Assembly: GCA_965216785.1 (NCBI GenBank)
Contig: OZ244197.1
Span: 1,088,001 to 1,152,000 of the forward strand
Length of the DNA stretch: 64,000 nucleotides
Direction of reading: 5' to 3'
Source: Thermodesulfobacteriota bacterium
GTDB lineage: Bacteria > Desulfobacterota_D > UBA1144 > Nemesobacterales > UBA2774
A program made the position numbers and the translations under genes. How positions within the stretch are numbered: position 1 is the stretch's first letter; the number at the start of each line of letters is the position of its first letter. The notes beneath the pieces were generated by a model. That model worked only from the letters and a program-made list of their open reading frames with translations. It ran no database searches and was not told where the DNA came from. Below, in pieces: positions 1 through 64,000 of this stretch.

Positions 1-1
1 A

Positions 2-1240
2 AATAAGATCGCCGCGCTTGAAAACGATCTTGCCATGGGGCTTAGCGCGTTCAGTATCAGGATAATCGCGCCTATACCCGGCAAGGACGTAATCGGCATA
101 GAGGTGCCGAACGCGAAAAGAGAGCTGGTTGTCCTGCGGGAGCTTATCGAAGACCCCAAGTTTACGCAAAGTAAGTCAAAAATGACAATCGCCCTGGGTA
201 AGGATATTTCCGGGCTCTCGTTTTACATGGACTTAAGAAAAGCGCCCCATCTTATGATAGCGGGTACCACGGGCTCGGGTAAGAGCGTGCTCTTAAACGC
301 TGTGATCACGAGCATGCTGTATAAGGCGAGTCCCTATGAGCTGAAATTTATTATGATAGATCCGAAGATGCTGGAGCTATCTGTATATGAGGATATACCA
401 CACCTGCTTCACCCTGTGGTTACGGAGCCCAAGAAAGCGGCAGCCGCGCTCAGGTGGGCTGTTGAGGAAATGGAAAACCGCTACAGGATTCTTTCCGAAG
501 AGGGTGTTCGTGATATAGAGACGCATAATAAAAATGTGGAGAAGATGGATGTGGAAGACAAGCTGGACAGAATTCTTCCTTACATAGTAATAGTGCTTGA
601 TGAGCTTGCGGACCTCATGATGATTGCTCCGAGCGAGATAAAGGAATCTATTACGAGGCTTTCCCAGAAGGCGCGCGCCGCGGGCATTCACCTGATAGTG
701 GCGACTCAGCGTCCTTCTGCGGACATTGTAGCGGGCTTAATCAAGGCTAACTTCCCTGCGAGAATCTCATTTCTTGTCTCATCCAAAATTGACTCCCGCA
801 TCATCCTCGACACCGGCGGGGCCGAAAGGCTGCTCGGCAAGGGGGATATGCTGTTCCTTGAGCCCGGGACATCAAAGCTCCTCAGGATTCAGGGGGCGCT
901 TATTTCAGATGAGGAAAGAGAAGGGATTACGGAGTTCGTAAAATCTCAGGGATCTCCTCAGTACAATGCGGAGATCACTCACATTGAAGAGAAAGAGGGG
1001 GGGAGTGATCTTGATGAGGATAAGGACGAGCTATACTACCAAGCTTTAAGAACTATTGCCGAGACCAGGCAGGCATCTATATCTATGATTCAGCGTAAGC
1101 TTAAGATAGGTTATAATAGAGCAGCAAGGATTGTTGAGGTAATGGAGAAAGAGGGAGTTGTAGGACCTCAGGAGGTCGCTGGTAAGCCAAGAGAGGTTTA
1201 TATAGACTTAAGTCAGATAGAAGAGAGGCCGGAAAGTTGA
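2..1240 (+). CDS. ftsK: DNA translocase FtsK, C-terminal motor and gamma domains (5' end outside window)
   Basis: Frame is open from position 2. PHLMIAGTTGSGKS Walker A, IDPKMLEL, DELADLM, ARAAGIHLIVATQRPS, and gamma-domain SISMIQRKLKIGYNRAAR. Confidence 0.97.
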   Translation, partial: NKIAALENDLAMGLSAFSIRIIAPIPGKDVIGIEVPNAKRELVVLRELIEDPKFTQSKSKMTIALGKDISGLSFYMDLRKAPHLMIAGTTGSGKSVLLNAVITSMLYKASPYELKFIMIDPKMLELSVYEDIPHLLHPVVTEPKKAAAALRWAVEEMENRYRILSEEGVRDIETHNKNVEKMDVEDKLDRILPYIVIVLDELADLMMIAPSEIKESITRLSQKARAAGIHLIVATQRPSADIVAGLIKANFPARISFLVSSKIDSRIILDTGGAERLLGKGDMLFLEPGTSKLLRIQGALISDEEREGITEFVKSQGSPQYNAEITHIEEKEGGSDLDEDKDELYYQALRTIAETRQASISMIQRKLKIGYNRAARIVEVMEKEGVVGPQEVAGKPREVYIDLSQIEERPES

Positions 1241-1914
1241 AAATTTTAACTTATATTACGATTGCAATTTTAATATCGTTTTCAAGCGTCCACTCCTCCG
1301 TTGCAGAGGAAATCGAAGCTGTGGTGGATAAGATCCAAAATAAATACGAGGAGATCACGGATTTCCATGCCAAGTTTACTCAGGAAGCCGCTGTGAAGGC
1401 GCTTGATAAGGTGCAGAAATCAGAGGGCGAAGTGTGGTTCAAGAAGCCCGGGAAAATGAGATGGAACTACTATACGCCAGAGAAAGATGAAATAGTCTCG
1501 GACGGTAGAACTTTATGGTTCTACGACGTTGCCGAGAAGCAGGTAATCGAGTCTCCGCTCGCTCAGGTCTCCGACACTCAAAATACCACTTCTCTTCTTT
1601 CAGGGCTCGGGAATATTAAAGAGGTCTTTAACGCGAGCTTTGCGGATGCGGCGGAGCTCAGCAGTAACGGCAACTATATGATAGAGCTAAAACCTAAAAG
1701 CGAAGAGGAGCAGTATAATAAGGCCATAGTAGCATTTGATCAAAACACTATGGTTATAAAATCTATATACCTCTACGACCCGTTTGGAAATTTAACCACT
1801 ATCTCCCTGACAGATATCAAGATTGACAACGGGGTTCAGGACTCACTTTTCAGCTTCACAGTTCCAAGCGGCGTTGAGGTAGTCAGGCCGCCTTCGTCCG
1901 TCAGCCCCCAGTAA
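1237..1914 (+). CDS. lolA: Outer-membrane lipoprotein carrier LolA
   Basis: Signal peptide; AKFTQ and KKPGKMRWNY..P..IVSDG.TLW motifs; canonical position after ftsK. Confidence 0.9.
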   Translation: MKILTYITIAILISFSSVHSSVAEEIEAVVDKIQNKYEEITDFHAKFTQEAAVKALDKVQKSEGEVWFKKPGKMRWNYYTPEKDEIVSDGRTLWFYDVAEKQVIESPLAQVSDTQNTTSLLSGLGNIKEVFNASFADAAELSSNGNYMIELKPKSEEEQYNKAIVAFDQNTMVIKSIYLYDPFGNLTTISLTDIKIDNGVQDSLFSFTVPSGVEVVRPPSSVSPQ

Positions 1915-1954
1915 AGTACAAGATGTCCGCAGCAATACAAGGAGGGAAGTCTCA

Positions 1955-2287
1955 ATGAAATATTTCTCTTTAAGCTTAATATCAATATTGCTGGTTTCAG
2001 TAGTAATTCTTGATATTTGTTATGCAAATCCCGAGAATAGCTTTACAGAGACCGAGCTTCAGGAGCGCTTCGCAAGCTCAGTACAGTCTATGCCGGAGGT
2101 AATTCAGGCCTCCTGGCAGTCTAAGCTCGATCTATGGGTATACGCGGACGGCGTAAGTAAAGAAGGCGCGCAGGAGCTTGCCCAAAAGGTCGTAATGCTT
2201 TCTCAAACAGAGTACGGGCAGGGACTCTGCGTGCATGTTCATAACGGGAACTACGAGCCCATTGCCAATAAATGCTCATCCCCTTGA
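1955..2287 (+). CDS. Small secreted hypothetical protein
   Basis: GGAGG RBS, N-terminal hydrophobic signal, two C-terminal Cys. Confidence 0.65.
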   Translation: MKYFSLSLISILLVSVVILDICYANPENSFTETELQERFASSVQSMPEVIQASWQSKLDLWVYADGVSKEGAQELAQKVVMLSQTEYGQGLCVHVHNGNYEPIANKCSSP

Positions 2288-2404
2288 ACGTGACTTCCCC
2301 TCAAACTTTCCAACTAGTCAGAAATACTGTAGATATAAGTTTTAAGTGATATTTAAACTGCGGATATATAAAGCTATGTTTTTGAATGTGGATGAAGGTT
2401 TTGG

Positions 2405-3634
2405 CTACCTGTCTATCTCGCCGAGAACGATGTCGAGGCTTCCGATAGCGGCAATCACGTCCGCTACCAGGCTTCCCTGAACCATCTGCGACAGAGCCTG
2501 CATGTTTACGAATGAAGGCCCCCGCACGCGCATCCTGTAGGGTTTTCCGGTGCCGTCACTGACCAGATAGTAGGAAAGCTCACCTTTAGGGTTTTCGACC
2601 GCGTGCTGCACCTCACCCGCAGGGGGTTTGAATCCCTCGTATACAATAACGAAGTGCCTGATCAAAGACTCCATTTTTGTATAGGTAAGCTCTTTTTCCG
2701 GGAGCACTATGTCGGGAAGATCGGCAATATAGGGGCCGTCGGGAAGGTTTGCTAAGGCCTGTTCGATTATCTTAAGGCTCTGGTGCATTTCCTCGAGTCT
2801 GCAGAGGTAACGAGCGTATGCGTCCCCTTCGTTTGCCACTGGTACCTCGAAGTCGTAGTTCTCATACCCAAGATACGGCATCGCCTTCCTTACGTCATAG
2901 GGAACGCCGCTTCCTCTGAGCGCGGGTCCTGTGAGTCCGAGACTTACCGCGTCTTCAGCGCTAATAACAGCGACATCCCTGGTGCGCTCTATCCATATCT
3001 TGTTCCTCGTCAGAAGCTTGTCCACCTCTGTTAAAGTCTCGGGGAATACTTTGAGGAAATTTCCGACTACTTCTTCAAAATTTTCCGGCAGGTCGAGCGG
3101 CAGCCCTCCTACCCTGGGATAAGAAGTCGTAAGCCTCGCTCCGCATACGGTTTCCAGTATGTCGTAAATCCTCTCTCTTTCTTTAAAACAGTAGAGAAAA
3201 GCGCTCATAGCGCCGAGGTCAAGAGCGTTTGTACCTATTCCTACTAGGTGTGATTCAATGCGCCCGAGCTCAAACAGTATTACTTCAGCGAATTTCGCGC
3301 GCTCGGGGATTTCGTCCTCTATACCAAGTAGCTTCTCAACGCTCAGAATGTATCCGATGTTATTGCAAATAGAGGCCAGGTAATCCATCCTGTCGGTATA
3401 GGGGATGCACTGCTGGTACGTAATGTGCTCACAAAGCTTCTCAATGCCCCGGTGGAGGTACCCGATGTAGGGCACTGCTTTTACCACCACCTCGCCGTCC
3501 AGATGAAGCACGACCCTGAGCACGCCGTGTGTAGCCGGGTGCTGCGGGCCCATGTTGAGCATCATGGTCTCCGTGCGCTCGCCTGTTTCAGGATTATGGG
3601 TTGCTTCAGCGGATATAAATTCGACTCTTTCCAT
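2405..3634 (-). CDS. nuoD: NADH-quinone oxidoreductase subunit D
   Basis: NMGPQHPATHGVLR, GYLHRGIEK, C-terminal DIVLGEIDR. Confidence 0.97.
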   Translation of the reverse strand: MERVEFISAEATHNPETGERTETMMLNMGPQHPATHGVLRVVLHLDGEVVVKAVPYIGYLHRGIEKLCEHITYQQCIPYTDRMDYLASICNNIGYILSVEKLLGIEDEIPERAKFAEVILFELGRIESHLVGIGTNALDLGAMSAFLYCFKERERIYDILETVCGARLTTSYPRVGGLPLDLPENFEEVVGNFLKVFPETLTEVDKLLTRNKIWIERTRDVAVISAEDAVSLGLTGPALRGSGVPYDVRKAMPYLGYENYDFEVPVANEGDAYARYLCRLEEMHQSLKIIEQALANLPDGPYIADLPDIVLPEKELTYTKMESLIRHFVIVYEGFKPPAGEVQHAVENPKGELSYYLVSDGTGKPYRMRVRGPSFVNMQALSQMVQGSLVADVIAAIGSLDIVLGEIDR

Positions 3635-4155
3635 TACTCAGGTCCCTGCTCAAGCTCTTTTTTAAATGATTCTTTTGAAGCCTCACGGTCCCTTACATCG
3701 AAGTCTTTTCTTAAAGGATAGGGGCCGTAGTCCTCCGGCATGAGGATCCTTCTTAGATCGGGGTGACCTCTAAACTCGATCCCGAACATATCGTATACCT
3801 CTCTCTCAAGCCAGTCGGCTCCGCTCCAGATTGGCGTCAGTGATTGTATACTCAAGTCTTTTTCTGAAACCTCGGTCTTAATTCTGATACGAACGTTTTC
3901 CTCGCAGTCCGCTCCGAACCGGTGAATGTGGTAGACGACTTCGTAGCGGGGGGATTTAACCTCCAGATAGTCAACCGCGGTGAGATCTGCCAGGAAAGTG
4001 AATTCTAACTTGTCTTTAAGGAAACTGAATATACTACGCAGCTTATCTTTAGAAATAAGTATGGTCGTTTCCCCGCGGTACTCCTTTACGTCGAGAATGC
4101 TTTGGGGAAATTCGCTGTTTAGAGCATCAAGCGCCTGGGCAAAATCAAAACTCAT
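3634..4155 (-). CDS. nuoC: NADH-quinone oxidoreductase subunit C
   Basis: [24 protein letters not shown]...YPLRKDF. Confidence 0.96.
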
Positions 4156-4637
4156 AAAATCGGGGCCCCTTCCATTTCTATCTTCTTCTGGATTTTCATA
4201 ACGGCGTCAATGACAGCTTCTGGTCTGGGGGGGCATCCGCCTACGTACACGTCGACCGGAAGGAATTCGTCAATTCCCTGCACTACTGCGTAGCTGTCAA
4301 ATGGGCCACCTCCGCATGTGCAAGAGCCCATTGCGATTACCCACTTGGGCTCGGGCATCTGATCGTAGATTCGTCTGCAAACTGAGGCCATTTTGTATGT
4401 AATAGTGCCTGATACTAACATGAGGTCTGCCTGCCTCGGTGAGAACCTGGCTACTTCAGCGCCGAAGCGGGACAAATCGTAGCGAGACGCGAATACAGCC
4501 ATCATTTCGATTGCGCAGCATGCCGTACCGAAAGGCATTGGCCAGAGGCTGTTTTTCCTTCCCCAGTTGGCCAAAGATTCTACTGTTGTAGTAATAAACC
4601 CGTCTCCGCCTAGCGAAGGGCTTGAATTTACTCCCAT
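4152..4637 (-). CDS. nuoB: NADH-quinone oxidoreductase subunit B
   Basis: [22 protein letters not shown]. Confidence 0.97.
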
Positions 4638-4984
4638 TCGAGCGCTCCCTTTTTAACTACGTAAAAGTATCCGCCCAATATAACTATTAAAAATACTATG
4701 ATTTCTATAAAAGCCAGCATCCCGAGATCTTTAAATACAACGGCCCAGGCAAATAGGAACACAGCTTCGACATCAAAAAGGATGAAGAGAGCCCCCACCA
4801 GATAGTAATTTATAGAGAACTTTCCTCTGGTGTCTCCTGTGGGCGGTATACCCGACTCATAGGGCGAAAGCTTGCCCTTTGCCCTGCGTTTTGGTCCCAA
4901 TACAGAGGACAATCCGAGCATTGCCGCTGCAAGTCCGATGGATAGAATTAATATGAGTAAAATCGGGATATATTGATTGAGCAC
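4628..4984 (-). CDS. nuoA: NADH-quinone oxidoreductase subunit A
   Basis: PYESG, FILFDVE, three TM helices, KKGALEW. Confidence 0.95.
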
Positions 4985-4990
4985 AGCATT

Positions 4991-5018
4991 ATGTTAAGTG
5001 CTCTGAATAAATTGTCAA
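4991..5018 (-). promoter_or_regulatory. Sigma-70-type promoter for nuoABCD, probably leaderless
   Basis: Minus strand TTGACA (5018-5013), 16-bp spacer, TAACAT (4996-4991); GTG start 6 nt after the -10; no SD. Confidence 0.55.
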
Positions 5019-5123
5019 GATCGTCTAAATAAGCACAGCCGCGCCCGCATTGTATCTTGAAACAAGAGTGCTTTTCGTAATCTATGTGTTAGAATTTAGC
5101 TAAAATTTCTGAGGAGGCGCAAA

Positions 5124-5945
5124 ATGCTTAGAACTACTATGGCATTAATATTGGCGGTATTTTTCGCGGCAAATTCATACGGGGATGTGATGTTTGATAT
5201 GGACCAGAAAGACCCTGGCAATGAGAACACAGGAAGGTCCGAAGGCAAAGTAAAGGGTAAAAACATTAGACTCGATTATTATGAGAAAGGGGACGTAATT
5301 GACGGCTCAATGGTTTTCAGGGGCGATCAGGACAAGATGATAATGATTAACCATGAGGAAAAGACCTATATAGTGCTCGATGAGGCTGCAATGGAGGCAC
5401 TGGGAACCAGAATGGATCAGGTAATGAATGAGATGGAAGAGGCTCTTAAAGACGTGCCTCCGGAAAAAAGGGATATGGTCAGGAAGATGATGAAGGAGAG
5501 AATGCCCGGGATGGCTGGGGACGAAGAGGAAGAGCCGCAGATAAAGAAAGTAGGCAGCGGCAAAGTAGGCACATATGACTGCACAAAGTACGATGTTTAT
5601 AAGGGTGAGGTAAAGATTATGCAGCACTGCGTTGCGCCTTGGTCCAAGATTAAGGGAGGGGATGAAATGAAAAGCGCGATGCTCGCTATGGGGGATTTTA
5701 TGGACCAAATGGCGGAGAAGTTCTCCAGCTCCAGCAGTTTCGCGGGACCCGGGGTTCAGAGTGAAAGGAATATGTTCAAGCAGCTCCGTAAGCTCGATGG
5801 TTTCCCGGTACAGACCATCATGTATCAGCAAGATGAGGTGATCGGGGAATCAAGTCTGGTTTCATCAAAAGAGGAAACGGTGGATCCGGATGCATTCGAG
5901 CCGCCTGCGGGATACAGCCTCCAGACTTTTGATATGGGACAATAG
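5124..5945 (+). CDS. Secreted DUF4412-like protein
   Basis: GAGGAGG RBS, signal peptide, G..KVG.YDC..Y motif, GFPV, C-terminal FEPPAGY. Confidence 0.65.
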   Translation: MLRTTMALILAVFFAANSYGDVMFDMDQKDPGNENTGRSEGKVKGKNIRLDYYEKGDVIDGSMVFRGDQDKMIMINHEEKTYIVLDEAAMEALGTRMDQVMNEMEEALKDVPPEKRDMVRKMMKERMPGMAGDEEEEPQIKKVGSGKVGTYDCTKYDVYKGEVKIMQHCVAPWSKIKGGDEMKSAMLAMGDFMDQMAEKFSSSSSFAGPGVQSERNMFKQLRKLDGFPVQTIMYQQDEVIGESSLVSSKEETVDPDAFEPPAGYSLQTFDMGQ

Positions 5946-5980
5946 TTATATTCTGTAAAGGGGATACAAGGAGAGAAAGA

Positions 5981-6343
5981 ATGTACGGAATTGGAAAATA
6001 TGTGTTTGTGCTTATTTTAATATCGTTTTCGGTTTTGCCCCTGGACAGCGCTTTTGCCGGAAAATCCACCTGTGATTTTCATCACACGGAATGTTTTACA
6101 GAGGAAGGTTATATCGCATGCCTTAAAAGGGTGGATATTGAGAAGTACTATGAGTTTCTTGACAAAGGTGAAGCTGAGCTCGCAAAGCAGCTTAGGGACG
6201 ACCCTAAGCTCTGTAAGGTGCTGAGAGCAAATAAAAAAGCGTTTATGGTCGACAAGAGCGCAGGTTTTGTGAAATTCGGCATCAGGGGAGAAAATGTTAC
6301 CTATTGGGCGAAAAGAGAGGCGCTCTTTACAAGGTCCAGGTAG
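5981..6343 (+). CDS. Secreted Cys-containing hypothetical protein
   Basis: AGGAG RBS, signal peptide ending AFA, four Cys. Confidence 0.6.
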   Translation: MYGIGKYVFVLILISFSVLPLDSAFAGKSTCDFHHTECFTEEGYIACLKRVDIEKYYEFLDKGEAELAKQLRDDPKLCKVLRANKKAFMVDKSAGFVKFGIRGENVTYWAKREALFTRSR

Positions 6344-6439
6344 CATTAGTTTCAGGTTTAATGAGATATATATTCTCCTATTTGACGCATCCCCGCTTGG
6401 TTTAAATTTATCATTGATTATGGGAGCAGGTGACACGAA

Positions 6440-7162
6440 TTGAGGGTTAGACTGAATAGATACCTGTCTCAGTGCGGAGCGGCATCGAGGCGGAAAGCGG
6501 ACGAGCTGATAAAGAGCGGGCAAGTGAGTGTTAACGGAGAAAAGCTCAATGAGCTCGGCGTCACAATCGATACGGAAAAAGATACGGTCGAGCTTGAGGG
6601 CAGGGTTATAAAGCCTGAAAGAAAGAGGTACTTGATCCTCAACAAGCCAAAGCTCTTTATTACGGCACTTGGGGAAGGGGATGACGATAAAAACACTATA
6701 CAGGAGCTGATAGAAGATATACCCGAGAGGGTTTATCCGGTGGGGCGGCTCGATTATGATGTGGAAGGGCTTTTGATATTGACTAACGACGGTGAGCTTG
6801 CAAACAGGATTCACCATCCCCGATATGAGCTTTCAAAACTATATCGTGCTGTCGTAAAGGGGAAAATCACAACAGAGAAAACGCTCAGAATGAGTGAGGG
6901 TACAGAGCTTGAGGACGGTTTCGTGAAACCGGATTCAATTAAGATTATAAAGAGTGAGAGCGAATTGAGCACGGTGGAAATCGCTTTTCACGAGGGCAGG
7001 AACCACCTGGTCAAGAGGTTTTTTGAAGAGTTCGGGCACGCTGTGCAAAAGCTTCAGAGGATATCCGTAGGGCCGATAAGCCTGGGCGGGCTTCAAAGGG
7101 GGAAGTGGAGAGAGCTTAAAGCTCACGAGTTAGCGAGGCTAAATCAGGCGCTGGGGCTATAA
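6440..7162 (+). CDS. rluB: rRNA pseudouridine synthase, RluB/RsuA family
   Basis: S4 domain (RLNRYL..SRRKADELI..G.V.VNG), LNKP, VGRLD catalytic motif, EGRN. Confidence 0.88.
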   Translation: MRVRLNRYLSQCGAASRRKADELIKSGQVSVNGEKLNELGVTIDTEKDTVELEGRVIKPERKRYLILNKPKLFITALGEGDDDKNTIQELIEDIPERVYPVGRLDYDVEGLLILTNDGELANRIHHPRYELSKLYRAVVKGKITTEKTLRMSEGTELEDGFVKPDSIKIIKSESELSTVEIAFHEGRNHLVKRFFEEFGHAVQKLQRISVGPISLGGLQRGKWRELKAHELARLNQALGL

Positions 7163-7278
7163 TCCCGGACATTTCTCGCGCAATTTTCTAATGGGGCTTG
7201 TCGGGACCCGCTCTTGAGTCCGCACCCTTCACACGGTATCATAACCGCTCATAATCCAGAGGCCGGGAATTTCTTGAT

Positions 7279-7890
7279 ATGTTTATTACATTTGAAGGTA
7301 TAGAAGGGTGCGGTAAGAGCACACAGGCAAAGCTGCTTCACGAATTTCTTGAAGCGCAAGGGCACGATGCCGTATTGACCAGAGAACCCGGATGGGGACC
7401 CCTGGGAGAGCTGATAAGGACCCTGATTCTGGACGAAAGAAAGCTCGAGCTGGACCCTGTTTCAGAGCTTTGCCTCTTTTGCGCGGACAGGGCTCAGCAC
7501 GTAAAAGACTTTATACTACCCTCACTTAAGGACGGGAAGATAGTTATCTGTGACAGATATTATGATTCTACGGTTGTGTATCAGGGCTATGGTAGAAAGC
7601 TCGACATGGGCTTTGTTAATAAAGCCGCTATGGCCTCTACTTTGGGGACGGTTCCAGAGCTTACGTTTCTCCTGAACCTACCGGTAAGGAAAGGACTTTT
7701 GAGACTTAAGGGAAGAGAGGAAGTTACAAAAATGGACGAAGAGCCGCTTGAGTTTCACGAGTTGATACGGCAAGGCTATATGGTGCTTGCAAGACGCGAG
7801 CCCGAGAGGATAATTAAAATAAACGCTGACCGCGGAGTAGAGGACATTCACGGGGATATTAAAACTATAGTGCTCTCCGGCCTCAGCTAG
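7279..7890 (+). CDS. tmk: Thymidylate kinase
   Basis: FITFEGIEGCGKST, TREPG, ICDRYYDS..YQG. Confidence 0.96.
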   Translation: MFITFEGIEGCGKSTQAKLLHEFLEAQGHDAVLTREPGWGPLGELIRTLILDERKLELDPVSELCLFCADRAQHVKDFILPSLKDGKIVICDRYYDSTVVYQGYGRKLDMGFVNKAAMASTLGTVPELTFLLNLPVRKGLLRLKGREEVTKMDEEPLEFHELIRQGYMVLARREPERIIKINADRGVEDIHGDIKTIVLSGLS

Positions 7891-7923
7891 CTAGTAAAAA
7901 AACGGTCATGCTTAATAAAATCC

Positions 7924-8940
7924 ATGTTTAAAAACATTATTGGCCACGATTTTCAAAAAAGCTTGCTTCAGAGGGCCGCTAAAGAGGGGATGGTATCGCA
8001 CGCGTATCTATTCTCGGGACCTGATGGAGTGGGTAAGAAATTGGTCGCGTTAGAATTTGCAAAGCTGCTTAATTGTACCTCTGACAAAGTGGATGCGGTG
8101 ACTGAGGAATGTGAGTGTGGCTCTTGCAGGAAGGTGGAAAGGGGTATACACCCGGACGTTGTGTTGGTTGAGTATGAGGGCGTTAACGACATCAAGGTAG
8201 ATCAGATACGTGAGGGGATTGAAGATAAACTTTTCTTAAAGCCATTTGAAGGCGCTTTTAAAGTCGTTATTGTAGACGAATCCGAGAGAATGAACCGGAG
8301 CGCGCAGAACGCGTTTTTAAAAACCCTCGAGGAGCCGCCTCCTAACTCTGTTATCATTCTTCTTACTTCGAGGGCTACAGCGCTACTGCCCACAATCCGC
8401 TCGAGATGCCAGATAGTCAGTTTCAGCCCACTTCCCTTAGAGAAAATAGCCGCGATATTGGAAAAAGAATCAGAGCTCTCCGAGTCTGAGGTGGAATTAA
8501 CCTCGAGGCTTTCGGGAGGCAGTCCGGGATTAGCTCTTAAGTTCGATAAAGAATTAATAGATTGGAGAAAGGAACTGCTGTCAAGGATCGCGGAGCTTGA
8601 TTACCGCTCTGCGGCTGAGGTAATGGAGCTTGCGGATACGATGCCGACGGAGTCTACACCTGAGGATTCCCAGAAACTAAGGTTCGCAATTGAGTTTATC
8701 TCACTTTGGCTCCGTGATTTGATTCTGATAAAGATAGAGGCGGATAATAAATATCTCACTCATACGGATATTTTTGAGAAGAGCCAAGAGACTGCGAAGG
8801 GATTGAGCACGGATGATATATTAGAGAGGCAGTCGAGCCTTCAACACGCGTGGAACGATATTTTTTATGCCAACGCGAATAAGCGGCTATCTTTAGAGAA
8901 CTTATTCATCAAACTCGCAATGAACACCGGAGCAGGCTGA
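7924..8940 (+). CDS. holB: DNA polymerase III delta' subunit
   Basis: HAYLFSGPDGVGK, Cys zinc motif, HPD, NAFLKTLEEP, TIRSRCQ; follows tmk. Confidence 0.94.
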   Translation: MFKNIIGHDFQKSLLQRAAKEGMVSHAYLFSGPDGVGKKLVALEFAKLLNCTSDKVDAVTEECECGSCRKVERGIHPDVVLVEYEGVNDIKVDQIREGIEDKLFLKPFEGAFKVVIVDESERMNRSAQNAFLKTLEEPPPNSVIILLTSRATALLPTIRSRCQIVSFSPLPLEKIAAILEKESELSESEVELTSRLSGGSPGLALKFDKELIDWRKELLSRIAELDYRSAAEVMELADTMPTESTPEDSQKLRFAIEFISLWLRDLILIKIEADNKYLTHTDIFEKSQETAKGLSTDDILERQSSLQHAWNDIFYANANKRLSLENLFIKLAMNTGAG

Positions 8941-8992
8941 TTCTGATAAAGAGCTATGAATAAATGCCCGAGGACGGAGGACTAAAGAATTT

Positions 8993-10534
8993 ATGTCTGA
9001 TACATTTTACGTAACAACCCCTATTTACTATGTAAACGATGTACCGCACATTGGACACGCCTATACAACAATAGCGGCGGACGTTATAGCAAGATACAGA
9101 AGACAAAGGGGCGAGCGGGTGTTTTTTCTAACCGGTACGGACGAGCACGGTCAGAAGATCGAAAGGACCGCTGAAGCCGCGGGGGAGACGCCGATTGAGC
9201 TTGCGGACCGTGTGGTAAAGAGATTTGAGCAGCTCTCTCAGGCCCTGAATATAACAAACGACGATTTTATTAGAACCACGGAGAAACGTCACGAGACTGC
9301 GGTACAGGAAATATTTAAGAGGATAGAGGCGGCGGGGGATATTTACCTTAGCGAATACGAAGGATGGTATGACGTCAGGGAAGAGGCATTTATAACCGGA
9401 ACACAGCTCGAGGAGATATTGAGCCTTCCGGAATCGAAAAGACCTAAGATCGAGAAGGTAAAAGAAGAGAGCTACTTCTTCAGGCTATCAAAGTACCAAG
9501 AGCCTTTGCTTCGTCATTATGAGGAGCACCCCGAGTTTGTAAGGCCCGGGTACCGACTAAATGAGGTCGTTAGCTTCGTAGAAAGCGGGCTCAAAGATCT
9601 GAGCATAAGCCGGACCACGTTCAGCTGGGGTATTCCTGTGCCGGGAAACCCTAAGCACGTAATCTATGTGTGGTTCGATGCGCTTACTAACTATCTTACA
9701 GCTACAGGATTTCCGGGCGATACGCAGACATATAACGATATATGGCCCGCGGATATTCACCTGGTCGGAAAAGATATTCTCAGGTTTCATGCGGTTTTTT
9801 GGCCGGCGTTTCTTATGTCGGCTGGCCTCCCGCTCCCAAAAACCGTGTTTGCGCACGGGTGGTGGACGGTTGAAGGGGAGAAAATGTCTAAGTCAACGGG
9901 TAACGTGGTCGATCCGTTTCAGGTTGCAGATGAATTCGGCGCGGACGTATTCAGATATTTTCTACTGAGGGAAATCCCTTTTGGCCAGGACGGGGATTAT
10001 TCGCATGCAGCTATAATCTCACGTGTGAACGGGGACCTCGCAAACGCTCTCGGCAACCTCGTGAGCAGGACGCTCGGGATGATAGAGCGGTACTATGAGG
10101 GGAAGGTGCCCCCTCCGGGCTCGCTTGAGGAAGCGGACGAAAACATTAGAGACAGCGCTTTATCCGCAGTTTCGAAATTCGAGAATGCAATGAATGAAAC
10201 CGCATTTCATAAGGCTCTCGTTTCGGTCTGGGATTATCTTGCCATAGCGAATAAATACGTAGACGATCAGGCTCCCTGGGTCCTGGCTAAAGAGAAAAAT
10301 GGAGAGAGACTCGGGACTGTATTGTGGAGTATCGTACAATCAATCGGCGTAGTTACAATTCTCTTATACCCCTATATGCCCGAATCAACAGAGGAGCTGT
10401 GGCGTAGACTCGGAGCGTCTGAGCCTCTAAGTGCTGTAAATCTGTCTCATGCCCGCAGTTGGGGATTTATAGAAGAAGGCTCTAAAGTGGAGAAGGGAGA
10501 GAGTTTGTTTCCGAAATATGAGGAATCTAAATAG
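8993..10534 (+). CDS. metG: Methionyl-tRNA synthetase, short form
   Basis: TTPIYYVNDVPHIGH, GTDEHGQKI, YVWFDAL, KMSKS. Confidence 0.97.
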   Translation: MSDTFYVTTPIYYVNDVPHIGHAYTTIAADVIARYRRQRGERVFFLTGTDEHGQKIERTAEAAGETPIELADRVVKRFEQLSQALNITNDDFIRTTEKRHETAVQEIFKRIEAAGDIYLSEYEGWYDVREEAFITGTQLEEILSLPESKRPKIEKVKEESYFFRLSKYQEPLLRHYEEHPEFVRPGYRLNEVVSFVESGLKDLSISRTTFSWGIPVPGNPKHVIYVWFDALTNYLTATGFPGDTQTYNDIWPADIHLVGKDILRFHAVFWPAFLMSAGLPLPKTVFAHGWWTVEGEKMSKSTGNVVDPFQVADEFGADVFRYFLLREIPFGQDGDYSHAAIISRVNGDLANALGNLVSRTLGMIERYYEGKVPPPGSLEEADENIRDSALSAVSKFENAMNETAFHKALVSVWDYLAIANKYVDDQAPWVLAKEKNGERLGTVLWSIVQSIGVVTILLYPYMPESTEELWRRLGASEPLSAVNLSHARSWGFIEEGSKVEKGESLFPKYEESK

Positions 10535-10632
10535 CCCTAAGTTTTCTATTATCTCAAGCTTTTTATAGCGTTCTGTTTTGATGTACTTTCCAAATGTTAT
10601 ATATCCCCAAATTTAATGCGATATTACTAAAC

Positions 10633-10666
10633 CGCGCAATTTTTGTACATTTCGCGCAAATTTTGC
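10633..10666. promoter_or_regulatory. Tandem pseudo-palindromic enhancer sites for a sigma-54 activator
   Basis: CGCGCAATTTTTG at 10633 and CGCGCAAATTTTG at 10653 (20-bp period), about 80-110 bp upstream of a -24/-12 box. Confidence 0.6.
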
Positions 10667-10741
10667 ATGAAACGGCTGCTAACTGCTTCTTCTGAGTGCA
10701 GAATTGTTATTGATTACAGATAGTTATATCTAATGCCCTGA

Positions 10742-10756
10742 TGGCATGCTTATTGC
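10742..10756 (+). promoter_or_regulatory. Sigma-54 (-24/-12) promoter of the minor pilin operon
   Basis: TGGCATGCTTATTGC, exact GG-N10-GC spacing, 33 bp before pilV ATG. Confidence 0.75.
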
Positions 10757-10789
10757 CAATTATATACATGTATTTTTTCTGAGGTAATA

Positions 10790-11518
10790 ATGCGAACAAT
10801 AAGAAGCGACAAAGGGTTTACATTCATAGAGATAATCATTGCGCTTTTGATTATGACTCTCGGGTTTCTGGCTATGTCACAGATGCAGTTTTTATCTTTG
10901 AGACAAAAACAGCTGGCCGAATCCGGGACAGTTGCCACGAATATGATCCAGTTCATAGCTGACAGGGATATGGCTGAGCTCAAGCGTATTCACCTTCTAA
11001 ACTCTGTAGCTTTTATCGAAGCTCAAGCTGGGAGACTTGATCCTGCAAGCTCAAGCGAGCCCCATCTACAACATTGCACTGGTGAGACAAACGTTTGTAC
11101 AACCTGCCCGTGTAATGCTTTAGGAGCTATAACGATTGACCCCAATCCGCAAACGGACGGAGGTGGAAATCCGGTCTCTGAAACGACCTGCGCAGTAGTT
11201 AATGTGCACGGTTTTGATCCGAACGAGATTGAATTTAAATACGAATCTCCCGGGTGTGACGCAGGTGATCAAAACGCGTTATACGCGGTGAAACAGGTGC
11301 TATCGGAGGTTGACAATACAGTTACTCCACCCCAGATTACGCTTACAGTAACTTATGGTATTAAAGATGACGTGCAATTTCATCACACGGATTTTGAAAG
11401 TCTTGACATAAAAGACACGCTCGCAACGCAAAGTTTTGTAATTACAGCTCATCAGGAGGATTGGTCTGAGATACTGGGTGCAGGCTGGAACCAGGTCGTT
11501 GTACCGCATATCCCCTAG
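10790..11518 (+). CDS. pilV: Type IV minor pilin, PilV-like
   Basis: Prepilin cleavage site KG/FTFIEIIIAL; first gene of pilVWXY cluster. Confidence 0.75.
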   Translation: MRTIRSDKGFTFIEIIIALLIMTLGFLAMSQMQFLSLRQKQLAESGTVATNMIQFIADRDMAELKRIHLLNSVAFIEAQAGRLDPASSSEPHLQHCTGETNVCTTCPCNALGAITIDPNPQTDGGGNPVSETTCAVVNVHGFDPNEIEFKYESPGCDAGDQNALYAVKQVLSEVDNTVTPPQITLTVTYGIKDDVQFHHTDFESLDIKDTLATQSFVITAHQEDWSEILGAGWNQVVVPHIP

Positions 11519-11547
11519 TTTCTAAGGAGCATCAAGAAGATAACGCT

Positions 11548-12756
11548 ATGAATAATAAAGGTTTTACAATGATTGAAATGATGATTGCTGTCACGATACT
11601 GACATTTATGATTGCCGGTATGACTATAGCATTTCAACAACAGCAGAGGCAGTTGAATTTCACAAAAGAAGCAGCGGATATAGATCAGACAGTTCGCTCA
11701 TCGATAGATTTTCTGGCAACAGAGATGAGAAATGCAGCATCTAGGCAGGGAAAGAGCTTTGCTCTCGAATTCTTTAATGGAGGAAGCGCTACAAACTGTG
11801 CGTCTGATACGAACCAAACCGGTGTTAATTCCCCGCCCGACTGTTTTACCGTTTATACATGGGATATTACGAGAGGGCAAAACGGAAATGATCTGCCCTC
11901 TGTTCCAGCAGTTGTACAGGTTAGTCAGCAAAGCCCGTCATTACAGCTCATACTTCCTCCGCAGTGGTTTAAAAACGGTGTGCTCATTGGTGAAGAAGAC
12001 GAGCCGGGTAATCCGGAGATTCTTCTTGGTTTAAGATCAAGAGTCAATCTGTGCAATCCGGATAATACCGTTAGCTGCGGTGTTTCACCCGAAAAGTGCA
12101 CCGAATGCGCGGTAATTGTAAGAGCAAGCGTTAACGAGAGTACTCAAACCGCTACAGTTGATTCATTAAGTGACTTAAAAGAACAGAATTTCCCTGTAAC
12201 CAGCTATGCAAGTTTGTCCGAATTTATTAACGGAACTACGGTTGGAAATGTCTCGTATGGTTTTATACCGACTTTTTCCGCGCAGCCTTCAGAGATGACT
12301 ATAGTGAACTCTAAGATGTTTACAGTTAACCAGTCGACAAGAGAGCTTGAGCTGTCCATTAACGGCGATACCCCTGTGCCAATGGCGGGCGGAGTTAATG
12401 CTCCGGGTATTGTTGACCTGCAGCTCGTTTTTAATCTACAGGATGAAAATGGGGAAATTACCAAGGTAGGAGTACCTTTGTCAGCCAATGATAATAAATT
12501 CCCGGACTTTAGCGATAGCAGCTTAGTTGGGAGGGAGCAGGACATCAGATCTGTGGAGATTAATGTTGTAGTGAGATCGAAGATAAAGCCGCAAAAGATC
12601 CAAAGCGGTAGACATAGCCAGACATTACCTGCTATTGGTGATGTCAGTGAAAGGACGACAGAGAGCGGCACGATAGAACCTGAAGAGGGTTATATATATA
12701 GAATTCTATCTACCACGGTTTACATGAGAAATCATTCAAGAGAGGAGTTCGGTTGA
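11548..12756 (+). CDS. pilW: Type IV minor pilin, PilW-like
   Basis: KG/FTMIEMMIA, EMRNA, IVDLQL, C-terminal TTVYMRN. Confidence 0.8.
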   Translation: MNNKGFTMIEMMIAVTILTFMIAGMTIAFQQQQRQLNFTKEAADIDQTVRSSIDFLATEMRNAASRQGKSFALEFFNGGSATNCASDTNQTGVNSPPDCFTVYTWDITRGQNGNDLPSVPAVVQVSQQSPSLQLILPPQWFKNGVLIGEEDEPGNPEILLGLRSRVNLCNPDNTVSCGVSPEKCTECAVIVRASVNESTQTATVDSLSDLKEQNFPVTSYASLSEFINGTTVGNVSYGFIPTFSAQPSEMTIVNSKMFTVNQSTRELELSINGDTPVPMAGGVNAPGIVDLQLVFNLQDENGEITKVGVPLSANDNKFPDFSDSSLVGREQDIRSVEINVVVRSKIKPQKIQSGRHSQTLPAIGDVSERTTESGTIEPEEGYIYRILSTTVYMRNHSREEFG

Positions 12757-12774
12757 TTATATGGAGATCATGTT

Positions 12775-13410
12775 ATGAGTAATTTTCAAATAACAGCAAA
12801 GAGGGCAAAGAAAAAGGGCTTATATAAAAATGAGAGCGGAGTTGCAATTATGATAGCTCTCATCATGCTGCTTGTCATGTCTGTACTGGCTATCACTGTT
12901 TCTTTCAGCTCAAATATGGATTTTAAGGCTATGAGTAATTTTAAACGCGGTCAGGAAGCATTCTTAGCTGCTGAAAGGTGCATTCAGGAAGGGAGGAACC
13001 GCTTTGAAGTAATAGGTATAGAAGTATTATTTTTTCTTTTGCAAAACAAGGAGACCGTTGGTCTTTCACAAGGGGGAGCCGGCGAGCTATTGCTTTTGAA
13101 TGAAGATATCGATAACGGGGCTACCTGTAGATCCGGTTACAGGGATTTGGACAGCGCTGACGGGCCGGCTGAGCTGATCGAAATTCCGCCCATTACAAAA
13201 ACGATTCAGAGGCCTTTGAAAAATACAAGCATGTCCTCGAGCGCTTCCGGAGGCGCGGGTCTAGTGCCTGTGACATTTGTAGTAACCGGTAAAGACGCAA
13301 GGGACAAAGATAAAGACGATACGAATGACAGTATAAATACCGGGACGGAAATTGCGGTAGGGTTTGAAACATTCATTCCGGGAAACGCTAATCAAATGTA
13401 TTCACAATAG
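12775..13410 (+). CDS. pilX: Type IV minor pilin, PilX-like
   Basis: ESG/VAIMIAL without Glu5, AFLAAE motif. Confidence 0.8.
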   Translation: MSNFQITAKRAKKKGLYKNESGVAIMIALIMLLVMSVLAITVSFSSNMDFKAMSNFKRGQEAFLAAERCIQEGRNRFEVIGIEVLFFLLQNKETVGLSQGGAGELLLLNEDIDNGATCRSGYRDLDSADGPAELIEIPPITKTIQRPLKNTSMSSSASGGAGLVPVTFVVTGKDARDKDKDDTNDSINTGTEIAVGFETFIPGNANQMYSQ

Positions 13411-13447
13411 TAAGGAGTAAAAGTTAATATACGGGATTGGAGCGACG

Positions 13448-16400
13448 ATGGCTAAAAAAGTACATAGAAATATTCATAGATTCGGTTTTTACAAAGCGCT
13501 GAATTTTTGTTTAATACTACTTTTGTTAATTGTTTACGGTGCGCAGGCTGAGCCTATTAAAAAGAACGAAGTTGAAGACCTAAACGTAATCATATCTCAG
13601 ATAGTCGGAGGACAGCCCAATGCGCTTTTCATTATGGACCTTTCGGGTTCAATGGCCAGGGCATTTGGCGGAACGCAAATTGGGAACTGGGACATTGATG
13701 AGGGAACTTTAACAGAGTGCGAAAATCTTCACTGCGGGAGCAGCTGTAATAATTTCACCGAACGTGTTTTCGCAGCGCACTGCGCTGAGAATGTGTCTAA
13801 CGTATCGGTCTGCGGCTCCAAAACATGCATAAGGGGTTTCGGCACATGTGATAGCCAGGAGCAGTTTGATAATTTTATGCAGTGCATAGATGACTCGGGA
13901 GCATTGACCGACGCGGAAATAGAAGATGTGCTCGATTTGTGGTGTGGGGACAATGACGGCAACTATGAACCGTTTTCCGACGACAGGTGCGGTGTTAATG
14001 ACAGCTCAACTCCTAACGGAACACAAGAGTTCGAAGGGGCGGCTGCTGCGCTTGATGCGAGGGCGAGTTTGACGGAATGCTCTGCGGCCTCTTGTACCGC
14101 AGATGATGACAGCGATCCTTTTAACGACTACGCATGTGATCTTTCCTCGGAGTACACCGATTTCAGGGGATGCATGCTCAACTTGCAAGCAATCGATATA
14201 AATAAACTAGAAAACTGTACAGGCGGAACCGATAATCCTCCTTATTGTCAAGGTGAGCCAGCCTACGGGACAAGCCGTATGGATATGACTCTTAGTGTTA
14301 TTTTCGATTTCCTTGACGCTGACGACTCGCTTGCGTCAAAGATGTGTGATGATCCGACAAAACTCTTTGACGGAACGAACAGCTCTATTTCATGTCAGGA
14401 TTTTATGACCACTCCCTTTAGAGACGTCCGGAAGATCGCTAGGCAACAGGGGAGCGGCAACTCGAAAAAGCTCCCTCTGACAGGGGAAGGCGATAAAAAT
14501 TTAATACGTCAGCTTACCGATGATGATGGGGACGCCTTGGGAGTGAGGCTCCGTCCGTTATCATACTCTGGCGAAGGGAATTGGGATGGTTGCACAGACT
14601 CAAACACTTTCAGGCTTGCACAGGGCGGATTTGCTGGTGCCAGTCAAAGTCATCTTAGAAATGTATGGAAGTTTTTCAGAAGACAAGAGGGCGACGGAGG
14701 TACTCCTCTTGCCTGGGTCCTGGGTTTTGATGACAGCAACAGAAACGGCTCTTCAGGCGGTAACGTGATTAATAACGATGCTTTGGGGGCTTACAGAGTG
14801 GAACTCCAGTCAGACCCTGCAATTGACTGCAGACCGGAATTTGTAATTATCCTTACCGACGGCGAGGACACATGCTCGGGTGAGCCAGGTGGTCCCTCAG
14901 GAAGTAGTCAGACTTCCGGAGGCCTGACTACTAACGCAAACCGAAGGAGCTCTATTCAGGCAGTCAGTAACCTGAGAACCTACTATACAAGAAATCCCGT
15001 ATCGAACCGCGGGCAAACATTTAAAAAAGAAGTACTGACATTTGTAATTGGGCTCGGAATACAGGACCCGGCGGCTAAGAGAACTCTTAACGCAATGGCA
15101 CTTGCCGGAGGTACTCATACAGATGGTATCATAGAACATATAGGGCCTGATGGTTTCCCTGTGCCGGGAAACGTAAGTATGGACAACTCTGCCATATTTC
15201 CTCAGAGTTCCGAATTTGATGTGTTTAAGGATTTGGCTGAAGTTAAAGATATAGATTCCGGTAGTCCTACTCTTGCACATCTTCAGGATTGTAAATCCGC
15301 TGACAGAAGCGAATCCGGTCATTGCCATTTTCAAGGCACAGATATATTCAATAATACATTTTTCGATACCGGAGCGCCCTTTAACGATACTGATAAAAAG
15401 CTTGAAGATTTTGCATTTTTCGTAAATAACGCTGATGAATTGACAGCGGCACTTCAGGAAATAACCGACTTTATCAAGGTATTCAGTACTTCGGGAGTTT
15501 CACCTGCAGCCCCACAATCCTCTACAGCTGTGGCGCTGAGAGACAGGATTTACCTATCTATATTAACCCCTCTGACTACGGAGCGCTTCTGGCAGGGAAG
15601 GCTGGGGGTATTCGGGTTTGTCAACAAGCCTGGTAACGTAGGGAATAAGGAAGTCATACGCAGACCCCCTTCCGGTGCTGATCTCGACAACGCTTCGGTA
15701 GTGGAGAGTCTGGCTATTTTTTCAGATGACGGCACACTGAACGATAACGCAAAGCAGTTTTTCTGGGACGGCGGCAGAGAGCTTGCTGAAAGAGACATTG
15801 TAGCGTCTCCGAGAAATCTTTTTACAGTTGAGTCGCCTGATTTGAGCCTATTTGACCCCTCTGCACCCGAGGATCATCCGTTTGATCCACCCGATTTTAG
15901 TACATCAAACGGAGTGATTAGATACATTGGTGATCTAGTGCCGTTTGGTCTTGAGGAGGACGAAGACAATCAGCCTATAAAGCCGGGACAGTTCGGCATA
16001 AGGGATGCGGACGTAACGGATCCCATACCTGACTATTGTATGCCGGAAGCAGGTCCTACCACCGACTGCGAAACGCTCAGCGGCACGGCGGTAGACTGTA
16101 CAGATACATCTGATGCGGACTGTATAGCTTGTGTTAAGAAGTGTATGAGAGATGAAATAATAAATCTGTTTATAGGTAATACGGGAATAGCTACAGTGGG
16201 CGACCCTATGGGAGAGCCGTCAATAGAGTCACAGTCAAGACAGGACGACGGGGCCGATCCGTTTACCTCAATGGGTTTTGACTGTCCCGACCCTGACGAT
16301 GAAGACGGAAACGGAGATTTCGGAAGTTTGGCCACCTGCTCTGTGCGTTTGGGGGATATATTCCATTCAAATCCGACAGTTGTCGGATCGCCTTCACCGC

Positions 16401-18367
16401 TTTTCTTTGACGCCGGGTATCAGCAGTTCGCATTCAACTTCAAGGACCGCTCGGCGGTCGTATATGTGGGGGCTAATGACGGAATCCTTCACGCGTTTCA
16501 CGCGGGCGAATTCAGGGATCCTAACGCGGAGGGCGCTCAGCAGGACGATAAAACAAATCCGTTTACTTTAAAAGAAGAGTCGTTCCCGTTCTTTGACGAA
16601 GGAACGGGGTACGAGCTTTTTGGAGTCGCAATGCCTACCTATCTTCCTGACTCGCTTGCCACTCCGTTCACCGATGCAGATTCACCCGCGGATATAGTAT
16701 TCGGTACACCACCTCCGCCGGATTACAGGACGGGGGACTTTAAGACATTTGTGCTTGATAACATCACGCAACGCTCTTTTTCGGACGGCTCACCAATAAT
16801 CGGAGATGTATTTATTGACGGTTTTCCAAATGGTATACCAGAAGACTCCGAAATATGCAGCGGGTCTGTAAACACCCCTGACGGGGAAATCGATCTTTGC
16901 GGAAGAGAATGGCATACCGTATTGCTCGCGGGCTCGAGAAACGGTGGCGGAGCTTACACTGCGCTTGATGTGACGAACCCGGCTTGCGGTACCGATTGCG
17001 GAGGTTCGGATGCGTTGCACGAGCATGTGGACAACGGTACGGATGTACTCGAATATCCTACGCATTTATGGACTTTGTTCGACCCTGATTTCGGAAACTC
17101 CTGGTCAACTCCTTCGATGGGAAGGGTTAGATTGAAGGTATCGGACTCTGGTACGGTAACTACTGTCGATAGGTGGGTAATGTTTGTCGGAGGAGGACTC
17201 GACCCTGTAGATGTCGACCCTACGGACGGCGTGAACGTGGGTAACGCTTTAGCTGTGGTAGATATAGCTACGGGTAAGGAAATATTTAAATTCCATCCTA
17301 CCAACTCAATCCCATCCGGAGCCTCGGCACCCGATAACGCAGATCAGATGGTTTGTGACGTTGCAAGCCGTGTAGGGGCTTTTGATATAAACGGAGACGG
17401 TTATATGGATCTTGCCTATGTTGGTGATACATGCGGAAGGATGTGGCGGTTTGACATATCAGAGCCTATAAATGTTACAGGGAGCCTGGCCCAGAGCGGG
17501 CGGGACGGAACACTGGATATCGTGGCTGATGACTGGACAGGAGAGATTGCATTTTGCGCGAATACCGATGCGGAGTGCGAGAACAATGAAGGGAACGTTA
17601 CGGTTCCGCAGAATAATCTCGAGCCTATTTATTTTGCTCCCACGATTGTACTGGATGACCTTGGAAGGAGGCATTTAATATTTTTGACCGGGGACAGAAG
17701 AGACCCGAGCAGTATCACAAAATCCGGAAAACTTTATAACATTATTGACGGTTATATACCTTCATTTCTAGCTGGCGGCACCGCTGCAGGAGGAGGTACA
17801 ATGAGGACGGCTAGTGATTTAATTTCTGCCGGGCAGGTGATTGAGCTCGAGGAGCAAAGTGGATTAGATGAGCAGTTTATTACTTCAACAAGCGGGAGCT
17901 TTAGCGCGGACCAGGGAGAATTCTTGGTTAAGTTCCCCGGTAACTTGGATAACCCCGAAGAGGGTGAAAAGGGATTTGGAATCCCGGTGGTTATAAACAG
18001 GGTGCTTATATTCACAACCTTTGCGCCCGAAACGGAATCGACCAACCCGTGCTCCGGAGGCACAGGTCTGGGGCGCATTTTCGCGCTTGATTTTATCACT
18101 GGAGAGTCTGCATTTGCACGTATTCCAGGTGTTAAAAACAGCGATTTATTGGAGGGAACTAGCGCTCAAAAGGAACTAGCGGCAGGAGCGACAGTCGCCG
18201 AAGGAATGCCTACTCCCGCGCAGCTGACCTTCGGGACCAGAGGCTCGGTATTGATGTCGGTCGCTTTTACCGGCGGTCCGGTAGCAGGCGGCTCTCAGTT
18301 TATCGTATGGGAGCTTCCTCCTTTACCTACAAGAACACAAACTCTATTCTGGGAAGAGCTTCTATAG
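13448..18367 (+). CDS. pilY1: PilY1/PilC type IV pilus tip adhesin with vWA-like N-region
   Basis: Signal peptide; DLSGS MIDAS, GTPL, ILTDG; LGDIFHS.P, VYVGANDGILHAF, DGSP, YTALDVT, Ca-binding DINGDGYMD, TQTLFWEE. Confidence 0.92.
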   Translation: MAKKVHRNIHRFGFYKALNFCLILLLLIVYGAQAEPIKKNEVEDLNVIISQIVGGQPNALFIMDLSGSMARAFGGTQIGNWDIDEGTLTECENLHCGSSCNNFTERVFAAHCAENVSNVSVCGSKTCIRGFGTCDSQEQFDNFMQCIDDSGALTDAEIEDVLDLWCGDNDGNYEPFSDDRCGVNDSSTPNGTQEFEGAAAALDARASLTECSAASCTADDDSDPFNDYACDLSSEYTDFRGCMLNLQAIDINKLENCTGGTDNPPYCQGEPAYGTSRMDMTLSVIFDFLDADDSLASKMCDDPTKLFDGTNSSISCQDFMTTPFRDVRKIARQQGSGNSKKLPLTGEGDKNLIRQLTDDDGDALGVRLRPLSYSGEGNWDGCTDSNTFRLAQGGFAGASQSHLRNVWKFFRRQEGDGGTPLAWVLGFDDSNRNGSSGGNVINNDALGAYRVELQSDPAIDCRPEFVIILTDGEDTCSGEPGGPSGSSQTSGGLTTNANRRSSIQAVSNLRTYYTRNPVSNRGQTFKKEVLTFVIGLGIQDPAAKRTLNAMALAGGTHTDGIIEHIGPDGFPVPGNVSMDNSAIFPQSSEFDVFKDLAEVKDIDSGSPTLAHLQDCKSADRSESGHCHFQGTDIFNNTFFDTGAPFNDTDKKLEDFAFFVNNADELTAALQEITDFIKVFSTSGVSPAAPQSSTAVALRDRIYLSILTPLTTERFWQGRLGVFGFVNKPGNVGNKEVIRRPPSGADLDNASVVESLAIFSDDGTLNDNAKQFFWDGGRELAERDIVASPRNLFTVESPDLSLFDPSAPEDHPFDPPDFSTSNGVIRYIGDLVPFGLEEDEDNQPIKPGQFGIRDADVTDPIPDYCMPEAGPTTDCETLSGTAVDCTDTSDADCIACVKKCMRDEIINLFIGNTGIATVGDPMGEPSIESQSRQDDGADPFTSMGFDCPDPDDEDGNGDFGSLATCSVRLGDIFHSNPTVVGSPSPLFFDAGYQQFAFNFKDRSAVVYVGANDGILHAFHAGEFRDPNAEGAQQDDKTNPFTLKEESFPFFDEGTGYELFGVAMPTYLPDSLATPFTDADSPADIVFGTPPPPDYRTGDFKTFVLDNITQRSFSDGSPIIGDVFIDGFPNGIPEDSEICSGSVNTPDGEIDLCGREWHTVLLAGSRNGGGAYTALDVTNPACGTDCGGSDALHEHVDNGTDVLEYPTHLWTLFDPDFGNSWSTPSMGRVRLKVSDSGTVTTVDRWVMFVGGGLDPVDVDPTDGVNVGNALAVVDIATGKEIFKFHPTNSIPSGASAPDNADQMVCDVASRVGAFDINGDGYMDLAYVGDTCGRMWRFDISEPINVTGSLAQSGRDGTLDIVADDWTGEIAFCANTDAECENNEGNVTVPQNNLEPIYFAPTIVLDDLGRRHLIFLTGDRRDPSSITKSGKLYNIIDGYIPSFLAGGTAAGGGTMRTASDLISAGQVIELEEQSGLDEQFITSTSGSFSADQGEFLVKFPGNLDNPEEGEKGFGIPVVINRVLIFTTFAPETESTNPCSGGTGLGRIFALDFITGESAFARIPGVKNSDLLEGTSAQKELAAGATVAEGMPTPAQLTFGTRGSVLMSVAFTGGPVAGGSQFIVWELPPLPTRTQTLFWEELL

Positions 18368-18380
18368 GGGCGGCTACATT

Positions 18381-19028
18381 ATGGAATATCTAAATAAAAA
18401 AAAAGGATTTAGCTTAATAGAGCTATTAGTTGTTGTTTCGGTGACTGGTCTTGTGCTGCTCATGGGCGCTACGTACTTTTCTGGGGATGTTGCTTTGAGG
18501 AGGTCCGTGGACGAAATAACCAATAGCATAGGCACAAGCCTTAATCTTGCAAAGATTCAATCTACTAGACAGGGCGTGGAATTTAGATTGGTGCTAGCTG
18601 AATGTACGAGTGTTGATACTACAGACCCAGATTGTGAAATATGTAATTCGTATACCGATTACTCTTCAGGTGATGAGACGGTTAATTTGATTTTGGAAAG
18701 AGGGGACAGCAACGTTGGCTCGGGTGTTTGGTGCATGCAGACTACGCAAAGTAAAAAGTTAGGGTCGACTACGTCTAACATAGCTATGAGCGCAAACGTG
18801 GCAACATCTCCCTTAAATGTATCCTTTTTACCCTCTGGTATGCGAAGTGATTTCAGGGCCGACGCTAATGTTGAAACAATTTCTGTTGTTCCAGGTGCCG
18901 GTGCTAAAGTCGATAAGTGCGGAGTGGTTGGAGTAACCGCTACGGGAGGGCTGAGGGTCATAGTAGGAAGATGGGATGGTACTAATTGTAACGCGATACT
19001 TGACCCTCAGCCAACGCCAGGACCTTAA
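18381..19028 (+). CDS. FimT/FimU/GspH-like minor pilin
   Basis: KG/FSLIELLVV, L..AK.QS, F.PSG motif. Confidence 0.75.
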   Translation: MEYLNKKKGFSLIELLVVVSVTGLVLLMGATYFSGDVALRRSVDEITNSIGTSLNLAKIQSTRQGVEFRLVLAECTSVDTTDPDCEICNSYTDYSSGDETVNLILERGDSNVGSGVWCMQTTQSKKLGSTTSNIAMSANVATSPLNVSFLPSGMRSDFRADANVETISVVPGAGAKVDKCGVVGVTATGGLRVIVGRWDGTNCNAILDPQPTPGP

Positions 19029-19054
19029 ATTTTTTACATGATGGAGAACAAGTA

Positions 19055-19321
19055 ATGAGAAAAACATTTAAAGTTGCGATCTTAGTATTGATGTCATTCT
19101 CTCTTTTTTCCGGAGCCGTATCATCTAGGCAGGCTATAAACCATAATGACCCTATCTCGGTTCAGGATGAAGGGAATCTGCCGTATGATGAATGGTACGG
19201 ACCCGATGATACCCTTGATAACGGGGAAGATGGTAGAACCGATAGTGTGGTTATACCCGAGGCCCCTGAAAACGATGCCAGAGAGGCTCCCGAGGAAGAT
19301 ACCAGGCCTCAAGCACGCTAG
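19055..19321 (+). CDS. Small secreted acidic hypothetical protein
   Basis: GGAG RBS, signal peptide, D/E/P-rich tail. Confidence 0.55.
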   Translation: MRKTFKVAILVLMSFSLFSGAVSSRQAINHNDPISVQDEGNLPYDEWYGPDDTLDNGEDGRTDSVVIPEAPENDAREAPEEDTRPQAR

Positions 19322-20400
19322 TATTTTCTGATAATGTAATAGTAGTTTATAGGGTCGTGCGGTAGCTCTTTAATTTCTATTTTTCCAAAACCTGCTTCGA
19401 TGAGCATCTCCGAGGCAAGCTCCTTACCCCACATTGCGCCAAGCCCTTTCCCTTCCTGAGCGAGAGATACGGTCATACAGTGCATGCATGAAGTTGTATA
19501 TAGTAGAGTGCCAATAGGGTGATTCATATTCTTATGAACGTGGCTTGAGCCGGCGATGTCCTGCATGAAATATAGTCCGTCGTCTTTTAGCGCTCTTTCT
19601 ATGTTTGACAATACTCGCGCCGGGTCTGCCTGGTCGTGTATAGCGTCAAACGTCATAATCAGATCAAACTTCTTTTCGTCATTAAACTCGGCTACATTTA
19701 TAGCCTCAAGATTAATGTTATTAATCCCAAGCTCCTTAGCCCTTGCCTTGCCCCGCTCTATTGCTTCGGGCGACAGGTCGTACCCGGTAAACGTGCTGTT
19801 CGGAAATTCCTTGGCCATCTCCACCATGGCGTATCCGCTCCCACAACCTACATCGAGTACCTCGATACCCGCCTCTAGCTTTTCCCTAATACCGGGAATT
19901 AACGGAAGTAGATCGTCTATGAGCGGCACAATTACGGTTTGATGGCTTTCCTCTGACATCACTTCGTGGAAGCGCTCAAAATCTTCATAGGGTACACCGC
20001 CCCCTTTGTGGAAGCACTCGACTATCTTGCTTTCCACACTGCCAAGAAGGGATATCCACTGGCTTGTAACTCCTAAGTTATTAGGGGCTGCAGCTCTGGT
20101 TAGCCAGACCGAGTATTCTTCAGGGAGAGAGTAGGTGTTTTTTTCATGATCGTGCTCTATTATTTCGCCCGTGGTCATGGCCCCTAACCATTCCCTAACA
20201 TAACGTTCGTTTAATCCTGAGGCCTTAGCAATCTCATGACTCGTAGATGGCGGGAGACTGCTCATGGTATCGAATAGTCCCGTACGGTGACCGACCGAGA
20301 TCATTAAGCACAGCGCGCCGTTATTTAATACAGAAAGCATTTTTTCAGCAAACTGCTCAGAGCGCTCCTCGTTAAATGCTTTATTGTTAGCTTCAGACAT
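19318..20400 (-). CDS. Class I SAM-dependent methyltransferase with N-terminal winged helix (Rv2258c-like)
   Basis: GHRTGLF, ERYVREWL, LDVGCGSG, FDAIHD, HCMTVSLA, GLGAMWG. Start moved to ATG 20400 because of the AGGAGG RBS at 20414-20409. Confidence 0.85.
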   Translation of the reverse strand: MSEANNKAFNEERSEQFAEKMLSVLNNGALCLMISVGHRTGLFDTMSSLPPSTSHEIAKASGLNERYVREWLGAMTTGEIIEHDHEKNTYSLPEEYSVWLTRAAAPNNLGVTSQWISLLGSVESKIVECFHKGGGVPYEDFERFHEVMSEESHQTVIVPLIDDLLPLIPGIREKLEAGIEVLDVGCGSGYAMVEMAKEFPNSTFTGYDLSPEAIERGKARAKELGINNINLEAINVAEFNDEKKFDLIMTFDAIHDQADPARVLSNIERALKDDGLYFMQDIAGSSHVHKNMNHPIGTLLYTTSCMHCMTVSLAQEGKGLGAMWGKELASEMLIEAGFGKIEIKELPHDPINYYYIIRKY

Positions 20401-20431
20401 TATTAATTCCTCCTGTAATTTCGACTTATAT

Positions 20432-20449
20432 AGACAGACATGTCTGTCT
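20432..20449. promoter_or_regulatory. TetR operator upstream of the methyltransferase
   Basis: Perfect 18-bp palindrome AGACAGACATGTCTGTCT, near-identical to the one at 21066. Confidence 0.8.
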
Positions 20450-20465
20450 GTAGTTTGGTAAAAAA

Positions 20466-21047
20466 TTATTCTACTAATTTCTCTACAGCAACTATGGCCC
20501 TCTCGATCGGCCATGTATCATTGTAAATCTTGCCCATAACAACCGCACCCTCAACAATGAGGTTGTACGAGTCTACTATCTGGTCAACGTCGATTTTCCG
20601 GTACTTGAGGTCTGAGTTCTTTAAGTCCGTAATTACATCTTTGAGAATAGAGCGGAACCCGTCCTCATGATGTTTTACCTCTTTTCGAATAGGATGAGAG
20701 GACTCTGTAACCTCAGCTGTGATGTTTCCGAAGGCGCAGCCTCTGAAATCAGTCTCTACCATATAGCCCAGTATGCCTTTAATTATAGACATATACCTTT
20801 CATAGGGGGCTTTGATTCCGTTAATCATGTTTTTTGTCGCGTTTGTATCCATTCGGTCTCGTTCCCTTAAATACTCGATACAAAGCTCTTCCTTCGACTT
20901 GAAGTTGCTATAGAAAGTAGCTTTCGCAACTCCCGACTCTTCAATTATCTGATTTATACCGGTTTGGTGATAGCCCTGACGGTAAAATAATTCATTGGCC
21001 GTGCTTATAATCCTTTCCCTGCTCGAGAGCTTTATTTGCTGCTGCAT
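20466..21047 (-). CDS. TetR/AcrR family regulator (ComR/NemR-like)
   Basis: LFYRQGYHQTGINQII..SGVAKATFY.NFKSKEEL HTH; FRGCAF motif. Confidence 0.92.
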   Translation of the reverse strand: MQQQIKLSSRERIISTANELFYRQGYHQTGINQIIEESGVAKATFYSNFKSKEELCIEYLRERDRMDTNATKNMINGIKAPYERYMSIIKGILGYMVETDFRGCAFGNITAEVTESSHPIRKEVKHHEDGFRSILKDVITDLKNSDLKYRKIDVDQIVDSYNLIVEGAVVMGKIYNDTWPIERAIVAVEKLVE

Positions 21048-21054
21048 ATTTCAA

Positions 21055-21083
21055 ATTATATAATAGACAGACCGGTCTGTCAA
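21055..21083 (-). promoter_or_regulatory. Consensus sigma-70 promoter of tetR with an operator in the spacer
   Basis: TTGACA (21083-21078), 17 bp, TATAAT (21060-21055); palindrome GACAGACCGGTCTGTC at 21066-21081. Confidence 0.85.
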
Positions 21084-21243
21084 GTGGTTTCTTAATTCTA
21101 TAAAATTACCTCGGCTAATTGAATTTCGGCTTATTATTCCAATGTACTAAGATTTGAAAGCAGTAGTCGAAAGTATTTGTAGGTTATGCTCCTATGACAA
21201 TCTCAGTTACTATTTATCATATAGCTAAGTATCATAAGTTAGT

Positions 21244-21672
21244 ATGGAGGAGAACATGAGCGATAGAGCTAATATCGGTGTTTTAGACGACGGGCCATAC
21301 ATTGTAGAGGGACTGGAGGAGCTGAGTAATTCAAAGGAAGATAGTCTTGAGATAAGCGCCAAGGTGGCCCTGTGCCGCTGCGGAGCCTCGGCTAATAAAC
21401 CCTACTGTGACGGAACCCATAGGAAAATAGGGTTTACGGATAAAGTCGAAAAAAATGAGTCAGGCCAGCAAGTTGTGGATGGAGAGAGCAAGATAAGCGT
21501 AACTCATAACGGTCCGCTCGAGGTCTCGGGCGCAATTGAGCTTAAAGTGAAAGATGAAATGAACCTATCTGAGGATAACCCCTATTACCTCTGCCGCTGC
21601 GGGGCATCGGAGAATAAACCCTTTTGTGACGGCTCACATAAGAGAATCGGGTTTTCTGACGATAAAAATTGA
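21244..21672 (+). CDS. Tandem CDGSH iron-sulfur domain protein
   Basis: LCRCGASANKPYCDGTH and LCRCGASENKPFCDGSH; true start may be 21256. Confidence 0.9.
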   Translation: MEENMSDRANIGVLDDGPYIVEGLEELSNSKEDSLEISAKVALCRCGASANKPYCDGTHRKIGFTDKVEKNESGQQVVDGESKISVTHNGPLEVSGAIELKVKDEMNLSEDNPYYLCRCGASENKPFCDGSHKRIGFSDDKN

Positions 21673-21703
21673 AATTGGAAATTGATACTGAAGGAGAGAA
21701 TAA

Positions 21704-22258
21704 ATGGCTTTGACACCCTCGACTATGCTGCCGCTTGGCACAAAGGCGCCAGATTTTACACTCTGGTGCGTTGTGAACGAAAGGCACTTTAGCCTGGATG
21801 ATCTGAAATCTGAGAAGGCGACGGTAATCATGTTCATCTGTAATCACTGTCCTTACGTTAAACATGTACAGTCGGGGCTTGTCGAACTGGTTAATGATTA
21901 TACCCATAAAGGCATATCATTTATCGCAATTAACTCAAACGATGTGGACAATTACCCAGCTGACTCTCCTGAGAATATGAAGCTTGACGCTGAGCGGCTC
22001 GGGTACACGTTCCCATATCTGTTTGATGAGAGCCAGGAGGTAGCCAGAGCGTATGACGCCGCCTGTACGCCCGATTTCTACATATTCGACGGAGATTTGC
22101 TCTGTGTTTACAGGGGGCAGATGGACCATTCAAGGCCCGGAAACGGAAAGCCCGTAACCGGGGAGCATCTGAGAGACGCACTTGACCGGTTACTGGAAGG
22201 CAAGTCCGTAAGCGAGGAACAGATACCGAGCATAGGCTGTAATATTAAGTGGAAGTAA
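21704..22258 (+). CDS. Thioredoxin-family / AhpC-TSA protein
   Basis: APDF.L, FICNHCPYV, ACTPDF, YRGQMD, SIGCNIKW. Confidence 0.9.
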   Translation: MALTPSTMLPLGTKAPDFTLWCVVNERHFSLDDLKSEKATVIMFICNHCPYVKHVQSGLVELVNDYTHKGISFIAINSNDVDNYPADSPENMKLDAERLGYTFPYLFDESQEVARAYDAACTPDFYIFDGDLLCVYRGQMDHSRPGNGKPVTGEHLRDALDRLLEGKSVSEEQIPSIGCNIKWK

Positions 22259-22322
22259 AGATTTTCAATCGAATTAACGGGAAAGAATATTTACCTTTTG
22301 AAATAGCTGCCGGTAAGCAAAA

Positions 22323-22748
22323 TTAATGCTTTTCACCTTCGTCCCTCTTATCGCCCTCTCTAATCTTTCTGAATTCTTCGCTCACCTCTTCCATTGTTTT
22401 AAACTCGTAGTCTCCGGCCTCTATTGCCGCAGTGCCTAACGCAAGCAATGCCTCCCCCGCATTGTCTATTACATTTAGCACCTGAGCGGGTCCCGAGTAC
22501 TCGATTAGATTGGCAGTGCTCCCCTCCTCCAGGAGAACGGCGCCGTCTTTCTCCAAATAGAATTTAAATCCCATCTCAAATCCGAAGTATACGGATAAAT
22601 AAACGATACCGTCTTCTCTAGTCCCGATAACATAGCTTGAATCGTCTAGAGAAAACCTTAGCTGGAGGTTGTCGTCTCTATAGTAAGCCTCTTTGTCGGC
22701 TAATCTTACAAGCTCCTCAATTGCGTGTATCAGTTTTTCTGCTTTCAT
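22323..22748 (-). CDS. Hypothetical protein
   Basis: 141-aa ORF with GAAGG RBS, fills an intergenic gap; no motif recognised. Confidence 0.6.
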   Translation of the reverse strand: MKAEKLIHAIEELVRLADKEAYYRDDNLQLRFSLDDSSYVIGTREDGIVYLSVYFGFEMGFKFYLEKDGAVLLEEGSTANLIEYSGPAQVLNVIDNAGEALLALGTAAIEAGDYEFKTMEEVSEEFRKIREGDKRDEGEKH

Positions 22749-22909
22749 TCATACCTTCTTGCCTATTGCCTCACTGAACTTATATCATAGACTAAAACCA
22801 TGCTTAAATACAATGTATCTTTAAACAGGTTTTATTGGAGCGCGGTTGTTAGAGTTTTTGTATGCGGGCGGCGGCTTGAATAAGCAAATCAGTTGACTAT
22901 TATCTTAGC

Positions 22910-23716
22910 TTGAATGAGAAACGGGATGAAAAAGATATGACAAAAGGACCTAATTCTATAACGCTAATACCTATTGCGGGGATTCCAGAGATCGGGGCAG
23001 GCGACGATCTGGTAAAGATAGTGTCGGATGCCACCGCCGCGTCAGGTCTCACAATTGAGAGTGGTGATGTGCTGGTAATCGCTCAGAAGATAGTATCCAA
23101 GTCAGAGGGGCGGATTGTTGATTTAAATGATATAGAACCTAGCGACTTTGCCCATACACTATCAAAAGAAGTCAGCAAGGACCCAAGACTAGTAGAGGTC
23201 ATACTCGGTGAGACTACCAAGATAATCAAAATGGACCAGAGAAAGCCCGAGAAGGGGAGGCTTATAGTTGAAACCCGGGGAGGCTTAATATCCGCAAACG
23301 CGGGTGTGGACGCTTCCAATGTTTCAGGGGGAGATAAGGTTACGCTTCTGCCGCTTGACTCAGACCGCTCGGCCCGTGGATTAGCTGAGGGATTTAAGTC
23401 AGTGTCCGGTAAAGATGTGGCCGTTATAATTACAGACACCGTGGGAAGGCCTTGGCGGCAAGGTCTAGTGGATGTGGCTATAGGCTCCGCCGGTATAAAA
23501 GCGCTAAGAGACTACAGGGGAGATAGGGACTCAAAGGGACTTGTGCTTGTCGCGACGGAGATGGCTGTTGCTGATCAGATTGCCGCTGCCGCGGGGCTTT
23601 TAATGGAGAAGGCGGGCTCGGTTCCGGTTGTGATCGTGAGGGGTTATGATTTTGAGAAAGCGGACACAGGAGCAGCGGAGCTTATAAGAGATCCTGAAGA
23701 AGATTTATTCCGTTAG
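22910..23716 (+). CDS. cofE: Coenzyme F420-0:L-glutamate ligase
   Basis: GIPEI..GDDL, QKIVSKSEG, ANAGVDASN, VIITDT.GRPWR.G, AVADQIA; start may be 22937. Confidence 0.9.
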   Translation: MNEKRDEKDMTKGPNSITLIPIAGIPEIGAGDDLVKIVSDATAASGLTIESGDVLVIAQKIVSKSEGRIVDLNDIEPSDFAHTLSKEVSKDPRLVEVILGETTKIIKMDQRKPEKGRLIVETRGGLISANAGVDASNVSGGDKVTLLPLDSDRSARGLAEGFKSVSGKDVAVIITDTVGRPWRQGLVDVAIGSAGIKALRDYRGDRDSKGLVLVATEMAVADQIAAAAGLLMEKAGSVPVVIVRGYDFEKADTGAAELIRDPEEDLFR

Positions 23717-23785
23717 TCGCTACAGCTTTTTGATCTTCAATTTCTCGGCCTTCTCCTAGTACTTGGTGATATAATTAGCTTAACA

Positions 23786-25591
23786 ATGGAAGTTATATCT
23801 AATTTAATCAGGCGAAGAAACCTCTCTGCAGTATTTCTTTTTCTCTTCTCTTTCGCTCTATTCTCTCCTTCACTAGTAAACGACTTTGTATGGGATGATG
23901 TGGAGGTAATTTCAAAGAGCCAGGTTTCTTTCGATCCTTCAAGCATTATCAATGTAATAGTCCCGGCAGTAGACACCAATAAAAAGGCCCGTTATTACCG
24001 CCCTGTTGTACATACCTCCGTGGTTTCGGACAAGGGGGTCTGGGGGGTGTCTCCTTTCGGGTTTCATCTAAGCAATTTAGTGTTTTTCTCAGTATCGGCG
24101 GTCCTCTTGTATTTCATGATTATTGCGCTTTTACGGGGGTTAAATAAGAACTATGCCGAGCCCGCAGCGTTTGTCTCCGCACTGATATTCGCAGTCCATC
24201 CCATACACGTGGAATCCGTTTCGTGGGTGGCGGGAAGAACAGACGTCTTGTGCGGACTTTTCTTTTTTCTTGCTGTACTGTGCCATGTCGTCTCGCACAG
24301 GCGAATGTGGGTTTTAATTCTCGCCGCGCTTAGCTTTTCTCTTGCGCTGTTGTCAAAAGAGGTTGCAGTAACGCTGGTTGCCATGGTGCTAGTGTACGAT
24401 CTTTTAAGCGGACAGCTGATCAAACGGAGCAGTATTGTGAGATATATTCTCTATATTGCTATACTGATCCTATATCTTTATCTGAGGGGAAGGGCGTTTG
24501 TAAATATCTCGGAGGTTGGTGAGGCTGTAATGTCCGGCGTGTCCCCCCAGGTTTCGGGCGGGACTGAGCAAGCTCTGGAAGTATCAAAAGGCGCGGTTTA
24601 CACACAAGCCCTAAAAGCTCTTTTAAATTCGACCCTTATATATATCAATAAGCTCATTTTACCATTTAACCTAAACGCCTTTATCTCACAGGTTCCAAAG
24701 GAGATTTACTATACGGCTGCCGCATGTTTTCTTGCTTTAGTACTTGCGGCGCTAAGCATTTGGTCAATATTAAAGAGGGAAAAAGTGACCGCGTTTAGCA
24801 TTCTCTGGATCTTGATTACTCTTAGTCCTTCTCTTGTTGTCGCAGTTTATCCTATCGCCTCAACTCCGATGGCCGAGCGGTATCTCTTTATACCCTCCGC
24901 CGGGTTCTGCCTGTTTTTGGGCTATCTGCTAATTCAAGCGGGCAAGAAGGCGGAGCTTAGGAGATTGGCATGGGCACTCGGCATTATTATCATAGCGGTA
25001 TTTTCGATACTAACAGTTCAGAGGCAGTCTGTTTGGCAGGATGACCTGTCACTTTGGCGGGATACAACCCTTAAATCCCCCTATCATCCGCTGCCCCATA
25101 CGAACTACGGGATTGCGCTCTCAAATGTCGGGGAATATGATGAGGCTGTTAAAGAGTACAAGATTGCTCTATTGCCCGAGATGGGAGACAGCCCGAGAGG
25201 TAAGTCCGTAACCGCTAATAATCTCGGCCTGGTATATATAGAAACTGAGGATTACCAGAATGCTGAGAGATGGTTTAAAATAGCGCGGGAGTTTGATCCT
25301 GGTAACGGCAGGACATACTACCACCTGGGGCTGATATCGTATATAAAGGGTGAGATGGGAGGATCTCCGGACACATATGATCAGTCGGAGAAATATTTGA
25401 GGCAAGCTTTGGAGCATTACTACAGCTTTGGCAAAGCGAATTTTCTTCTCGCAAAGATTTATCTAAAACAGGGTGAGATTGAAAAAGCGAAAGACGAGGC
25501 TGAAATCGCTATACGCAGCGGACTGCCAGCGGAGTTACTCGACCAAGCCCGAGATATCCTGAAAGTAGATGATAAGGGAAGTCGTCAGTAA
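23786..25591 (+). CDS. TMTC-like GT-C membrane glycosyltransferase with C-terminal TPRs
   Basis: FVWDD, YYRP, HPIHVESVSWVAGR.D, LLSKE, AERYLFIP, W.D...LW; multiple TMs followed by TPR repeats. Confidence 0.82.
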   Translation: MEVISNLIRRRNLSAVFLFLFSFALFSPSLVNDFVWDDVEVISKSQVSFDPSSIINVIVPAVDTNKKARYYRPVVHTSVVSDKGVWGVSPFGFHLSNLVFFSVSAVLLYFMIIALLRGLNKNYAEPAAFVSALIFAVHPIHVESVSWVAGRTDVLCGLFFFLAVLCHVVSHRRMWVLILAALSFSLALLSKEVAVTLVAMVLVYDLLSGQLIKRSSIVRYILYIAILILYLYLRGRAFVNISEVGEAVMSGVSPQVSGGTEQALEVSKGAVYTQALKALLNSTLIYINKLILPFNLNAFISQVPKEIYYTAAACFLALVLAALSIWSILKREKVTAFSILWILITLSPSLVVAVYPIASTPMAERYLFIPSAGFCLFLGYLLIQAGKKAELRRLAWALGIIIIAVFSILTVQRQSVWQDDLSLWRDTTLKSPYHPLPHTNYGIALSNVGEYDEAVKEYKIALLPEMGDSPRGKSVTANNLGLVYIETEDYQNAERWFKIAREFDPGNGRTYYHLGLISYIKGEMGGSPDTYDQSEKYLRQALEHYYSFGKANFLLAKIYLKQGEIEKAKDEAEIAIRSGLPAELLDQARDILKVDDKGSRQ

Positions 25592-26419
25592 CCATATAGC
25601 TACGCATAAAAAGAGCCACTTATCCTTTAAAAGAGCCTCGGTCGGGTCGCCGCTTTTATCCGTTTGTACCAGATACATATAGCGAAGGATCCCATAGCAG
25701 GCAAACGGTACGGTAATCAGAAATATCTTTGAATCCAGGCTCACGGCATATATCGAGTAAGTCACAAGTGCCGAAGTTGCGAATATCCCGAGCGCCGTAT
25801 CTAAGAATTTTTCGTTATAGTGCGCCAACACATCCCTAAACTTTACTCCCTTATTTGTTGCCATAGCGAGCTCAAAGCGCCTCTTACCAAATACGAGCAG
25901 TAAAGATAGGAGAAATGTGGTGAGCAGTAGCCAGCTTGTCACCTCGATCCCGGAGGCGAGCCCTCCTGCTTCTATCCTGATCACAAACCCAATGGCAATA
26001 ATAAAGGCATCTACGATTACTATTCTTTCAAAATAAACGGAATAAAGGAGGCTGAGTACGAGATATACTGCGGTAATCAATAAAAACCCCTTATTAACCA
26101 ATAAGCTCAAAACAAGTGAAATTATGAGAGTTATTATTGCAAGCACTGCCGCTTCTGTAACGCTCACTCTGCCGGAAGCGAGTGGTCTGAGCTTTTTTTT
26201 CGGGTGAAGACGGTCAGACTGTATATCCGAAATATCATTTGTAATGTAAGCGGTAGAGGAGGCCAATGAAAACGCAATGAAAGCTACGATCATGTTTGTG
26301 ACCATCTCGTAGCTCGAAAACAGAACGCCACCGAAAAACGGGGGAGCCAAAACGAGAAGGTTTTTCAGCCACTGCTCTGGTCTAAGTAGGTAAATATAGT
26401 CTTTAAGGAGTCTAGGCAT
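25535..26419 (-). CDS. UbiA-family decaprenyl-phosphate phosphoribosyltransferase-like protein
   Basis: LRPEQWLKN, Y..ND..D...DRLHP.K..RPLASG, GKRR.EL, GDPT. Confidence 0.88.
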   Translation of the reverse strand: MPRLLKDYIYLLRPEQWLKNLLVLAPPFFGGVLFSSYEMVTNMIVAFIAFSLASSTAYITNDISDIQSDRLHPKKKLRPLASGRVSVTEAAVLAIITLIISLVLSLLVNKGFLLITAVYLVLSLLYSVYFERIVIVDAFIIAIGFVIRIEAGGLASGIEVTSWLLLTTFLLSLLLVFGKRRFELAMATNKGVKFRDVLAHYNEKFLDTALGIFATSALVTYSIYAVSLDSKIFLITVPFACYGILRYMYLVQTDKSGDPTEALLKDKWLFLCVAIWLLTTSLIIYFQDISGLVE

Positions 26420-26488
26420 TTAAAATAGCATTCTACAGATTTTTCCCCGATTTAGCAAAGCTTGTGTGAATATATGTATACTAATGCT

Positions 26489-27172
26489 ATGCGGAGCAAT
26501 GGAAACGATTATTTTGTGAAGATAGCACACAGGGGCGCAAGCGCGTATGAGCCGGAAAATACTCTTGCGTCTTTTAAAAAAGCAATTGACATGAATACCG
26601 ATTTGATCGAGTTTGACGTCAGGTGCTCTCAGGACTCACAATTGGTGGTAATCCATGACAAAAAGGTCGATCGTACAACAGACGGCACCGGGCTTGTCGG
26701 GCACAAAACGCTTTCTGAATTAAAAGAGCTTGACGCCGGTAACGGGGAGCAGATACCGACTCTGGACGAAGTGCTTGATTTATTTCGAGGAGAAACCCGC
26801 TTCGCGATAGAGATTAAAGAAAACGGTTTAGAGGATAAAGTCGTAAAACAGATAAAAAAACACGGTTTGGTGGAAGATAGTTTCGTAATATCATATAAAC
26901 CCAACCGCCTTAAATTGATAAAATACCTTGAGCCGTCGATCAGTACGGGTCTGATCTCATTTTCTTCGTTAAATTTTATAAAAAATGCGCTGAGCTGCGG
27001 CGCGGACGCGGTTGCTCCGTTTCACTGGTTCATTTCAGATAAAACAGTCAGGCGCGCGCGTGAAAACGATCTGCATCTGTTTACTTACGTCGTAAACGAA
27101 TCCGTTAAAGCAAGAGAGCTTAAAGATAGAGGAGTTCAAGGCATAGTTACAAACAGACCAGATATTTTTTAG
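26489..27172 (+). CDS. Glycerophosphodiester phosphodiesterase
   Basis: IAHRGAS..PENTL, EFDV, VVIHD..VDRTT, IEIK, GIVTNRP. Start placed at ATG 26489, 6 nt after TATACT. Confidence 0.88.
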   Translation: MRSNGNDYFVKIAHRGASAYEPENTLASFKKAIDMNTDLIEFDVRCSQDSQLVVIHDKKVDRTTDGTGLVGHKTLSELKELDAGNGEQIPTLDEVLDLFRGETRFAIEIKENGLEDKVVKQIKKHGLVEDSFVISYKPNRLKLIKYLEPSISTGLISFSSLNFIKNALSCGADAVAPFHWFISDKTVRRARENDLHLFTYVVNESVKARELKDRGVQGIVTNRPDIF

Positions 27173-27249
27173 TATAACCATAGAGCATAATCCTTCTTAT
27201 TAATATCTCACGTATTATCAAGATATTAGATGTAATACTCAGGACACTC

Positions 27250-27666
27250 TCAAGTCTTTGCGAGAAGCCCCGCGGATATGACAGCGAATACTACGCCCGC
27301 GATCTCCCTTGGTCCCAGACGCTCGCCCAGGAATATAAGCGCGAGCACGACTGTAAGCGCGGGATAGACAGCGGATAAGGGTACCAAGACCGAGAGCTTT
27401 GCGTACTTTAGAGCCAATATGAAGAGCACCGTACCGATACCCCAAATAAGTCCCATCAGCAGGGCCGGAAAGTTGATCGAAAAGTTGCTGAAAATCGTGT
27501 CCCTATAAAAAAGAACGAATGTTGTAAAGATACTAAGAGTGCCGAGCCCTTCAAAAAAGTAGACGCGGTGGGGAATGTCCTTAAATGAACCGAGCTTGCC
27601 GAAGAAGCTCCCGAAAGCGAAGCAAATTGTCGCGAGTATTGTCAGTAAATACCATCTTTCAATCAT
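27250..27666 (-). CDS. EamA/DMT family small transporter
   Basis: Five hydrophobic helices, VPL...YP..TV.LA..FLGE. Confidence 0.85.
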   Translation of the reverse strand: MIERWYLLTILATICFAFGSFFGKLGSFKDIPHRVYFFEGLGTLSIFTTFVLFYRDTIFSNFSINFPALLMGLIWGIGTVLFILALKYAKLSVLVPLSAVYPALTVVLALIFLGERLGPREIAGVVFAVISAGLLAKT

Positions 27667-27849
27667 AAACCGCTCCTTTTAACTCTGTATTTTGGATAAC
27701 GATTAGATAGTGTTAACTCAATCACAACCATTTTACAGTAAGCTCATAATCTTTCATAGATTCAGAGCATTCACTTTTGCGATTTGATCTTTAACACGGA
27801 ATTAACAGCTTCTGAATACGGGCTTAATCCTGTCGTGTTGTACTGATTA

Positions 27850-27968
27850 TGCCACCTAATATCCGGGCCGTAACCCTCCCTAACGCCTAGTGTCCGTAAT
27901 GGAGACAAGGCGTCCTTCTTGGCTAACGGGGGATGATTGATAAATCATCCCCCGTCTTTTTTCTTTCT
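27850..27968 (+). ncRNA. Candidate structured small RNA ending in an intrinsic terminator
   Basis: ACGCCT...AGGCGT stem enclosing TGTC/GACA, C/U-rich segments, followed by a terminator not preceded by any annotated + strand gene. Confidence 0.35.
27926..27966 (+). terminator. Rho-independent terminator
   Basis: 13-bp perfect stem ACGGGGGATGATT/AATCATCCCCCGT, GATA loop, then a T-run. Confidence 0.85.
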
Positions 27969-28074
27969 TAGCGGGTGCTTAACCCGGCAGTAATTATCAA
28001 AAGTTATGGTAGAGGCGAGCGATATCAATTAGACTTTATCATATAATAGACTGAATTTTCCGGAGGTTGATAAT

Positions 28075-28866
28075 ATGAGTGAAAGAGCGGAATATACACC
28101 TGGCACTTTCTGCTGGCCCGAGCTTGTAGCGGCTGACGCCGACAAGGCAAAAGAGTTCTATAACGGCCTCTTTAGCTGGGAGATTACGGATAATCCGATA
28201 GGTGAAGACCAGGTCTATTCCATGGCCGCTATCAGGGGAAAGGCAGTAGGGGCTATGTATCAAATGTATCAGGAGCAGGCCGAGCAGGGCGTGCCAACTT
28301 ATTGGGGGAGCTACGTGTCGGTGGCTAATGTGGACGAGACAGTGGAAAAGGCAAAATCTCTGGGTGCAAATATCATTGTAGAGCCCATGGACGTATTCGA
28401 TGCGGGGAGAATGGCGGCGATATTAGACCCTATAGGAGCCGTGATATCATTCTGGCAGCCTTTTAAGCATATAGGCGCGGAAATAGTAAATGAGAACGGC
28501 GCCCTTTTATGGAATGAGCTAGCTACAAATGAAACTGATAAAGCAAAAGAATTCTACTGTGACCTGCTCGGATGGACCGCACAGGATATGAGCTTAGGCG
28601 GTATAGACTATAAGCTGTTAATGAACGGGAAGACTATGGCGGGCGGTATAATCTCGATGCAGGAGGAATGGTGCGATATGCCGCCTGTTTGGTTTGTGTA
28701 CTTTGCGGTCGATGACTGTGATGGCACTGTTCAAAAGGCGGAGTCCCTGGGCGGTAAGGTTGTAAGTCCGCCAAAGGACCTTGAAGGAATAGGGAGGATT
28801 GCTATGCTAACCGATTCTCAGGGCGCTTTGTTTGGCATAACTGAGCTTAACCAGTTGCCGGACTAA
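28075..28866 (+). CDS. VOC/glyoxalase family protein (CFP32-like, two domains)
   Basis: PGTFCWPEL..D..KAKEFY.GLF.W, W.SY.SV..VD, GRMA...DP.GA, repeated twice. Confidence 0.9.
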   Translation: MSERAEYTPGTFCWPELVAADADKAKEFYNGLFSWEITDNPIGEDQVYSMAAIRGKAVGAMYQMYQEQAEQGVPTYWGSYVSVANVDETVEKAKSLGANIIVEPMDVFDAGRMAAILDPIGAVISFWQPFKHIGAEIVNENGALLWNELATNETDKAKEFYCDLLGWTAQDMSLGGIDYKLLMNGKTMAGGIISMQEEWCDMPPVWFVYFAVDDCDGTVQKAESLGGKVVSPPKDLEGIGRIAMLTDSQGALFGITELNQLPD

Positions 28867-28987
28867 ATTATTAGCTAATCCTGGATGGAATAGGCACCTA
28901 GTCTAGCTCCACCCTTAAGTCTTATCGATTGTTATTCAAAATTCTGGAATTTATAAGGTTTATAACATTCTATGATCGGTTTCAAGG

Positions 28988-29281
28988 TTAGCCCTTGTTG
29001 TTTTTTCGGTGAGTATTTTTAGTCCTTACGTGAAACCCCGGCGGCTTGTTTTTTATCCATTTAACGAACTTTCTGATATTATAGTTCTCAAGAATCCTGT
29101 CGATGGTATTGTAATAATTGTAGAGCTCGCGCTCTGTAAAAGTAGCGTGTATCTGTCTGTGGCACACACGGTGGAGAAGCACTATTTCACGGCCTTTAAG
29201 CGAGCGGGGTATCAAATGGTGCTTGCTAGGCTTTTCGGGAAGCTCACGTCCGCATAGTGGGCATATGCCGTTATCATCCAT
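28988..29281 (-). CDS. Small HNH endonuclease
   Basis: CPLCGR...HHLIPRS..G...LHRVCHRQIH. Confidence 0.85.
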   Translation of the reverse strand: MDDNGICPLCGRELPEKPSKHHLIPRSLKGREIVLLHRVCHRQIHATFTERELYNYYNTIDRILENYNIRKFVKWIKNKPPGFHVRTKNTHRKNNKG

Positions 29282-29353
29282 AAATTACACTATACTCGAT
29301 TGGGTTTTATCTATTAAGGGCTCAAGCAGGACAGGGTTAATTGGACAAGACCG

Positions 29354-30112
29354 TTAAAGCATCTGCCTTTTCTTTATAAACGGCACGTGGATCTGGTCTT
29401 TCTTATAGTTTCCGGTAAGTGCGTACATGACCATATTTATACCAAGCCTCATAGCAAGCTCTCTTTGTGATTCGCCGCCCGGTATGCACTCATATTCCCA
29501 CTTGCCGAATTCGTCTTCAGACCATGCGCCCCCAAGATCGTTCCTGGAGTAAAAAACCGAAGTACGGTCTTCATCCGTGAAAGTAATGCCCTCTAAGTAG
29601 GGTGAAATCAACTTGCGCCCGCCAGCGGAATGGAGGAGATAAAAGGATTTATATACAACGTGGTCCTGGGGGAGCTTAGTCAGTTGAATCTCAGGAATAA
29701 TGTAGTGAAACTCTTTTCTTATCTGAGCGTCAAAAGCACTGTCCCTTGAGCCCGATACGTCGTCCACGATCAGTGTCCCGCCTAATTTTAAATATTTCCT
29801 GAGGTTCCTTCTCTCTTCATTAGTGAAAGGCTCAAAGCTGCCGGTGCCTGCTAAATATAGAAACGGGTACTGGAAAAGATCGGAATCGCCAAGTTTAAGC
29901 ACCTTTTTATCATAGGACGTTTTAACGCTGGTTCGAAGCTCGATCGAGCTAAGTAGTCTATTGTGCGCCCTTGGTCTTGGGTCCCAGTCGCCGTCGTAGG
30001 AAAGTTGAGCGAAATGGAATTTCGAGCCCTCGTTAAATCCGAGAAGGGGAAGCGAAAGCGCGCACACCGACAATGAGAGTGCATTTCTTATGAATTTTCT
30101 TCTATTTAACAC
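29354..30112 (-). CDS. DUF4159 family protein with Tat-like signal
   Basis: NRRKF Tat-like motif, YPFLY, LR.YL..GG....DD, H.VYKSFY, NDLGGAW, GIN.VMYALTGNYK.DQ.H. Confidence 0.8.
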   Translation of the reverse strand: MLNRRKFIRNALSLSVCALSLPLLGFNEGSKFHFAQLSYDGDWDPRPRAHNRLLSSIELRTSVKTSYDKKVLKLGDSDLFQYPFLYLAGTGSFEPFTNEERRNLRKYLKLGGTLIVDDVSGSRDSAFDAQIRKEFHYIIPEIQLTKLPQDHVVYKSFYLLHSAGGRKLISPYLEGITFTDEDRTSVFYSRNDLGGAWSEDEFGKWEYECIPGGESQRELAMRLGINMVMYALTGNYKKDQIHVPFIKKRQML

Positions 30113-30271
30113 TGTGAAATAATATAGGGGGGATTACCCAAGTCTGTCAAGCGGATATAGAAAACCTTCGTCCTATACCCACACCCTAACCAATGGGCAT
30201 TAGAAAAGAAAAATAGCGTAACTACCTAGAGCGGCAACTCTAAAAATGAATATCTATAACTAAGAAAGCAG

Positions 30272-30481
30272 CTATTCGCCGCCGGCCTTAACTACACTTG
30301 TTGCCTGAGGACCCTTCGGTCCATCTGTTATCTCAAACTCTACGGCTTCGCCCTCTGTAAGGCTCTTATATCCATCGCCTTCTATAACGCTGTAATGGAC
30401 AAAGACGTCCTTATCTATCTCATCAGACTGGATAAATCCGTAGCCTTTTGAACTGTTAAACCACTTTACTGTACCCTGCAT
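30272..30481 (-). CDS. cspA: Cold-shock protein
   Basis: GTVKWFN..KGYGFI, DVFVHYS, GPKGPQA; AGGAGG RBS. Confidence 0.95.
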
Positions 30482-30605
30482 AAAACGAACTACCTCCTAA
30501 ATTCTAATTCGAGCCTTATAATCGCACGATTTAGCAGATTTGTCAAATGATATTTTTGCGTAAATGTTTGATAGGGGGCGGCGTTTACGTTAGTTTAATG
30601 TTCCT

Positions 30606-31754
30606 ATGCTGGACAAAAATATGATAGATAGATACAGAAGTGAGTTTCCCATAGTTAAGAGCTCTGTATATCTTGACCACGCGGGTGTGGCCCCTGTCCC
30701 GCTCAGGGTAAAAAATGAAGTAGAGGGGTTTTTAAGCCGCGCATCTGAAAAAGCAATACTGGATTATGATTCCTGGATGGACAGGGTCGAGCAAGTAAGG
30801 GCTGCGTCTGCGGCACTAATAGGCTCTCAAAAAGATGAAATGGCCTTTATAAAAAACACTTCCCACGGGATCTCTTTGGTGACGGGCGGACTTGATTGGA
30901 AAGAGGGGGACAATGTCATTATTTCAGACAAAGAGTTCCCCGCTAACGTGTATCCGTGGCTCGATCTGAAAAGCAAGGGGGTTGAAGTAAGGGTCGTACC
31001 TTTTACAGGCGGGATAATAAGAATAGAGGATATTGAAGGGCTTATGGACTCCCGGACCAGGGTTCTATCTACAAGCTCGGTGCAGTCCGTAAACGGGTTT
31101 AGGATTGATCTGAAGAAGCTCGGAGAGATTTGCAATAAACGCGGCGTACTGTTGTTTGTGGACGCAATTCAGAGTCTTGGTGTAGTGCCAATGGATGTAA
31201 AGGGAATTGGGGTAGACTTTCTTGCAGCCGACGGGCATAAATGGCTCCTTTCGCCGGAGGGCGCCGGGATATTTTACTGCAAAAGGGAACTTGCTGAAAC
31301 TCTCAAGCCTGCTTTGATCGGCTGGATGTCGGTTGAGGGTGAAAACGAATTTGAGAAAATTGATTACAATCTGAAATCTCATGCGGGAAGGTTTGAAGAA
31401 GGCACTTATAATGTCATGGGAATCCACGCTCTAGGCGCTTCACTGGATATGATTTGCGAAATCGGTGTAAGCGATATATATGAGCGGGTAATAGGCTTGG
31501 GAGAGTTGATAATAGAGGAGTCCGATAAGAGGGGTTTTGAGATAAAATCTCCGCGTAATCACAGAAGTAGAGGAGGAATTGTCTCATTTTCAGGTGATTT
31601 TGATCCCGCGGATATTCGGGATAAGCTAATGAAATCAAATATAGTTATAAATGAGCGGGGTGGCGCTTTGAGGTTAGCTCCCCACTTTTACAATACCGAA
31701 GAAGAGATTCTGAGATTCTTCAGAGAGCTCGATACACTCCTAGGTGAATCATGA
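30606..31754 (+). CDS. Class V PLP-dependent aminotransferase-like enzyme
   Basis: YLDHAG, NTSHG, EFPANVYPW, VDAIQ, GHKWLL PLP lysine, R.APHFYN. Confidence 0.85.
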   Translation: MLDKNMIDRYRSEFPIVKSSVYLDHAGVAPVPLRVKNEVEGFLSRASEKAILDYDSWMDRVEQVRAASAALIGSQKDEMAFIKNTSHGISLVTGGLDWKEGDNVIISDKEFPANVYPWLDLKSKGVEVRVVPFTGGIIRIEDIEGLMDSRTRVLSTSSVQSVNGFRIDLKKLGEICNKRGVLLFVDAIQSLGVVPMDVKGIGVDFLAADGHKWLLSPEGAGIFYCKRELAETLKPALIGWMSVEGENEFEKIDYNLKSHAGRFEEGTYNVMGIHALGASLDMICEIGVSDIYERVIGLGELIIEESDKRGFEIKSPRNHRSRGGIVSFSGDFDPADIRDKLMKSNIVINERGGALRLAPHFYNTEEEILRFFRELDTLLGES

Positions 31755-31800
31755 ACACCTTGAACGCAAATTGTGTAGACCACCGGCTTGTTTTTACGTT

Positions 31801-32256
31801 TTAATGAAAGAACCTTGCGCCTGTCATACCTAAAACCGCTCCAACCAGGATGCCGTAGACAACATGACCCGCGAAATGTCCGATAGCCACTTGAGAGCCC
31901 GCATTCCTGAACTGCTCCAAGGGGTGGTGCTCCGCGACGGCAACTACCAGAATGAAGCCGAACGCGACACCGTGAAAAACCCCGATCATGGTCCCCGCTC
32001 CAATGTATCCTGCAATCGAGGTCGGTGAAAAAAGGCTTATGAGAAGCGCGTAAACAAAGGCGATGAGAATTCCCGCAATGAAGTGGATGATAAGCCCCGG
32101 TGTGAAAGAGTTGTCATAAGAGCCCGTGAGCATACTGCCGATAGCCCTTATCATGGGGGCGGGAGCAATACCAGAGCGTGTAACAGCCCAGAGCACAATG
32201 CTCATTCCCGCAGTCCCTACTATTCCTGCGATAATTGTTGCAATAACGTGATTCAT
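31801..32256 (-). CDS. Four-TM membrane protein with conserved-looking His residues
   Basis: AGIVGT..M, G..IHF..G, GHVVYG; AGGAGG RBS. Confidence 0.7.
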   Translation of the reverse strand: MNHVIATIIAGIVGTAGMSIVLWAVTRSGIAPAPMIRAIGSMLTGSYDNSFTPGLIIHFIAGILIAFVYALLISLFSPTSIAGYIGAGTMIGVFHGVAFGFILVVAVAEHHPLEQFRNAGSQVAIGHFAGHVVYGILVGAVLGMTGARFFH

Positions 32257-32548
32257 GGTGCCACCTCCTTAGATGGTATGTGAGACCTTCTATCGTTATA
32301 AAGCCCCTGTGTACAGCCATAATCTCGTTACTAACTTGCTATATTCATAGTGTCCGAATGCGCTTCGGGCACAGTCCTTTGTCTTAACTAAATATTCGCC
32401 TTAAAATTTTATTCCGCCTATTATTAAGATGATAATGTGAATAGGGGGGTTCTTTCAAGTATTATTTAAGACCAGTGTGATTTCGATTGACATAGTTTTT
32501 AATGTATAGATAATAATTCAATCTCATACGTATATTCAGGGGGTTTTA

Positions 32549-34261
32549 ATGAGTAATAAAAAGAGTTCAAACGGAAAACCTGTTAATTTTAGAAAATTCT
32601 CTTCTCTGGTAGTAGAAGGCGCCGACAGAGCGCCCAATCGCTCGATGCTCAGAGCCGTGGGTTTCAAGGACAAGGATTTTAAAAGACCTGTAGTAGGGAT
32701 CGCGTCTACCTGGAGTATGGTTACCCCTTGTAATATGCATATAGACAAACTTGCTCGTGACGCCTCTCAAGGGGCAGACAAAGCCGGGGCAAAATCTATA
32801 ATATTCAATACTATTACGGTTTCAGACGGAATATCCATGGGTACTTCGGGGATGAGATACTCGCTGGTTTCAAGGGAAGTGATCGCGGATTCAATCGAGA
32901 CTGTCGCGGGAGCAGAAGGGTTTGACGGGCTGGTTGCCATTGGCGGGTGTGACAAGAACATGCCCGGTTGCCTTATAGCTATGGCGCGACTTAACCGCCC
33001 ATCGGTATTCGTGTACGGCGGCACTATTATGCCTGGAAATTATAAGGGCCAGGACGTGGATATAGTATCGGTATTTGAAGCTGTGGGCGCTCACGCGAAT
33101 AAAGATATTTCAGACAGAGAGCTTAAGGCAATCGAAACAAGCGCTATTCCCGGACCGGGCTCTTGCGGTGGAATGTACACGGCCAATACTATGGCCTCGG
33201 CGATTGAGGCTCTCGGGATGAGCCTCCCTAACAGTTCTGCGCAGGCCGCAATTTCCAGAGACAAGGAAAAAGACTGTAGGGACGCCGGCGCCGCTGTTAT
33301 GAACCTGCTCAAGAAAAACATCCGTCCAAGCGATATCATGACCAAGAAGGCATTTGAAAACGCAATTACGGTTGTCATTGCGCTCGGGGGCTCGACAAAC
33401 GCGGTGTTACATCTACTCGCAATGGCAAACGCAGTGAACGTAAAGCTTACAATCGATGATTTTACGAGAATCGGTAAGAAGACGCCCGTATTGGCCGATC
33501 TAAAACCGAGCGGCAGATATATGATGGCGGATTTTTGCAAAATCGGCGGCATCACGCCTCTACTCAAAATGCTTTTACGCGCAGGCCTCCTGCACGGCGA
33601 CTGTCTTACTGTTACGGGTAAAACAGTTAGAGAAAACTTGAGAACCGCGGGCTCATATCCCAAAGGACAGGACCTGGTGCACTCGCTTAAAAAACCGATT
33701 AAAGAAGATAGTCATATTGTTATTCTAAGAGGTAACCTTGCCCAGGAGGGCGCCGTCGCAAAGATCTCAGGCCACGAGGGCCACTCGTTTACGGGGAGAG
33801 CCATAGTGTTTGATTCCGAGGAATCCTGTCTTAAAGCGATACTTGGCGGAAGGGTGAAGGCGGGTCATGTAATTGTAATTCGCTACGAAGGGCCCAAGGG
33901 CGGGCCTGGAATGAGGGAGATGCTGGCCCCTACTTCGGCTGTTATGGGTAAGGGACTAGGAAACGACGTCGCGTTAATTACGGATGGGCGCTTTTCCGGC
34001 GGCACACACGGGTTTGTCGTGGGTCATATTACTCCTGAAGCGTTTGACGGCGGCGTGATTGCCGTAGTCAAAAACGGGGATGAAATTACAATCGACGCTA
34101 ATAAGCGGGAAATCAGCCTTAAAGTATCAAAAGCGGAAATAAAGAAAAGGCTTTCCGCATGGAAAAAACCAAAGCCAAAAGAAAAGCGGGGCGTCCTGGC
34201 TAAGTACGCAAGGCTGGTATCTTCTGCCTCGGAAGGGGCGGTTACCGACAGAGGGGATTAA
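32549..34261 (+). CDS. ilvD: Dihydroxy-acid dehydratase
   Basis: [54 protein letters not shown]. Confidence 0.97.
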
Positions 34262-34281
34262 TCCGTCAGCGGCACAAGGGT

Positions 34282-34638
34282 TCATATTTTAGCTCGTAGA
34301 TTTAAATATTCCCTAAGAGCGGCTGAGTTGTTATAAGTTTCTTCCTTTGATGCGAATACGAAGGTGACTGTCTCGTTACCGGGTATCTCGAGTATAGGCT
34401 TTAGTGCTTCGGGGTTTGCGTCAAGCTCTGCGAAGTAACGCTTCTTAAACTCTTCCCATTTTGAAGGATCGTGGTCAAACCACTTTCTGAGCCCGGTTGA
34501 CGGTGCTGCTTCTTTCACCCATAGGTCTACACACGCTTTGTCTTTCGACAGGCCTCTGGGCCATAGCCTCTCTACGAGCACCCTCTTGCCGTCACTTGTT
34601 TGTGGTTCTTCATAGACTCGTTTTAGCTTAATTGGCAT
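34282..34638 (-). CDS. DUF488 (YeaO-like) protein
   Basis: KRVYE...DG.RVLV.RLWPRG..K, APS..LRKWF.H. Confidence 0.9.
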   Translation of the reverse strand: MPIKLKRVYEEPQTSDGKRVLVERLWPRGLSKDKACVDLWVKEAAPSTGLRKWFDHDPSKWEEFKKRYFAELDANPEALKPILEIPGNETVTFVFASKEETYNNSAALREYLNLRAKI

Positions 34639-34709
34639 AGTTCTTCTATAGAGATTACCTGAGGTTCTTATACTTCTTGGGAAATGTGACCACCCGCTTC
34701 TATTAAGAA

Positions 34710-37700
34710 CTATTCAAGATTAGCTGTATCAGTGGTGAGCATGAGCTTCCAGTCTTCAATGAACGCGGTGCCTGAATCATCGGTAGCATTTTGAGTGTTC
34801 AGGTGGGAAGTTATATAGTAAAGGCGCTCGATATTGTCCTTTTCGGCCACTCCTACGTTTGCGTCATTAAACCTCTGCTGTAAGTAAAAGGGCGGTATCG
34901 ACTGGTTATAGGCAGTTACTTGGACATGATCCACCTGCGCCAGTGTTGCCGGATCGAGCGTAACGAGATATTCGATTTCATCCGCTCCAGTGAGTGAAGG
35001 GTCCGTGTAGTAGGGGTCGAACTTGGCCTCTCCAGGTATCTCCGCAAGCTCCTTTACAAACGGCGATGGGTTATTAAAGAAGAAAGCGGGGTCAAACCCT
35101 ACCGGCCTTATGCGGTTGTTCTTCAGAGTAAACACGCGCCGTAGGAAACTCGTTGTGATATTGCCGTCCGTATCGGCAACAAGCTCCTGATATATCTGGA
35201 CTTGGTTCTGCTCTGTTATTTGCTGATAGTGCGGCTGGAAAGCCTGCGGGTTCTCAAGTACAAGCTCACTCGGAAGCACCGGGCCGTCAACGCCCTCGAT
35301 AATGGCGCCCACACTATTGGTCAAACCCGAAGCCCACAGTATATTCCCTTCGCTGTCCCTCACTGTGAACTCAAGGAATACGCGCCTGAAGTTAACTCCT
35401 GAAGGAAGGTAGTGGCCTGCGTGATTTGTGACATTTACTACTGCTTGCAGTTTCCCCTCGGGCGTAATCTCGAGCGATTCTATATCGATATCTGCAGTTT
35501 GGTTACGCGCCATCTCTAAAAATGATTCCCTTGCCGTAATTAGCGGCAGCTCGGTCGCTACGCCAGACATAAAGTCGATCTGCCTGCTGCCCAGTATAAG
35601 GGGGAACTCCTGGAACATCTCATTTAAAAATACGTTTAATCCATGCAGTGAATGGCGGGAGTATTCGCTCCGCTCCCTAAGTTTGATTTCACTGTCGGGC
35701 AGGCGATTCTGCACCGGCGGGAGCGTGTCGTCTTCGATATTGGCTATTTTAAACTCTAGCTTCTGTCCATGAAAAGTTTTGGGCATGTGACAGTCCTGGC
35801 AGGTTTGGTTTAATTTTCTGCCGGGCGCGTAGTCGCTGTTGAGCCACTCGAGGTGAGTAGTTTGCTCATAGCTGAACCCGAGCAGGTCTCCCTGGTTAGT
35901 AACTATAGGGAGGAGAATGTTATGGCACGTGCCGCAAAGGTCAGCTTCCTTAACCTGTGCCCCGAACTCAGGGATTATTCCAAGCGCGTTCCACATCGGG
36001 ACTGTGACGACCTCTTCGTACGGGCCGTAAAGCTCATCGGGAGGACCTGTAACAAAGTTCCCCGTGTAGATATTATCGGTGCCGAACCCTTCGCTTACTA
36101 TATGGTGGCAAACCGTGCAGGAGATGCCGTCGCGGGCAAGTGAGCCGTAGCGCTGTAGGTCTGTGTTGTCGGATCCCGGCCACTGTGTTACAGCGTCCGC
36201 GCTCAGCGGGGCGCCTACCGGAACTTGTGGAGGAGGCGCGATACCAAAAAGGTCTATACAGCCCTCGTCGTCCTGGCCCTCAGTGTCGATCTGAAACTGG
36301 CGCTGGCCCATTACACCGTGGCAGTGAAGACAGGTGGTCTGTATGCATATCTTAGGGTCTTCGAGACCGGCAAGCCCTGTCTCGGAAAAGAAGTTTGTCT
36401 CGCTCTCCACCTGTGCGAAGAATATCGGGTCCCTTCCAGCTTGGCCAAGCGGAGAGGCTTTCCATTCGGCGTAAGGAGAAAGGTTATATCTCTTGGTGGT
36501 GTCGTCAGGCTGTTCCTCTGAGAATATCATATTGGGCAGGAATAAATTAAAGAACGTAGCGTCGTGACATCCGATGCACTGATCCGAGGTAAGGAACTGG
36601 TCCGGGCCCTCAGCAAAGGAGACTTGATGGTCATATGTCTCCGCCGGAAGCCTTGTTTCCCAGGCAGTTTCAAAATCTACCGGGGGAATCTGGTCATAGA
36701 ATTCCAAAAATTCCTCAGTCGGCTCTGGAAGGGGATCAGTAAAAGGCACCTCAAAACCCGGGCCCACCAGGCTTTGTAAGAATTCAAGAGCAACCCTCTG
36801 GGGTAGGTGCAAGTCTCCCGTGAAATTTATGCCGATTAGTAATAGCAGATCGGGGCTGTATTGTATAAATTGAGTGCCGGGGGTAATTACATTTACCAGA
36901 GTTGAAAAAGTAGATTCGCTTGTGGCGGAAGCATGGCAGTTAATGCAGAAGTTTCCGTAAGCGTTGTAAGCCCAGGCAACGTTTGGGTTCTTAGTATTGC
37001 CGTCTACCTCCTCATCGCTGATAAACAAGTAACCTGTCGGATACCAGTTAGGATCGCGCTCTATCGGCGGGTTTCCGGTATTAGCAAAAAAACCGGGGTC
37101 TGTTATCGCTGAGGCGTCTAGTATCGGCGGGTTTCCTATTTGCCATAGAGGTGCCGGGTTTTGTGTTGATGCCGCCCTGACACTGCCCTGATACCACCCG
37201 TCAAAAGAAGCGGAATTCTTTTTTATGTAAGTAGTCCAGTTCGTCGGTGTAACGCTTACGGGTATTTCCATACAGCCGTCTTCGTCTGTTAAGATGCCTA
37301 ACGACTCATTAATAGGATGCTGTTCCTTTATTATCATAGCGCCGTCCGGAATCTCTCCCACACGACCGTCGCAAAGCCACTTTATTACTTCAGGGGAATA
37401 GTAGATGCGTACAGCAGAGGAGTGGACCCCGAAGAACTCTCCGAACCCGAATGCTCCAAGATACGGGCCGGTCATCCTCCAGTTGAGGTCGCGGTTCCAG
37501 TCAAGCTCGTTAGCGTATTCAAGGTTTCTGATAAAATCTCTGAACATGAGATCAAATTCGTTTTTCGCCTCTATATCCGAGAGAGGGGGAGGGTTTCTAA
37601 GCTCGGGCGGTGCCGGCTCACCACGGTCTTCATTTGCGTCGCACCACGCGTCTATCTCATCCTGTGAAAGGTTCACAACAGAGCCCGGACACACCCAGTC

Positions 37701-37820
37701 TTGCGGGTTAGGGGGAATAGGACTATCATCCGGGATCGTAGAGTTATTGTTGTTGTCACAACCTAATGTGAAAATGAATAAAATCAGTATAGTTATAAGG
37801 AGCTTGTATGAATTCAGCAT
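34710..37820 (-). CDS. Multiheme c-type cytochrome lipoprotein with an N-terminal P460-like domain
   Basis: Lipobox TLGC; six CxxCH (CINCH, CIGCH, CLHCH, CTVCH, CGTCH, CQDCH); PDGAMIIKE P460-like motif; GHYLPSG. Confidence 0.8.
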   Translation of the reverse strand: MLNSYKLLITILILFIFTLGCDNNNNSTIPDDSPIPPNPQDWVCPGSVVNLSQDEIDAWCDANEDRGEPAPPELRNPPPLSDIEAKNEFDLMFRDFIRNLEYANELDWNRDLNWRMTGPYLGAFGFGEFFGVHSSAVRIYYSPEVIKWLCDGRVGEIPDGAMIIKEQHPINESLGILTDEDGCMEIPVSVTPTNWTTYIKKNSASFDGWYQGSVRAASTQNPAPLWQIGNPPILDASAITDPGFFANTGNPPIERDPNWYPTGYLFISDEEVDGNTKNPNVAWAYNAYGNFCINCHASATSESTFSTLVNVITPGTQFIQYSPDLLLLIGINFTGDLHLPQRVALEFLQSLVGPGFEVPFTDPLPEPTEEFLEFYDQIPPVDFETAWETRLPAETYDHQVSFAEGPDQFLTSDQCIGCHDATFFNLFLPNMIFSEEQPDDTTKRYNLSPYAEWKASPLGQAGRDPIFFAQVESETNFFSETGLAGLEDPKICIQTTCLHCHGVMGQRQFQIDTEGQDDEGCIDLFGIAPPPQVPVGAPLSADAVTQWPGSDNTDLQRYGSLARDGISCTVCHHIVSEGFGTDNIYTGNFVTGPPDELYGPYEEVVTVPMWNALGIIPEFGAQVKEADLCGTCHNILLPIVTNQGDLLGFSYEQTTHLEWLNSDYAPGRKLNQTCQDCHMPKTFHGQKLEFKIANIEDDTLPPVQNRLPDSEIKLRERSEYSRHSLHGLNVFLNEMFQEFPLILGSRQIDFMSGVATELPLITARESFLEMARNQTADIDIESLEITPEGKLQAVVNVTNHAGHYLPSGVNFRRVFLEFTVRDSEGNILWASGLTNSVGAIIEGVDGPVLPSELVLENPQAFQPHYQQITEQNQVQIYQELVADTDGNITTSFLRRVFTLKNNRIRPVGFDPAFFFNNPSPFVKELAEIPGEAKFDPYYTDPSLTGADEIEYLVTLDPATLAQVDHVQVTAYNQSIPPFYLQQRFNDANVGVAEKDNIERLYYITSHLNTQNATDDSGTAFIEDWKLMLTTDTANLE

Positions 37821-38024
37821 AATAACCCTCTCGTTCGTTTAGATATTAAAATGCGCCGGAAGACGCGTTATGTTTTTGCCCCAGCCTTAATCCCTCTTAA
37901 TCTAATCTAATATATACATCTAACTTTTACAACAAAACGCCTGTTCGAATAGTACAGCGGGGTGTTGAATGTGCTTATGATTTATTTATTCGGATTGCGG
38001 GGGGGATAACTTTAAAAGATGGGG

Positions 38025-38339
38025 TTAATCTTCGATGAGTATAAATATATCATCACCCTCGATTTTGAGCTCAAAAGTCTCGACTGCGTCTACAGCGGGG
38101 AGGCAGAGTGCCTCTCCGGTTTCCACATTGAATTCGGCGCTATGGTAGGAGCATGTGAGTGTTTTTCCATCGAGCATGCCGTCTGAGAGCGGCAGTGCTT
38201 GGTGAGTGCACTCGTCTCTGAACGCGTAGTATGTACCCTCTACGTTACACACGGCTATCATATCCGGTCCGACGACAAAAGACTTTATTTCTCCGGGTGA
38301 AATGTCACCCGTCTTTGCTATTTTTTCAAACTCTGACAT
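38025..38339 (-). CDS. Rieske-type [2Fe-2S] ferredoxin
   Basis: CTH...L...CSYH, F...TG..L..PA; at the end of the suf operon. Confidence 0.9.
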   Translation of the reverse strand: MSEFEKIAKTGDISPGEIKSFVVGPDMIAVCNVEGTYYAFRDECTHQALPLSDGMLDGKTLTCSYHSAEFNVETGEALCLPAVDAVETFELKIEGDDIFILIED

Positions 38340-38351
38340 GATTTGAATTAC

Positions 38352-39695
38352 CTACTTATTAGTTTCCAGCTTCCTTTGCAAGAACCAATCCTCAACAAGT
38401 TCGGAGCAGTAATTTTTAACCGACTCTACGCTCATGCTGTCAAGCGTCTCATTTGTAAAAGCGTTAAGAATTATATCGCGGGAGGCTTCCTGGGGGATTC
38501 CTCTTGAGCGAAGATAAAATATCGCGTCCTCGTCTATTTGCCCGATTGTGGCTCCGTGTGTGCATTTAACGTCGTCCGCATATATCTCAAGCTGGGGTTT
38601 TGTGTCGATCTGAGCATTGTCTGAGAGCAGCAGGTTTCGGTTGGTCTGTTTGGCGTCTGTTTTCTGAGCGTCTTCGTGGACCACGATGCGCCCGTGGAAT
38701 ACCCCCCTTGAGCGGCCGTCAAGTACGCCGTTATAGAACTGGCGGGAATCTGAATGAGGGCTTGCGTGCTCGACCTTCATGTAATTGTCCATGTGCTGAC
38801 GCCCCTTGGACATAAAGAGCCCGTTAATTAAAGAGTCGCACCCTTCACCCGCAAGCACGGGGTGAACGTTGTTTCTGACAATAGCTCCGCCAAGGAGTAC
38901 CGAGTGCGATCTGATATTACTGTTCCTACCCTGCTGTGCCCTTAGTGTCGAGACATTAAAAGACTTTTTACTCTCACGTTCGATCAGATAATGTCCGAGC
39001 GTGCTGTTTTCCCCTACAACAAGCTCTGTGACAACATTTGATAAGTACACACTCTCTTCAAGCGATACATACTGCTCTACAATATTTGCTTGAGCGTTTT
39101 CTTCAGCGATTATCAGGTTGCGCGGACTCGTAACACGGGGCTTTTCGGTCGGGGCGGATACATAGAGCAGATGCACCGGGTTTTCAAGGACTGTGCCGCT
39201 TGGAATATAGACAAATCCCCCATCCTCAAAAAACGCGTTATTAAGAGCTGTGAAAGCCTCGTTTTTTATATCCGCATACTTTGCCAAGTGTTCCCGCGCA
39301 AGCTCTTCGTGTTCCCTTAGAGCCTCTGCCAGACTGGATACGATTACACCCTGGGGCAGGCTCTCAGTCCTGGATAATTCCGGCGCGTAGTAGCCGTTAA
39401 TAAATACAAGTGTAGCGTTGGAGCCGTCCTCGAACATGAATTTAGCAATTTCATCCGAAGAGGGTTCTATGTACCCGTTTCGAGAAATTTCAAAAGCTGA
39501 TCTTGCGATCGGGGCTACATTGGTAAAGCGCCAGTCTTCATCCCTGGTTGTAGGGAATCCGAGCTCTGCAAATGTGGAAATGCCTTCTTCACGTATGGAT
39601 TTAAGCCACTGCGGGTCTTCTGATGCTGTTTCATTTAAGAACTTTGAAAATCCGCTCTTATATCCGTCATCTTTTTCTATTAAGGTAATGCTCAT
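38352..39695 (-). CDS. sufD: Fe-S assembly protein SufD
   Basis: EDWRFT, AQKTDAKQ...LLLS, KPQLEIYADDVKCTHGAT, FYLRSRGI. Confidence 0.95.
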   Translation of the reverse strand: MSITLIEKDDGYKSGFSKFLNETASEDPQWLKSIREEGISTFAELGFPTTRDEDWRFTNVAPIARSAFEISRNGYIEPSSDEIAKFMFEDGSNATLVFINGYYAPELSRTESLPQGVIVSSLAEALREHEELAREHLAKYADIKNEAFTALNNAFFEDGGFVYIPSGTVLENPVHLLYVSAPTEKPRVTSPRNLIIAEENAQANIVEQYVSLEESVYLSNVVTELVVGENSTLGHYLIERESKKSFNVSTLRAQQGRNSNIRSHSVLLGGAIVRNNVHPVLAGEGCDSLINGLFMSKGRQHMDNYMKVEHASPHSDSRQFYNGVLDGRSRGVFHGRIVVHEDAQKTDAKQTNRNLLLSDNAQIDTKPQLEIYADDVKCTHGATIGQIDEDAIFYLRSRGIPQEASRDIILNAFTNETLDSMSVESVKNYCSELVEDWFLQRKLETNK

Positions 39696-39733
39696 AAGCT
39701 CTGTGTCTCCAAGTGCAGTTATCGTTTAAAGTG

Positions 39734-40498
39734 CTAATCGTTTACAGCCGCTTTTGACTCGTCCTCAATCCATCCGTAACCCTTGTCCTCAAGCTCAAGC
39801 GCAAGCTCTTTTCCGCCTGATTTCACTATCTTTCCGTCAACCAGCACGTGAACATAGTCGGGGACGATGTAATTCAGCAATCTTTGATAGTGAGTGATTA
39901 CAAGAAAGGACCTCTCGGGGCTTCTTAGCGCGTTAACTCCGTCTGAAACGATCTTGAGCGCGTCTATGTCTAGTCCCGAATCGGTCTCGTCAAGAACAGC
40001 GAGCTTGGGCTCGAGTATCTGCATCTGAAATATTTCGTTCCTTTTTTTCTCCCCGCCAGAAAAACCCGCGTTCACAGCGCGTTTCAGCAGGCTGTCATCC
40101 ATATCCATTACCTTCATTTTTTCTTTCGCGAGTCTTCCGAACTCAACGTGTTTTAGGGGCTCTTCTCCCTTGTATTTGCGAATGGAATTGAGCGCTTCGC
40201 GCAAAAGATATGTATTGGCCACACCGGGTATCTCTACCGGGTACTGAAATGCAAGGAATATTCCCTCGCAAGCCCTCTCCTCGGGGGCAAGCTCTAATAG
40301 GTCCTTACCCTGGAAAAGTATTTCGCCCTCAGTTACCTCATATGTGTCACGCCCTGCAAGCACCTGAGCGAGCGTGCTCTTACCCGAGCCGTTAGGGCCC
40401 ATGATGGAATGGACTTCGCCTTTGTTGATTGTGAGATTAAGTCCTTTTATGATTTCCTGATCCTCTACATTTACATGCAGATTCTTTATTTCAAGCAT
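39734..40498 (-). CDS. sufC: Fe-S assembly ATPase SufC
   Basis: [43 protein letters not shown]. Confidence 0.97.
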
Positions 40499-40552
40499 GT
40501 CATTCTCCTTGACAGTGTTCTCTTGTAATTTAATGAATTTAGGTAGGAATTT

Positions 40553-41989
40553 TTATCCGACGCTACCCTCTAGACTGATGCTCAAGAGCTTTTCAGCCTC
40601 AACCGCAAACTCAAAAGGAAGCTCTTTGAATACATCCTTGCAGAAACCGTTTACGATTAGAGAAACGGCGTCCTCGGCACTGAGACCCCTTTGCTGGCAA
40701 TAAAATAATTGATCTTCTCCGATTTTAGATGTCGATGCTTCATGCTCCATATGAGCCGTTGAATTTTTTACTTCTATGTACGGGAACGTATGAGCCCCGC
40801 ATTTGTCTCCTATTAACATTGAGTCGCACTGCGTGTAGTTTCTGGCGTTAGACGCTTCATGACCGATCTGCACGAGCCCCCGGTAAGTGTTTTGTCCGAG
40901 CCCCGCCGAGATCCCCTTGGATATGATCGTGCTCTTAGTGTTTTTTCCTATGTGTATCATCTTAGTGCCGGTGTCTGCCTGCTGCCGTCTGTTCGTAAGG
41001 GCTACCGAGTAGAATTCTCCGACCGAGTTATCGCCTTCTAGTATGCAGCTTGGGTATTTCCACGTGATAGCGGAGCCTGTCTCGACCTGTGTCCATGAGA
41101 TATGAGAGTTGTTTCCGAGGCATCTACCGCGCTTTGTTACAAAGTTGTAGATGCCGCCTACACCTTCCGCGTTACCGGGATACCAGTTCTGAATGGTCGA
41201 GTATTTAATTGTTGCGTCCTTATGGGCGACGAGCTCTACTACTGCCGCGTGCAGCTGGTTCTCGTCCCTTTTTGGAGCGGTGCAGCCTTCGAGGTAACTA
41301 ACGTAGCTCCCTTCCTCAGCTATTATGAGCGTTCTTTCAAACTGCCCTGTGTTTTCAGCGTTGATCCTGAAGTAGGTCGATAGCTCCATCGGGCACCTTA
41401 CGCCTTTGGGAACATATACGAACGATCCGTCCGTGAATACGGCTGAATTAAGAGCCGCGTAGAAGTTGTCGTCTTGTGGTACTACGAAGCCCATATACTT
41501 CTTTATGAGCTCCGGATGGTTTTCCACAGCTTCAGATATGGAGCAGAATATAACGCCCGCCTCAGCAAGTGTCTCTTTAAAAGTAGTTATAACGGATACG
41601 CTGTCGAACACAGCGTCTACAGCTACGCCGGCAAGCATCTTCTGCTCTTCTAGCGGAATGCCGAGCTTGTCGTAAGCCTCTTTAATTTCAGGGTCAATCT
41701 CGTCAAGACTTTTAGGCCTCTCAATTTTCTTGGGTGCAGCATAGTAGCTTATGTCCTGATAGTCTATCTGCGGGTAGTGAACGTTAGGCCACTTGGGCTC
41801 TTCCATTGTAAGCCAGTGCCGATAGGCTTTGAGTCTCCACTCTAGCATCCATTCGGGTTCATTCTTTTTACTTGATATCAGCTTGATGGTGTCTTCATTT
41901 AGACCCTTAGGGGCGATTTCCTGATCGACGTCGGTCACAAACCCATATTTATATTCCTGTTCGGCTAATTTCTCGAGATCAACGCTCAT
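40553..41989 (-). CDS. sufB: Fe-S assembly protein SufB
   Basis: [50 protein letters not shown]. Confidence 0.97.
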
Positions 41990-42103
41990 AACAAATTCTC
42001 CTTGGATAATAACTTATGCTCTATCTAATCAACCCCGGTGTATTTCCCTTAATTTCATACCCATGATACCCAGAGTTCTACGGACATCCATTTCACGTCC
42101 CAC

Positions 42104-42529
42104 CTAGTTTGGGTGGGTAGGCATACTAGCTCCTTTGTTTAGCATGTCCTGAAGAGTCGTATCTTCTAAAATCTTAATCATTGACATCTGTACCTTGTCC
42201 CATACGGGAAGCTGTGCACAGTTGTCGTATAAAACGCAGATATTGTCTTTGTCCATACAGTCTACCATTCTTATTTCACCCTCGATCGCTTCGTAGACAT
42301 CCTTGAGCTTAATTTCATCAGGTGTTTTCCTGAGTACGTATCCGCCATCGGGGCCTACCATTGAACGCACTAACCCCTTTTTTACGAGCCTCCTCATAAT
42401 CTTGGCGAGGTAACTCAGAGGTATGTTCTGGTGTTCCGAGATATCTTTCATGCTATGTCTCAGAACCGGATCATTCCCCATATAAGTTAATGATCTGACT
42501 GCGTAATCTAGTGTTTTTGATACCTGCAT
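42104..42529 (-). CDS. Rrf2 family regulator (IscR/SufR-like, three Cys)
   Basis: DYAVR, IP.SYL.KI, GLV.S..G..GGY.L, CMDKDNIC....C. Confidence 0.92.
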   Translation of the reverse strand: MQVSKTLDYAVRSLTYMGNDPVLRHSMKDISEHQNIPLSYLAKIMRRLVKKGLVRSMVGPDGGYVLRKTPDEIKLKDVYEAIEGEIRMVDCMDKDNICVLYDNCAQLPVWDKVQMSMIKILEDTTLQDMLNKGASMPTHPN

Positions 42530-42548
42530 TTTATGATTATACCTAAAC

Positions 42549-42575
42549 TATCCTGGATATCTTGCATCCAGAATA
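42549..42575. promoter_or_regulatory. Candidate Rrf2 operator over the rrf2-suf promoter
   Basis: TATCCTGGAT-N7-ATCCAGAATA inverted repeat with one mismatch, just upstream of minus-strand TATAAT at 42541-42536. Confidence 0.6.
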
Positions 42576-42657
42576 TACATGTTACTAACTGGTAAAAGTT
42601 ACCAGGCGAGAATATAGGTGTCAAACTCAGTGCTTAAGGGATAAATTTGGGCTAAAA

Positions 42658-42708
42658 TTACAGTATCTTGTGATTTTTTTTGACATAACCACATTATCTT
42701 GTTATAAT
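42658..42708 (+). promoter_or_regulatory. Consensus sigma-70 promoter of sod overlapped by two NrdR-like boxes
   Basis: TTGACA 42680-42685, 17 bp, TATAAT 42703-42708; boxes TTACAGTATCTTGTGA (42658) and CCACATTATCTTGTTA (42689). Confidence 0.7.
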
Positions 42709-42841
42709 GAGGAAGTTGGCGGCACAAGACGCCGTACTAAAAAAGATTCTATCGGAGTAAGAATTTATTGATATTTCTTTTAAAAATTACCGATAGCGCC
42801 GGTTTTCAATTCAAAAACAATTCAGATCAGGAGGAGATTTA

Positions 42842-43450
42842 ATGCCTTATGAGTTACCCAAGCTACCCTATGATTACAGCGCTTTAGAACCACATATAGA
42901 CGCGCGAACGATGGAGATTCACCATACCAAGCATCATCAGACTTATGTTAATAATTTAAATGCGGCTATCGAGAAACATCCAGAACAAGGCGAGCGGAGT
43001 CTTGAGGACTTGCTTTCTGACTTAAGCAGCGTACCTGAGGACATAAGGGGAGCCGTACGCAACAGCGGAGGGGGACACGCGAACCACAGTCTTTTTTGGG
43101 AAATAATGAGCCCGAGCGGTACAGAGCCTTCAGGGGAGCTTCTAGAGGCTATAAATTCATCCTTTGGGAGCTTGGACGCTTTTAAGGAGGAATTTGCGAA
43201 AGCGGCTGCTACAAGATTCGGAAGCGGTTGGGCGTGGCTGTCTTTGGACGGGAGCGGTAAATTAGTAGTGACATCGACCCCTAATCAGGACAATCCCGTC
43301 TCTGATGGTTTAAAGCCAATACTCGGACTAGATGTGTGGGAGCACGCATATTATCTTAATTATCAGAACCGGAGGCCCGATTATATCGCAGCTTGGTGGA
43401 ACGTGGTTAATTGGGATAAGGTAGAAGAAAATTTCAATGCAGCAAAATAG
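42842..43450 (+). CDS. sodA: Superoxide dismutase, Mn-type signature
   Basis: [32 protein letters not shown]. Confidence 0.95.
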
Positions 43451-43722
43451 GTTGAATTAATTTTTAGAATTTGATAGAATGGCGGTAACCGGAAGATGGA
43501 TCAGTATTTGCAGTGCCTATTTTTGTTATAAGGTTGAGGTTTAATCTGGTGTTTCGTTGCTAAATATAGATAAATAAAGAGCGCGAAATTTACGCTGTTT
43601 ATTTTGGAGGTTGAGGATTTCCCCACCCCATACGTTGCTTAGGTTTAAAGACGAACTAAAGAGTGGAATCTCATATCTAGAGCTGTATATAAGATCTAAA
43701 ATAACTCTTAAAGGAAGAGGGT

Positions 43723-44904
43723 ATGGAGACAAAATTTAAAGAGTTTGACGATTCTGTAACTGTTGGTGATTTTGAGGAGTTTTCAGAGGAACAAGAGGAT
43801 GTTAGCAATGTAAAGCGCATCGATAGCTACATGCAGGAAGAGGATTCAGAAAACGGTTACACTCCCCCTGGTTCAAGAACAAAATCCAAATCAAACGATA
43901 CTCCCGACGAGCAGCTCAGACTCCTCTACGTTTACTTCAAGGACATGTCGATAGAGCCTCTATTTACCGCTCAGGAAGAGGTGGAGATTTCTGCCAAGAT
44001 TAAAAAGTGCGAGGCAAAATCAAGGGAGCTAGTGCTTATTGTAGACAGGCTAACGGTTGGAAAATTCAAGGGCGCAAGATTAAACGGTCATAGAAACGGA
44101 CGTAACGGCCACTCTCACTCTAATATACAAAAGCGCATTAAGAGCTTAAACGGTTTCATCAAAGCCTATTCTGAGAACGCTAAGAGGCTTAAGCAGAGGT
44201 TTGTGAAGGCAAATCTAAGGCTCGTAATAACGATATCCAGAAAGTACATGGGACGTGGTCTACCTCTGTCGGATCTTATCCAAGAGGGTAATATGGGGCT
44301 TATGAGAGCTGTAGAGCGTTTTGATCACAGAAAAGGGTTTAAGTTCTCAACCTACGCTTCATGGTGGATACACCAGGCAATACTGAGAGCGCTTCAAGGG
44401 CAGACCAGAACGATTAAAGTGCCTGTATACCTGCTTGAGCAGGCGAACCGCGTATATAAGGTAAACGCAATATTGGCAAAGCAGTTTGGAAGAAAGCCCA
44501 CACCAAAGGAGATCTCCCGTAAATCCGGTATTTCCGTAGAAGTAGTAAAGCGCATATTGAGATCGACCAAGGACGCTATCAGCTTGGATACTCCGCTCCT
44601 TGACGGAGAGAAGACGACGCTCCTTGATTCTATAGCGGACAATGAAACGGTAATCCCCGACACCCTAGTCGCCAAGTCCGACCTTACGGATAAGCTGAGA
44701 GAAGCGCTTACGCTTTTAAACCCGAGAGAGGAAGAGATTCTGAGGCTCCGCTTCGGTATAGAGCAGCAGAGCACCTATACTTTAGATGAGATCGGGAAGC
44801 GTTTTAATCTGACGCGTGAGAGGATACGGCAGATCGAAAAAGCGGCACTCGGGAAACTGGCCAATTCTGAAGTAAAAGACCATCTTGAAAGTTTTTTAAA
44901 ATAG
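43723..44904 (+). CDS. Alternative sigma-70 factor of RpoD/RpoS family, with no recognisable region 1.1
   Basis: ANLRLV, DLIQEGN.GL..AVERFD...GFKFSTYA.WWI, TL.EIG..FNLTRERIRQIE. Confidence 0.9.
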   Translation: METKFKEFDDSVTVGDFEEFSEEQEDVSNVKRIDSYMQEEDSENGYTPPGSRTKSKSNDTPDEQLRLLYVYFKDMSIEPLFTAQEEVEISAKIKKCEAKSRELVLIVDRLTVGKFKGARLNGHRNGRNGHSHSNIQKRIKSLNGFIKAYSENAKRLKQRFVKANLRLVITISRKYMGRGLPLSDLIQEGNMGLMRAVERFDHRKGFKFSTYASWWIHQAILRALQGQTRTIKVPVYLLEQANRVYKVNAILAKQFGRKPTPKEISRKSGISVEVVKRILRSTKDAISLDTPLLDGEKTTLLDSIADNETVIPDTLVAKSDLTDKLREALTLLNPREEEILRLRFGIEQQSTYTLDEIGKRFNLTRERIRQIEKAALGKLANSEVKDHLESFLK

Positions 44905-45066
44905 GGGCGCCTTAATTAGCTTTGCCGGGTTTTAGCTCAGCTCAGTGCAATGCGGCGCTTTCCTTTTTTCTATGCTGGAGTTTCTTTCAGGCTTATTAGG
45001 GGCTGTTTGAGATGCTTCCGACAGCTCTCCGCCCGGTAGGCTATCTATCAATCCGTCTGAATAACC

Positions 45067-45387
45067 CTAATCTAATATGCCGCCTATGATTGCGCCCAGA
45101 AGTAGCGGGCCTACGTTTGAGAGTACTAGTATAAACCCGCCGGTGCCAGCAACAAAGCCTATGAGAGGGGCTCCTGTAAGTGTCGATGCAAAAGCAAACA
45201 GCAGTATTCCCAGCACTACGGCCGGGAGGAATACGGCCATGAGAGCGTTTTCTACGTTACCCGCTTTTTTCCCGCCAACTATGCCAGCTATGAGCGGACC
45301 CACGAACGGGAGCCAGAAAAGGAGGATAGATATCAGGAACATCCAGAACACTCCTGAAATCACAGATCCCTTTTTCTCACTCTGCAT
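45067..45387 (-). CDS. Small Gly-rich membrane protein
   Basis: Entirely hydrophobic, P.VGPLIAG.VGG; AAGGAGG RBS. Confidence 0.7.
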   Translation of the reverse strand: MQSEKKGSVISGVFWMFLISILLFWLPFVGPLIAGIVGGKKAGNVENALMAVFLPAVVLGILLFAFASTLTGAPLIGFVAGTGGFILVLSNVGPLLLGAIIGGILD

Positions 45388-45414
45388 TCTGCCCTCCTTT
45401 ATTTCTTGTCAATT

Positions 45415-45453
45415 AAAAACCCCCAAGCTCTACTAGAGGGCTTGGGGGTTTTA
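45415..45453. terminator. Intrinsic terminator downstream of nrdJ, possibly bidirectional
   Basis: AAAACCCCCAAGC...GCTTGGGGGTTTT hairpin with A/T tracts on both sides. Confidence 0.8.
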
Positions 45454-45491
45454 TATTCCAACATCCTACATTAATTTCTTTTTTTATATCT

Positions 45492-47981
45492 CTAACTGCA
45501 TTTGGAATATCCGCAGCTCCTGCACGTTACGCACCCTTGTTCAAAAGCAAGCGCACGGTCCCCGCAGTCAGGGCAGTTTTCAAGATATAAATCCGTAGCT
45601 TTTTTCGTCTCAAGCTCTGCTTGCTCGGGTGTGACAAAATGTTTCTTTAGTACTGTGGCGATCGCGTCCGGAATAGACATGACGAGCTTGCCGTCAGAGA
45701 ACACAGGTGAAGACCCCCCAATGCCTTCAAGCTGCTCGACTACTTCTTTTACGTTTACTCCGGAGCGGAGTGCGAGCGAAACGAGTCTTCCCGTTGCTTC
45801 TGCGTCCGCCATAGTGGAATAGCCGGATTTGCCGATCTGTACGAATACTTCTATGGGTTTTCCGTCCATGGTGTTGATTGTCACATATAAGTTCCCGTAG
45901 CCGGTTTTAATAACTTCGGTAAAGCCCTCAAGAAACAGAGGTCTCTTTATCGGGGTTATCTCCGGCAGCTGGGGAGAGGAGGAACGAAGGGATGAGATGG
46001 GGTTGGGGTGATGGGTTTTGTTCATCCCTTCGTTCTGGGTCTGGGTCGGAAGCTTTTTTTCTTCTTTATTTTCCTTGGCCTGCTCTTCTGTAATGAGAAT
46101 GCCTTCTCTTGAGCCTTCTCTGTAAACAGTTATACCCTTACAGCCGAGTTTCCAGGCTAGGAAGTAAATCTTTTCTACTTCATCGAGCGTAATATCGGCC
46201 GGAAGATTGACCGTGCTCGATATACATGAATCTATGTGCTTTTGAATAGCGCCCTGCATACGTACCCTCATTTCGGGTTTTATTTCGTGTGAGGTTACGA
46301 ATGTTGACGGTAGATCGCTCTCGTCGTCTATACCGAACTTCTCCATATATTTTCCTACGAGCGGATGGTATACCTTGAACTCTTCTTTGGAGAGCGATTT
46401 TGAGTGCCTGTAGTATGAGAGCGCGAATGTGGGCTCAACTCCGCTTGTGGTGCCTGCGAGCACTGAGCCGCTGCCTACAGGGGGAACAGTTAATATGCAT
46501 GCGTTTCTAAGCCCCTGGTCTTTGATTTTTTCGCCGATGCGCTCGTCTATGCTCTGTAGAAACGGTCTTGACATATGGGTGTCGAGATCAAAAGCCGGGA
46601 AACTGCCCTTTTCGGCTGCGAGGTCCGTGCTTGCCTCGTAGACTATGTTTTTGATGTGCTCAAACATCTTGTCCGCAAATTCCACAGCTTCGTTAGTGTC
46701 ATATTTTATATTGAGTTTTGCCAGCATGTCTCCAAACCCCGTGAATCCCACGCCAATGCGCCTTGAATGCGTGGAGGCTTTGGTCTGGAAATTGAGCGGG
46801 TGTTTCTTCATGTTGTAATCGAGTACGTTGTCTAAGAACCGAACGCCGTATCTAAAAGCTTTTTCCATGTTTTCCCAGTCAATTGCAGCGTTTTCGGTAA
46901 ACTCGTCTGTTACGAATGGGGAAAGGTTGATGTTGCCGAGGCAGCAGTTGCCGTAATCCTCGAGCGCTTGCTCGCTGCATGGGTTTACACCGTTTACTTC
47001 CATGCCTGCGTATTCGGTCGGGGAGAACCTCTTAACGGCGTCCCAGAAAATCACTCCGGGCTCCGCAGAAGACCAGGCGGATTTCACAAGTTTTTCCCAA
47101 ATGTCTCTAGCGCGTACTGTTTTTTTGAATTTTACTTTCTCGTTTTCAAACTTGAGCTCAAAGTCCGTGTCGGCTTCAACGGCCTCCATAAATTCATCCG
47201 ATATCTTGATCGAGATATTAGCGAACTGGACTTTTGATCTCTCCTCGTCGTTCTTAACGTCAATGAATTCAGAAATGTCCGGGTGGTTTACGTCTATCGT
47301 GATCATTAGAGCGCCGCGGCGTCCCGCCTGGCCAATTGTGCCGGTGGTTGTGGAAAGCAGGTCCATAAACGATACGGCCCCGGTGGAGTAGATCGCCGAG
47401 TTGTTCACCGGCGCTCCTTTGGGTCTTAAGATCGATATGTCTGTGCCTACGCCCCCACCGAAAGAATAGGTCCTGGCAGCCTCTTTGCACCATTCGAAAA
47501 TACCTTCGATCGAATCTTCTTTTATTGGCATGTAGTAGCAGTTAAGGAGTGTCGCTCTTCTTTCCTGCCCGGCGCCAAAGAGGATTCTGCCTCCCGGTAT
47601 GAATTTGAAATTGGATAAAAGCCAAAAGAAGTTGTCATTCCATTCTTGCTTGAGCTCTTTTGTTTTTTCGGGGGATGCTATTTCTCTTGCGACCCTGTGC
47701 CACATATCCTCAGGGGTATGCTCTACTATTTTGCCCGATTTATCTCTGAGGGCGTATTTTTCGTAAAACACTCTTGCGCGAAGCTCGTCACCGTCAAAAG
47801 CTTCTATAGTGGCTTCCGGAATTTCCATGACCCCAACGGGTTGCTTGACTACATCCTGATCTTCATCAGTACTTTCACTGAGAGTCTGTTCAAGCTCTGT
47901 ATTCAGATTCTTTTCTTCCGATAAATTCTTGGAGTTCCCGTTCCCATTGGTCTGTTCAGAGTCAAATTTCTCAGAAGCCAT
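45492..47981 (-). CDS. nrdJ: Class II (adenosylcobalamin-dependent) ribonucleotide reductase with TSCPD domain and C-terminal Zn ribbon
   Basis: PGGRIL, LLNCY, GGGVG, RRGALM, NPCSEQ, TVPPVGS, SSTVN, GITVYR, CPDC...C..CGYSKC. Confidence 0.92.
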   Translation of the reverse strand: MASEKFDSEQTNGNGNSKNLSEEKNLNTELEQTLSESTDEDQDVVKQPVGVMEIPEATIEAFDGDELRARVFYEKYALRDKSGKIVEHTPEDMWHRVAREIASPEKTKELKQEWNDNFFWLLSNFKFIPGGRILFGAGQERRATLLNCYYMPIKEDSIEGIFEWCKEAARTYSFGGGVGTDISILRPKGAPVNNSAIYSTGAVSFMDLLSTTTGTIGQAGRRGALMITIDVNHPDISEFIDVKNDEERSKVQFANISIKISDEFMEAVEADTDFELKFENEKVKFKKTVRARDIWEKLVKSAWSSAEPGVIFWDAVKRFSPTEYAGMEVNGVNPCSEQALEDYGNCCLGNINLSPFVTDEFTENAAIDWENMEKAFRYGVRFLDNVLDYNMKKHPLNFQTKASTHSRRIGVGFTGFGDMLAKLNIKYDTNEAVEFADKMFEHIKNIVYEASTDLAAEKGSFPAFDLDTHMSRPFLQSIDERIGEKIKDQGLRNACILTVPPVGSGSVLAGTTSGVEPTFALSYYRHSKSLSKEEFKVYHPLVGKYMEKFGIDDESDLPSTFVTSHEIKPEMRVRMQGAIQKHIDSCISSTVNLPADITLDEVEKIYFLAWKLGCKGITVYREGSREGILITEEQAKENKEEKKLPTQTQNEGMNKTHHPNPISSLRSSSPQLPEITPIKRPLFLEGFTEVIKTGYGNLYVTINTMDGKPIEVFVQIGKSGYSTMADAEATGRLVSLALRSGVNVKEVVEQLEGIGGSSPVFSDGKLVMSIPDAIATVLKKHFVTPEQAELETKKATDLYLENCPDCGDRALAFEQGCVTCRSCGYSKCS

Positions 47982-48008
47982 TCATACATCCTCCTATCTC
48001 GATTGGTT

Positions 48009-48062
48009 GTGTAATATCTTGTGCTATGAATCGATTGAACCACAATATGTTGTGGTTGTCAA
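48009..48062 (-). promoter_or_regulatory. Tandem NrdR boxes and -35 of the nrdJ promoter
   Basis: CCACAATATGTTGTGG (48040-48055) and GTGTAATATCTTGTGC (48009-48024), 31 bp apart; minus-strand TTGACA at 48062-48057. Confidence 0.85.
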
Positions 48063-48395
48063 TAGGCTATTTTGGGGTATTTTTGAAATGAAAAACAAAA
48101 TCAAATGAAATCAGCGGGTTATAATACGAAAAAATTTTTCGCCGATAAAAAATAATTGTAAAAAACAGTTTGGGCGATATTCTTAAAGTTTAATTTGAAT
48201 ATAGTTCAAGGCAATTCTGAGGTTTGGTTCAGGCTGCGTATCGAAGATTTTTTTTGGTTCAAAAATAGGTTCGATCAGGATAGCATTTTTTTATCTTTTT
48301 GGCAAGAGGATAAGAAAAATATTTTTAAGATTGTGTTAATATGGGGTTAATATACGGTTTAGATATAATAAATACTCTGATGTAGGACTTCCATT

Positions 48396-49037
48396 ATGAA
48401 TATTCCTAACATAGGCAATTCCACACTATCGAGTGAGACCACAGATAAAGTCTTAGGCTTTTGGTTTGGTGAATTAAAAGAAGGGGAAGTGCCAGGGGGT
48501 GAGTACAGAGAGCGCTGGTGGCTTAAAGACGCAGCAATAGATAGTTTGATAAAAGAGGTGTTTCAAAGGGATCTTGAAGCAGTAAAAACTCTTAAGGTGG
48601 AGGATTTTACGTTGACGCCGAGGGGAAGCCTTGCGCTCATCATACTCCTGGACCAGTTCTCGCGCAATATTTATAGAGACACGCCCGCTGCGTTTTCTCA
48701 GGACAAGCTCGCCCTTAATATCGCCCTCACAGGGTTAGAAATGGATCTTGACGCAGGGCTTCACCCATTTGAGCGGATATTTTACTATATGCCCCTTATG
48801 CATTCAGAGGATCCGCAAATACAGAGCCTATCCCTTAAATGTTTTGTAAATCTTGAGAACGAATACCCAGAGCCTCCCGAACTCCATGAGAAACTGCACG
48901 GTTCCAGGGAGTACGCACAAAAGCACGCCCGGATTATAGAACGGTTCGGACGCTATCCTCACCGAAATGAAATACTGGGAAGAGAATCGACTAAAGAAGA
49001 GAAAGAATTTCTGTCAGAGCCCGGCTCATCATTTTGA
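48396..49037 (+). CDS. DUF924 family protein
   Basis: VL.FWF, IILLDQFSRN.YR, F.YMPLMHSE, II.RFGRYPHRN..LGR.ST.EE. Confidence 0.92.
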   Translation: MNIPNIGNSTLSSETTDKVLGFWFGELKEGEVPGGEYRERWWLKDAAIDSLIKEVFQRDLEAVKTLKVEDFTLTPRGSLALIILLDQFSRNIYRDTPAAFSQDKLALNIALTGLEMDLDAGLHPFERIFYYMPLMHSEDPQIQSLSLKCFVNLENEYPEPPELHEKLHGSREYAQKHARIIERFGRYPHRNEILGRESTKEEKEFLSEPGSSF

Positions 49038-49403
49038 GTTTGAATTCTCTGTGTAGTGAGCTATGACCTTACTTATTTTTCCCTCATCATTGAGCATCAT
49101 GACTTCGGCGGCCAGCATGTCTTTTACACTCTTGTAGAATAACGTGATGCTGTTCACTCCGCTCAGAACCCGGAGCAGCTCGAATTTAAGCTCAGGGTAC
49201 GCGCTAAGGCCCACCCCGAAATATTCTCTCAGACGGTCTTTACCGTAAATAGTGCCCGATTGCTCTCCCAAGAGTTTGACTACGAAGGGGGAAGTAAATT
49301 CCACATCGTCAGAATAATGGGATAAGATGGAATCTAAGTCGTGGCTGTTCCAAGACTGTATCCACTCTTGGGCAGTACACGCGCTCTTTTCTAAAGTGAC
49401 CAT
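49029..49403 (-). CDS. SnoaL/NTF2-like protein
   Basis: WI.SWNSHDL..ILSHY.DD..FTSP, G...LR.YF. Confidence 0.85.
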   Translation of the reverse strand: MVTLEKSACTAQEWIQSWNSHDLDSILSHYSDDVEFTSPFVVKLLGEQSGTIYGKDRLREYFGVGLSAYPELKFELLRVLSGVNSITLFYKSVKDMLAAEVMMLNDEGKISKVIAHYTENSNSK

Positions 49404-49495
49404 TTTGCTTAACTGGAAAGGTATATATCAGATGTTTTTACATATTCCCCACTCTCCCCGTAAAGATAGAAGAGAGCGGGGGCTTTTTAACTTAC

Positions 49496-49918
49496 TTATA
49501 GGTTGGCTTGAATCTTGTTCAGAATGTATCTGGACAGGGCTTCGTCTCCGAAGGTGTCTACACGAATTTTAATCTCCGTTAGATTGTCGGCGATTCTTTT
49601 AAGCTCTATATGTACGGTTTTGTTATCCGCTGTTTGGCATTTTAGCTCCGCGGACACGGCGTCCTTTACCTTATTGATTACGATAAACTGCAGCTCGTCT
49701 ATAGCTGTTACTGTAGCCGCCCATGTCTCGTCTATCGAATGTCCTTCGGTCGCTTTTAGCTCCCCTTTTATATAGGCAATGGTCCCTGCTCCCGCTACTG
49801 CTCCGCCGCCTACCGCCGCTGCGGCAAGGCATCCTGTCAGGATAAGCGGGCTTATAGCCAGCATGAGAGCTAATATTACTGCTTGCTTCGTTAATTTTTT
49901 ACTCCCCTCGGGTTTCAT
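49496..49918 (-). CDS. DUF3568-like lipoprotein
   Basis: Lipobox LTGC, Gly/Ala-rich helix, IRV..FGDE..S. Confidence 0.75.
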   Translation of the reverse strand: MKPEGSKKLTKQAVILALMLAISPLILTGCLAAAAVGGGAVAGAGTIAYIKGELKATEGHSIDETWAATVTAIDELQFIVINKVKDAVSAELKCQTADNKTVHIELKRIADNLTEIKIRVDTFGDEALSRYILNKIQANL

Positions 49919-50106
49919 TAGAGCCTCCTTACTATGGAATCTGGGTTTTAAATATCAAGTATATCCGGTGATGGTTCAAAAAGACAACACTAATAATCTC
50001 TGCGGCGCCCGGGTGTTTTATATCACTTTTAATTTATTGCGGCTTTTCTTATATAATATTCGGATATGTTTATCGCTTACCCGTTTTTGAGTGGAGGTAA
50101 TACTAA

Positions 50107-51462
50107 ATGAGTCCAAAGGCAAGCCCTCCGGGACCGAGCTCAAAAACGCTACTAGGAAAAATCCCCGGATCGTTTGCTAACCCGGCAGAATTTCTACTGG
50201 GTCTCAAGCGTGAGTACGGCGATCTCACATGCCTTAAGCTCGGGATAAAAAACGTATATTTGATCGGAAGCGCCGAGTTCGCACAGGACATTCTGGAAAC
50301 ACGGCAGGACGAGTTCTCAAACTGGATTTCATGGTTCATTAAAAAGGCAGGAATCCTAGAGGGTGAGGGGCTGATTGCTACGGAGTCTGTCGGGCACGCG
50401 CCCCGCCGAGCCCTCGTTGGCCCGAGTTTCACACGAGAAAATGTTTCTAAATATACAGATGCGATAATATCTTACGGACTAAGCCAAAGAGAGCTTTGGG
50501 ATCCGGGACAACCGAGCGATATGGAAAAGGACATGGGAAGGCTTACGCTTTCTATAGTCCTTAAAACTTTATTTGATTTGGATCTGGACACAGACGGTAA
50601 AAAGATCGGGGAAGTTATAAACAGACTAATGGTTCATTACAACGCTGTGTTCCCGCCTGTGCTCCTTGCTCAGTCGGTTCTTCGACATTTGCCTCGGAAC
50701 CATGTGCGCGGGCTCATTATAGAGCTGAGCGAAGTTAGCAAAATAATATACGGAATCATAGAAGAGCGGAAGAAAAACTCAGAAGAAAAGGGCGATCTAC
50801 TCTCCTCGATGATGGCGGCGCGCTCAAATGATGAAGAGCTTCCTCGAATGACGGATACGCAACTGCGGGATGAATGCGTTTCAATGTTACTTGCTGGTCA
50901 CGACCCTATGGCTAAAGCCCTCACATGGACCTGGTATCTGCTTTCTCAAAACCCTGAGGCTGAGCGGTGTTTGCATGATGAAATAGATACTGCCCTAGGC
51001 GGGAGAGTCCCGGGTCTTCAGGATATCGAGAGACTTCCATATACTCAAAGAGTGTTCAGAGAGTCTATGCGTCTATACCCGCCGGTCTGGATGATAATAA
51101 GACAAAGCCTAATAGACCTTAAGATCGGGGGATATGATACGCCCAAAGGGTCATTGTTTCTCGTAAGCCCCTACATTCTTCAAAGAGACCCGCGCTATTT
51201 CCCGGATCCGCTTTTATTTAGACCCAATAGGTGGCAAGGCAGGGTCGAGGAGTCCGGGCTCTCATACTTTCCCTTCGGAGGTGGCAGGCGCATATGCACA
51301 GGTGAGCCGATGTCCTGGATACAGGGGGTTTTACTGACTGCTATAATCGCTCAACACTGGAGTTTCGAGCTTGCTCCCGGGCAAGTCGTCGAACCTAAGC
51401 CTCAGATTACACTCGGCACAAAATACGGGGTCAGAATGGTACCCCGGAAGAGAGATTACTGA
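50107..51462 (+). CDS. Cytochrome P450
   Basis: ESMR (ExxR), FRPNRW, FPFGGGRRICTG heme Cys; I-helix reads AGHDPM. Confidence 0.92.
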   Translation: MSPKASPPGPSSKTLLGKIPGSFANPAEFLLGLKREYGDLTCLKLGIKNVYLIGSAEFAQDILETRQDEFSNWISWFIKKAGILEGEGLIATESVGHAPRRALVGPSFTRENVSKYTDAIISYGLSQRELWDPGQPSDMEKDMGRLTLSIVLKTLFDLDLDTDGKKIGEVINRLMVHYNAVFPPVLLAQSVLRHLPRNHVRGLIIELSEVSKIIYGIIEERKKNSEEKGDLLSSMMAARSNDEELPRMTDTQLRDECVSMLLAGHDPMAKALTWTWYLLSQNPEAERCLHDEIDTALGGRVPGLQDIERLPYTQRVFRESMRLYPPVWMIIRQSLIDLKIGGYDTPKGSLFLVSPYILQRDPRYFPDPLLFRPNRWQGRVEESGLSYFPFGGGRRICTGEPMSWIQGVLLTAIIAQHWSFELAPGQVVEPKPQITLGTKYGVRMVPRKRDY

Positions 51463-51586
51463 TTCTCCTCCTATTTACGCTTAAATAATGCTGCTTATGA
51501 TACCAATATAAGCATATATGTATTGAATTATCCTCCCTGCCTAATTAGAATTAGAATATCCCTCGTTTATTGCATAACGGCGCGCT

Positions 51587-52747
51587 ATGAAAATGCCTAA
51601 AGAAGGAATTCCCGGAGTCTATCACATAACTTACGGCGGCGGTTTTAAGGCCAAGCTCGGAGATTATTTAACGGAAGACGGGCACCTTGCCTGCTTTGAC
51701 ACTAAAGCCGAAGCAATAAGAGCAGTCCGAATGAGGCAGACTCATAATTTTGATTCCGAGGACTATGCTGTCGTTAGGGAAGGTAGTGGGTTCGCGGTAA
51801 GAAAGATTCATACCGTAAATGATCCGATTGCAGACGATATCGATACTTTGAAGGATCTTGATAGCGTGGTTCTATCCGATCAGGGTAAAACCGTAATCGC
51901 CTCTGTCATCGCTGACACTGGTGAAGTGAAGAATTTTCTCCCGCTTCCCAAATGGAAACAAGCCCGTGAAATAAATAGCGTAGAGGAAGTATGGGAGAGG
52001 CTTGAGGATATGCATGAAGAGCTCTCACACCGAGGGGACCACCGGGCCGTGTTCCCATGCAGCTACATTGCGACTACAAAGAAGGCGAGCGTCGTAATAG
52101 AATCGATCCGAAATAAAAATCACCCGGATCACCGAAAATTCAGAGAGCTCGATGACAACCTTATCGAAAATATAGTGATAGAGTTTGCAAAATTCTACTT
52201 TGAAGCTTTTGATAATTATGAAAGTGGGGAACGCTCAAAGGTGCCGCCCGTGTGGAGAGTTAATTTTGACGAAGCCAAGGCTCAGACTACTAGCGTGGTA
52301 GAGGATATGCTGCTTGGTTATAACGCTCATATGAGCTATGACCTTAGTATTATCCTCGCTAAAAAGCTTCCGGACGGAAAACCGCTTTATGACCCGGAGG
52401 ACTCAAAACAGGTAAATACTTTTAATGCGTTCAATCGTATATTAATAGAAGAGACGGATACGATAATAGGTTATGTAACGGAAATTGATGACAGGCTTGG
52501 AGGCAGATCGACCGAGGTAATAACATCGGGAAAGGCTATCGGCGTAAAGCTCCTTGGAGAAGGGGGGCTTGAGGATATGCTCCTAAAGCTCTTCTCAAAG
52601 GCGCGGGAGGAAGCCGAAGAAAACAGCAAAGCGCTTATGGAAGGCCGGATTACCCAGGAAGAGTTTGCAGAGAAAATCACTAAACGCGCCAGGGCAATTG
52701 GGCGGATGCTGCCCAATAGCGGCCGTATATTCGATAAAGAGAGCTAG
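51587..52747 (+). CDS. DUF5995-like protein with an extra N-terminal region
   Basis: D.RAVF..SY..TT, FA..YF.A, P.VW...F, LLG.NAH..YDL pattern. Confidence 0.6.
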   Translation: MKMPKEGIPGVYHITYGGGFKAKLGDYLTEDGHLACFDTKAEAIRAVRMRQTHNFDSEDYAVVREGSGFAVRKIHTVNDPIADDIDTLKDLDSVVLSDQGKTVIASVIADTGEVKNFLPLPKWKQAREINSVEEVWERLEDMHEELSHRGDHRAVFPCSYIATTKKASVVIESIRNKNHPDHRKFRELDDNLIENIVIEFAKFYFEAFDNYESGERSKVPPVWRVNFDEAKAQTTSVVEDMLLGYNAHMSYDLSIILAKKLPDGKPLYDPEDSKQVNTFNAFNRILIEETDTIIGYVTEIDDRLGGRSTEVITSGKAIGVKLLGEGGLEDMLLKLFSKAREEAEENSKALMEGRITQEEFAEKITKRARAIGRMLPNSGRIFDKES

Positions 52748-52769
52748 TTATAGATCACGAGAGCAAAAT

Positions 52770-54566
52770 ATGAATGCGGACAGCGAAAACTATTTAATTC
52801 CCATTGTGCTAGGCGTGTTGGCGGATAACGGCGTCGATGTCAACGATCAGATATTAGAGAAATTAATCACACCCCAGCTCGTTAAAATTAAAAATACATT
52901 TCCGAGCTCCCCGTTTTTCGTTATATCTCCCCTGGCTAATGATAAGGAGAGTCTGATAGCGCGTCTTGCCATAGACCGCTTGGATGCAGACATTGCAACA
53001 GCTTCTAAAGAGCCTGATGATAAACAGATCGAGATTTTTAAAATGGAACTTCAGAAAGGCGGTTACGCCCAATCTGATATTAAGAGGATAGGGCTGGCAA
53101 ATGAAGCGTCTAAAGGAAATAATCAAGTACTCAGTCCTTCAAAACTCACGGCCTCTCAATCTCAGATACTCATCGTGCTTAAAAACGGAGTAAAGGACAA
53201 AGCGCAGAGTGAAGTTGAAAGTGCCTTGGAGCTTAGAAATGAAGGGCGGTTCCACGAAATGTATTCCGGACGGGACAAAGATCAAAACACTTTAGATGCG
53301 CCGGATCTCGGACTCACTATCACGATCAACCCGGCGACATTTGATATTAGCACACAGATAACCCCGGTACAGGACGAGGCGCCGGAATCTCAAGAGCTGA
53401 AAAAAATAAATACGACATTTACCGAGAAGCTGTCTTTTGCTTTTAATAGGCATATTGAGCGCGTGACCGGGGTATTTGATAGATTCTATACCTCTTACAT
53501 CGAAATTCCGGATGACGGTGATAAGGACAGGCTTGCCAGATCGCCGTTTGTTGAAATCGCCGAGAAAATAGACGGCTATAATAAAGATGTTGCCGGTTTT
53601 ATAGAATCCAAAGGTGTCGAGACGGCACAACAATCCAAGGATTATTTACTTTCAGACGAGCGGGATAATCCAATTATATCGGAAGATCCCACCGTAGAGA
53701 AAATTATAGCTCCTTACAGCGGGGCCGATGTGCTTTCTCAGTTCTATCAAAAGAAAACCAACACTTATATAAACTGGATTTATATTCTTTTTTTCGCGGC
53801 TGTACTCCTATACGGAATTATCGATTTAAACTACTATCTGGTGCTGTGCTATATAGCCCTGATACCTGCGATCGCGTTTCTTGTGTACCGCTCTAAGGCT
53901 GAGAAAATCGAGGACAGATTCCTTGATTACAGGGCGCTTGCCGAGGGACTCAGGGTTATGGTGTTCTGGAGGATTGCCGGCATTGATGAGAGGGTCTCCG
54001 ACAACTATTTGAGTAAATACGCGGGCTTGGTTTCTTGGATAAGCCGCGCTATTAAGAATGTAGAGGTTGTCGGCCTTACAAATGGAGCAGGCCGTATAGA
54101 GAACAAAAAAGAGCGCGTAGAGATTACGAATAAACTGTGGATCGAATCACAGCTTGAGTACTATAGAAGGAAAAGAAATCCGCTCTATATGCGCTCTCTC
54201 GATCTGGGCAACCTGGCGCTTGTATCGTTCGTTCTCACACTCTTATTCGCGCTTTTGTTCGGCATATACCTTCTTTTTGCAGGTTTAGGCAACGACGGGG
54301 CGATAACAAGGTTTGAGGTTATGATAGGCGCTGCCGCCGCGATCGGTGTAGCCGCTCAGGCGTATAAGAGTAAAAAGGCGTATGACGAGCTTGAAAGACG
54401 CTATACTCTGACTCAGCATATATATATGTCCGCAAGTAAAAAGCTTAAGACGAACGCAGGCTCTCCGGACAGTATCCTCATTGCGGTAGGTAAAGAGGCG
54501 CTCCTTGAGAATAGCGACTGGCTCTGGACCCATAGGAATCTGCCGATCGAGCTGCCAAAGGGGTAG
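52770..54566 (+). CDS. Degenerate SLOG-like domain plus two 2TM SLATT-like (DUF4231-like) modules
   Basis: IPIVLGV, VISPLA, SQILIV align with the paralog downstream; AD.LS..YQ, FLDYRALAEGLR, WI.SQ..YY, E..DW; four hydrophobic segments. Confidence 0.65.
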   Translation: MNADSENYLIPIVLGVLADNGVDVNDQILEKLITPQLVKIKNTFPSSPFFVISPLANDKESLIARLAIDRLDADIATASKEPDDKQIEIFKMELQKGGYAQSDIKRIGLANEASKGNNQVLSPSKLTASQSQILIVLKNGVKDKAQSEVESALELRNEGRFHEMYSGRDKDQNTLDAPDLGLTITINPATFDISTQITPVQDEAPESQELKKINTTFTEKLSFAFNRHIERVTGVFDRFYTSYIEIPDDGDKDRLARSPFVEIAEKIDGYNKDVAGFIESKGVETAQQSKDYLLSDERDNPIISEDPTVEKIIAPYSGADVLSQFYQKKTNTYINWIYILFFAAVLLYGIIDLNYYLVLCYIALIPAIAFLVYRSKAEKIEDRFLDYRALAEGLRVMVFWRIAGIDERVSDNYLSKYAGLVSWISRAIKNVEVVGLTNGAGRIENKKERVEITNKLWIESQLEYYRRKRNPLYMRSLDLGNLALVSFVLTLLFALLFGIYLLFAGLGNDGAITRFEVMIGAAAAIGVAAQAYKSKKAYDELERRYTLTQHIYMSASKKLKTNAGSPDSILIAVGKEALLENSDWLWTHRNLPIELPKG

Positions 54567-54593
54567 GTAGAGAAAGAAAGGATTGAGTATTCA

Positions 54594-56387
54594 ATGAGTA
54601 AACAAATAAAAACGCCTCCGAAAGTTGCGCTTACGCTAAGAGTCGGCGTGACAGGTCACCGACCTCAAGGACTCGAAAGTTCGGACCTCCTATCACTCCG
54701 CTCAAAGCTGGATCATGTCCTTAGTGAGTTAAAACGAATTTTGCATGAGATCAATAATACTCCTAGCATGTACACGCCAGGGGATCCGCTGCTTAGAATT
54801 ATATCTCCACTAGCAGAAGGCGCCGATATGCTGGTCGCCGAGACTGCGCTGGAGAGCGGGTTTGAGCTGCAGTGCGCAATTCCCTTTGAAAGAGAAGAAT
54901 ATCAGAAGGATTTTCACAGTCCGGATTCGATACGCATGTACAGGGATATGCTGGAACGAGCAACGGCGGTTTTCGAGCTTAACGGCTCGCGCCGCACAAA
55001 GGCGCTTGAGAATGAGTCCTACCAGGCGGTGGGAAGGATGGTGCTCAACCAAAGCGATGTAATTATAGCCGTATGGGACGGAAAAGAGGCCAGGGGAAAA
55101 GGCGGGACCGGGCAGATCGTCAAAGAGGCAACGCAGCTTGAGATTCCCGTCATCTGGATAGATACGGCGCCTGAGCATGAGATACGCGTCCTTACGGGGA
55201 ATGAATACGGAACGAGTGAGGGAGAAGACCTGGATGGTCTCGACAGGAAGTTAAAACAACTGCTGGCGCCTAATAGCCTGAATGATGTTGAGATTAGAAA
55301 CGCTTATTTTGAAGAAACTCAGCCCCAAAGGTCTTGGGGGGTCATATTCGAGGTTTTTTGTGATTTCTTTTCAGGTGATAAGATAGACGCAAGCGGGGTA
55401 CATGTAAAAAACTTTGAGAAAAAGACGAGAGAAGAATGGCGGCACTCAAATGGCTATTCCGATGAGAATTCTCAGTCCGCTGAATTCCTCAATAATATGG
55501 AAGAGCAGGTGGACGAGAAACTTCTCCTTCATTACAGCTGGGCGGATAATCTGGCGAATTATTACTCAAACGTCTACAGGAGCTCTTTTGTCGGCAACTA
55601 TTTGTTGGCGGGGCTAGCCGTATTATTCGCACTATTAGCCGTAACTGTTCCCTCCTATGAAAAAGTATGGATTACAATAGAGCTGCTTATTATCGTATCG
55701 ATACTGGCTGTAACAAGAATCGGGAACCAAAGGAAATGGCACGAAAGGTGGATTGACTACAGGTTGTTATCAGAGGAGATAAGGCAGCTCAGGTTCCTGG
55801 CCCCGCTTGGATTAACGACCCCGGCGTTCAGGGTTCCCGCACACGATACTCACGGTGATCCCAGGAATACCTGGGTGAATTGGCATTTCAGAGCTATAGT
55901 GAGAAATCTGGGGATAATAACGGCAAGAATTAATAAGGAGTATCTGGAGTCCTACAGATCACTACTATCCGGGCGTGAAGTTAAGGGACAGATAGGATAC
56001 CACGATAAGAACTATCCGCGTTTCCATGAAATTCATAAAAGGCTCCATTACCTGGGTAATGCATTATTTGTCTTAACCTTCTTTGCAGTGCTTTTACATT
56101 TTTTGTTTTCCTCGGAGTGGCTTACTCTTTGCGCCGCGGTGTTTCCGGCCTTTGGAGCCGCGTTCTACGGGATCAGGACTCAGGGGGAGTTTGAGCAGAT
56201 TGCCAAGCGGTCCCGGGCAATGAGCGCTAAGCTAAAAGATATAAAGGAAGAGCTCGATAGTCCCAGCTTTACTCCGTCATATGGTGATATGTCTTTAATA
56301 GCAGAAAATACTGCAGAGATTATATCTTCGGAAACTCTTGATTGGAGAATTGTATTTCAGTCGAAAAGGTTGGTGTTGCCCGTATAA
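54594..56387 (+). CDS. SLOG (Smf/DprA-LOG) domain plus two 2TM SLATT-like modules
   Basis: VGVTGHR, ISPLAEGAD, IAVWDG...GKGGT, PVIWI; AD.LA..Y, W.DYRLLSE..R, Q..YH, E..DW; four TMs. Confidence 0.78.
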   Translation: MSKQIKTPPKVALTLRVGVTGHRPQGLESSDLLSLRSKLDHVLSELKRILHEINNTPSMYTPGDPLLRIISPLAEGADMLVAETALESGFELQCAIPFEREEYQKDFHSPDSIRMYRDMLERATAVFELNGSRRTKALENESYQAVGRMVLNQSDVIIAVWDGKEARGKGGTGQIVKEATQLEIPVIWIDTAPEHEIRVLTGNEYGTSEGEDLDGLDRKLKQLLAPNSLNDVEIRNAYFEETQPQRSWGVIFEVFCDFFSGDKIDASGVHVKNFEKKTREEWRHSNGYSDENSQSAEFLNNMEEQVDEKLLLHYSWADNLANYYSNVYRSSFVGNYLLAGLAVLFALLAVTVPSYEKVWITIELLIIVSILAVTRIGNQRKWHERWIDYRLLSEEIRQLRFLAPLGLTTPAFRVPAHDTHGDPRNTWVNWHFRAIVRNLGIITARINKEYLESYRSLLSGREVKGQIGYHDKNYPRFHEIHKRLHYLGNALFVLTFFAVLLHFLFSSEWLTLCAAVFPAFGAAFYGIRTQGEFEQIAKRSRAMSAKLKDIKEELDSPSFTPSYGDMSLIAENTAEIISSETLDWRIVFQSKRLVLPV

Positions 56388-56429
56388 TCAATCGCTGATA
56401 TAATCCTGATTTAGTTATTGTTTAGGTAG

Positions 56430-57743
56430 ATGGGAACAAAAATGGCACACGACGTATTCATAAGTCACTCGGGAAAAGATAAGACTGTTGCAGACGCCGT
56501 CTGCGCGACGTTGGAAAGAGGCGGTACCCGGTGCTGGATTGCGCCTAGGGACATAGTGCCCGGCACACAGTGGGGCGAGGCCATTATCGACGCCATAAGT
56601 CACTGTAAGGTGATGGTGCTCGTTTTTTCCTCTAACGCAAACGAATCGCAGCAAATTGTTCGTGAGGTCGAAAGGGCAGTCAATAAAGGCATACCCGTTA
56701 TACCCTTTCGGGTCGAAGACGTAGACCCGAATAAGTCGCTTGAATACTACATCAGCGCCCCTCACTGGCTCGATGCACTGACACCCCCGCTTGAAAAACA
56801 CATTGAGCAGCTTAACTCAACTATTAAGCTTCTCCTTTCCAAGCAGGAAGCGGCGGCTGGACCAACTGAGACCATACGGAGCGAGCCTGAACCCACTCAA
56901 ACTGAAACCGATATTCGTAGTGATAAAATCGAGACCATACGTGAACCATATCAGGATAAAGGAGGGCGTAAACAAGGTTTTAATCCAAAGTTAATTGGAG
57001 GCGGTATTGCTGTGTTGCTGCTCATCATTATAGGGTTTTTAGTGTTCTCTGGTGATGAAGGCGATAATTTCGGCACGAATGACGATGTAATAACTACTGA
57101 ACATGATACTTTTACAGATGACGGCAAGATGTGGGGAGCGCTTGCTCTCACCCCTAGCGGCGGATGGGGATTCGCGACGAATCAGCCCTCAAAGCGTGCG
57201 GCTGAGCAAGAAGCCATGGTAAAGTGCAGCAGTCAGAACCCTGACTGTGAGCTGAAGATATCATTTGATAACTGCATGGTCTACGCAAGGGCCGCGGACA
57301 GGACTACGGCCTGGGGGACTCATGAAAATATCGATACGGCAAGGGAGGCGGCTGTGAGTAAGTGTCACGAGTTCACTGCCGACACGTGCGGCTCGCACGT
57401 CGAGCTCTGTGCGGATGGGAGCGTGAAGAGGGTAAACGTATGGGGAGCAATCGCTACCGCTGACGAAGGTAAGCACGGAGAGTCTTGGAATTATCCCACC
57501 AGGGCGGAAGCAGAAGCTGCGGCCTTAGAGGAGTGCCAAAAAGAAGGACCCAACTGTTTGCTCAGAACGTCTTTTACCAATTGTGCCGCTGTAGCCAGGG
57601 GGGATGACGGCGCTCTAGGATGGGCCAATTACAATTACATGGACGATGCCGTAAACGCTGCCTATAAAGAATGTGAAAAGCGGAGTAAGGAAGAATGCCG
57701 CCTACTCATAAAGATCTGCGCCAACGGCAAAGAAGACAACTAA
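56430..57743 (+). CDS. TIR domain, single TM, and two DUF4189-like extracytoplasmic repeats
   Basis: DVFISHS..D, CWIAPRDI.PG, I..AI, S..ANES....REV (catalytic Glu), IPFR, WLDA; TM LIGGGIAVLLLIIIGFLVF; two 103-aa six-Cys repeats starting WGA(L/I)A. Confidence 0.85.
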   Translation: MGTKMAHDVFISHSGKDKTVADAVCATLERGGTRCWIAPRDIVPGTQWGEAIIDAISHCKVMVLVFSSNANESQQIVREVERAVNKGIPVIPFRVEDVDPNKSLEYYISAPHWLDALTPPLEKHIEQLNSTIKLLLSKQEAAAGPTETIRSEPEPTQTETDIRSDKIETIREPYQDKGGRKQGFNPKLIGGGIAVLLLIIIGFLVFSGDEGDNFGTNDDVITTEHDTFTDDGKMWGALALTPSGGWGFATNQPSKRAAEQEAMVKCSSQNPDCELKISFDNCMVYARAADRTTAWGTHENIDTAREAAVSKCHEFTADTCGSHVELCADGSVKRVNVWGAIATADEGKHGESWNYPTRAEAEAAALEECQKEGPNCLLRTSFTNCAAVARGDDGALGWANYNYMDDAVNAAYKECEKRSKEECRLLIKICANGKEDN

Positions 57744-57811
57744 GCTGTAAACTGTCTTACCCCATCACTTAATTTAAATCTCATTTCAAAATTTCTGAGA
57801 ATAAATCCAAA

Positions 57812-58615
57812 CTATTCCACTGAGTTCTTAAAATTCACCACATTCATTATTACCTCGGGGGAGTTGCGGCCGTTTTCATATCCGACGTATCTTATCCAGC
57901 TATGGGGCGGGGCTACAGTGAACCAGAAGTAAGTCTTAGGGAAAAATACCTTAAACACTCCGAGCACTCCTAGCTTGGGGACAAGCTCGACCTTGTAGCA
58001 TTCGACATCGCCCTCGGGGGTGCTGAGTGTTTCAATTCCCTTTAGCTTGAATTCCACATTGTAAAGCTCTGGCTCGTTCGATAAAAATCCAGCCTTAACT
58101 TTGTCTCCGCTTTGGAAGGGAAAAGTGCGAAGGGCCATAAAAACGCCCTCTACTATCAGGGTTTCAGGTGTAAAATCAAAAGTTTCCGTAAGTGATCCTA
58201 CTCCATCTGCGTTATTTCTTACAAATGTCGCTGTTCCGAGCTCCAAATCGAGGGTCTTTTTGTCGGTGTTGATGATTTCCCCGCGCGTGTTTTTAACTGT
58301 GCTATTGGTGCTTATCGGATAAAAAGAGTCCTGAGCTTTAAATATTGACTCCGATACCCAAGTTGCGTTTTCAGAGAAAGGATACAAAAGCCCTTTTCCC
58401 GTAAATGTCAGCTTTAAAAAGTTCTCTCCGTTCTGCGTGAATTGCTCGGCGGTCCAGTCGGCAGTCCACTTCGTGCCCCCCTCTTTGTAGTCAACTATCA
58501 TCGTCCCGCTCTCCTTTGGGCTCATAGGCGGGACTTTAAACGGCTCGGCACGCACCGCTAGTACAGACAAAAGGAGTGCTGCGGTAAGGGATAAATAAAA
58601 TGATTTTAGTCTCAT
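57812..58615 (-). CDS. Secreted hypothetical protein (DUF3108-like beta-rich)
   Basis: Signal peptide ending VRA, ETL.TP.G.V.CYK, YFWF. Confidence 0.6.
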   Translation of the reverse strand: MRLKSFYLSLTAALLLSVLAVRAEPFKVPPMSPKESGTMIVDYKEGGTKWTADWTAEQFTQNGENFLKLTFTGKGLLYPFSENATWVSESIFKAQDSFYPISTNSTVKNTRGEIINTDKKTLDLELGTATFVRNNADGVGSLTETFDFTPETLIVEGVFMALRTFPFQSGDKVKAGFLSNEPELYNVEFKLKGIETLSTPEGDVECYKVELVPKLGVLGVFKVFFPKTYFWFTVAPPHSWIRYVGYENGRNSPEVIMNVVNFKNSVE

Positions 58616-58836
58616 AGTCAGATTCCTCTCAAGAGATTATAAATTTTAAATACTGATTTTGCGAATAAATCCTGGGTGTTTTGGTAATATCCAATTAAAA
58701 ATGCTAATATGTCACAGATAAATACGCGCTTTTGCGTGACTTTGGTTCTCTGGTTTAACATTCGATCGATAAAACTATCTTGCTATAACGTAACGTAAGT
58801 TAAAGCAGCGGTCACAAAGCTGATCAGGAGACGGAT

Positions 58837-60066
58837 ATGAACAAGCAGTTCGGAGGTAATTATCTTATCTTCGGCATAATTATAGGAGTCCTGCTGGGTG
58901 GGTTAGTAGGATCGTTTTTCCCCGAAACAGGGGTTATGCTCGGGTTTTTAGGTACGCTCTTTTTAAACGCGCTCAAGATGATTGTGCTCCCGCTTATCAT
59001 CGTTTCCATTACTCTCAGTATTATGAAAGTTGGTAACCTCGGCTCCCTTGGTGTGAAGACCCTCATCTACTATCTGTTTACAACATGCATTGCAGTATTT
59101 ATCGGTATCCTTGTCGTCAATATGATTCATCCGGGTGTAGGCTCGGCGGTCTTGAGTGGCGAGATGCCCGATATTGTTAAAGCTAAGGAAAACATGAGTC
59201 TCTTTGACGTGTTACTCCTAAAGTTCATATCTCCGAATCTTTTTAATTCTGCTGAGGAGTTTGAGATACTCCCTCTTATCATCGCATCAATTTTGTTCGG
59301 AGCGGCGTTTGCCGCGCTTGGCAGAGAGAGCAAGCTCATCGAGGATATTTTCACTATATTAGACAAGGCTATAATGAAGATCATACACTGGATAATGATC
59401 TTTACTCCAGTTGGAATATTCGGGCTCATAGCAGAGCGAATAGGCGTGTCGGGAGGCGGGACTGCGGTGCTCGAGCTTGCGATGGAGCTTGGCAAGTATG
59501 TGCTGAGTGTCGTGGTGGGTCTCGCAATACACGGTCTTATTGTTCTTCCCCTGATACTGTATTTATTTACCAAGAGGAACCCGCTTGGATTCGTAAAACA
59601 CTTAAGCAAGGCTCTCCTTACTGCTTTCTCCACCGCCTCGTCCTCCGCTACTCTTCCGCTTACAATGGAGGGAGTGATAGACGAAGCCAAGGTGAATCCG
59701 AAAGTGGGCAGGTTCGTGCTACCGCTCGGAGCAACGATTAATATGGACGGCACGGCGCTATATGAGGCTGTGGCCGTGATATTCATAGCACAGAGCTACG
59801 GTATTGACCTTAGTATCGCACAGATGGTCATAGTATTCTTCACGGCCACACTGGCCGCTATTGGGGCTGCGGGAATACCCGAGGCCGGGCTTGTCACCAT
59901 GGTTCTGGTTCTCCAGGCCGTGGGGCTTCCGCTCGAGGGCGTCGGGCTGATACTTGCCATAGACTGGCTGCTCGATCGTTTCAGGACAACTATCAATGTA
60001 TGGGGGGACTGCATCGGAGCAGCCGTAATTGAGCGCTTCGAAGGCGATGACAAAGAGACTCCATAA
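58837..60066 (+). CDS. Dicarboxylate/amino acid:cation symporter (GltP family)
   Basis: AFSTASSSATLP, LPLGATINMDGTALY, GAAGIP, DRFRT.INV.GD. Confidence 0.95.
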   Translation: MNKQFGGNYLIFGIIIGVLLGGLVGSFFPETGVMLGFLGTLFLNALKMIVLPLIIVSITLSIMKVGNLGSLGVKTLIYYLFTTCIAVFIGILVVNMIHPGVGSAVLSGEMPDIVKAKENMSLFDVLLLKFISPNLFNSAEEFEILPLIIASILFGAAFAALGRESKLIEDIFTILDKAIMKIIHWIMIFTPVGIFGLIAERIGVSGGGTAVLELAMELGKYVLSVVVGLAIHGLIVLPLILYLFTKRNPLGFVKHLSKALLTAFSTASSSATLPLTMEGVIDEAKVNPKVGRFVLPLGATINMDGTALYEAVAVIFIAQSYGIDLSIAQMVIVFFTATLAAIGAAGIPEAGLVTMVLVLQAVGLPLEGVGLILAIDWLLDRFRTTINVWGDCIGAAVIERFEGDDKETP

Positions 60067-60094
60067 TTTCAGGGCTGCCGCTTAGTTAACTATG

Positions 60095-60958
60095 TTATAG
60101 AGTGCGGGCTTCGAATGTATTACAGGAATTAATATCACCTGATTGTAATCCTATTTTAAACCACCTTACCCTTTGCTCGGAGCTTCCGTGCGTAAACGAA
60201 TCGGGAGTGACGTAGCCTCTTGACTGTTTTTGCAGACGGTCGTCCCCGATGCTGCTTGCGGCGTTTAAACCTTCTTCAATATCGCCCTCTTCCAATATGT
60301 CTCTTGCTTTGTCCGCGTTACTCGTCCAGACTCCCGCCAAGCAGTCTGCCTGAAGCTCCTGCATAACGGATAGCTTGTTGCCCTCAGCTTCGCTCAATCT
60401 CCTGCGTGCGTTATAAACCTGCTCTGAGATTCCAAGCAAATTCTGTACATGGTGTCCCACTTCGTGCGCAATGACGTATGCCTGGGCAAAATCTCCAGGC
60501 GCCCCAAGCTTGTATTTAAGATCTCTGTAGAAACTGAGGTCTATATATACCTTTTGGTCACGGGGACAATAGAATGGGCCCATAGCCGACTGGGCGAAGC
60601 CGCAAGCGGAATCAACAGCTCCTGAAAATAGCACTAGTCTTGGTTCTTGGTATTGTGAGTTAAATCCCCGGAAAAGCTCATTCCAGGTGTCTTCAGTGTC
60701 TGCGAGAACAACCGAAACAAAATCCGCAAGCTCGTCATTTTCCCCAGGACTTACACCTTGCTCGTAGGATGATGTAGAGACGCTATCGGTGTACGACCCG
60801 TCGTTGAGCAGTTTACTGGGGTCCGCGCCAAGGAGTATGGCAATCACGATAATTACTAAAAGCCCGATCCCGCCCCCTGCGGCTCTCCTGCCTCTCGGCA
60901 TTCTTACGTGCCTTCTATCCTCGACATTACCACTTCTTCTTCCTAATCTCCAGCGCAT
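60095..60958 (-). CDS. Putative neutral zinc metallopeptidase (YpfJ family)
   Basis: NVEDRR, GPFYCP.D, GDFAQAYVIAHEVGHHVQ, ELQADC, FTHGSSEQR. Confidence 0.92.
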   Translation of the reverse strand: MRWRLGRRSGNVEDRRHVRMPRGRRAAGGGIGLLVIIVIAILLGADPSKLLNDGSYTDSVSTSSYEQGVSPGENDELADFVSVVLADTEDTWNELFRGFNSQYQEPRLVLFSGAVDSACGFAQSAMGPFYCPRDQKVYIDLSFYRDLKYKLGAPGDFAQAYVIAHEVGHHVQNLLGISEQVYNARRRLSEAEGNKLSVMQELQADCLAGVWTSNADKARDILEEGDIEEGLNAASSIGDDRLQKQSRGYVTPDSFTHGSSEQRVRWFKIGLQSGDINSCNTFEARTL

Positions 60959-61092
60959 GTACCTGTCCTCACAATGTATTTTGTATGAGAACTTAACATA
61001 CTCTAATTCTGAAATCTATTCCAAATTCAAACTCGTTATCATTCGGCGCATACTTTGTTTGAAAGCACTCTCACCAGTCAGTAGAATTCACA

Positions 61093-61701
61093 TTGGCTAA
61101 TACTAAAGGGACAGTATCGTATATGAACGGCAGACCAAAAGTGCTTTTTTCATGGAGCGGAGGTAAAGACAGTGCACTTGCTCTATATGAAATTCTCAAT
61201 TCCGGGGCATATGAGATTGAATCATTGATCACAACCGTGACGGTTGATTACGGCAGGGTAAGCATGCACGGATTCAGGACCGAGCTTCTTCACACTCAAG
61301 CCGGCTCTTTGAACATTCCGCTTGAAGAGGTTTATATTTCAAAGGACGCTTCAAACGAGGAGTATGAGTACAGTCTGACGGATACGCTTTCAAAGTACCG
61401 TGAAGAGGGGGTTAACAAAGTGGTGTTCGGGGACATCTTTCTACAGGATATTAAAGAGTACCGGGAGGCCCTCTTATCCGGCATAGGAATGGAATGCGTG
61501 TTTCCTATCTGGAAGAGGGACAGCTCGTTACTCGCCCGGAACTTTATTGAAGAGGGGTTTCGTGCGGTTATCGTATGTGTGGATACAGAGCAGCTGGACG
61601 CTTCTTTTTCAGGCCGGGAGTTTGATGAGAGTTTTCTTTCGGACCTGCCCTCAGGAGTCGATCCGTGCGGAGAAAACGGGGAGTTCCATACTTTTGTTTA
61701 A
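61093..61701 (+). pseudogene. Diphthine-ammonia ligase (Dph6)-like PP-loop ATPase, 3'-truncated by an element insertion
   Basis: SWSGGKDS, RVSMHG, VFGDIFL, DPCGENGEFHTFV then an immediate stop; about 33 aa shorter than the homolog at 61837-62508; base composition shifts at the stop. Real start is probably ATG 61123. Confidence 0.8.
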
Positions 61702-61836
61702 GTAATGGTGTAACTCGCTAATTATACTGAACTATCTATTAAAAAATCATACCACATAATGATGAATTTAGCAAGCTGTTTTTTCAATCTTTAGGATATA
61801 ATATTTTAGATCATCATGACATGTCTTTGCTAGAGA

Positions 61837-62508
61837 TTAAGACGAGAAAATGTCACAGTAATAAAAACGTTCATCCCGTAAGACTATTTCGCCTAATCTG
61901 TGTTCGATTGGATTATTGAAGATCGGGCCATCGTAGGTGAAGGTATGAAATTCTCCGTTCTCTCCACAGGGATCAATTCCTGATGGAAGGTCATTCAAAA
62001 ACTGTTTATCGAATTCTCTTCCAACAAATTGCCCATCCAACTGGCTAGAATCAACACATACTATCACTGCTTTGAACCCAGTATCAATAAAGTTTTGAGC
62101 TAATTTAGCAGTATCTAATTTCCAAATTGGAAACAAACACTTCATCTCAATTTGTCCAAGAAGTGTTTCTCGATATTTCTTTATATCTTCTAGAAACAAA
62201 TCGCCAAATACCACCTGGCTAATACCGACCTCTTTAAATTTGTTTAGAACATCAATAAATCTATTTTCATATTCATCATTAGCAGCATTCTTCGAAATTA
62301 GAACCTTTTCAAGCGGAATATTCAAAGACTCCGCCTGTTGCTCGAGTAAATCAGTGCGTAAACCATGTATGCTGACTCTATCAAAATCACTCGTCACAGT
62401 AGTTATAAGAGATATAATTTCATATTTCCCGTTTTTTTGAATCTCATGTAGTGCTAAAGAGCTGTCCTTACCACCACTCCAGGAGAGTACTAAGGGCAAT
62501 TTTTTCAT
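61837..62508 (-). CDS. Full-length Dph6-like PP-loop ATPase carried by the element
   Basis: SWSGGKDS, RVSIHG, VFGDLFL, DPCGENGEFHTFTYDGPIF, FYYCD; AT-rich codons; 5 bp downstream of the recombinase stop. Confidence 0.9.
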   Translation of the reverse strand: MKKLPLVLSWSGGKDSSLALHEIQKNGKYEIISLITTVTSDFDRVSIHGLRTDLLEQQAESLNIPLEKVLISKNAANDEYENRFIDVLNKFKEVGISQVVFGDLFLEDIKKYRETLLGQIEMKCLFPIWKLDTAKLAQNFIDTGFKAVIVCVDSSQLDGQFVGREFDKQFLNDLPSGIDPCGENGEFHTFTYDGPIFNNPIEHRLGEIVLRDERFYYCDIFSS

Positions 62509-62513
62509 CTAAA

Positions 62514-64000
62514 TTAATCCTGTATATCTATATAATCTTCCAGATACAAAGCGCCCCCATGCCCATGTAGCTCGAGGTTTCTAAATTTATATCTCAGCTT
62601 TTTTATATATTTACTTTTCATGAGCTGTATGATTCCAGGTTCTACTTCATCGTACTCTACATATTTATCTTGTAGTGGATATACCCTTATCCATTCAAAA
62701 ATATTTTGTATTTCATGCCTTAGCTGCAATCTTAGCTTAGCAAGTTCTTGGTCATCTTTAGCAGATTCTAGAAAGTTATATGCTTCCTTTATATTGTCTT
62801 TTTGTTTTAAAAATCTGTTCCTTTGGTCAACTAAATCTTTTATTTCCTGTCCAAGGCTTTTGTTTTTGATAAGCAATTTTTGTTTAGCTGTTCGTTTTTC
62901 TGTAACTTCTTTGTCATATATTTTCTTATTCTCTTCGTCATCTGTAATACTGATTGTTTGTAGTAAATTTTTAATCTGAGAATCCAGATCATTTAGTATA
63001 AAATTGTTCTCTGATATTATTTGTTCTTTTTCTTTCTTAAGCTTTGTCGTTTCATCTTCATCTGGTAATAGTTTGTTAATATCCAGTTCATCAAAATTCT
63101 CAAAGAATATCCTCTCAAATTCATTGTAACGTACTGACTTAGCTGTACAAACCATGTCTCTTCTACTAACTTCTAAATCCGGTATTTTTCGACGGTTTAA
63201 TTTAGCTGCAATCTTTGCATCAATTTGTTTTTGATCTTTTTTTATGTCTATTGAAACTTTATTTTTTCGTCTTCTGCTATCACAAATAAGGTATTGAACT
63301 CCTTTATCCACAAACTGCATTGAGCTTCCACATATACCACATTTAACAACATGTGAAAACAAGTTATTCCCTTTATCCTTATTACCTCCTCCACCACCAT
63401 TGCCAGGGAATTTACTATTTTGTCGAATAAGCTCTTGTACCCTGTAAAATAAACCTTCTTCAATTACCTTTGGATAGTAATCTTTTATGGGGTCACCTTT
63501 CGCAACAGGTAATTCCCTTTCTTCCTCGTTACCGTTTTTGATGATCGTTTTAGTTTTCATTTCATGTGGCTGGTATTCTCCGATTAATTTCCTATTTTTA
63601 AGTATTTTGCTTATGTATGCATCGCGCCAACCGCCAGACTTGTTTCTAGAACTTTTAGGTGGTTTCCAAACGTCTGGATCAGCATTTAGTTCTTTTTCGA
63701 TCTTATAACTCCCTTTGCCTTCGAGTCTTTTTTGAAAAATTAATTCTATTGCTTTACATGCTTTCTCTATTGGAACAAATTCAGGTTTGTCAGCCGATAA
63801 TTTAAGCCAGAGAGGACATTTAGCACTATATATTCTTAGTTCTTTTTTACGTAATTTCTCCCTTTTTTCTTCTAATGCTTCTCTTATACGTTTTGATTTT
63901 TTTAAAGATTCATTGTGAGCTGCAGTCATTAAGTAAATACTATTAGTAAGTAGATTTGAATTCTTATTGATACTGCTTCTGTCGTATTCCTGATCATCTT
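62514..64000 (-). CDS. Large serine recombinase/integrase (catalytic N-terminus outside window)
   Basis: Frame is open to the window end (..DDQEYDRSS..IYLMTAAHNESLKKSKRI); P.WL, W....I.KILKNR..IG, DYYPKVI, NLFS..VKCGICG and C...R...C zinc ribbon, coiled-coil tail. Confidence 0.88.
   Translation of the reverse strand, partial: DDQEYDRSSINKNSNLLTNSIYLMTAAHNESLKKSKRIREALEEKREKLRKKELRIYSAKCPLWLKLSADKPEFVPIEKACKAIELIFQKRLEGKGSYKIEKELNADPDVWKPPKSSRNKSGGWRDAYISKILKNRKLIGEYQPHEMKTKTIIKNGNEEERELPVAKGDPIKDYYPKVIEEGLFYRVQELIRQNSKFPGNGGGGGNKDKGNNLFSHVVKCGICGSSMQFVDKGVQYLICDSRRRKNKVSIDIKKDQKQIDAKIAAKLNRRKIPDLEVSRRDMVCTAKSVRYNEFERIFFENFDELDINKLLPDEDETTKLKKEKEQIISENNFILNDLDSQIKNLLQTISITDDEENKKIYDKEVTEKRTAKQKLLIKNKSLGQEIKDLVDQRNRFLKQKDNIKEAYNFLESAKDDQELAKLRLQLRHEIQNIFEWIRVYPLQDKYVEYDEVEPGIIQLMKSKYIKKLRYKFRNLELHGHGGALYLEDYIDIQD

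Follow-up and report, generated by a model that had tools for sequence, protein, structure and literature searches.

A candidate outside-in signalling module joining a membrane-anchored TIR protein to paired SLOG-SLATT proteins

Animal Toll-like receptors are single-pass receptors with a cytoplasmic TIR domain, and TRPM2 is an ADP-ribose-gated channel that includes a SLOG-fold region. Fusions of SLOG and SLATT domains were reportedly predicted by Burroughs et al. in 2015. This prediction is cited in PMC7159879 and PMC9503650, and SLATT domains are predicted there to be membrane effectors regulated by ADPr derivatives. For Thoeris systems, the literature describes a TIR messenger made during phage infection. 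In type I, a SLOG domain reads the TIR product and in type VII, a TIR and a SLATT protein defend the cell via cADPR (bioRxiv 10.64898/2025.12.03.692087); type III has an SMF/DprA-type SLOG effector (PMC13276650). Furthermore, PCTM and receptor-like TIR-ParA are predicted systems proposed to sense periplasmic perturbation (bioRxiv 10.64898/2026.10.19.760177). Tpf (XAC2611), the only DUF4189 protein of the periplasm to be characterised, binds VirB5, at the tip of the T4SS pilus (bioRxiv 10.64898/2026.05.09.723464).

Gene content, conservation and neighbours of the block

The window, i.e. the whole stretch of 64,000 nucleotides analysed here, carries a LolA gene, which indicates a diderm host. 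The first-pass annotation had proposed a four-gene system. The four genes are indeed present, all on the + strand and separated by 22, 27 and 42 bp: gene A (51587-52747; 386 aa) encodes a DUF5995 protein (E 1.9e-29 in a Pfam-type domain search), gene B (52770-54566; 598 aa) a degenerate (pseudo-)SLOG with two SLATT-like hairpins, gene C (54594-56387; 597 aa) an intact YpsA-like SLOG with two SLATT hairpins, and gene D (56430-57743; 437 aa) a TIR-linker-TM-2×DUF4189 protein whose orthologues start at the Met encoded at 56442. The core block is nevertheless B-C-D, since gene A was found in only 3 of the 33 family genomes. Intact in genus g1, this accessory gene is reduced to short remnants in genus g2 (blastn, E 1e-9 to 8e-6, at six of the seven g2 loci; tblastn, E 1e-4, at the seventh).

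A promoter-like segment (51521..51569, + strand; TTGAAT-17-TAGAAT at 51523-51551) probably drives A-B-C(-D). It persists in g2 despite the decay of A, with blastn matches at six of the seven carrier loci (E 3e-5 to 0.004). Another promoter-like element, TTGCCC-17-TATAAT (56376..56404, + strand; 10/12 match), overlaps the end of C and may be an internal promoter serving D; it is conserved in 11 of 12 sequences representing both genera, its -35 part being under coding constraint and its -10 part intergenic. The scan as a whole showed no enrichment in promoter-like matches (14 vs 11.0 +/- 2.9).

Of the 120 phylum genomes, 12 carry both full-length C and full-length D, and none carries just one of the two. 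The order and site of B-C-D are constant wherever contigs allow, in two bacterial genera and with housekeeping flanks. The tight linkage of TIR and SLOG-SLATT genes noticed at first pass is thus conserved. In all seven non-carriers that were fetched, the flanking genes lie too close together to accommodate the block. In one relative, G074, a broken 3' fragment of D alone remains at the site (E 2.5e-13): this genome deleted the block, losing B, C and D jointly. The block has the GC content of the genome and has long been retained, B-C-D being kept while A decayed in g2.

C belongs to a SLOG and double-SLATT family of 4369 representatives (E <= 1e-30). Of 80 metagenomic loci of this family, 30 have a TIR at 3 kb or less (294 kb surveyed) and one has it in the 3-7 kb range (221 kb), 43 of the 80 loci belonging to one clade and the TIR profile being seeded from these loci. 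The 50 others have no TIR within 3 kb, and many have short flanks. At 50% identity, 11 of 26 clusters are TIR-linked, as are 8 of the 11 clusters including a locus with both flanks of at least 3 kb. There are independent cases as well: a C-type gene is followed by a TIR gene on a Caballeronia plasmid, and G015 has a B-type gene with a TIR-TPR gene immediately upstream; soluble TIRs are also found beside the family. Some members adjoin TrkA_N, RyR, FGE-sulfatase or cyclase genes, indicating that the family is not dedicated to TIRs. The survey of neighbourhoods suggested earlier therefore upholds the TIR link, but not the pairing of SLOG-SLATT genes: the tandem B+C pair was seen at 1 of the 80 loci and is largely lineage-specific.

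It is very improbable that B, C and D are neighbours without functional coupling. The possible separate promoter of D would suit such an arrangement, as would A and a P450 gene, likewise co-oriented at this site yet accessory. However, B-C-D were kept while A decayed and were deleted together in G074, and the TIR-linked clusters of the C family are independent.

The predicted receptor and its putative messenger

Protein D comprises a TIR domain at about residues 6-136 (TIR_2, E 2e-22) with Glu79 and Gln75, one hydrophobic segment at 188-206 and two DUF4189 domains (E 7.9e-38; Pfam, 129 bits), this part matching the Rv1813c structure (E 1.8e-7). All 22 D orthologues have a single TM, 12 Cys after it, and Lys/Arg commoner before than after it. 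These features support the first-pass proposal of a TIR anchored in the membrane and joined to an extracytoplasmic part, and D is predicted to be a type II receptor with a periplasmic disulfide-rich sensor and a cytoplasmic TIR. Both parts are conserved, with a dN/dS of 0.01 and 90% identity between genera for the TIR, and a dN/dS of 0.05, i.e. purifying selection, for the sensor. A TM is predicted in 86 of the 98 nearest non-orthologues, and the same TIR clade, equally conserved, is joined to many unrelated ectodomains. The module offers a candidate function for this large TIR-TM-ectodomain clade.

The catalytic Glu79 is conserved in every one of the 119 homologues of D and lines up with the Glu of neighbouring TIRs. 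Position Glu-4 is occupied by Gln (Gln75 in D) in 116 of these, giving QxxxE instead of WxxxE. Every cyclase TIR analysed is aromatic at this position, and a non-aromatic residue also occurs in inactive TIRs (bioRxiv 10.1101/2022.05.07.491051). Since D lacks the aromatic residue, its motif leads to a sharp prediction: linear ADP-ribose as product, not cyclic isomers. The ADPR-type messenger first suggested is retained in this form, whereas one of the Thoeris cyclic type is unlikely. TIRs adjoining other C-family genes mostly have Trp at Glu-4 (23/31), so that D is atypical and ADP-ribose as the ligand of C an extrapolation; this counts against coupling through ADP-ribose.

Alternatively, D itself might be the effector, a NAD+-depleting toxin once its ligand has clustered it, with B/C as a regulator or a second line sensing the ADP-ribose by-product. 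Linear ADP-ribose, the product of NAD+-depleting effector TIRs, is what one would expect of a TIR that does not cyclise, and the Thoeris survey cautions that effectors may be found among the TIRs of two-gene operons. D possibly has its own promoter, and three g2 genomes encode related TIR-TM proteins but no C. We nonetheless hold this to be distinctly unlikely, as full-length D is never without C in 120 genomes, both are lost together, and SLATT domains have been predicted or demonstrated to act as effectors (bioRxiv 10.64898/2025.12.03.692087, PMC9503650, PMC7159879).

Intact and degenerate SLOG domains in paired membrane proteins

The four-TM part described at first pass corresponds to SLATT hairpins, at about residues 332-376 and 487-527 in C and, SLATT-like, at about 336-374 and 482-533 in B. 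C exceeds the cut-offs of Pfam SLATT_1 (29 vs 26.3 bits) and, in two stretches, of NCBIfam NF033634 (64.8 vs 41 bits). Its TM part gave no clear match among solved structures, and it is from the SLATT annotation that a pore is likely for B/C. No Pfam SLOG model, YpsA (PF06908) included, matches the N-termini of B and C, and a relative, P0253, scores 17.7 against the PF06908 cut-off of 27.7. Hence, the SLOG assignment rests on structure. The predicted structure of C (pLDDT 92.4) best matches YpsA, 2nx2 (Foldseek E 6.5e-4; VIA Z 16.9, rmsd 2.5 over 159 residues), then DprA (Z 13.4), with LOG proteins also among the closest folds; YpsA is also the top match of the B model, weakly (E 0.013). The SLOG fold proposed earlier is therefore recovered by Foldseek and structure comparison, but the suggested relationship to TRPM and ThsA holds at the superfamily level only (TRPM2, Z 8.2, rmsd 3.5, 158 aligned, SLOG fold only; ThsA, Z 7.9), YpsA being the closest kin.

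These closest folds would also fit a SLOG of C that acts as an enzyme, a LOG/YpsA-like N-glycosidase converting or destroying the TIR product, with a SLATT part that binds or exports the processed nucleotide and forms no lethal pore. Viral YpsA-like SLOGs have been proposed to degrade cADPR-type signals (PMC9503650), and phage contigs encode relatives that match the SLOG region of C only (best 80 of 142). Moreover, the type VII SLATT has, in models, ligand pockets of its own on the cytoplasmic side, and in B conservation is highest in the SLATT region. ThsA SLOG domains act as sensors, however, and we regard the enzymatic role as decidedly improbable.

B is, over its sequence, a full-length homologue of C, the two families aligning across 538 columns (hhalign probability 100, E 6e-57). 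They had been taken as two SLOG-4TM proteins; they are homologous but not equivalent. The SLOG motifs of C (GVTGHR, SPLAEGAD, AVWDG and GGT) are present in 74-81 of the 81 family members aligned, its pocket motifs being near-invariant. GxTGHR, SxLAEGAD and WDG are each absent from all 24 B orthologues; among the 57 other family members, they are found in 49, 52 and 55, respectively. Between genera, the SLOG of B is 26% identical (dN/dS 0.22 vs 0.07), its TM regions 57-62%, and the SLOG of C 57%. We predict that C is the ligand-sensing subunit and B a non-sensing partner, which probably sets stoichiometry or lifts the gating threshold. Such an intact/pseudo pair would be a natural experiment in heteromeric gating.

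The degenerate SLOG of B could instead be a docking site, clustered D contacting B/C directly through a weak or inactive TIR that serves as a scaffold. Identity between the two genera reaches 90% for the TIR against 57% for the SLOG of C, beyond the needs of catalysis alone; D lacks the Glu-4 aromatic residue, the pocketless SLOG of B is still under purifying selection, and B, C and D are all membrane-bound. Against this stand the invariant Glu79, the intact nucleotide pocket of C, the equal conservation of this TIR clade on many unrelated ectodomains and the soluble TIRs that accompany the C family. Gating by contact is thus rather unlikely in our view.

Proposed mechanism and comparison with known systems

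The reading that we prefer, and to which we give even chances, is an outside-in module made of a receptor, a messenger and a membrane effector, with putative NADase activity, ligand, assembly, pore and trigger. An envelope cue would bind the predicted periplasmic DUF4189 pair of D, whose clustering would switch on the cytoplasmic TIR and lead to the cleavage of NAD+ to linear ADP-ribose. The latter would bind the SLOG of C, which would then open a B/C hetero-oligomeric SLATT pore. Receptors of this kind usually lack a co-inherited candidate effector; here one is supplied, so that three genes would suffice to test the pathway. The very large uncharacterised SLOG and double-SLATT family likewise gains a candidate function.

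As to purpose, the odds are slightly better than even that the module defends the cell, through depolarisation or dormancy, when an attacker penetrates the envelope (secretion-system pilus, phage tail or predator); the probability of non-lethal envelope-stress signalling is a little under one half. The housekeeping flanks, genome-like GC, long retention and purifying selection on the sensor speak against defence. Among 12 flanking proteins, PADLOC matched only sigma-factor-type ones. Tpf/VirB5 pairs are highly variable (bioRxiv 10.64898/2026.05.09.723464), unlike the conserved sensor of D, which also counts against defence. A bolder reading, which we hold to be unlikely as a whole, is that bacterial TIR/one-TM proteins form a large family of Toll-like receptors with interchangeable sensors (DUF4189, TPR, LRR, WD40, ankyrin, PDZ, YARHG) and that D, in this lineage, senses the pilus tip of an attacker in the periplasm and, through ADP-ribose, opens a heteromeric SLOG-gated channel, by analogy with Toll-like receptors and TRPM2, acting against contact attack or conjugation and not phage replication.

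With Thoeris, the block shares a TIR with a catalytic Glu and an adjacent effector with a nucleotide-sensing domain, i.e. the SLOG fold and SLATT_1 of C, for which binding is predicted. The enrichment beside defence genes by which the Thoeris survey selected its systems is not seen among the 12 flanking proteins of this fixed housekeeping site. The likeness to type I (ThsB TIR, 3'cADPR) is that a SLOG domain is predicted to sense what the TIR makes. However, B and C have no SIR2 or ThsA (SIR2-SLOG) match in Pfam, NCBIfam or PADLOC, the SLOG is YpsA-like rather than ThsA-like, the output is predicted to be at the membrane and QxxxE argues against 3'cADPR. More generally, D lacks the aromatic residue associated with the cyclic messengers of types I, V, VI and VII. 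B and C have no match to the Macro domain of the type II TM-Macro effector, their N-terminal fold being SLOG. As to type III, D scores 18.9 bits with the ThcB4-type TIR model NF058526 (cut-off 220), and the DprA fold ranks second for C, after YpsA. Type VII (ThsH SLATT, canonical cADPR) shares the TIR Glu, a SLATT membrane neighbour, as annotated by NF033634 in C, and nucleotide-gated logic; it differs from the present block, which has a membrane-anchored TIR with a periplasmic sensor and no cyclase aromatic residue, an effector with a SLOG head and two hairpins, an intact/pseudo pair and no defence island.

B and C have the Rossmannoid fold of the YpsA clade of SLOG, 2nx2 being their top match, below the Pfam YpsA cut-off. 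They belong to the same large, often TIR-adjacent family as the predicted SLOG-SLATT fusions; no report of a tandem intact and degenerate pair coupled to a TIR-TM-DUF4189 receptor was found in the literature searched. D shares with PCTM the layout of a type II single-TM protein with a variable periplasmic sensor and a coupled SLATT gene. In PCTM the receptor carries a ParA NTPase; D has no ParA match, its cytoplasmic domain being TIR_2, and the effector here has a SLOG sensor. Six Cys per DUF4189 and a predicted periplasmic location are shared with Tpf and Rv1813c (PDB 7nhz), but Tpf is a soluble, highly variable signal-peptide protein of X-T4SS loci, whereas D has two conserved copies fused to a TIR and a TM. 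The single T4SS family queried, VirB4 (PF03135), had no match in the genome of this locus, G000. The likeness to TRPM2 is limited to the SLOG fold, the TM part having no such match. Compared with animal Toll-like receptors, D would have the opposite polarity (TIR N-terminal), another ectodomain and a likely enzymatic TIR; a periplasm-sensing TIR, if true, would bring outside-in perception, the task of these receptors, within the reach of TIR nucleotide signalling. B-C-D appears to fall outside the Thoeris types checked and to be a variant of TIR-to-SLOG/SLATT signalling.

Conservation and genomic setting of the block

B-C-D is a real, conserved three-gene module. The first-pass annotation had described four co-oriented ORFs, and these were recovered on the + strand with spacers of 22, 27 and 42 bp: A (51587-52747), B (52770-54566), C (54594-56387) and D (56430-57743). 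Each is present in one copy in the genome (tblastn). Pfam assigns A to DUF5995, D to TIR_2 followed by two DUF4189 and C to SLATT_1, B being below the cut-off for the latter. In NCBIfam, C has two SLATT_1 stretches, while all matches to D are far under cut-off. PADLOC gave weak and generic TIR matches, and ThsA was absent from its output for the locus proteins. The named relatives (n=3) are Candidatus Dadabacteria, and a LolA gene in the window indicates a diderm envelope.

Orthologues of C occur in 12 of 120 genomes of the phylum, i.e. 3/3 of genus g1 (including the genome that holds the window) and 9/10 of genus g2; in three genomes of another family, the matches are more distant or broken. 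Full-length D is found in the same 12 genomes, one copy being split across two contigs. In three genomes B runs off the end of its contig, and in G077 its N-terminus is shortened. The gene order B-C-D and its flanks (a DUF3568 lipoprotein on one side, DUF3108 and a DAACS transporter on the other) are constant where contigs permit. These flanking genes adjoin directly in all seven non-carrier genomes fetched, and G074 keeps a broken 3' fragment of D at this site. A tree of flanking genes, built on patchy data (673-2325 residues per genome), joins g1 with g4 (support 70%) and g2 with g7 (100%); this topology would fit repeated loss of an ancestral block, or else its transfer to one and the same site.

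Gene A had initially been counted within the system. However, it is present in only 3 of 33 family genomes, and its remnants lie 5' of B at the seven g2 loci examined (six by blastn, one by tblastn), indicating that A decayed while B-C-D was retained; A is thus ruled out as a core part. ESM Atlas returned DUF5995 clusters alone for A (0.84-0.85). A promoter-like segment is kept 5' of A at 6/7 g2 loci and another 5' of D in 11 of 12 sequences; the promoter and terminator scan showed no enrichment over shuffled sequences (14 versus 11.0 and 6 versus 7.8, respectively).

The GC content of 44-48% and synteny rule out a recent horizontal island, and the B-C-D site is not a defence island. A co-oriented cytochrome P450 gene (window 50107-51462), 124 bp 5' of A, is found at the site in g1 only. 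Further downstream, two paralogues of a diphthamide-synthase-like ATPase face each other (window 61093-62508), the + strand copy having a shorter C-terminus. A serine recombinase then opens an island where GC falls to 33% (window 62514-64000 and G000:C1:1150514-1164038 of the same genome). This island holds a second TIR protein (334 aa) and two ORFs judged by eye, one large and methylase-like, the other integrase-like. It is a candidate defence island, unrelated to B-C-D.

An intact and a degenerate SLOG protein

Pfam SLOG models miss the N-termini of B and C, and comparison of the C profile with PDB sequences produced weak and implausible matches throughout. The SLOG fold proposed for C was nevertheless borne out by structure. 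The AlphaFold2 model of C, built from 81 sequences, has a pLDDT of 92.4, and its top Foldseek match is YpsA (E 6.5e-4). YpsA also leads the wide structural search (Z 16.9, rmsd 2.5, 159 residues aligned), followed by DprA (13.4), TRPM2 (8.2) and the SLOG domain of ThsA (7.9). In this search with the full-length model, the SLOG domain dominates and the transmembrane part has generic helical matches only (Z <= 7.4), so that the fold of this part is not settled. For the B model (pLDDT 85.7), Foldseek likewise ranks YpsA first (E 0.013).

The idea of two SLOG-4TM proteins holds in part: the B and C families align end to end, but B has lost the SLOG motifs. Among the 81 of 120 listed homologues aligned for each family, GxTGHR, SxLAEGAD and WDG are found in 75, 77 and 74 of the C-family rows and in 49, 52 and 55 of the 57 non-orthologous B-family rows; all three are absent from the 24 B orthologues. 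Furthermore, identity between g1 and g2 is 26% for the SLOG region of B, versus 57-62% for its TM regions and 57% for the SLOG domain of C. Rough dN/dS values inside g2 (5-6 sequences, dS close to saturation) are 0.22 and 0.07 for the SLOG and TM parts of B, 0.15 and 0.10 for those of C, 0.01 for TIR and 0.05 for DUF4189. Motif loss, identities and dN/dS together indicate that B is a maintained membrane protein whose SLOG domain is relaxed and pocket-less. Complex prediction for C with residues 230-598 of B scored 0.17 (mark 0.32).

Candidate TIR receptors and the partners of the C family

All 22 D orthologues carry one hydrophobic segment after the TIR, are richer in Lys/Arg before than after it and have 12 Cys beyond it. 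By these features, the TIR is predicted to be cytoplasmic and the part beyond the segment to be periplasmic with disulfide bonds, consistent with the membrane-anchored TIR with an extracytoplasmic domain suggested earlier. Among solved structures, that of the DUF4189 protein Rv1813c matches the ectodomain (E 1.8e-7). Stand-alone DUF4189 proteins (about 140-165 aa) are encoded apart from the receptor in 11 family genomes (G069, G070, G073, G075, G077, G092-G097).

The TIR of D falls in a large clade, with 3708 hits among 7999 candidates scored. Among the matches listed, a simple hydropathy rule predicts a TM in 86 of 98 non-orthologues (P0398-P0495). The domains that follow vary (TPR, WD40, ankyrin, LRR, PDZ, PPC, YARHG and others), and most of the 48 non-orthologues scanned have no ectodomain family. 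These proteins, marked by a near-invariant QxxxE and swappable outside domains, many of them unknown, are a candidate family of bacterial Toll-like receptors. Across D homologues, the catalytic Glu79 is present in 119/119 and Gln occupies position 75 (Glu-4) in 116/119. An aromatic residue occupies Glu-4 in all cyclase TIRs analysed and is less conserved in ADP-ribose producers and inactive TIRs (bioRxiv 10.1101/2022.05.07.491051). Under this rule, D is predicted to yield linear ADP-ribose, or little product. Since 23 of 31 TIRs neighbouring C-family genes have Trp at Glu-4, D is the exception.

With 4369 representatives at E <= 1e-30, the C family is large. The linkage of TIR to SLOG-SLATT genes expected elsewhere does exist: in the best 80 of 516 metagenomic matches, a TIR lies within 3 kb at 30 loci (11 of 26 clusters at 50% identity) and at 3-7 kb at one. 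Where both flanks reach at least 3 kb, the proportion is 12/22. A single clade accounts for 43 of these 80 loci and 19 of the 30 TIR-linked ones. Pairing of SLOG-SLATT genes did not prove general, as tandem B+C occurs at 1/80. Partners with TIR include SIR2-like-TIR with STAND-TPR, TIR-WD40, TIR-NB-ARC-WD40 and TIR-receiver proteins; in several, the TIR is followed by an uncharged hydrophobic segment that is less pronounced than in D. Other partners are TrkA_N, RyR, FGE-sulfatase and cyclase/TPR-S proteins.

The typical order in the 43-locus clade is TIR-TPR (about 715 aa), a small unknown gene and SLOG-4TM, a block that recurs at L053:3343-7901, L061:3709-8788 and related loci. The small gene has no Pfam family, a DP-x-x-x-N-like terminal motif and 27 related, highly variable copies; this block may be an uncharacterised system of its own, in which a specificity protein varies. 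At L048:1987-8030 and L049:8900-15812, the C-family gene is followed by SIR2-like-TIR and nSTAND1-TPR NTPase genes. Moreover, a TrkA_N protein (about 683 aa) directly follows the C-family gene at L085 and L088-L091, and a stand-alone RyR-domain gene precedes it at L056:6617-6982, which suggests ion-channel-type regulation in other lineages. Family f2 has, at a different site, a TIR-TPR (or TPR) gene in front of an intact B-type SLOG-4TM (L044:5188-9039, L043:2-3087, L045:7127-9789); in G013, this gene is fragmented. Carriage of the full C protein by phages was rejected, as coverage is confined to the SLOG region in the best 80 of 142 viral matches. Many large phage contigs (L141-L220) encode small proteins of this kind, in line with the viral YpsA-like signal-degrading SLOGs proposed in PMC9503650.

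Proposed signalling and relation to known systems

Architecture, folds, linkage, joint loss and motif states are established for B-C-D. From these we infer every step of a chain in which a cue would be bound by the DUF4189 pair of D, D would cluster and its TIR would cleave NAD+, the SLOG domain of C would bind ADP-ribose and the SLATT assembly of B/C would open. We give this mechanism as a whole an even chance. Activity of AbTir requires TIR assembly (bioRxiv 10.1101/2022.05.07.491051). The sole direct precedent for the cue is XAC2611 (Tpf): this DUF4189 protein of the periplasm binds VirB5, which forms part of the T4SS tip. DUF4189 is described in that work as a broadly distributed scaffold (bioRxiv 10.64898/2026.05.09.723464). 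Kin exclusion by an own T4SS was rejected on a query with one family, PF03135, which has no match in the genome. Since, moreover, the sensor of D is conserved whereas Tpf and VirB5 are highly variable (same preprint), a cue of another kind, either a conserved ligand or stress on the cell's own envelope, is no less plausible. Defence and stress signalling are about equally likely as the purpose of the module.

The arrangement is not described in the available parts of PMC13434031, PMC13276650 and PMC8195603. In full-text searches of a collection with few subscription papers, no listed title or abstract start mentions TIR-TM-DUF4189 with SLOG-SLATT. Pairs of TIR and SLOG-SLATT may already be listed in the supplements of Burroughs et al. 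2015 or in those of the Thoeris survey (its Table S1 and the 29 types listed for Figure 1C). In Thoeris VII a TIR is paired with a SLATT effector, the messenger being cADPR, whereas the effectors of types I and III contain SLOG (bioRxiv 10.64898/2025.12.03.692087). SLATT is a predicted nucleotide-responsive membrane effector (PMC7159879, PMC9503650), and YpsA-clade contexts are covered in PMC6459960. The predicted SLATT-coupled PCTM receptor also has a single TM and a periplasmic sensor (bioRxiv 10.64898/2026.10.19.760177), but its cytoplasmic domain is ParA whereas that of D is TIR. B-C-D extends known TIR-to-SLOG/SLATT signalling and is set apart by its predicted receptor topology, its DUF4189 sensor, the pairing of an intact with a pseudo SLOG and a putatively non-cyclase TIR.

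Follow-up and report, generated by a model that had tools for sequence, protein, structure and literature searches.

A gene that joins a TIR domain to a single predicted membrane helix and a cysteine-rich tail raises the question of what its product would sense, on which side of the membrane, and to which partner it would pass the signal. Such a gene occurs in the window (by which we mean the whole stretch of 64,000 nucleotides that was analyzed), where it is the last of three co-oriented genes, here called gene A, gene B and the TIR gene, that are separated by intergenic gaps of 27 and 42 nt (Table 1).

Table 1. Features of the three-gene locus, in window coordinates.
Feature	Position	Strand	Basis
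Predicted effector paralog A, 598 residues: degenerate SLOG-like N-domain and two SLATT (2TM) units	52770..54566	+	Profile match to gene B
Predicted effector B, 597 residues: YpsA-like SLOG (residues ~13-196), helical stalk, two SLATT units (4 predicted TM)	54594..56387	+	NCBIfam, model
Likely internal sigma-70-type promoter, TTGCCC-17-TATAAT, ahead of the TIR gene	56376..56404	+	Joint-best scan site, 10/12; putative function
TIR-TM-2xDUF4189 receptor-like gene	56430..57743	+	ORF, 437 residues, Pfam; likely start 56442
TIR domain, residues 5-137	56442..56840	+	Pfam, E79, Q75, HWLDA motif, dN/dS 0.018
P/T/E-rich linker and basic juxtamembrane patch, residues 141-187	56850..56990	+	Composition; low model confidence
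Single predicted TM helix, residues 188-206, signal-anchor type, N-in/C-out	56991..57047	+	Hydropathy, charge
DUF4189 repeat 1, six Cys	57132..57410	+	Pfam, Cys count, model
DUF4189 repeat 2, six Cys; matches Rv1813c (7nhz)	57441..57719	+	Pfam; sequence match E 1.1e-6

The product of the TIR gene, whose second Met codon (56442) is the start in most orthologs, matches Pfam TIR_2 over residues 9-117 (E 2e-22) and DUF4189 in two stretches (E 7.9e-38), and its closest named match is from Candidatus Dadabacteria UBA2774 (84% identity). Comparison with named defense families gave only weak PADLOC and NCBIfam TIR matches, far under their cut-offs. A preliminary description of this DNA had pointed to a linker rich in P, T and E, followed by a basic patch and a single membrane helix, and each of these is borne out: P, T and E account for 16 of the 36 residues from 141 to 176, and residues 188-206 form the only hydrophobic segment of the protein (Kyte-Doolittle 2.93, the next best being 1.29), with five K/R in the 20 residues before it and, after it, no K/R and seven D/E. 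This K/R bias and all 12 Cys are conserved in 20/20 full-length orthologs, and hydropathy and charge together place the TIR inside and the DUF4189 pair outside in 21/21 sequences, as had been proposed. A cytoplasmic TIR, a single TM helix and an external Cys-rich domain make up a predicted receptor-like topology that is supported by these features, and the protein is likely to be an inner-membrane receptor, judging from its sequence. In the wider TIR family, the positive-inside bias is found in only 49 of the 86 TM-bearing homologs. The AlphaFold model of the protein (mean pLDDT 67.9, pTM 0.41) has the ectodomain, for which such a model had been suggested, as two two-lobed domains that are confidently folded, and a disordered linker with pLDDT < 50 over residues 142-197; a fold search with this model returned TIR domains and Rv1813c.

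The two repeats of the ectodomain, beginning at 57132 and 57441 with a period of 309 nt, had been recognized from the letters alone, and Pfam assigns both to DUF4189. Their six Cys each (266/273/282/312/320/327 and 369/376/385/415/423/430) lie in sequences that are identical at 32 of 100 positions without gaps, compared with a mean of 6.8 and a maximum of 17 in 10,000 shuffles. Since the identity of the repeats is only 32% at the protein level and 47% at the DNA level, the duplication is old. Disulfides in the DUF4189 pair are plausible, and a periplasm in which they form is plausible for this host because its genome carries Omp85, DsbB, VKOR and a DsbA-like gene. The preliminary description had taken the repeats to be disulfide-bonded periplasmic binding modules, and this part agrees with what is reported of the fold, which is disulfide-bonded, periplasmic and protein-binding: Rv1813c, which defines it, has two disulfides (bioRxiv 10.1101/2021.01.31.428746), and the periplasmic DUF4189 protein XAC2611 (Tpf) blocks killing by kin via a type IV secretion system (T4SS) and pulls down VirB5, a pilus-tip protein of that system (bioRxiv 10.64898/2026.05.09.723464). 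DUF4189 is thus not the functional blank that it had been considered to be, as it has one reported partner, VirB5. The term TIR is absent from the main text of the same preprint, which describes Tpf and VirB5 as highly variable and Tpfs as small, soluble proteins encoded in T4SS loci (bioRxiv 10.64898/2026.05.09.723464). The likeness of our ectodomain to the Tpf/Rv1813c family comprises the two-lobed extracytoplasmic disulfide fold, a match to 7nhz both by sequence (E 1.1e-6) and by fold, and a DUF4189 domain with three predicted disulfides, as in Tpfs; it differs from Tpfs in being tandem, membrane-anchored, fused to a TIR and conserved rather than hypervariable, and in that no T4SS was found in the carriers.

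Elsewhere DUF4189 has as its fusion partners a TM kinase, caspases, proteases and peptidoglycan-binding domains (54 proteins picked from the best 150 matches, PG_binding_1 being present in five of the 54 and SH3_3 in one), and in the Ser/Thr kinase fusion it is placed outside the TM helix. These fusions lead us to regard DUF4189 as a portable extracytoplasmic binding module. Individual examples (P0317, P0249, P0274, P0288, P0358, and P0359) include, with a TM helix in between, fusions to a Ser/Thr kinase (Acaryochloris) and to a zinc ribbon, as well as fusions to caspase domains; caspase proteins with variable extracellular C-termini have been described previously (PMC8195603). As to what the module might bind, the ectodomain has a dN/dS of 0.06-0.08 within one genus, g3 (eight genomes; NG86, with some dS values saturated), beside 0.09 for a neighboring transporter, a purifying selection unlike that of a fast-evolving defense sensor. 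Because Tpf and VirB5 are highly variable whereas this ectodomain is constrained, the data are in better agreement with a conserved ligand, for example a component that injection machines have in common, a cell-wall cue or a stress cue, than with strain-specific recognition of VirB5. A VirB4-family gene was found in 0/33 genomes of the host's family, while the control search was positive in Caulobacter, and a pilus ligand, if there is one, would therefore be foreign; a search for the VirB5 family was blank, as it also was in the controls. Five genomes of genus g3 (L018-L022) also encode a stand-alone DUF4189-like protein of ~150 residues, whose N-terminus is hydrophobic and whose gene adjoins one that we take to be CYTH-like.

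The TIR domain retains the Glu in SQQIVREVE to which attention had been drawn. This residue, E79 (codon 56664-56666), stands in the catalytic position and is conserved in 118/118 TIR homologs (the homolog analysis drew on 120 listed proteins; TIR relatives numbered 3708 among 7999 scored), and the domain as a whole has a dN/dS of 0.018. Four residues ahead of it, at a position on which the preliminary description is silent and where the usual residue is Trp, Q75 aligns with the Trp of a solved TIR, and Gln is present at this position in 115/118 homologs. The Trp of the WxxxE motif is required for cyclization of ADP-ribose (ADPR), an aromatic residue being found there in 12/12 cyclizing TIRs examined (bioRxiv 2022.05.07.491051), and a conserved Glu is by itself no guarantee of TIR activity (bioRxiv 10.64898/2026.04.20.719644). 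As Gln replaces this cyclization-linked Trp, the product of the QxxxE TIR, if it cleaves NAD+, is more likely to be linear ADPR or a non-2'/3' derivative than 2'/3'cADPR; on sequence grounds, the Gln argues against a cyclic product and hence against the canonical cADPR of type VII Thoeris.

The survey of ectodomain swapping that the preliminary description had suggested shows that the ectodomain is swapped among homologs. Among the 98 listed non-orthologous TIR homologs, whose median TIR identity is 68%, 78 have one predicted TM helix and a tail of at least 60 residues, and the 100 single-TM TIR proteins obtained by adding the orthologs fall into 30 ectodomain clusters. The tails (Pfam, 58/98 scanned) include TPR, Sel1, WD40, LRR, ankyrin, PDZ, PPC and YARHG domains; many give no match in Pfam, and in one case the tail is a second TIR. 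P0027 has a TIR that is 87% identical and falls in the same TIR clade, and its ectodomain is unrelated, which leads us to consider it a direct ectodomain swap. For P0037 the tree requires two changes and so points to an independent origin of the TIR-DUF4189 fusion, but its branch is long. An ESM Atlas TIR cluster has 132 members, 73% of them with DUF4189 and mostly from Pseudomonadota where the lineage is known, indicating that the fusion is not confined to Dadabacteria. One member of the same TIR family, P0079, is a TIR-TM-LRR protein and has literally the layout of an inverted Toll-like receptor (TLR). Genus g3 (L172, L178, and L179) and genus g5 (L173-L177) also carry a second gene from this TIR family, which encodes several TM helices, and no SLOG-SLATT neighbor was seen in these 3-kb loci. 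With regard to carriage by phages, viral scans gave 14 TIR loci at 34-36% identity and matches to SLOG only, and a full-length SLOG-2xSLATT effector was absent among the 80 viral loci returned.

The candidate partners of the TIR are the products of the two upstream genes. Gene B matches SLATT_1 (NF033634; NCBIfam) in two stretches (E 7e-18), and its model (pLDDT 91.7) matches YpsA (2nx2) with Z 17.0 and an rmsd of 2.5 over 158 aligned residues, followed by DprA, LOG proteins, the SLOG of ThsA (Z 7.7) and TRPM chains. The motifs GxTGHR, GxD, Y143 and GGT of its SLOG are near-invariant in 60 homologs (GGT and GxD in 60/60 each), GxD/E being the signature with which YpsA is predicted to bind its substrate (PMC6459960). 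No SIR2 match was found in gene B, in which the SLATT units come after the SLOG, and the effector profile had no significant match among PDB sequences. Gene A is a full-length paralog of gene B (profile match with a probability of 99.96, E 6e-39, 551 columns) that is without GxTGHR, GxD, Y and GGT in every ortholog for which the N-domain is available, and its closest outside relatives retain these motifs. The SLATT part of gene A is nonetheless under purifying selection (dN/dS 0.066). Prediction of a complex between the membrane parts of A and B scored 0.25, against a mark of 0.32. In one genome (G032; L029:12146-14081) paralog A appears as two overlapping ORFs, from either a frameshift or an assembly error.

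The ectodomain was present in 11 of 60 relatives, all of them in one family (f1), where this amounts to 11 of 32, and gene B was present in the same 11 and in two relatives from another family. Gene B lies immediately 5' of the TIR gene in 11/11 carriers (in one of them across a contig break), and gene A lies 5' of gene B in 10/11, the contig ending at this point in the remaining one. In two genera the unit keeps to a fixed chromosomal position, with metabolic genes around it, and PADLOC found no system beyond generic enzyme matches among the genes from 30.6 to 62.5 kb of the window. DUF5995 and P450 genes further upstream, considered as parts of the unit, were rejected, since the stretches listed for genus g3 do not have them at this site. 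Ahead of the TIR gene, the element TTGCC(C/T)-17-TATAAT, with its -35 hexamer inside coding sequence, is conserved in 11/11 genomes compared; the promoter scan overall was at chance (12 sites found, 9.2 ± 3.1 expected), and it is the cross-genome conservation that backs this single site. On account of this promoter-like element, the TIR receptor may be transcribed alone as well. The fixed chromosomal position, the purifying selection on the ectodomain and the likely promoter of its own are features that speak against a classic arms-race defense.

To what extent TIR and SLOG-2xSLATT genes belong together could be judged from more distant bacteria, in a metagenome survey of gene B relatives, for which 497 loci were confirmed and the best 80 covered. 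A TIR gene was present in 32 of these 80 loci, in 29 of them within 1.5 kb and in 27 of the 29 on the same strand, corresponding to 17.3 TIR genes per 100 kb within 1.5 kb of gene B relatives, compared with 1.1 at greater distances and 0.064 across the host genome; these figures are to be read with the TIR profiles having been seeded from the same loci, 17 of the 29 positives belonging to one clade, and many contigs being short. TIR_2 was above the cut-off in 19 of the 21 partners scanned by Pfam. No TIR was found in 13 of the 30 gene-B loci flanked by at least 2 kb on both sides, some of which have TrkA-N or TPR-S neighbors. The architectures of the partners, which lie on several branches, comprise SIR2-TIR, TIR-TM, TIR-NB-ARC-WD40, TIR-FHA, TIR-TM-FGE-like, TIR-TM-SPOR and TIR-TPR, and in 19 of 29 the TIR is followed by a hydrophobic segment (at a threshold of 1.6, and weakly so in the large clade) and by a long tail. 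A Caballeronia plasmid carries a further pairing, and in G048 a soluble TIR-TPR protein with QxxxE is encoded ~110 nt upstream of a SLOG-2xSLATT gene. As the pairings span architectures and branches, we consider SLOG-2xSLATT to be a recurrent TIR-linked effector, often accompanying membrane-anchored TIRs. Three further arrangements were noted among the loci: a trio of TIR-(weak TM)-TPR, a variable gene of ~180 residues without a Pfam match, and SLOG-2xSLATT in the L057-L096 clade (e.g., L059:3343-7901); SLOG-2xSLATT followed by a SIR2-like-TIR fusion (L054:1987-3399 and L055:8900-10333); and SLOG-2xSLATT adjoining TrkA-N and/or RyR membrane proteins (L088, L090, L092, L093, L094, L130, and L103, of which L093 and L094 were assigned to the group by N-terminal similarity).

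We propose that the locus encodes a Thoeris-like pathway that is driven from outside, in defense or in surveillance for breaches, and that is TLR-like in its working, a reading to which we give a probability of about 0.5. The DUF4189 pair would bind a periplasmic cue, and this binding would cluster the cytoplasmic TIRs, which would then cleave NAD+ to yield an ADP-ribose-type signal. The signal would bind the SLOG of the gene B protein, whose SLATT membrane assembly may then open as a channel or pore and change membrane permeability, with paralog A as a putative sensor-dead partner subunit of that assembly. If the purpose is defensive, what is detected would be a foreign apparatus breaching the envelope or a conserved envelope cue. 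SLOG domains sense TIR products in Thoeris and ADPR in TRPM2 (bioRxiv 2021.01.06.425286), and SLATT proteins are the effectors of type VII Thoeris (bioRxiv 10.64898/2025.12.03.692087). The two upstream SLOG-SLATT genes, a context that the preliminary description had missed, make it more likely that the TIR generates the signal within a Thoeris-like unit than that it serves as an adaptor scaffold in the manner of TLRs. A more specific version seems improbable in its full detail: a surface immune receptor whose DUF4189 pair, co-opted from the family with a binder of the T4SS pilus tip, detects a foreign pilus or injection apparatus, whose Gln-type TIR makes ADPR or a new derivative, and whose heteromeric SLOG-SLATT channel opens in the manner of TRPM2, as one of about 30 or more inverted Toll-like receptors distinguished by interchangeable ectodomains.

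The parallels with known systems are partial. Thoeris types I (a ThsB TIR and the SIR2-SLOG protein ThsA) and VII (a TIR and the SLATT protein ThsH, with cADPR) have, as here, a catalytic-Glu TIR adjoining a SLOG or SLATT effector. In contrast to them, the TIR of our locus is membrane-anchored with a periplasmic module, has QxxxE and lies outside a defense island, and the effector, in which SLOG is joined to two SLATTs, is present in an intact and a degenerate copy; the defense-island location and mobile distribution that are usual for Thoeris give way here to metabolic flanks and fixed synteny. The SIR2 NADase that type I fuses to SLOG is lacking, and the SLATT effector of type VII is present with an added SLOG, none being described for ThsH in the text considered from the Thoeris preprint, which lists 29 putative types (bioRxiv 10.64898/2025.12.03.692087). 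The TIRs of Thoeris that are described in the papers cited here sense phage infection. With animal TLRs the protein shares an ectodomain, a single TM helix and a cytoplasmic TIR, and to this extent the inverted-TLR idea of the preliminary description holds as a receptor-like layout. It fails as a statement of membership, since the orientation is N-in rather than type I, the ectodomain is a DUF4189 pair rather than an LRR, and the output is likely a small molecule for an adjacent effector; the likeness is an analogy and not orthology. Some TLR TIRs do produce cADPR (bioRxiv 10.64898/2026.04.20.719644), and a survey of E. coli TIR systems remarked that membrane anchoring and other traits of TLRs seem in part to be missing from bacterial TIR systems (PMC11350192). 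TRPM2, an ADPR-gated channel, likewise has SLOG fused to a membrane domain, and TRPM chains are among the fold matches of gene B, whereas the membrane domain of gene B is SLATT and unrelated to the TRP pore, making this a functional analogy only. Close in layout are the PCTM and receptor-like TIR-ParA systems, which are computational predictions only and combine a type II single-TM protein that has a variable periplasmic sensor with an upstream SLATT or other effector; their constant cytoplasmic domain is a ParA NTPase and ours is a TIR (bioRxiv 10.64898/2026.10.19.760177). TIRs with SLATT or SLOG have been predicted earlier (PMC9503650, PMC7159879), and the SLOG/SLATT contexts of Burroughs et al. 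2015 are relayed in PMC7159879, PMC9503650 and PMC6459960. In the literature searched, with partial coverage of subscription papers and supplements, no paper was found on TIR-TM-DUF4189 or on an intact and degenerate effector pair. Burroughs et al. 2015 reportedly defined the SLOG/SLATT contexts and may already show TIRs with SLOG-SLATT fusions. The effector class itself may already stand in that paper or in Table S1 of the Thoeris preprint.

The same wiring could instead serve ordinary physiology, with a self cue (cell-wall fragments, envelope stress, or contact) and a SLOG-SLATT assembly that acts as a non-lethal, regulated ion channel. We judge this unlikely, although the fixed site among metabolic genes in two genera without a PADLOC system from 30.6 to 62.5 kb, the purifying selection on all parts, the frequent fusion of DUF4189 to peptidoglycan-binding domains, and the TrkA-N/RyR membrane proteins adjoining some gene-B relatives are all in keeping with it; opposed to these stand the patchy presence (11/32 in the family), the characterization of TIR, SLOG and SLATT mainly in abortive-defense systems, and the role in interbacterial conflict of the one periplasmic DUF4189 protein that has been tested. 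It is also conceivable, if quite unlikely, that the receptor is self-sufficient, its clustered TIR depleting NAD+ or signaling by TLR-like TIR-TIR contacts, and that the upstream genes are only co-inherited. The likely promoter of the TIR gene would suit such a protein, as would QxxxE, which is compatible with a non-cyclizing NADase (bioRxiv 2022.05.07.491051). Moreover, related TIR-TM genes occur in 5/7 genus g5 genomes in which no SLOG-2xSLATT was found, the only other TIR gene of the host lies in an integrated element, and a weak search for longer fused effector forms, TIR-effector fusions included, found none among 7988 candidates. Co-inheritance at a single locus, however, cannot explain why SLOG-2xSLATT lies beside unrelated TIR proteins on several branches.

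A different role for the ectodomain, that of a tether or inhibitory cap with the TIR being activated from within the cell or once the ectodomain is lost or cleaved, appears highly doubtful to us. The region of linker and TM helix is long, variable (26% identity between genera) and modeled with low confidence, so that rigid transmission through it is unlikely, and the ectodomain is conserved; yet activation by clustering is still possible with a flexible linker, and the ~30 ectodomains that can replace one another, among which binding repeats (TPR, LRR, WD40, ankyrin, Sel1, and PDZ) are numerous, have the appearance of specificity modules. That the six-Cys DUF4189 domains, as in Tpf, mark a membrane-bound exclusion factor against the cell's own T4SS is extremely unlikely and largely excluded by the VirB4-family result for the host's family, and Tpfs are moreover small, soluble, highly variable in sequence and located in T4SS loci.

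If the proposed externally driven, Thoeris-like pathway is correct, a TIR receptor that binds outside, together with its encoded effector, would extend bacterial TIR signaling to envelope events that precede entry into the cytoplasm. Three genes, together with mutants of the catalytic site and of the sensor and with ectodomains that can be exchanged, would make a complete small circuit that can be cloned, and it would give the large QxxxE TIR family its first signal, the YpsA-clade SLOG a ligand, and DUF4189 a receptor role.

Several other features of the region were recorded. On the reverse strand, window positions 34710-37820 hold an ORF of 1036 residues without a Pfam or PADLOC match at E 1e-5. 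An integrated low-GC element starts ~5 kb downstream of the TIR gene (window 62514-64000 and L276, G000:C1:1150514-1164038) and was not seen in the fetched stretches of relatives; its defense-related and other genes include a serine recombinase, a PD-(D/E)XK/RNase H-like protein, a CapP/IrrE-like peptidase, a type IIG restriction-modification enzyme and a tyrosine integrase, as well as a second TIR gene with a ThsB-like C-terminal part and YxxxE, with no obvious adjoining effector. Two convergent paralogs of the diphthamide-synthase family occupy window positions 61093-62508, and the first of them ends short beside the integrated element.

What the first reader, a model, noticed from the sequence alone, without database searches (positions are those of the whole stretch)
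61093..64000. Serine-integrase element breaks a Dph6-like gene and carries a complete replacement behind its integrase
Seen: the host gene stops right after the conserved GENGEFHTFV, where the DNA turns AT-rich. Inside the element, 5 bp downstream of the recombinase, is a full-length divergent homolog on the opposite strand that continues ...HTFTYDGPIF...FYYCD. Established: large serine recombinases often target conserved gene motifs, and many integrative elements repair their target with only a short 3' fragment. Inference: this element offsets the cost of insertion with a whole xenologous gene co-transcribed with the integrase. That implies a dedicated target-gene family and that this poorly understood bacterial enzyme matters to the host.
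Basis: partly seen in the sequence, partly recalled or inferred. Interest (0 to 1): 0.75.

Follow-up and report, generated by a model that had tools for sequence, protein, structure and literature searches.

The report
Island splits gene, carries complete spare
A 67.5-kb mobile DNA island has cut a bacterial enzyme gene (predicted to help salvage vitamin B12) in two and carries an intact foreign copy of that gene right behind its integrase, which likely replaces the lost function; sister islands that moved to a different landing site carry a spare copy of that site instead.

Summary
Confirmed and extended. A large serine recombinase (612 aa) island of 67,548 bp sits inside a DUF71/Dph6-like gene. 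The missing host 3' end lies 67.5 kb downstream behind a 10-bp repeated core with attP-type inverted arms. A 99%-identical strain lacks the island and has the gene whole. The intact 223-aa homolog behind the integrase recurs in five other loci. These copies group in one lineage, apart from the window's own host gene (p-AU 2.7e-10), and are under purifying selection (dN/dS 0.08-0.15). Two sister-clade elements target a conserved small non-coding unit instead and carry a full copy of it in the same slot. Complementation and co-transcription are inferred, not shown. Against necessity: one relative has the split gene with no spare found, a third sister element has no spare, and 36 of 101 order genomes had no match to the gene. 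The strategy is in print (SbCI-ccrDE in rimL; tRNA-dependent lysogeny), and this scan noted it before on other DNA (spoVK, ssb, tRNAs). I found no report of this target, clade or spare swap. Verdict: new variant of a known kind, 0.6.

The parts
61123..61701 (+). 5' part of the host DUF71/Dph6-like gene (PF01902), cut within the Phe codon after GEFHT; an upstream TTG start at 61093 is possible. Its displaced 3' end lies outside the window at G000:C1:1217246-1217345 (+); together they give one open frame of 224 codons
61688..61697 (+). Left junction (attL) core, a 10-bp direct repeat ATACTTTTGT; the predicted crossover dinucleotide TT is at 61693-61694. The second copy (attR) lies outside the window at G000:C1:1217236-1217245
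   Evidence: the empty-site contig overlaps both flanks by exactly these 10 bases
61708..61716 (+). Element-side arm GTGTAACTC, inverse of the arm at the far end (G000:C1:1217219-1217227); 18 of 25 positions either side of the TT are symmetric in the joined element ends, 12 of 25 in the joined host site
61837..62508 (-). Full-length spare DUF71 gene, 223 aa, with SGGKDS and ENGEFH motifs; inverted relative to the host copy
62514..64000 (-). Large serine recombinase, 612 aa; it starts 352 bases beyond the window (G000:C1:1152352)
61698..64000 (.). Left end of the 67,548-bp island, which continues outside the window to G000:C1:1217245. Backbone outside the window: a 208-aa tyrosine-recombinase-family gene (1163412-1164038, also upstream of the integrase in L037, L038, L039, L043) and right-end 270-aa HTH, 268-aa DUF3102 and 84-aa ORFs (1214965-1217185; all three in G099, two in G024, the 84-aa ORF in L037)

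Best explanation
A 67.5-kb genomic island lies inside the host's DUF71 (Dph6-like) gene, which it likely entered by serine-integrase recombination at a TT dinucleotide, and it carries an intact foreign copy of that gene directly behind its integrase that likely complements the broken host copy. Step 1 (shown by sequence): the integrase clade uses the conserved GEFHT-F codons as its site, and the crossover leaves an early stop. Step 2 (predicted): the cut removes strands 203-211 and 215-222 and half of strand 187-193 of the C-terminal domain, so the host stub is likely inactive. Step 3 (shown by comparison): the spare belongs to a lineage that travels with the element, arose among genus-g2-like host genes and keeps all family motifs under purifying selection. 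Step 4 (inferred): the spare is expressed, here probably coupled to the integrase message, and supplies the ATP-dependent activity predicted in 2012 to act in B12 salvage, in a host with B12-dependent enzymes. Step 5 (inferred): its inverted orientation would keep homologous recombination with the host halves from deleting the island. The slot behind the integrase holds a spare of whatever the integrase targets: in two of three sister-clade elements examined, the target is a small non-coding unit and a full copy of that unit fills the slot.
For: Junctions: 10-bp core at both ends, 9-bp inverted arms, in-frame rejoining to 224 codons, GC 0.392 vs 0.461. Empty site: one 15,524-bp contig of run X5 covers 60000-61697 with 13 differences and continues into the displaced 3' end; X6 and X7 show the same joint. 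Same break at the same codon in L048, L039 and G024; right junctions in L037 and G024. Integrase plus spare in L037, L039, L040, L048 and L038 (cut by the contig end): 5 of 123 integrase loci searched, all among the closest relatives at 69-77% identity. Five more integrase/DUF71 pairs share source and exact contig length, which is indirect evidence. Tree of 37 rows: 10 spares plus one host-locus copy form a clade at 97/89; spare plus own host gene rejected at p-AU 2.7e-10; spare within the g1 host clade rejected at p-AU 0.036. G000 and L048 are sisters in both the integrase tree (98) and the spare tree (100/98). dN/dS 0.080-0.150 in the 6 of 10 spare pairs that are not saturated, vs 0.054-0.141 in 7 of 10 host pairs; 51 of 51 spare-clade proteins keep SGGKDS, [MI]HG and ENGE[FY]H. 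Model pLDDT 94 with the strand layout and the PF0828/PH1257 fold. Host: B12-binding domain in a 1,232-aa MetH-sized frame, three methylmalonyl-CoA mutase matches, a cobalamin riboswitch before a TonB/BtuF/FecCD operon, and no MetE found. Sister clade: G099's halves rejoin into the unit seen intact in G097, with the same flanks; full inverted copies lie behind the integrase in G099 and L042.
Against: No expression data and no complementation test. G024 (90% complete, 140 contigs) has both halves but no full copy and no integrase found, so either the spare is dispensable or the island is unassembled. 36 of 101 order genomes and 5 of 32 other family genomes had no match to the gene. L041, a sister-clade element, sits in a TfoX_N gene with no spare seen between integrase and arm. 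The spares alone are only weakly monophyletic (49/25) because G012's host-locus copy falls with them. The host gene is not next to B12 genes here, and CbiB and CbiZ were not found, unlike most DUF71-B12 loci in PMC3541065. No excised circle was seen; only contigs were available.
Confidence: 0.72

Rival explanations
1. The extra gene is ordinary beneficial cargo, captured once from next to the attachment site by imprecise excision. It is kept for its own benefit (for example in hosts lacking or under-expressing the enzyme), not to offset the break; the host tolerates the loss.
For: Patchy gene distribution (65 of 101 order genomes); G024 is split with no spare found; serine-recombinase elements usually disrupt dispensable genes (PMC5704250 passages); capture of site-adjacent DNA would also explain the non-coding copy in the sister clade.
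Against: The spare is absent from the three examined elements that target other sites, and in two of them it is replaced by a copy of the new target. It is fixed in one slot across elements whose synonymous sites are saturated.
Confidence: 0.18
2. The spare mainly serves the element: it offers a fresh attB-like site for later or tandem insertions, or acts as a terminator or regulatory partner for the integrase transcript. Enzyme activity is incidental.
For: The spare contains the GEFHTF codons, and the sister-clade copy converges on the integrase and ends in a strong hairpin.
Against: No split spare was seen in the six loci. The whole reading frame, not just about 50 bp, is under purifying selection. 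The sister-clade copy keeps the 24-nt unpaired stretch (92-96% identical to host units), which a terminator would not need.
Confidence: 0.07
3. Local duplication or assembly artefact.
For: The genome is a single assembly from a mixed sample.
Against: Only 64% DNA identity between the copies, tree test p-AU 2.7e-10, independent loci with the same layout and an exact empty site.
Confidence: 0.01

Closest known systems
SbCI-ccrDE / CI-ccrDE islands of staphylococci inserted in rimL (PMC10581047; passages read)
   Same: A serine-recombinase island truncates a protein-coding gene and carries a diverged homolog (70% nt) that the authors suggest may complement it; untested there as well.
   Different: Ccr-type paired recombinases and an SCC backbone, with a different target and phylum. 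The passages read give no tree or selection test of the spare and no swap of spare with target. Here there is a single 612-aa integrase with the spare directly behind it, 64% nt identity to the host gene.
tRNA-dependent lysogeny of actinobacteriophages (Fionnbharth etc.; PMC10865867; passages read)
   Same: A short (about 10 bp) core, the target is not rebuilt, and a complete spare sits near the integrase; the need for it is experimentally proven there.
   Different: Tyrosine integrases, phages and essential tRNA targets; here a serine integrase, a non-phage island and a patchily distributed enzyme gene or small non-coding unit.
Site-specific large serine recombinases that disrupt protein genes (PMC10083194; passages and a search of 8 supplementary files)
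   Same: Resolvase + Recombinase + Zn-ribbon domains, a conserved coding motif as attB, a central dinucleotide.
   Different: No hit for PF01902, diphthine or ATP_bind_4 in the held supplements; spare copies are not mentioned in the passages read.
DUF71-B12 subgroup of COG2102/PF01902 (PMC3541065; parts 1-3 of 6 read)
   Same: The ENGE[FY]H signature instead of the Dph6 EGGE-x-E; PP-loop SGGKD; the PF0828 fold.
   Different: Not clustered with B12 transport genes or cbiB at this locus; CbiB was not found in G000. The reaction is predicted, not tested, in that paper.
3'-end-repairing elements such as e14 and phage 21 in icd (recalled, no call)
   Same: Insert near the 3' end of a protein-coding gene.
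   Different: They restore the gene with a short 3' piece at the junction; this element leaves a stop and brings a separate whole gene.

Membership tests
Large serine recombinase integrative element | Resolvase, Recombinase and Zn-ribbon domains in one intact ORF | tested here: met
   612 aa
Large serine recombinase integrative element | Short core, inverted arms symmetric about a dinucleotide, precise empty site | tested here: met
Large serine recombinase integrative element | Catalysed excision or integration | not testable with these tools
   Contigs only; no circle joint seen
ICE, IME or prophage | Relaxase, type IV secretion or virion genes | tested here: inconclusive
   None among the element ORFs scanned in Pfam (41, 9); three ORFs crossing locus borders and ORFs under 90 aa were mostly not scanned, and several had no family. 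Mode of transfer unknown.
SCC / CI-ccrDE islands | ccr gene complex and rlmH or rimL site | tested here: not met
   One integrase of this type in the genome; the target is PF01902
True Dph6 (diphthine-ammonia ligase) | EGGE/D-x-E motif and TIGR03679 cut-off | tested here: not met
   ENGEFH motif; 105 bits vs cut-off 197
DUF71-B12 subgroup | ENGE[FY]H signature | tested here: met
   signature
DUF71-B12 subgroup | Clustering with B12 transporters or cbiB | tested here: not met
   Neighbours are ypfJ, an SDF transporter and a methyltransferase; the B12 uptake operon is about 365 kb away; no CbiB found. L029 (another family) has DUF6580 next to the gene.
DUF71-B12 subgroup | Corrinoid-salvage activity | not testable with these tools
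Spare-dependent integration (as in tRNA-dependent lysogeny) | The spare is required for fitness after integration | not testable with these tools
   Indirect only: for; against

The most novel reading that the evidence does not exclude
This integrase family has a modular target-plus-spare cassette. Each time the integrase is retargeted, a complete copy of the new target (an enzyme gene in one subclade, an undescribed ~65-nt small-RNA-like unit in its sister) is captured into the same slot behind the integrase. The elements can then land in conserved functional DNA at no cost and at times leave their copy as the host's permanent gene (candidate: G012). The spares would mark which obscure loci a host cannot afford to lose.
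Probability: 0.4. Interest if true: 0.78.

Novelty: new variant of a known kind. Interest (0 to 1): 0.6.

Why it matters
It gives a well-bounded case of whole-gene compensation by a serine-integrase island, with both junctions, an empty-site strain, a tree and a selection test. The one published protein-gene case I found offers only a suggestion. The sister clade links a change of target to a change of spare, which bears on how site-specific integrases can move to new conserved sites. It also gives indirect evidence that the bacterial DUF71 enzyme, predicted to act in B12 salvage, is under selection in this lineage, points to a conserved small non-coding unit with no Rfam family, and supplies integrase/att pairs with defined sites.

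Tried and rejected
- Self-avoidance by recoding: the spare reads HTFT where most hosts read HTFV, but the spare clade has FV 28, FT 18, FA 5 of 51, against FV 49, FT 20 of 69 others. Not supported.
- Single-protein scan of genome contigs found nothing; the alignment scan did.
- The integrase matched only G000 and G099 among 101 order and 120 phylum genomes.
- Plasmid and phage collections gave only distant partial hits, none covering 80%; viral contigs gave 3 distant loci.
- Whole-record search of L037, L039, L041 and L048 was not possible, so their far ends are unknown.
- No RNA holder listed, so expression is untested.
- The promoter/terminator scan was at chance level: 17 vs 13.5 promoters, 1 vs 2.9 terminators.
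- Rfam gave nothing near a gathering score for the small unit; the best was sbrA at 18.4 vs 45 bits.
- My first script translated the host piece in the wrong frame (host query); that row was not used.
- Tree rows dropped: G030 and G033 (long branches); L038's partial spare was in no tree.
- The spoVK phage preprint (10.1101/2021.11.22.469490, 10 passages) does not mention a phage-borne copy in those passages.
- In PMC6563490 (passages) an archaeal element targets a 'diphthamide biosynthesis protein'; the family was not determined and no spare is mentioned in the passages.

Full report
Observation. The window is G000:C1:1088001-1152000 of a one-contig 3.12-Mb genome. Source labels on close protein relatives read Thermodesulfobacteriota or Candidatus Dadabacteria. 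The host ORF at 61093/61123-61701 stops at GENGEFHTFV, GC drops from 0.50 to 0.37, a 223-aa homolog lies on the minus strand at 61837-62508, and a recombinase ends 5 bp before it. Both homologs are PF01902 and are 66% identical over 191 aa. The recombinase is 612 aa with Resolvase, Recombinase and Zn-ribbon domains.

The far end. tblastn of the genome found the missing host C-terminus at 1217232-1217339. Both junctions share a 10-bp core (window 61688-61697 and genome 1217236-1217245), which gives an element of 67,548 bp with GC 0.392 against 0.461 for the rest. The joined element ends are symmetric about a TT at 18 of 25 positions, including a perfect 9-bp inverted arm; the joined host site is symmetric at 12 of 25. 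The host halves rejoin into 224 codons with one stop. The cargo includes an Eco57I-type restriction-modification gene, TIR and IrrE proteins, RND efflux, P-type ATPases and mer genes. No relaxase, secretion or virion family was found among the ORFs scanned, so the mode of transfer is unknown.

Empty site. One 15,524-bp contig of run X5 covers window 60000-61697 with 13 differences (record 1429-3126) and resumes at the far junction (record 3117 onward), overlapping by exactly the core. X6 (same study) and X7 (another study) show the same joint. Relatives carry the whole gene between ypfJ/SDF and a 74-aa gene plus methyltransferase, the genes that flank the island in G000.

A family. An alignment of 23 close integrases retrieved 80 metagenome, 39 genome and 3 viral loci; with L036 these are 123 loci. 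Five carry a DUF71 gene, all directly behind the integrase and all among its closest relatives: L037, L039, L040, L048 and L038 (cut by the contig end). Many distant loci have little flank, so their lack of the gene is weak evidence. L039 and L048 also show the truncated host gene facing the element, and L037 shows the displaced 3' piece. G024 has both halves. In every case the break is in the codon after GEFHT. Five further integrase/DUF71 pairs share source and exact contig length, which is indirect. Gaps between integrase and spare are 5, 0 and about 70-105 bp.

Origin and selection. In a 145-row quick tree all 5 confirmed and 5 inferred spares fall in one 52-row clade (SH-aLRT 99) with one host-locus copy, G012. 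In a 37-row careful tree this group has 97/89 support and nests among genus-g2 host genes. The spares alone have 49/25. Grouping the window's spare with its own host gene is rejected (p-AU 2.7e-10), as is placing it in the g1 clade (p-AU 0.036). G000 and L048 are sisters for both integrase and spare. dN/dS is 0.080-0.150 in the 6 of 10 spare pairs that are not saturated and 0.054-0.141 in 7 of 10 host pairs; all 51 clade proteins keep the three motifs. The AlphaFold model (pLDDT 94) places the cut inside strand 187-193 and removes strands 203-211 and 215-222. The fold matches PF0828/PH1257. The stub is therefore likely inactive (inference).

The enzyme. PMC3541065 (parts 1-3 of 6 read) separates true Dph6 from a bacterial ENGE[FY]H subgroup predicted to act in B12 salvage. 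Both copies here have that signature and miss the Dph6 cut-off. G000 has a MetH-sized frame with a B12-binding domain, three methylmalonyl-CoA mutase matches and a cobalamin riboswitch before a TonB/BtuF/FecCD operon. MetE, CbiB and CbiZ were not found in this 92%-complete genome. This fits B12 dependence, but the gene is not clustered with B12 genes, so its role here is a prediction.

The sister clade. The three integrases without the spare (G099 = L117, L042, L041; 60-65% identity) form a nested clade at SH-aLRT 99. G099 shares the three right-end backbone genes but has an intact DUF71 gene elsewhere. Its 26.1-kb element has different arms and splits a non-coding unit: a 24-nt conserved stretch plus a terminator-like hairpin, 201-204 nt upstream of a divergent metallo-hydrolase gene. 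The unit was found in 10 of 120 phylum genomes, 9 of 10 in g2. G099's halves rejoin into the unit seen intact in G097, with the same flanks. G099 and L042 each carry a complete, diverged, inverted copy of the unit right behind the integrase. L041 uses the same arm but sits in a TfoX_N gene with no spare seen. So in two of three cases the spare changed with the target. Rfam has no family for the unit; that it is a small RNA is an inference.

Against. There are no expression or fitness data. G024 has the split gene with no spare or integrase found in a 140-contig assembly. 36 of 101 order genomes had no match to the gene. L041 lacks a spare. G012 could be the donor lineage rather than a displaced host gene.

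Comparison with the literature. A serine-recombinase island with a homolog of the gene it truncates is published: SbCI-ccrDE in rimL (PMC10581047, passages). Proven spare-dependent integration is known for tRNAs (PMC10865867, passages). A review states that site-specific serine-recombinase IMEs disrupt dispensable genes (PMC5704250, passages). Ten library searches and a search of the held supplements of PMC10083194 found no report of a DUF71 target or of a spare that changes with the target. The library lacks most subscription papers, and other papers' supplements were not searched. This scan noted the general strategy before on other DNA but had nothing for this integrase.

Verdict. The feature is real. 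It is most likely a compensating spare carried by a dedicated integrase clade (0.72). It is a new variant of a known kind, interest 0.6.

Noticed in passing
L004:11337-11458 (G000:C1:1219337-1219458): A second, decayed copy of the gene's 3' end lies 2.1 kb beyond the true one, after an LPMO/CBM gene and before an AlbA_2 gene. In runs X5 and X6, 1,748 bp here are replaced by 30 letters that resemble the gene's last codons. G003 also has a 3' remnant about 2 kb past an intact gene. The gene's 3' end looks like a hotspot for cassette gain by another route.
   Followed up: partly
L188 / G000:C1:999930-1000060 (-); L179-L187; L042:2480-2620: Conserved ~65-nt non-coding unit: an invariant 24-nt unpaired stretch with a CUCC motif plus a hairpin whose sequence varies while pairing is mostly kept. 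No Rfam family; candidate small RNA.
   Followed up: partly
L006 (G012:C241:474-1148): A host-position DUF71 gene that groups with the element-borne spares; either a xenologous replacement or the donor lineage.
   Followed up: partly
L048:1977-5855: Five genes inserted between the spare and the left junction, including a QueC-like gene and a SMODS nucleotidyltransferase: a likely CBASS-like defence cluster.
   Followed up: no
L037:6001-7762; L043:3644-4414: The integrase reading frame is split in L037 (422 + 176 aa) while the spare is intact; the L043 integrase is cut at 256 aa near the contig end.
   Followed up: no
L120:4191-6141: A distant Bacillota integrase locus shares the 270-aa HTH backbone gene and lies next to a 5'-truncated magnesium-chelatase (comM-like) gene, a possible ancestral target.
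   Followed up: partly
G000:C1:870938-871561 and 1289416-1290039: Two more copies (88% and 82% identical) of the 208-aa tyrosine-recombinase-family gene, in lower-GC regions; probably other islands.
   Followed up: no
window 51587-57743: Two long ORFs with SLOG/SLATT-like appearance (recalled label, not scanned) followed by a TIR-like protein with repeated domains; partly shared with G001.
   Followed up: no
L001:17145 to L004:5324: About 48 kb of metal-resistance cargo in the island (two RND systems, several P-type ATPases, MerR/MerT/MerB) plus phosphoketolase and acetate kinase.
   Followed up: partly
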